This document shows positions 1 to 14,889 of a stretch of 14,889 bases of DNA, in pieces. The DNA comes from Vitrella brassicaformis CCMP3155 (taxonomy: Eukaryota; Protista; Chromerida): assembly GCA_001179505.1 (NCBI GenBank), contig CDMY01000862.1, positions 1 through 14,889 of the forward strand, read 5' to 3'. How positions within the stretch are numbered: position 1 is the first letter of the stretch; every line of letters starts with the position of its first letter. Under the pieces are notes generated by a model, which saw only the letters and a program-made list of their open reading frames with translations, did no database searches and had not been told where the DNA came from. A program made the position numbers and the translations under genes.

Positions 1-686
1 CGCTGCGCTGGTTGCAGTGCAGTGCACTCACTGCCGACTTATCTCTGTTTTGGCGGCGGCAGGGTGCAGGCTGGTGGGAAACGAGGCTGACAGACGTGTG
101 GGTATTGTTTGCACGGCTGTGGGCTGGACGGCGAGGGGCAGAGAGCGTTTCTGTGCGGCTGTGGCGAAAGCGGGGGAAAACCGAAAGCGCACAGCTTCTC
201 TTTTTCTTTTTTTGCCGTCTCCGTCTCAAATTCTCGTCGAAATGGAAATCTACTTCGCTGTAAATGTTGCTGTCGTCTCGCACGCGGTGTGCGCCTGCAG
301 GTGCAAGCCGCTTCTTTCTGACGTGTGTGTTGTCCATAGACGCCACGCGAACTCTGACTGACAAAGGGAGAGAGACACTCCCGGCTTTGCTGTGCGCGAA
401 GGCCACCAGGGAGAAGGCCATCGTGGCGGTGGGACGCAGCTATGTATAACGTCCACTGCGAAAGGCTGACGACCGATGCTGATTTGCTGCTGAGTCATTA
501 CCACAATGACATTAGATCTTCCGGTCCAGCTGCACTCGTTTCGTCAACAAGATGCACACATCGTTCCGGCCATCCATTAATGCGATGAATCTGTACGTCG
601 GTTTCTCATGTACCCAGCTGCACACACAAGCCTCCCTTGATCTACAGTACCTGCCTCTATCTATTCTCTATCCATACAAGTCCATC

Positions 687-710
687 CCTGCAGCCTGGCC
701 AGGCTGCAGG
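687..710. repeat. Perfect 24-bp palindrome CCTGCAGCCTGG/CCAGGCTGCAGG
   Basis: Read directly from the sequence; lies 80 nt past the stop codon of the minus-strand coiled-coil gene. Confidence 0.9.
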
Positions 711-789
711 CCCTTCAATCAATGAATGACGCAGGCAGGCCTGGCTACCCTCTTCATGCATGCTTCCCATTTGTCTGTCCATCAATCCA

Positions 790-3700
790 TCACACCTTCA
801 TGCCATCGAGGATGGCCTGCGCATCGCAAGACACACACACACACACACACACAGCGTCTCCAAGGGCCGTACGTACGGAGTGCATGTGCAGTGTGTGTAC
901 CTTGGCTTGTTTGAGCGCCTCTATTTCCTGGTCCCTGGCCGTCTGGCGAATGTCGAAGTTCTTCATAATGAAGTCACACGACTGGTGCACACTGCCGGCA
1001 TAGCTGGCCAACTGCTCCAGGTCGGTCATGACCCCCGCATGGTCCTGCTTGGCCTGAGTGAGGTCCATCTCTGCCGTGGCCTTGCTCTCCGACTTGTTGG
1101 TGATGTCCCGCTGCTTTGCCTCGATGTCCGCATTAGAATCCTGACATGAAGCATGTACAGCACACACACATGCTAGATGGAGGGCGTTGTGTCTCTGTGC
1201 ATCATATACATTCAGTACTCACCTTGACGAACGTTTCGTATGCGGCCTGTGCGTCCTGTTCCGCGTTGACGGCCTCCTTCTCCATGTCGGCGGCGTCATG
1301 TGTATCTGCTCCAGCATGGATATGACCCCACGGGACCCGCCCTAGTTCTCATATGACTTGAACCCGGGGGGAGGTGGGGGACCGGCGGCTGGCTCCTGCT
1401 GCTGCTGATGCTGCTGCTGGGCGGTGGTGGCCTGGATGAGCTCTGTGCCGCTGGGCGGGGCGACAGCCTCCTTCTCGTAAAAGGCCTTCAGCACCTGCAA
1501 GTCAGAGGAGAGAAAGAGCGCCAGGCAGGAGGGCTGTCTGTCTAGGTGTGGGTGTGCAATGTGTGTTGACCGACCGACCTGTATGGCTTGAGCGATCAGC
1601 TTCTGGGCCTCCTGCTGATCTCTTATGGTAGCCTGCATACATACATACATAGATTGCACACAGAAGTGTAGCAGCCAGCAATCGGCTGAGTTCACTCCTC
1701 GCCTCCAGTGTGTGTCTCGAGTGTGTATTCAACATCATCCCTGTGTGAGAAGATACCTGCCTGGAAGTCGGCGTTTTCCTTCTCCCTGCCCGCTGTATCT
1801 GCAGCTGCGACTCCTTGATCTCGGCCTCCAGTGTCTCAATCTCCTTGCCGAGTGTGCTGATGGACTGTTCCAGCTCATCGATCTTGATCTCCAGGTCACC
1901 CCTGTCGCGTGTCTTGATGTCCGTCTGACGCTCGTTGGTATTGAGCTCACTGATACACCTACACATTACAGATGTGGTGTGCGTGCACAGGTGGAAAGGA
2001 CACACAGAGGTACACATGATAGATATGCGAACATAGGGTGCAGGCATACCATACCTACCAGTCTCTGTGTGTGATTTCATCCTGTTTCTCCTTGGTCAGC
2101 TGCTCGACCATGTTATCTATCGCCTGTCCCAAAGCATCCCAACACAATCACACACGCATAGACTCCCTGTTGGCTCTGCCGGCATGGATGTGTCTGCGTA
2201 TTCACTCACCTTCTTGACTTTTTTGAACGGGTCACCGCCCATTGATGTGGCGATGGCCAGCAGCTCCTTGGGGTGCAGTGCAGTGGAGTTGCCAGCCGCC
2301 CTGCGGATGAGGGACGCAGCGGCATCACGCACACTGCGGCCCGACAAGTCGCGCATCCGGCGAAGGGAATGGACACGCACCTGAACCACACACATACATG
2401 TTATGTTCCTTCCAGTATCCACTGTTTTGTGGCCGAGCGCTGAGTATGGATTGGTACGGTACCCTACCTACCTGCATGAGTGAGGGGTTGAATGTGCTGG
2501 TGAATGTGTCGTGTGCGTCGTCGTTGCTGAGGATGGCGATCGCCTGAGTCACCGCCTGCAGCTCCTCTTGACGCGTCTGTGCACAGACAGACCAACAGAA
2601 CACCGACCAGCACAGAAGAACGCCAGGTAGGGTAGGTAAGGGTGGACGTCCTGCCAATTCCGTGTTCTGATCCATCCATCGGCTGCCTTGCCTTTTGCCT
2701 CTGGTTCCATTCCTCGTCTGTCTGCTGGCACTTGACCTTCAAGTCCATCAGATACCGCTGGTCGGCGCCGAGGGAGTTGCGCGTGTCCTCAATGTCCTGC
2801 TTAGCCTGCACACACACACATATACACAGACATGTACATGACATGCACCGCTGATCCATCCATCCATGCCTGCAGTCTGTCTGCATACATTCCAATTTAC
2901 CTGCGCAAGTTTCTCCTTAGTGTCTGCGAGGTTGACGGTCTTCTGCTCCATTTGCTCGCGGCCTGCATTGATCTCGGCCTCCTTGGCGGCCTTGAGCTCC
3001 TCATACGCCTGACCAACGACCGGCACATATAGGAGAAATGGGTGATGCCGTGCAGCCAATGTCTCTCTTCATGGCTGCGTGCCTTTTGTTTTTGCAGCTC
3101 CTCTTTTTGGGCGTCGGACATGTTGGCCTCGAAGTTGTCCTTCATGTCGCGCAGAATGCCGAAGATCTCACCTGCTCACCACACACACGCAAAGAGAATT
3201 TGCTATGGTAAGACTCAAGTTACATACACCTTTCTTTTATGCTGTGTAGTGTACCTGACTGCGGTGCATATGGCTGTTTGAATGTTGGGCTCTGGCTGAG
3301 GTGGTCGGCCGGCTGCTGCAGGAAGGACCGAATGCGGCTGCCGGCCACTTTATCGCCCAGCATCCACTTGTACTTGGTGCTCATCGACCGCACCATAGTC
3401 CGGATGTTGAGGAGCGTCTCGGGCGGCGGGGCGTGATGCTTCGACAGCACAGTGATGGCCGCCTTCAGCGCCTGGATGGACTGCAGCATGTCCTGCACCC
3501 CACCCAACACGCACACAAACACACAAACACAATGCGTCAAGATGCATGGAGGAGGATGGATTGATAGAGGGATGGATGGATGGATGGATACATATGATAT
3601 GTACCTTTTCCTCTTCTGAGAACTCTCCATGTTCTTTGTCCCGTATCTCTGTGGCCTGTGCAAGTGCCTTGATGTTCGCGGCGATCTCCTCGTTGTGGTT

Positions 3701-4283
3701 CTTGATCTCCTGCTCCAGACGGGCTGATGTTGCCGTGTGCGCCTCGATGGCCGCCGTCAGCTGGGAGATCCGGGCCTCCGCCTCCTCTATGGCTGCACAC
3801 AAAGATGGACGGCACATCAGCTGGAGGCGACGTGTACGTCTCCTTCCCTTGTTTGTCCTCCCGCATTCACCTTTGGTTTTGTCTTTGTAATTCTTTTCGC
3901 ACCAGCAGCTCAGCTTGTCAAAGATCTCCTCATCCTGCACCGGACAGACACCATGGCGTGCGCGAAACACGCAGGGCGAAACGGGTGTCTGCCGACCGAC
4001 CAAGATCTCTGTCCGTACCTCTTGCTGCTCCTTCTCCAGCTGGACCTTCATGTCCTTCAGGAGGACTACCACCTTGGATACTGGTTGAGGGCCACGACAC
4101 GCAACACACAGTACACAGCATCCACGCATCCCGCCCTCCCTGTGGTGATCTTCCGCAGATCTTACTCGGCCTCTTCTTGTTGGCGTCCGCCCTCGTAGCC
4201 AGGCGTGTGGCGAGGCGGCCGGCAGCCACATTCCCCGCCAACTGCAGAAGGCCGATGATGAAGCCGATGACGGCAGCTCTCAT
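790..4283 (-). pseudogene. Secreted alveolate-type coiled-coil protein (about 700 codons, 16 exons) with a two-fold internal repeat; disrupted by an in-frame TAG and a 1-nt frameshift in exon 14
   Basis: Exons spliced by hand: 4283-4166, 4080-4019, 3934-3871, 3792-3605, 3492-3255, 3171-3083, 3008-2901, 2805-2692, 2576-2472, 2380-2210, 2123-2059, 1958-1757, 1632-1579, 1494-1223, 1140-901, 816-790. Hydrophobic N-terminus MRAAVIGFIIGLLQLAGNVAA. Motifs PISKVVVLLKDMKVQLEKEQQEDEEIFDKLSCWC, YAPQSGEIFGILRDMKDNFE and EIEALKQAKAIL resemble a family I recall from dinoflagellate and chromerid proteomes. TAG at 1344-1342. Exon 14 is 272 nt between phase-0 splice sites. Confidence 0.75.
831..853. repeat. 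Intronic (AC)n microsatellite, one of many in the window
   Basis: Uninterrupted AC run in the last intron of the coiled-coil gene, close to its 3' splice site. Confidence 0.9.
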
Positions 4284-4487
4284 GACGGAATGGGCACTTA
4301 TGAGGCCTTTTCGGTGGTTCAGGAAAGGCGAGAAACGGAGAAGGACTTCTGGCGGCCTTTCGTGAAGGATTGCAGGCGGGGAGCCGGGCGCTGGCCGGGA
4401 TAAATATTAGATCAGGCTCGCAGACGAGTGCACCAAGGTTGGCTGCCGCTGCGTGTATCGGCGTTATCTCAATTCGCGGTACATTCG
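4284..4487. promoter_or_regulatory. Short divergent intergenic region between the coiled-coil gene and POLD2 (putative bidirectional promoter)
   Basis: Head-to-head ATGs at 4283 (minus) and 4488 (plus), 204 bp apart. No specific promoter element identified. Confidence 0.5.
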
Positions 4488-5914
4488 ATGGGCCTGGATT
4501 TCCTTCGCAAGCCTCAGGGGGCTGTAGATCTGCACAAGTCCGGCGGTGGCAACCCATCCCTTTCGCGCACCCAGCTGCCGTACGAGAACCTCAGCAAGCG
4601 GTTCCTGGTATCGACGGGCCAGTACAGCCAGCAGTACTCGTCTCTCTACTACGTGCGCCTGGAGCTGCTGGGAGAGGCCGTCCTCAGGGCGGCGCGGGCC
4701 AAGTGGGGAGGGCAGCTGTCGAATGCGCAGTTCCTGGAGGCGCTCAAGAAAGCCAAGGAGGGCGGCGAGTGCGTGGTCATCGGCACCCTCTACAAATCCA
4801 TGACGTACGTTGTTTCACACACACCATCCATAGCCTACCCTACCACGTTCCTTGGCTGTCGCTGGTTAGGCTCAAGCCGTCGGTGCTGCACGAGTACATG
4901 AAGCACCTGGCCATCGAGGGGCCCATGGACAAGTACATCTCCGACAGCGACACCCTCTACCTCGAGGACCAGACGGCTCGCGTCCAGCTGCTGGGCAACA
5001 CCCCGCCCGTCGGCAATGTCACCACCGGCCTCATCGTGGCCGTCAGAGGCCGCATGTCGGACGCATGCTTCCACGCAACCGACTACTGCCTGGCGGGCGC
5101 CACCAGCCCCACCCCAGGACCTGCCCCCTCCCCGGAGGCCCCCCGGTACGTCGCCTTTGTGTCGGGGCTGCGGTTCGGAGACGCGTCGGCCAACGAGGTG
5201 CATCTGCGTCTGCTGCACGAGTACCTGCTGGGCAGCAGCGGCAGTGCTGAGCAGAAGGAGCAGGCGTCGCGCATCGGTCGACTGATAGTGGTGGGCGACA
5301 CGCTGGCCGCCGTCAAGACCGAGGGCTTCGACGTCAAGGTGGTGGAGCAGGCCGACGGGTGGCTGGGGGAGGTGAGCGCCACCCTGCCCGTCGACGTCAT
5401 GCCGGGTGCCACCGACCCCTGCAACGCCACGCTGCCGCAGCAGCCCATCCACGCCGCACTCTTCCCCCACTCCCGCCGGCAGGCCGACACATTCCAGTCG
5501 GTGACCAACCCCTACGACTGCCGGGTCGGTGGCGTCCGCATCATCGGCACCTCGGGGCAGCCCGTCAGGGACCTCATGGCCTTCTCGTCATGCACCACAC
5601 CCCTGGACGCACTCAAGCTGACCGTCCAAGCCCGCTGCCTGGCGCCCACGGCCCCCGACACCATGGGGTGCTACCCATTCACCAAATCCGACCCCTTCTG
5701 CATGGTCAATCAGGACACCGGGGAGGGGGCCAGTGTCATCTTCTCGGGAGGCCACGACCGGGTGCAGTACGAGCGGCTGGGGGTCGGGGGGGAGGGCGGG
5801 GGAGAAGGTCAGGGTCCGCTGTGCGTGTGTGTGCCCGACTTTAGTGTGGAGCCGGTGGTGGTGCTGGTCGACATCGACACACTCGAGGTAGACCTAGTTG
5901 AGTTCGGGGCATAG
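4488..5914 (+). CDS. POLD2: DNA polymerase delta small subunit (Pol31/Cdc1 family), 453 aa, 2 exons (4488-4804, 4870-5914)
   Basis: Family motifs YENLSKRF..QYSQQYSSLYYVRL, VIGTLYKSMTLKPSVLHEY (joined across a 65-nt GT-AG intron at 4805-4869), LYLEDQTARVQL, VDVMPGATDPCNATLPQQPIH, VTNPY, GTSGQPV, APTAPDTMGCYPF..DPF and CVPDFS. Confidence 0.95.
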
Positions 5915-6445
5915 CTGAAGGAACCTAGGAACGTAGCTTGCTTGCTGAAGAGGGCAGGGCGGGTGGAGGGAGGGGGACGGAGGGGGTGGGCGGATGTGTG
6001 TTGGTGTGCATAGAAGATGGACAGACGGATGGGCGAAAGAAAGGGGGGGCTGGCTTTATTCACTGAACGATGGTTTAAGTGTACAGACAACCAGACAGAC
6101 AGACAGACAGACTGCAGCTGATGAATGGTTGATACTTCGTACACGCGACCAACCGACTGACTGACTGACTAGTGGCACCACAATGCACGCCGGGTGCGTG
6201 GCGCGCTGTCTGTGTATCCGTCCTTGGATGGATGGATAGATGGACCCCTCCCTCCCTCCCTCCCTCGTACATCTATTCACGCACGAACGCACATCCACTC
6301 ACCCACCCATCCACAGACGCGCGTCAATGGGTACACACGGTCACCGATGGTACGCATCCCAACAATTGCTTCACTGTACAGTCAATGCCTCCACATCAAT
6401 AACACCCGGCAAGGCTCCCATTCTCCTCTCCCCACTGTCCAACAG

Positions 6446-7314
6446 TCAGCCTCTCCCCCCGTCAGTCACGCCATCTGTCTGTGTCTTGTGTGCTGGCAGC
6501 CGTGTCGGCAGCTCCAGGCTGCTCGGGTTCTGCGTGTCGCACACCGACGGCCAGCTGCACTCACATGAACAGCCCCTCACTTTGCGGAGCGTCACCGACA
6601 CTCGCCGCCCCCTCTTGAGGATTCGCCCGTCGACACAGTCGGTGCGCCGGGATGCAATGTAGTGTGCCCTAGGGATAGATAGATGGACAACATAACATAC
6701 ACACGACACGCGGCAAGCAAACGAGTGAGTGCATGAAGGGACCGGACCTATCATGGTGTCCATGTGCTCTTCTCCCTCCGCACGCTCACGCACCATGCAT
6801 ATCTCGCTTCGCCTTTGAATATGAGCAGGGAGCCCTTGGTAAGGTACAGGAGCTTCCGATCACACGGCTGTGGTGAATCATCGGCGGCAGCCCTCCTTCG
6901 GAACTCCATGACACAGCCGCTGCCCAACGAGAGCGTGCCGATAGCATCTTCGAACGCCGAATGGGTGTCGATGTGACATCCAATGCCCTCGCCGACATTG
7001 TACTCGTTGACGGTGATCTGATCGGTATCGTCAAGAGGCAAACCCGCCAGCCTTATCTTGCTCAAGAGCCCATCAAACATCGGCGGCAGGTCGCCCACGC
7101 GCTTGCTGATGTCGACAGACTTGGAAGCGTAGCAGAATGCATAACCATAGTGCTGTGTGCGACGCCTTGTAATGCTCTCGGTCCCCCATCGCTCATCAAT
7201 GGCCGACCGCAGGGCCTCCTGTTCGCTGGCACTTAGGAAGTCCTCGATAAGCTGCAGGCCGGGGACGACGACATCTCGCGTGACGCTCGTGCAGGTAGGG
7301 CTCGGAAGTCTCAT
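6446..7314 (-). CDS. ALKBH8: ALKBH8-like 2OG-Fe(II) dioxygenase: AlkB domain plus C-terminal Cys-rich Zn motif; start codon uncertain
   Basis: Motifs PGLQLIEDFLS, RRTQHYGYAF, DQITVNEY..GEGIGCHIDTH (HxD), SLGSGCVMEF, LLIFKGEARYAWAHYI (second iron-binding His, joined across GT-AG intron 6793-6669), RRVSVTLRKV and CECSWPSVCD (compare human CNCSYPLVCD). The ORF-track start at 7422 is GTG; the first in-frame ATG is 7314. An ATG at 7405 would join in frame only through a 31-nt intron (7352-7322). Confidence 0.85.
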
Positions 7315-7509
7315 CAGAGGGCTGGCAAAAGCAGCAGAAAGGACAGACGGACCTGCACGAAGGATGGCCACGTAGATCGTTCTGGGATCTTCCTCTTTTC
7401 TCCATACCTTGTCGGTGTCCACTGTGCTGCAGCCCTTTTCTGGGAGGAGAGGGGGGAAGAACAGGAAGGAAAAAGATCGCCAGATGAGCTCGCAGGCGAC
7501 TGGGGAGGG
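7315..7509. promoter_or_regulatory. Short divergent intergenic region between the ALKBH8-like gene and PPR-ArgC (putative bidirectional promoter)
   Basis: Head-to-head starts at 7314 or 7405 (minus) and 7510 (plus). Strongly purine-skewed tract on the plus strand at 7441-7475. Confidence 0.5.
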
Positions 7510-7720
7510 ATGGAGATATCCCTTGTGTTGGTGATTCTGCTCAATGAAGTCATCGTATTCAATGCTGCATCGGCTTTCCTATCAACTCACGGCGGATCTG
7601 CATTCAGGGCGAGACCGTCAAGCGTCTGGCGGCTGCAGAAGAGACCACCATCATCCAATGCACGTGGCCGCCTGCCAGGACGGGAGTCGGCGCCTCTATC
7701 GGCTGCCTTTATGTCCCCCG
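7510..7720 (+). other. Predicted bipartite targeting leader (signal peptide plus transit peptide) for a complex plastid
   Basis: MEISLVLVILLNEVIVFNAASA followed by F gives an ASA-F cleavage motif with Phe at +1. The next ~35 aa are Ser/Arg-rich and lack acidic residues (FLSTHGGSAFRARPSSVWRLQKRPPSSNARGRLPGR). Confidence 0.7.
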
Positions 7721-10494
7721 CGACGCTGCCGAGGGCTGTGGACGGTGGTGCAGCTGATGTGGATGTGAGTGACATCAGTCGTTCGAGGGTGTCACGCGGC
7801 ACACTGCAGGAGATCGGGTCGCTCATCAAGTCGTTCGGGAGGGTGGGCGCACTCGACCGGTGCTGGCAGTACTGGAATGAGCTGCGTCAGACCGGCACCC
7901 CACCTCCAGCGCACATTCTTACCATCATGGTGTCGGCACTCGCCAACAACGGACAGGTGGGTGCTGCCATGGACTTATTGAGGAGCCTGGAGGGAGATGC
8001 CAACCCTGCAGTGCGGGCGAGCGTCAACGAGGTGCACTACTCGCGCCTTCTCACGGCTCTGATTCGCGGGGACCGCTTCGACGAGGCCCTTGCTCTGTTG
8101 TCTGAGTGGCGGCAGCGGCAGACCGGCCATGGTGAGGGCCCACAGCAGGGAGCCACGCGTGTGCTGTTCCACACCATCCTGGACGCACTGGCGCGTATGG
8201 AGTCCTACGAGCAGGCCGAGTGGGTGGTGGGCCACATGGGCAGGGAGGGAGTGCCGCCCTCACACCTTTCGTACACCATCCTGCTGCGGGCCTGTGAGGG
8301 CAGGGGCGACGGCGGCAAGGCCCTCCGGCTGCTGCAGGACATGTATGACCGCCACATCGACCCTGACAGTGAGGTGTACGAGGCTGTCGTGTCGGCGCTG
8401 GCCGGCAGCCCTGTGGACCTGACCCAAGACCTCACCGAGACCGCCATGGGCATCGTGGCCGACATGGAGGAGCGGCACGTGCCCGTCACGGCGGCTATCC
8501 TCATCCCTCTCCTCAAGGTCTTCGCCAGATGCAGAAAACTACTCAGGTGAACCAACGACTCAACGAAGAGGGAGACACGCCAAGGACAAACAAACGTGTC
8601 GTGGGTAACTCGTCGTGTGTGATTGGATTGTGTCTGTCAGGGGTGTGGAGGTGTGTGAGGACCTCGCTGATGCGTACGGCATGGCCCCCTCAACCACCCT
8701 CTACCAGCACGCCATCCGCGCGGCATTCGATCAAGGCAGCACCGACACACCTGACCTCCTCCTGAAGCGCATGCACGCCAGAGGGGTGCTCTTGTCACAG
8801 GCCGTCTACGACACCCTCGTCGACGGCTATGCACGCAACAAGCGGTTCGAGGAGGGCATCAGCACCATCCGTGAGGCCTTCGGACTGCCGCAAGGAGGAA
8901 CAGGCAGCGCGGCCCTTGGGGGCCATGAGGGCGTGAGCGACAAATCACTGCTGCAGTTCATCGCCCAGATGATCGTCGAGCGAGGCGACGGTGCGGTGGA
9001 CGGGCTCCTGCACGAACTGCGGCACTATGCTGGTGTGGTGGTGGATGGCGGCGCACTGGACCGCTGTGTCCAGAGGGCGCGGGAGGCCGCCACTGCCAAA
9101 GCGGCCGAGGATGAGCTAACACCACTGAGTACCCTTGTGTCAGCCAACGGCCACGGTGGGCAGACAGCGGCAGGAGGGAGTGGGAGGGGTCCATTTAGTC
9201 GGTCATTGGGTGCCGACGCTGCGTCTCGAGCACGGCAGCTGGTGACAGCTCTGCGGTCCGAGCCGTCAGTGCAGGGTGCGGGCGGTGCGCAGAAGATCCG
9301 TGTGGGCGTGCTGGGTGCGTCGGGGTACACGGGGGCCGAGTTGGTGCGGCTGCTGCTCAACCACCCAATTGTGGACATCCAGCTCCTCACGGCCTCTCAG
9401 CGGTCGGCAGGGCAGACACTGGGCGCCGTGTACCCCCAATTCGACTATGTCAGCCAGGCAGCTGACTTGCCGCGGCTGATGGCTTTGGAGGAAGCTTCGG
9501 AGCTCGGTGAGGGCGGGGTGGATGTGTCGAGTCTTGATGCAGTCTTCTGCGCCCTGCCGCATGCCAAGACACAGGAGTTCGTCAAGGTTTTGCCGGCCAG
9601 CGTCAAGGTGATCGACCTGTCGGCTGACTTCCGCCTCATGGACACCGACACTTACGAGCAGTGGTATGGCAAGCCACACGCAGCCCCAGACCTGCAGGCG
9701 ACGGCTGTCTACGGGCTGCCAGAGCTGCATCGGACAAAGGTGGAGGGCGCCCGCATTTGTGCGAACCCTGGTTGCTACCCCACGCCCGCCCAGCTGGCGC
9801 TGTGTCCGCTGCTGTCGCATGAGTCTGGTCCCCTGATCGACGCCGACAGCATCATCATCGATGCCAAGAGTGGCGTCACGGGCGCCGGCCGGGCGCCCAA
9901 ACAAAACACACTCTTCTGCGAAGGTACCGTACACTGATCGTGAGCATGCTCAAGTTACCATCCACCGATCCATCCGTGTGCTGTGCACGACTCTGTGTGT
10001 GTGTGTGTGTGTGTGCGTGTTGGCTGGCGCATGCAGTTGCCGATGGGATGCATGCGTACGGTGTGGCGGCCCACCGGCACGCGCCCGAGATCGAGCAGGG
10101 CCTGTCGGAGGCCGCCGGCCGCCCGGTGGTCGTCAACTTCACGCCCCACCTCGTGCCGCTCAGCAGGGGCATATTCGAGACCATGTACGTCAAGATGCGG
10201 GACGGCGTGACGGCAGAGACTCTCAAACAGACCCTGGCGGACAAGTATGCACCGGAGCCGTTTGTGCACGTGCTGGAGGGCGCCAAGAGTGTGCCCGAGA
10301 CGCGTCACGTGAGGGGCAGCAATGTGGTGGCAATGAACGTGTTTGCGGATCGGATAAGTGGTCGTGCCATCATAACGGCGGTGATGGACAACTTGTGCAA
10401 GGGTGCGAGCGGCCAGGCGGTCCAGAACTTCAACATCATGTTCGGCCTGCCCGAGACCACCGCACTCAGCGGACAGCTGCCACTCTTCCCATGA
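7510..10494 (+). CDS. argC: Fusion protein, 925 aa: signal and transit peptide, about 9 PPR repeats, linker, N-acetyl-gamma-glutamyl-phosphate reductase (ArgC, type 1); exons 7510-8546, 8641-9923, 10037-10494
   Basis: GT-AG introns 8547-8640 and 9924-10036 join all three exons in frame (2778 nt). PPR-like motifs of about 35 aa, e.g. SYTILLRACEGRGDGGKALRLLQDMYDRHIDPD and VYDTLVDGYARNKRFEEG. ArgC motifs: KIRVGVLGASGYTGAELVRLL (NADPH binding, from 9293), FCALPH, IDLSADFR, ANPGCYPT (catalytic Cys at 9773-9775), DAKSGVTGAGR, HRHAPEIEQ, DNLCKGASGQAVQNFN. Confidence 0.92.
9994..10015. repeat. Intronic (TG)n microsatellite
   Basis: TG run in intron 2 of PPR-ArgC, about 20 nt upstream of the acceptor at 10036. 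Confidence 0.9.
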
Positions 10495-10939
10495 GAGAAT
10501 GATTGCACTTCTGTGTGAGGGCTGTGATCGATGGACAGGCCTTGCCCGAATGCATATTTGCATGGGCAATCGATCGTATGGATGGATGGATGGTGGGCGG
10601 TGGGCAGGCGACGATTCCGGAGGGCGTGTCTTCTTTCCTCCGTGCGTGTCGGTGCGATGGATGTTTGGTGGCGTCAGTGAGTCAAGTGACTCAGGCGGGC
10701 TGCGGTTTACGCAGGGATGCATCGACTGGACGAATGTGATTGATCTGTGGATCATCCATCAGTCGGTCGACTGACACGCAGCAAACAAAAGATGAGACGA
10801 GAGTGAGAGTGGTATTGACAAGTAAGTGTCCCTCCCCTAAACACACACGAGCTGAATGTGGCCGGTTAGCTACACTAACACCCACACCTGTCTGTCTGTC
10901 TGTACACACACGTGCACCGCACCCACGCCATGGATCACC

Positions 10940-13900
10940 TCACAGTCTCCCCCAGCTAGGCAGTGGGCTGTCAGAGGGACTCGAGCCTCCCCCTCCGATG
11001 TCCTGCGTGCTCTCTTCATCGTCGCCAAGGGGCATCATCACCTGCGCCAACTCCACCCTACCCAGCCGCGTGTAGCACCGCGCCTCCCTCAGCCCCACCA
11101 CAATCCCCCGGGGTGTGCCGGGCTCGTCACCTCTGAAGTCCTCAGGGTCAGCAACATCCATGTCACGGCGCCAAAACCCACGCACACGCCTGATGGATGG
11201 ATACATACACACACATACGAGGCACACGCAGCAAGATGTAAGTGAGTAGTGCTGGCAGTCGACGGAGTGGAGTGCTGCCTGGCGGCCAGCCGAGCTCAGC
11301 TGTGGGAGGGGGGACTCACTGACTCACTCACTGGATAGCTCGTGCGGGCGTGAAGTCTTTGCACTCCCACATGCAGCCCGTGGCCTCCCCCTTGAAGCGG
11401 CTGAATCGCTTCTTGACGTGAGCAGGCCTGCAGCCACTCACACACATGGCCATCACGGCACGCACAGGGAATGAATGCACTAATGGTTCGACCGATTGAT
11501 GGATGCGACAATGAGTGAGTGAGAGTGTGGCCCTGCCTCCCTGCCTCCCTGGCTGGCTGGCTGGCTGGCTGGCTGTCCGTCGGCACATACATGCATACCT
11601 GCTGTATATTTCCCATGCAGTGAGGTTGGTGAGCAGGAGTCTGAAGTTGCGGAGGCACAGCTGCGACACGAACCACACCCACACCAAGTCAACACCGCAC
11701 ACAAACGCCAGCAGTTGACAACGCCACTGAATGAACACCACACACACACAGACCCAGACACACACACACAATGGGCTCTGCTTGCTCTATGTGTGTGTGT
11801 GTGTGTGTGTGTGCTGTCTGTGTAGCTACCTCTGCAGGTTCGAACCAGGGTGTGTCTGCGTGCATGACGATGTGTGTGTAGTAGAGCCACACGGCGGGGT
11901 AGGTGAGTACGATGCCCAGCCAGCAGAAGAAGATGAAGGTGAAGAACACCCGCTGGTTGCCCACACCAACCGCGTTGTCCACCCACGGACAAAAGTGGTC
12001 GAAACGCCTTACACACACACACACACGGATGCCCCTGTGTGAGCTGTGTATGCCAGGAGTTCGGGTGTGTGTGTGTACCTACCTGATGGTTCTGCCGACC
12101 TCCTTGCAGTAGTGCACGCGGGGCGTCTTGACGCTCTGGGGAATCAACATGATGCCCTACTCGTGTCACGCCGGACAGCCACACAGGTAAGCATATACAC
12201 CACAGGCCGATTTGTCTCTCTTTTTCAGGTGTGGTCTGGTGTGGATTTACTTTGAGCTTCCCCGTGAGTATGTTGTTGAGGTATTCGCCCCGCCCTTGGG
12301 CGATCAGCCGCTGCCGACGCTCGGACGACACACCCGCCATCAACCAACGCATACGACCCTGCACACACGTACACACACACACACACACACAGACAGACAG
12401 AGAGAGGAGATGACTTGTGTCCGCCAGCCCCCACAACTTCGCCCTCTCTCTGTATCTGTCTGTCTGAGGTACCTCGATGTCCCGTATCTGCTGTTGCTTG
12501 TCAGCACTGAGCTCGTAGAATGATCCGTCGGGCACGTTGTCAGTGTCGGTGTTGCCGCCCAATGACGATGTCACCGGCGGGATTGGCTGCTGGACCACCA
12601 CACCCACAGGTGACAGGGGCTGCTCGAAACCATCTTCCTCATCGTCTGCTTGATCGTCCTCCTGCTGCTCGTGCTCCTCGTCTTGATCTTGCTCATGGTG
12701 GTCTTGGCTGTCTTGCTCCGTGTCCGCCTCTTCCTCTCCCTCTCCTTCTCCCTCTTCCTCTCCCTCTCCCTCCACCTGCGCCTCCACCTGCACCTGCCTC
12801 TCCACCTGTGTGTGTTGGTTGCCGTTATCCATGTCCATGTCTTCATCGGGTGTAAGGAAGGCCAAATGACCGGCAGCCGGCTGCTGCTCCCTCGGTGATG
12901 CGTCGGATGAGAAGCCCAATGAGCCCCACCCCCATGTGGTGGTGTCTGTGTCGTCGGGCCAGTGGGAGGGAGAGGGGTCCGGTTCGGGCGGTAGGAGGGG
13001 CGTGTAGATGGCGTCGTCGTCCCTGCCCACCCTGCTGCTGGTAATGGTGGTGGTGGTGGTTGGCTTGGGCTGGGAGTGGCCTGAGGTGGCATTGGTCATC
13101 AGGTCCTCCGCACACCGCAGGGTGAGGCTGTGCAGGTTGCTGATAGATAAACTCAACCCAACCACACACAGGAGATGCGTCACGTGCGATGCGTCAACGT
13201 TGTCCCATAGATACATACATTTCGGTGTGTTGGAGTGATTTCTCGTTGGGCCCCAGGTCATGGGGTGTGATCAGCAGCCGCGGGTTCTGCTCCAGCAGAC
13301 GCACGTCATCAGCCCACGACCTTTACACACACACGTAGATGAAATGAACGAACCACTCCCGTCAGCTGGTTCGGTCCAGCTGAGCTCAGCTGCACTTACC
13401 GTCCCGTCATGAGATGGAACTGTTTTCTGATCTCGATCTCGTCAGCAAAACCTGGATCTGACGTGTACGCTGCACATACATACATACGACACACATACAT
13501 ACAACCAACCGCACACGCGCACACACATCTATCTATGTTGTGGTATGTGGCTGGCTGGCTGGCTGGTTGATTGCATTGAGTGTGGCGTGTCCGGTCCTGA
13601 CAGGCCAGGCTGAGTGACTGACTGACCTAGCACCCACAGCACTTGCACCACCAGCCACATTAGTGCCCACGCCGCAAACATGGCCAGCACGCCGTCGTGG
13701 CCCTCGTTGAGACGAACATCAGTCGACGCTAACCTGACACACACAACACGCAGGGCCACACAGCCAGATGCACAGATGCGTGTGGTGTGGTGGATATGGT
13801 GGTCAGGTGGCGGCGTGCGGTGTGTTTGTGCTACGCGAAGACGAGGAAGCTGAATGCCTGCAGCCACACGTAGATCTGCAAGCCAACCACACACACATGC

Positions 13901-14889
13901 ACACAACACATCGTCAGAATGAGTGTGGGTGTGAGTGTGTGTGTGAGTGTGTTGTCGTGTGGTGGGTCCCTCCCTCCCTCCCGCCTCACCCACCCATGCG
14001 AATTGGTTGGTGAAGATCAGCGGTCTGTTGAAGACGCGGTGGTTGTAATGCCAACGCTGCATTCACCACCGACACACACGAGTGTCAAGTACCATGCCAT
14101 GCCATGCCGTCTGTGGTGTGTGTTTACTTTGAGGTTGAGTGGGAGGCAGCAGGCGGTGCTCCGCGATATCAAATAGGGCGACACACCTACTCACAGTCAC
14201 ACACATACAGAGGCACTGAAGCGTCTGTCGCTGTGCTGGTATGCAGCCCACCGCCTCACTAACCTCGGACATCCTTGTCGTTGGTGAGCATGACGCCGCC
14301 ATAGCGGACCAGTGTGGTGATGACCTCCTCGTCTACTCCATTCTTGACAGCCAAGTGAAGCGCTGTCCGACCTGCACACACAACACACAAAGCCCTCTCA
14401 CTTCAAGGGGCCACATCCCGTACGTCACGTCATGTCACGTGATGCATGGCCTGACTGACCGAGGAAGTCTCTGGCGCCCATGTATGCGCCTCTGGCGATG
14501 GCCCACTGCACCTGACGCACGTTGCCCCTCATTGCCGCAACCATCAACGGCGTACGGCCCTGTGTGACCAACACATACATACAACCAACCACCCAATAGC
14601 GAAGGACACACGTGGCCGGACAGACAGACAGACAGACAGGAGGGTGGCTGACCATACATACCATTCGGTCTTTCTCTTCCAGTGACGCACCGGCCAGCCA
14701 CAGCTGCACACATGACACCACAACGAGAGCACACCCCAAGCAGAACACCATCCATCCTGCTTGTGGCTGTGTGCATGCCATGCCATGCGTTGGTTGATTG
14801 CGTACGTATTCCATGACAGCAGTGGGTCCGTTGGGGTTGTCATCGTCGGTCTCCGCCGCGAACACACACATCATCGTCGGCTCGTGGTC
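10940..14889 (-). CDS. Ankyrin-repeat DHHC-family protein S-acyltransferase (Akr1/ZDHHC17-like architecture); at least 17 exons, 5' end probably beyond the window
   Basis: Phase-consistent exons: 14889-14806, 14703-14662, 14559-14460, 14371-14264, 14186-14128, 14056-13994, 13875-13835, 13733-13627, 13469-13400, 13320-13219, 13139-12473, 12358-12251, 12156-12083, 12007-11830, 11726-11599, 11427-11332, 11189-10940. Ankyrin repeats [13 protein letters not shown] and [12 protein letters not shown]; transmembrane helices; SDPG motif; [37 protein letters not shown]; TTxE-like NLTAWE. Confidence 0.9.
11551..11574. repeat. Intronic (GGCT)6 tetranucleotide repeat
   Basis: Read directly; a shorter copy lies in another intron of the same gene near 13548-13565. 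Confidence 0.9.

What the first reader, a model, noticed from the sequence alone, without database searches (positions are those of the whole stretch)
7510..10494. PPR RNA-binding tract fused to a complete ArgC arginine-biosynthesis enzyme in one plastid-targeted polypeptide
Seen: about 9 PPR motifs (roughly 7801-8884) run into a Gly/Ala-rich linker and then an intact ArgC (9293-10494). The last PPR motifs, the linker and the N-terminal two-thirds of ArgC lie in one stop-free exon (8641-9923) with none of the microsatellite texture that marks introns here. The join is therefore not a product of merged gene models. No ATG lies between 8969 and the ArgC core, and there is no second targeting leader. 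Established: PPR proteins bind organellar RNAs in a sequence-specific way. PPR fusions I know involve nucleic-acid-acting or regulatory domains (DYW, SMR, PRORP nuclease, tRNA methyltransferase); I know of no PPR-ArgC fusion. Yeast Arg5,6, which contains the ArgC activity, has been reported to bind mitochondrial DNA. Inference: this may couple NADPH or ornithine/arginine (nitrogen) status to plastid transcript processing or stability. Alternatively, ArgC simply uses the PPR gene's targeting leader and is cleaved off at the linker.
Basis: partly seen in the sequence, partly recalled or inferred. Interest (0 to 1): 0.88.

Follow-up and report, generated by a model that had tools for sequence, protein, structure and literature searches.

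The report
PPR protein fused to ArgC enzyme
In the alga Vitrella brassicaformis the only gene for the arginine-pathway enzyme ArgC is joined, in one expressed reading frame, behind an RNA-binding PPR protein whose plastid address label it now shares; the join is real but is more likely a shared import label than a new regulatory device.

Summary
A three-exon gene (7510-8546, 8641-9923, 10037-10494, + strand) encodes a 925-residue, 98.7 kDa protein. In order it has a signal peptide, a transit-peptide-like stretch, nine PPR helix hairpins, a linker of about 140 residues with no known domain, and a complete ArgC with its catalytic motifs. Spliced RNA contigs from three runs remove both introns and cross the linker; one 5.8-kb contig covers the PPR part, the linker and ArgC in a single piece. 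The organism is Vitrella brassicaformis. The same full-length sequence is already public as "Vbra_22408.t1 extended" in Füssy et al. 2019. There it is listed as the species' only argC, plastid-predicted, "N-terminal extension detected", and the PPR nature is not mentioned. The sister alga Chromera velia has a stand-alone 437-residue ArgC with its own leader, so the fusion is specific to this lineage. I found no other PPR-ArgC protein and no paper describing one. My best reading is that ArgC lost its own signal peptide and rides in on the PPR gene's leader. The linker ends in a transit-peptide-like segment, so cleavage after import, as in yeast Arg5,6, is plausible but untested. Nothing supports regulatory coupling between the two halves. 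Interest is moderate.

The parts
7510..7578 (+). Start codon and signal peptide (aa 1-23), ending in ASA|F
   Evidence: The hydrophobic core at aa 3-20 has a Kyte-Doolittle 11-residue mean of 2.1-2.75, the highest in the protein. It is predicted as a helix. ASAFind gives 'Yes, High' with score 4.46 for this N-terminus in Füssy et al. 2019, Table S2.
7579..7800 (+). Transit-peptide-like region (aa 24-97), starting with Phe
   Evidence: It has 12 basic against 5 acidic residues and 15 Ser/Thr in 74 aa. pLDDT is below 50 and it is predicted disordered. GC3 is only 0.50-0.60. Pfam finds nothing.
7801..8546 (+). PPR repeats 1-6 and the first helix of repeat 7 (exon 1)
   Evidence: Pfam PPR_2 has E = 1.9e-20 and PPR E = 3.4e-17. 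Windowed scans were run. Designer PPR proteins and PPR10 in the PDB match. Helix pairs lie at 99-127, 134-161, 174-206, 213-245, 252-280 and 288-321, followed by a helix at 328-344, with pLDDT 70-94.
8547..8640 (+). Intron 1 (GT..AG, 94 nt), lying inside PPR repeat 7
   Evidence: It is removed in RNA contigs of X1, X2 and X3 (table 5). It is present in the DNA contig of X7.
8641..8884 (+). Second helix of PPR repeat 7 and repeats 8-9 (start of exon 2)
   Evidence: The AlphaFold helices have pLDDT 82-94. PDB designer PPR proteins match exon 2 residues 3-78. Pfam PPR matches at aa 401-424.
8885..9112 (+). Gly-rich spacer (aa 428-445) and a low-confidence helical tail (aa 446-503)
   Evidence: Pfam finds nothing. 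Exon 2 residues 85-102 have pLDDT below 50. The helices at residues 100-157 have pLDDT around 55. GC3 is 0.67-0.80.
9113..9295 (+). Low-complexity linker (aa 504-564); from F531 (nt 9194) it is a transit-peptide-like segment
   Evidence: The region is predicted disordered, with pLDDT 29-45, followed by one helix. GC3 falls to 0.53 at aa 511-540, as in the N-terminal leader. Residues 528-564 have 6 basic against 2 acidic residues. The segment lies opposite the end of Chromera's transit peptide in the BLAST alignment, but the similarity is not significant.
9296..9923 (+). ArgC NADP-binding domain and the start of the catalytic domain, including GASGYTG and the catalytic Cys724 (NPGCYPT, nt 9773)
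   Evidence: TIGR01850 matches model positions 1-195 at 211 bits. Pfam Semialdhyde_dh has E = 3e-26. Rice ArgC structure 2cvo matches at E = 8e-62. Motifs are conserved in the alignment.
9924..10036 (+). Intron 2 (GT..AG, 113 nt) with a (GT)n microsatellite
   Evidence: The contig pieces of X1, X2 and X3 jump from 9921 to 10035 (table 8). The sequence is shown.
10037..10494 (+). ArgC catalytic/dimerisation domain, C-terminal part, with the HRHAPEIEQ motif; stop codon at 10492-10494
   Evidence: TIGR01850 matches model positions 198-340 at 169 bits. Pfam Semialdhyde_dhC_1 has E = 7.5e-37. Motifs are conserved in the alignment.

Best explanation
This is a real, expressed gene fusion specific to the Vitrella lineage. 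It produces one 925-residue precursor: a bipartite plastid leader, nine PPR repeats, a largely unstructured linker of about 140 residues, and a complete ArgC.

Vitrella's only ArgC has lost the signal peptide that its Chromera orthologue still carries. It now enters the four-membrane plastid on the leader of the PPR gene that lay upstream.

Inside the plastid, ArgC catalyses the third step of ornithine synthesis (N-acetylglutamyl-phosphate to N-acetylglutamate semialdehyde, using NADPH). The PPR module binds plastid RNA. The two jobs are probably independent.

The linker ends in a segment that starts with Phe, is rich in Ser, Arg and Ala, and is net basic. It looks like ArgC's former transit peptide. 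I think it about as likely as not that the stromal processing peptidase cuts there and frees a normal-sized ArgC, as mitochondrial MPP does with fungal Arg5,6.

Shown: the gene structure, the single reading frame, the spliced transcripts, intact motifs in both modules, the plastid-type N-terminus, and the stand-alone orthologue in Chromera.

Inferred: the order of evolutionary events, the independence of the two functions, and cleavage.
For: **One expressed reading frame**
- The reading frame and splice sites are set out.
- Spliced RNA contigs run across both introns and the linker in three runs.
- The identical full-length protein was derived from an MMETSP transcript in Füssy et al. 2019 (PMC6668581, supplement).

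**The only argC, plastid-located**
- That paper lists one argC per species, both in the plastid column.
- It gives ASAFind 'Yes, High' for this N-terminus.
- It places ornithine synthesis in the chromerid plastid.

**Stand-alone orthologue in the sister species**
- The closest homologue is Chromera Cvel_4905: 437 aa, about 60% identical, with its own signal peptide, Phe and transit peptide.

**Both modules intact**
- ArgC motifs are intact.
- The PPR solenoid is intact and confidently folded.

**A loose, leader-like linker**
- The linker has no domain and is disordered.
- It has leader-like codon composition and transit-peptide-like amino-acid make-up.

**Precedents**
- Arg5,6 is imported as a tandem precursor with ArgC at the C-terminal end and is cut at an internal presequence-like site (PMC8734313).
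- Dinoflagellate plastid polyproteins share one signal peptide (PMC11453091).
Against: - No protein-level data exist, so cleavage is a guess.
- The linker's similarity to Chromera's transit peptide is not significant: score 22 against a shuffle mean of 25.6.
- I could not examine synteny in Chromera, so an adjacent ancestral PPR gene is assumed rather than shown.
- The PPR module has no detectable orthologue, so its constraint and RNA target are unknown.
- Contig depth is higher over ArgC than over PPR in X1 and X2. This could hide an internal transcription start, although the deeper contigs also cover downstream sequence.
Confidence: 0.6

Rival explanations
1. The fusion is a stable bifunctional protein in which ArgC's ligand state (NADPH, substrate, arginine or nitrogen status) controls RNA binding by the PPR tract, or in which the PPR tract tethers ArgC to plastid RNA or the nucleoid.
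For: - Both modules are intact and lie in one reading frame.
- No in-frame start codon would allow a separate ArgC with a leader.
- From my own knowledge, not checked here, yeast Arg5,6 has been reported to associate with mitochondrial DNA.
Against: - The fusion is absent from the sister species and from everything else searched.
- The two modules are joined by a long, disordered, compositionally relaxed linker rather than a structured interface.
- First-stage and follow-up notes of this scan report many fused genes in this genome (mostly unchecked), so a fusion by itself is weak evidence of coupling.
Confidence: 0.12
2. The PPR tract is a decaying remnant that now serves only as a long spacer behind the leader. 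The gene is functionally just argC.
For: - No orthologue of the PPR module was found.
- Several repeats lack the canonical residues at the RNA-code positions, judged by my own reading of the alignment.
- Füssy et al. treated the region simply as an N-terminal extension.
Against: - All nine hairpins are stop-free.
- They have coding-type GC3 of 0.70-0.90, unlike the leader and linker.
- They match PPR models strongly and fold with pLDDT 70-94 even without an alignment.
Confidence: 0.1
3. A separate ArgC is made from an internal transcription start or from internal initiation at Met456 (nt 8969). The fused reading frame would then be a minor read-through product.
For: - Contig depth over ArgC is about 1.7-2.5 times that over PPR in X1 and X2.
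- X2 has a coverage gap at 9023-9218.
Against: - The product would lack any signal peptide, although the pathway is predicted to be plastidial.
- X3 and X1 contigs cross the region without a break.
- No loose ends or joints were listed in the linker, although 15 loose ends and 34 contig pieces were not shown.
- The deeper contigs also include downstream sequence, and contig depth is a whole-contig mean.
Confidence: 0.07
4. The fusion is an artefact: an assembly misjoin or merged gene models.
For: The public database model Vbra_22408.t1 evidently lacked the N-terminal part and had to be extended from transcript data.
Against: - The join lies inside a single exon.
- DNA contig X7 covers 6900-9984 colinearly.
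- RNA contigs from three runs in two studies, plus the MMETSP-derived sequence in the paper (which may be the same data as one of these runs), all carry the join.
Confidence: 0.02

Closest known systems
Fungal Arg5,6 tandem precursor (ArgB-ArgC), cleaved internally by the mitochondrial processing peptidase (PMC8734313)
   Same: - ArgC is the C-terminal half of a two-module precursor.
- The precursor has a single N-terminal organelle-targeting signal.
- An internal targeting-peptide-like stretch lies between the modules.
   Different: - The partner here is a PPR RNA-binding protein, not the neighbouring pathway enzyme ArgB.
- The organelle is a four-membrane plastid, not a mitochondrion.
- Cleavage has not been shown.
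- The fusion is confined to one species as far as I searched, rather than conserved across a kingdom.
Stand-alone plastid ArgC of Chromera velia (Cvel_4905) and the chloroplast ArgC of plants (PDB 2cvo, 1xyg)
   Same: - It is the same enzyme family, 59-62% identical to Chromera and 49-52% to plants.
- All catalytic and NADP-binding motifs are present.
- A plastid location is predicted.
   Different: Those proteins are 360-440 residues long with their own leader. The Vitrella protein carries 564 extra N-terminal residues, including nine PPR repeats.
P-type PPR proteins (for example maize PPR10, plant pTAC2/PAP2) and PPR fusions with nucleic-acid-acting domains (DYW, SMR, PRORP nuclease)
   Same: - It has tandem helix hairpins of about 35 residues.
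- It is organelle-targeted.
- It matches PPR models and solved PPR structures.
   Different: - The C-terminal partner is an amino-acid biosynthesis dehydrogenase with no known action on nucleic acids.
- No orthologue or RNA target is known.
Plastid-targeted polyproteins of dinoflagellates and euglenids (Rubisco II, light-harvesting proteins; PMC11453091)
   Same: One signal peptide serves several mature proteins made from one reading frame, in a related (myzozoan) lineage.
   Different: Those are tandem copies of the same protein with repeated short linkers. Here two unrelated proteins are joined once.

Membership tests
Pentatricopeptide repeat (PPR) proteins | Tandem array of degenerate motifs of about 35 residues that match PPR profiles | tested here: met
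   Pfam PPR_2 scores 73.2 bits (cut-off 30) and PPR 61.8 bits (cut-off 25). TIGR00756 has E = 1.5e-19. Designer PPR proteins match at E = 2e-36.
Pentatricopeptide repeat (PPR) proteins | Alpha-solenoid of helix-turn-helix hairpins | tested here: met
   AlphaFold single-sequence models show nine consecutive helix pairs with pLDDT 70-94.
Pentatricopeptide repeat (PPR) proteins | Sequence-specific binding of organellar RNA through the code residues at positions 5 and 35 | not testable with these tools
   By my own reading of the alignment, only some repeats carry canonical pairs (for example repeat 5, Thr/Asp). No target can be predicted.
[quoted passage not shown] | Full-length match to the equivalog model above its cut-off | tested here: met
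   Model positions 1-195 score 211.1 bits and positions 198-340 of 345 score 169.4 bits in the two exons. The simple sum of 380 bits exceeds the cut-off of 233.6. The spliced protein could not be scored in one piece.
[quoted passage not shown] | NADP-binding GxxGxxG motif, the catalytic Cys in PGCYPT and the HRHxPE His motif | tested here: met
   GASGYTG, NPGCYPT (Cys724) and HRHAPEIEQ are conserved against 11 homologues.
[quoted passage not shown] | Enzyme activity or complementation of an argC mutant | not testable with these tools
   This needs an experiment.
Organelle tandem precursors of the Arg5,6 type | Two distinct mature modules behind a single N-terminal targeting signal in one reading frame | tested here: met
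   There is no second hydrophobic signal peptide; the highest Kyte-Doolittle 11-residue mean in the linker is 1.77, against 2.75 at the N-terminus.
Organelle tandem precursors of the Arg5,6 type | An internal targeting-peptide-like cleavage region between the modules | tested here: inconclusive
   The make-up and the leading Phe resemble a transit peptide. Similarity to Chromera's leader is not above shuffles. No cleavage-site predictor was available.
Organelle tandem precursors of the Arg5,6 type | Separation into two proteins after import | not testable with these tools
   This needs proteomics or a Western blot.
Dinoflagellate/euglenid plastid polyproteins | Several copies of the same mature protein separated by repeated short linkers | tested here: not met
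   There are two unrelated modules and one linker.

The most novel reading that the evidence does not exclude
The 98.7 kDa protein stays in one piece in the plastid and works as a metabolite-sensing RNA-binding protein, or as an RNA- or nucleoid-tethered enzyme. Ornithine/arginine synthesis or the NADPH level would then feed directly into the stability or translation of particular plastid transcripts.
Probability: 0.1. Interest if true: 0.8.

Novelty: new variant of a known kind. Interest (0 to 1): 0.42.

Why it matters
A PPR protein joined to an amino-acid biosynthesis enzyme has not been described in the literature I could search, and no second example turned up in the protein collections.

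If the two halves are cut apart after import, this would be a natural tandem precursor of two different proteins in a chromerid plastid. It would then be a handle on how internal processing sites arise in complex plastids, parallel to mitochondrial Arg5,6.

If the halves stay together, it would be a rare physical link between nitrogen metabolism and plastid RNA.

There is also a practical point for annotation. Vitrella's only argC cannot be found or localised correctly unless the PPR-coding exons are included in its gene model.

Tried and rejected
**Searches for a second PPR-ArgC fusion or a relative**
- Exhaustive HMMER search of 1.84 billion representatives with the exon-2 protein. All of the best 150 hits match only the ArgC half, and the longest is 512 aa. 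Clusters can hide longer members: one search shows a 775-aa member under a 393-aa representative. Absence of other fusions is therefore soft evidence. The window's own protein was not listed either.
- Word-indexed search with exon 2. It returned only ArgC-only proteins of 248-476 aa. The length filter (235-747 aa) would exclude full-length fusions.
- Search with the exon-1 PPR protein. It found nothing at E <= 1e-3.
- ESM Atlas. It returned only generic PPR clusters at scores of 0.75 or lower, and none with both families.
- Metagenome scans. The PPR-tail and linker query found no relative. The ArgC query found 44 loci, all 58% identical or less, and I did not follow them up.

**Other tests**
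- Test for a relic transit peptide by aligning the linker with Chromera's leader. It was not significant, so I kept it only as a compositional argument.
- Pfam on the linker and on the leader found nothing.
- I considered reading the depth step between the PPR and ArgC contigs as an internal promoter. I set this aside because Logan contig depth is a whole-contig mean and the deeper contigs extend into downstream sequence.

**Limits and literature**
- I could not submit the spliced 925-aa protein to any tool as one sequence, because no reference crosses the introns. Full-length scoring, folding and exact look-up were therefore not done.
- Literature searches for PPR plus ArgC, Vitrella plus PPR, and Vbra_22408 gave no description of the fusion.
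Full report
**What is there**

The + strand between 7510 and 10494 holds three long open frames: 7510-8550, 8615-9937 and 9940-10494. They join through two GT..AG introns into one 2778-nt coding sequence of 925 codons, with exons 7510-8546, 8641-9923 and 10037-10494. The predicted precursor weighs 98.7 kDa.

**RNA evidence**

I laid the contigs of four public runs on 6900-11100.

- In run X3, one 5818-nt contig covers 7551-8542, 8637-9921 and 10035-11100 without a break. Both introns are removed, and the PPR region, linker and ArgC are continuous.
- X1 and X2 are low-depth RNA runs. They show the same two joints in shorter contigs.
- X7 is unspliced DNA and is colinear over 6900-9984.
- No joint or loose end was listed inside the linker, although 15 loose ends and 34 contig pieces were not shown.
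- X2 has a hole at 9023-9218. X1 has a contig break at 9033-9059. Depth is higher on the ArgC side in both. Logan depths are whole-contig means, and the deeper contigs run on into downstream sequence, so I do not read this as an internal promoter, though it is not excluded.

**The PPR half**

- Pfam gives PPR_2 at 73.2 bits and PPR at 61.8 bits on exon 1, both well above their cut-offs.
- Scans in 60-residue windows place individual motifs at residues 104-127, 138-161, 175-203, 218-248, 254-281 and 401-424.
- Designer PPR proteins, PPR10 and pTAC2/PAP2 in the PDB match residues 99-299 with E-values down to 2e-36. Designer PPRs also match the first 78 residues of exon 2.
- Single-sequence AlphaFold models give nine consecutive helix hairpins from residue 99 to 426, with pLDDT mostly 70-94. 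The seventh hairpin is split by intron 1.

**The ArgC half**

- NCBIfam TIGR01850 (argC, equivalog) matches model positions 1-195 in exon 2 and 198-340 of 345 in exon 3.
- The closest solved structures are the rice and Arabidopsis chloroplast enzymes.
- In an alignment with 11 homologues, the NADP-binding GASGYTG, the catalytic NPGCYPT (Cys724), DAKSG.TGAGR, HRHAPEIEQ and the C-terminal KGASGQAVQN are all conserved.

The enzyme looks fully functional.

**The N-terminus**

- Residues 3-20 form the most hydrophobic stretch of the protein.
- They are followed by ASA|F and then a 74-residue region that is net basic, rich in Ser, Arg and Ala, and predicted disordered.
- This is the bipartite signal expected for a complex red-type plastid.
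- Füssy et al. 2019 scored this very N-terminus with ASAFind as 'Yes, High', with a score of 4.46 against a Vitrella threshold of 1.

**The linker (residues 428-564, nt 8885-9295)**

- Pfam finds nothing in it.
- AlphaFold predicts a disordered Gly-rich spacer, three low-confidence helices (446-503), a disordered stretch (about 501-537) and one helix (533-552) just before ArgC.
- GC3 is 0.70-0.97 across both domains. It falls to 0.53 at residues 511-540, the same range as the N-terminal leader at 0.50-0.60.
- From Phe531 the sequence has 6 basic against 2 acidic residues and is rich in Ser, Ala and Gly. That is the make-up of a transit peptide.
- In the BLAST alignment it lies opposite the last 30 residues of the Chromera ArgC transit peptide.
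- That similarity is not above shuffled controls, so it remains a compositional and positional argument only.
- The linker frame is stop-free. The other two frames have 5 and 3 stops, and chance gives a stop-free frame in 2.3% of shuffles.
- The only in-frame ATG after 8771 and before the ArgC core is at 8969 (Met456). Three out-of-frame ATGs open 30 codons or fewer.

**Organism and prior record**

Earlier notes of this scan name the genome as Vitrella brassicaformis. Füssy et al. 2019 (PMC6668581) confirm this.

- Their supplementary sequence 'Vbra_22408.t1__M_Transcript_27098extd' is identical to my spliced model from MEISLVLV through the PPR region and as far as the passage is shown, to four residues before the ArgC core.
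- Their Table S1 lists a single argC for each chromerid, both in the plastid column: Cvel_4905.t1 and Vbra_22408.t1. The Vitrella entry is flagged 'elongated from transcriptomic data' and 'SP or N-terminal extension detected'.
- The paper places ornithine synthesis in the plastid.
- It does not use the word pentatricopeptide, since it is absent from the Vitrella + pentatricopeptide search. The sequence is therefore public, but the PPR nature of the 'extension' seems unremarked.

**Relatives**

- The closest homologue of the ArgC part is Chromera velia Cvel_4905. It is 437 residues long, 59-62% identical, and has its own signal peptide, Phe and transit peptide but no PPR.
- All other hits in two large protein searches match only the ArgC half.
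- The PPR half has no detectable relative in the 190-604 residue range.
- Metagenome scans found no relative of the PPR tail and linker, and only loci 58% identical or less for the ArgC query.
- The ESM Atlas has no cluster combining both families.
- Caveats apply. The clustered libraries can hide long members under short representatives. The word search has a length window. Eukaryote genomes could not be scanned directly.

**Literature**

Searches found no PPR-ArgC fusion.

**Interpretation**

The simplest history is as follows. An ArgC gene like Chromera's, with its own bipartite leader, came to lie downstream of a PPR gene. The PPR stop codon, the intergenic DNA and ArgC's signal-peptide-coding part were then lost or read through. 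This left a leader-like relic as the linker.

The consequence is firm. Vitrella's only ArgC has no signal peptide of its own, so it must enter the plastid as part of the 925-residue precursor.

What happens afterwards is open. A direct precedent is fungal Arg5,6. There ArgC is also the C-terminal half of a tandem precursor and is released by the processing peptidase at an internal presequence-like site (PMC8734313). Related dinoflagellates import plastid polyproteins behind one signal peptide (PMC11453091). I therefore favour shared import with independent functions, and I put cleavage at roughly even odds.

- The fusion is absent from the sister species.
- The junction is loose and compositionally relaxed.
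- First-stage and follow-up notes of this scan report many fused genes in this genome, two of which involve PPR genes (mostly unchecked).

**Verdict**

This is a new variant of a known kind: an organelle tandem precursor, or equally a PPR protein with an unusual C-terminal partner. Interest is moderate.

Noticed in passing
window 6751-7422 (-), intron 7351-7405: A 2OG-Fe(II) oxygenase (AlkB-like, PF13532) gene lies head-to-head with the PPR-ArgC gene. Its intron is removed in the RNA contigs of X1 and X2. About 75-90 nt separate the two genes' 5' ends, which suggests a very compact bidirectional promoter.
   Followed up: partly
window 4370-5911 (+): A DNA polymerase subunit B (PF04042 plus the pol-delta OB-fold PF18018) is encoded in a stretch of 65-70% GC, the highest in the window.
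   Followed up: no
window 10495 to at least about 13500; ORF 11480-13261 (-): The X3 transcript contig runs at least 2.4 kb past the ArgC stop codon. It passes over a convergent 593-residue ORF that has no Pfam match. This is either a very long 3'UTR or overlapping convergent transcripts merged by the assembler.
   Followed up: no
window 8730-8750, 10576-10598, 10881-10905: Stretches of about 21 nt are shared with many unrelated and deeper contigs in all four runs, so they are short dispersed repeats. The first lies inside PPR repeat 8, and the second is a (GGAT)n-like run in the 3'UTR (tables 7-8).
   Followed up: no
window 7510-7800 and 9140-9230: Third-position GC drops to 0.50-0.60 in the targeting leader and to 0.53 in the middle of the linker, against 0.70-0.97 in the two domains. 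This compositional signature might help to find leaders and fusion seams elsewhere in this genome.
   Followed up: partly
alignment (proteins P0173, P0177, P0202): The ArgC proteins of several stramenopile algae (Fibrocapsa, Vaucheria, Ectocarpus) appear to start directly at the enzyme core with no leader. Chattonella and Chromera carry a signal peptide followed by Phe. The location of ArgC may therefore differ among algae with red-derived plastids.
   Followed up: no
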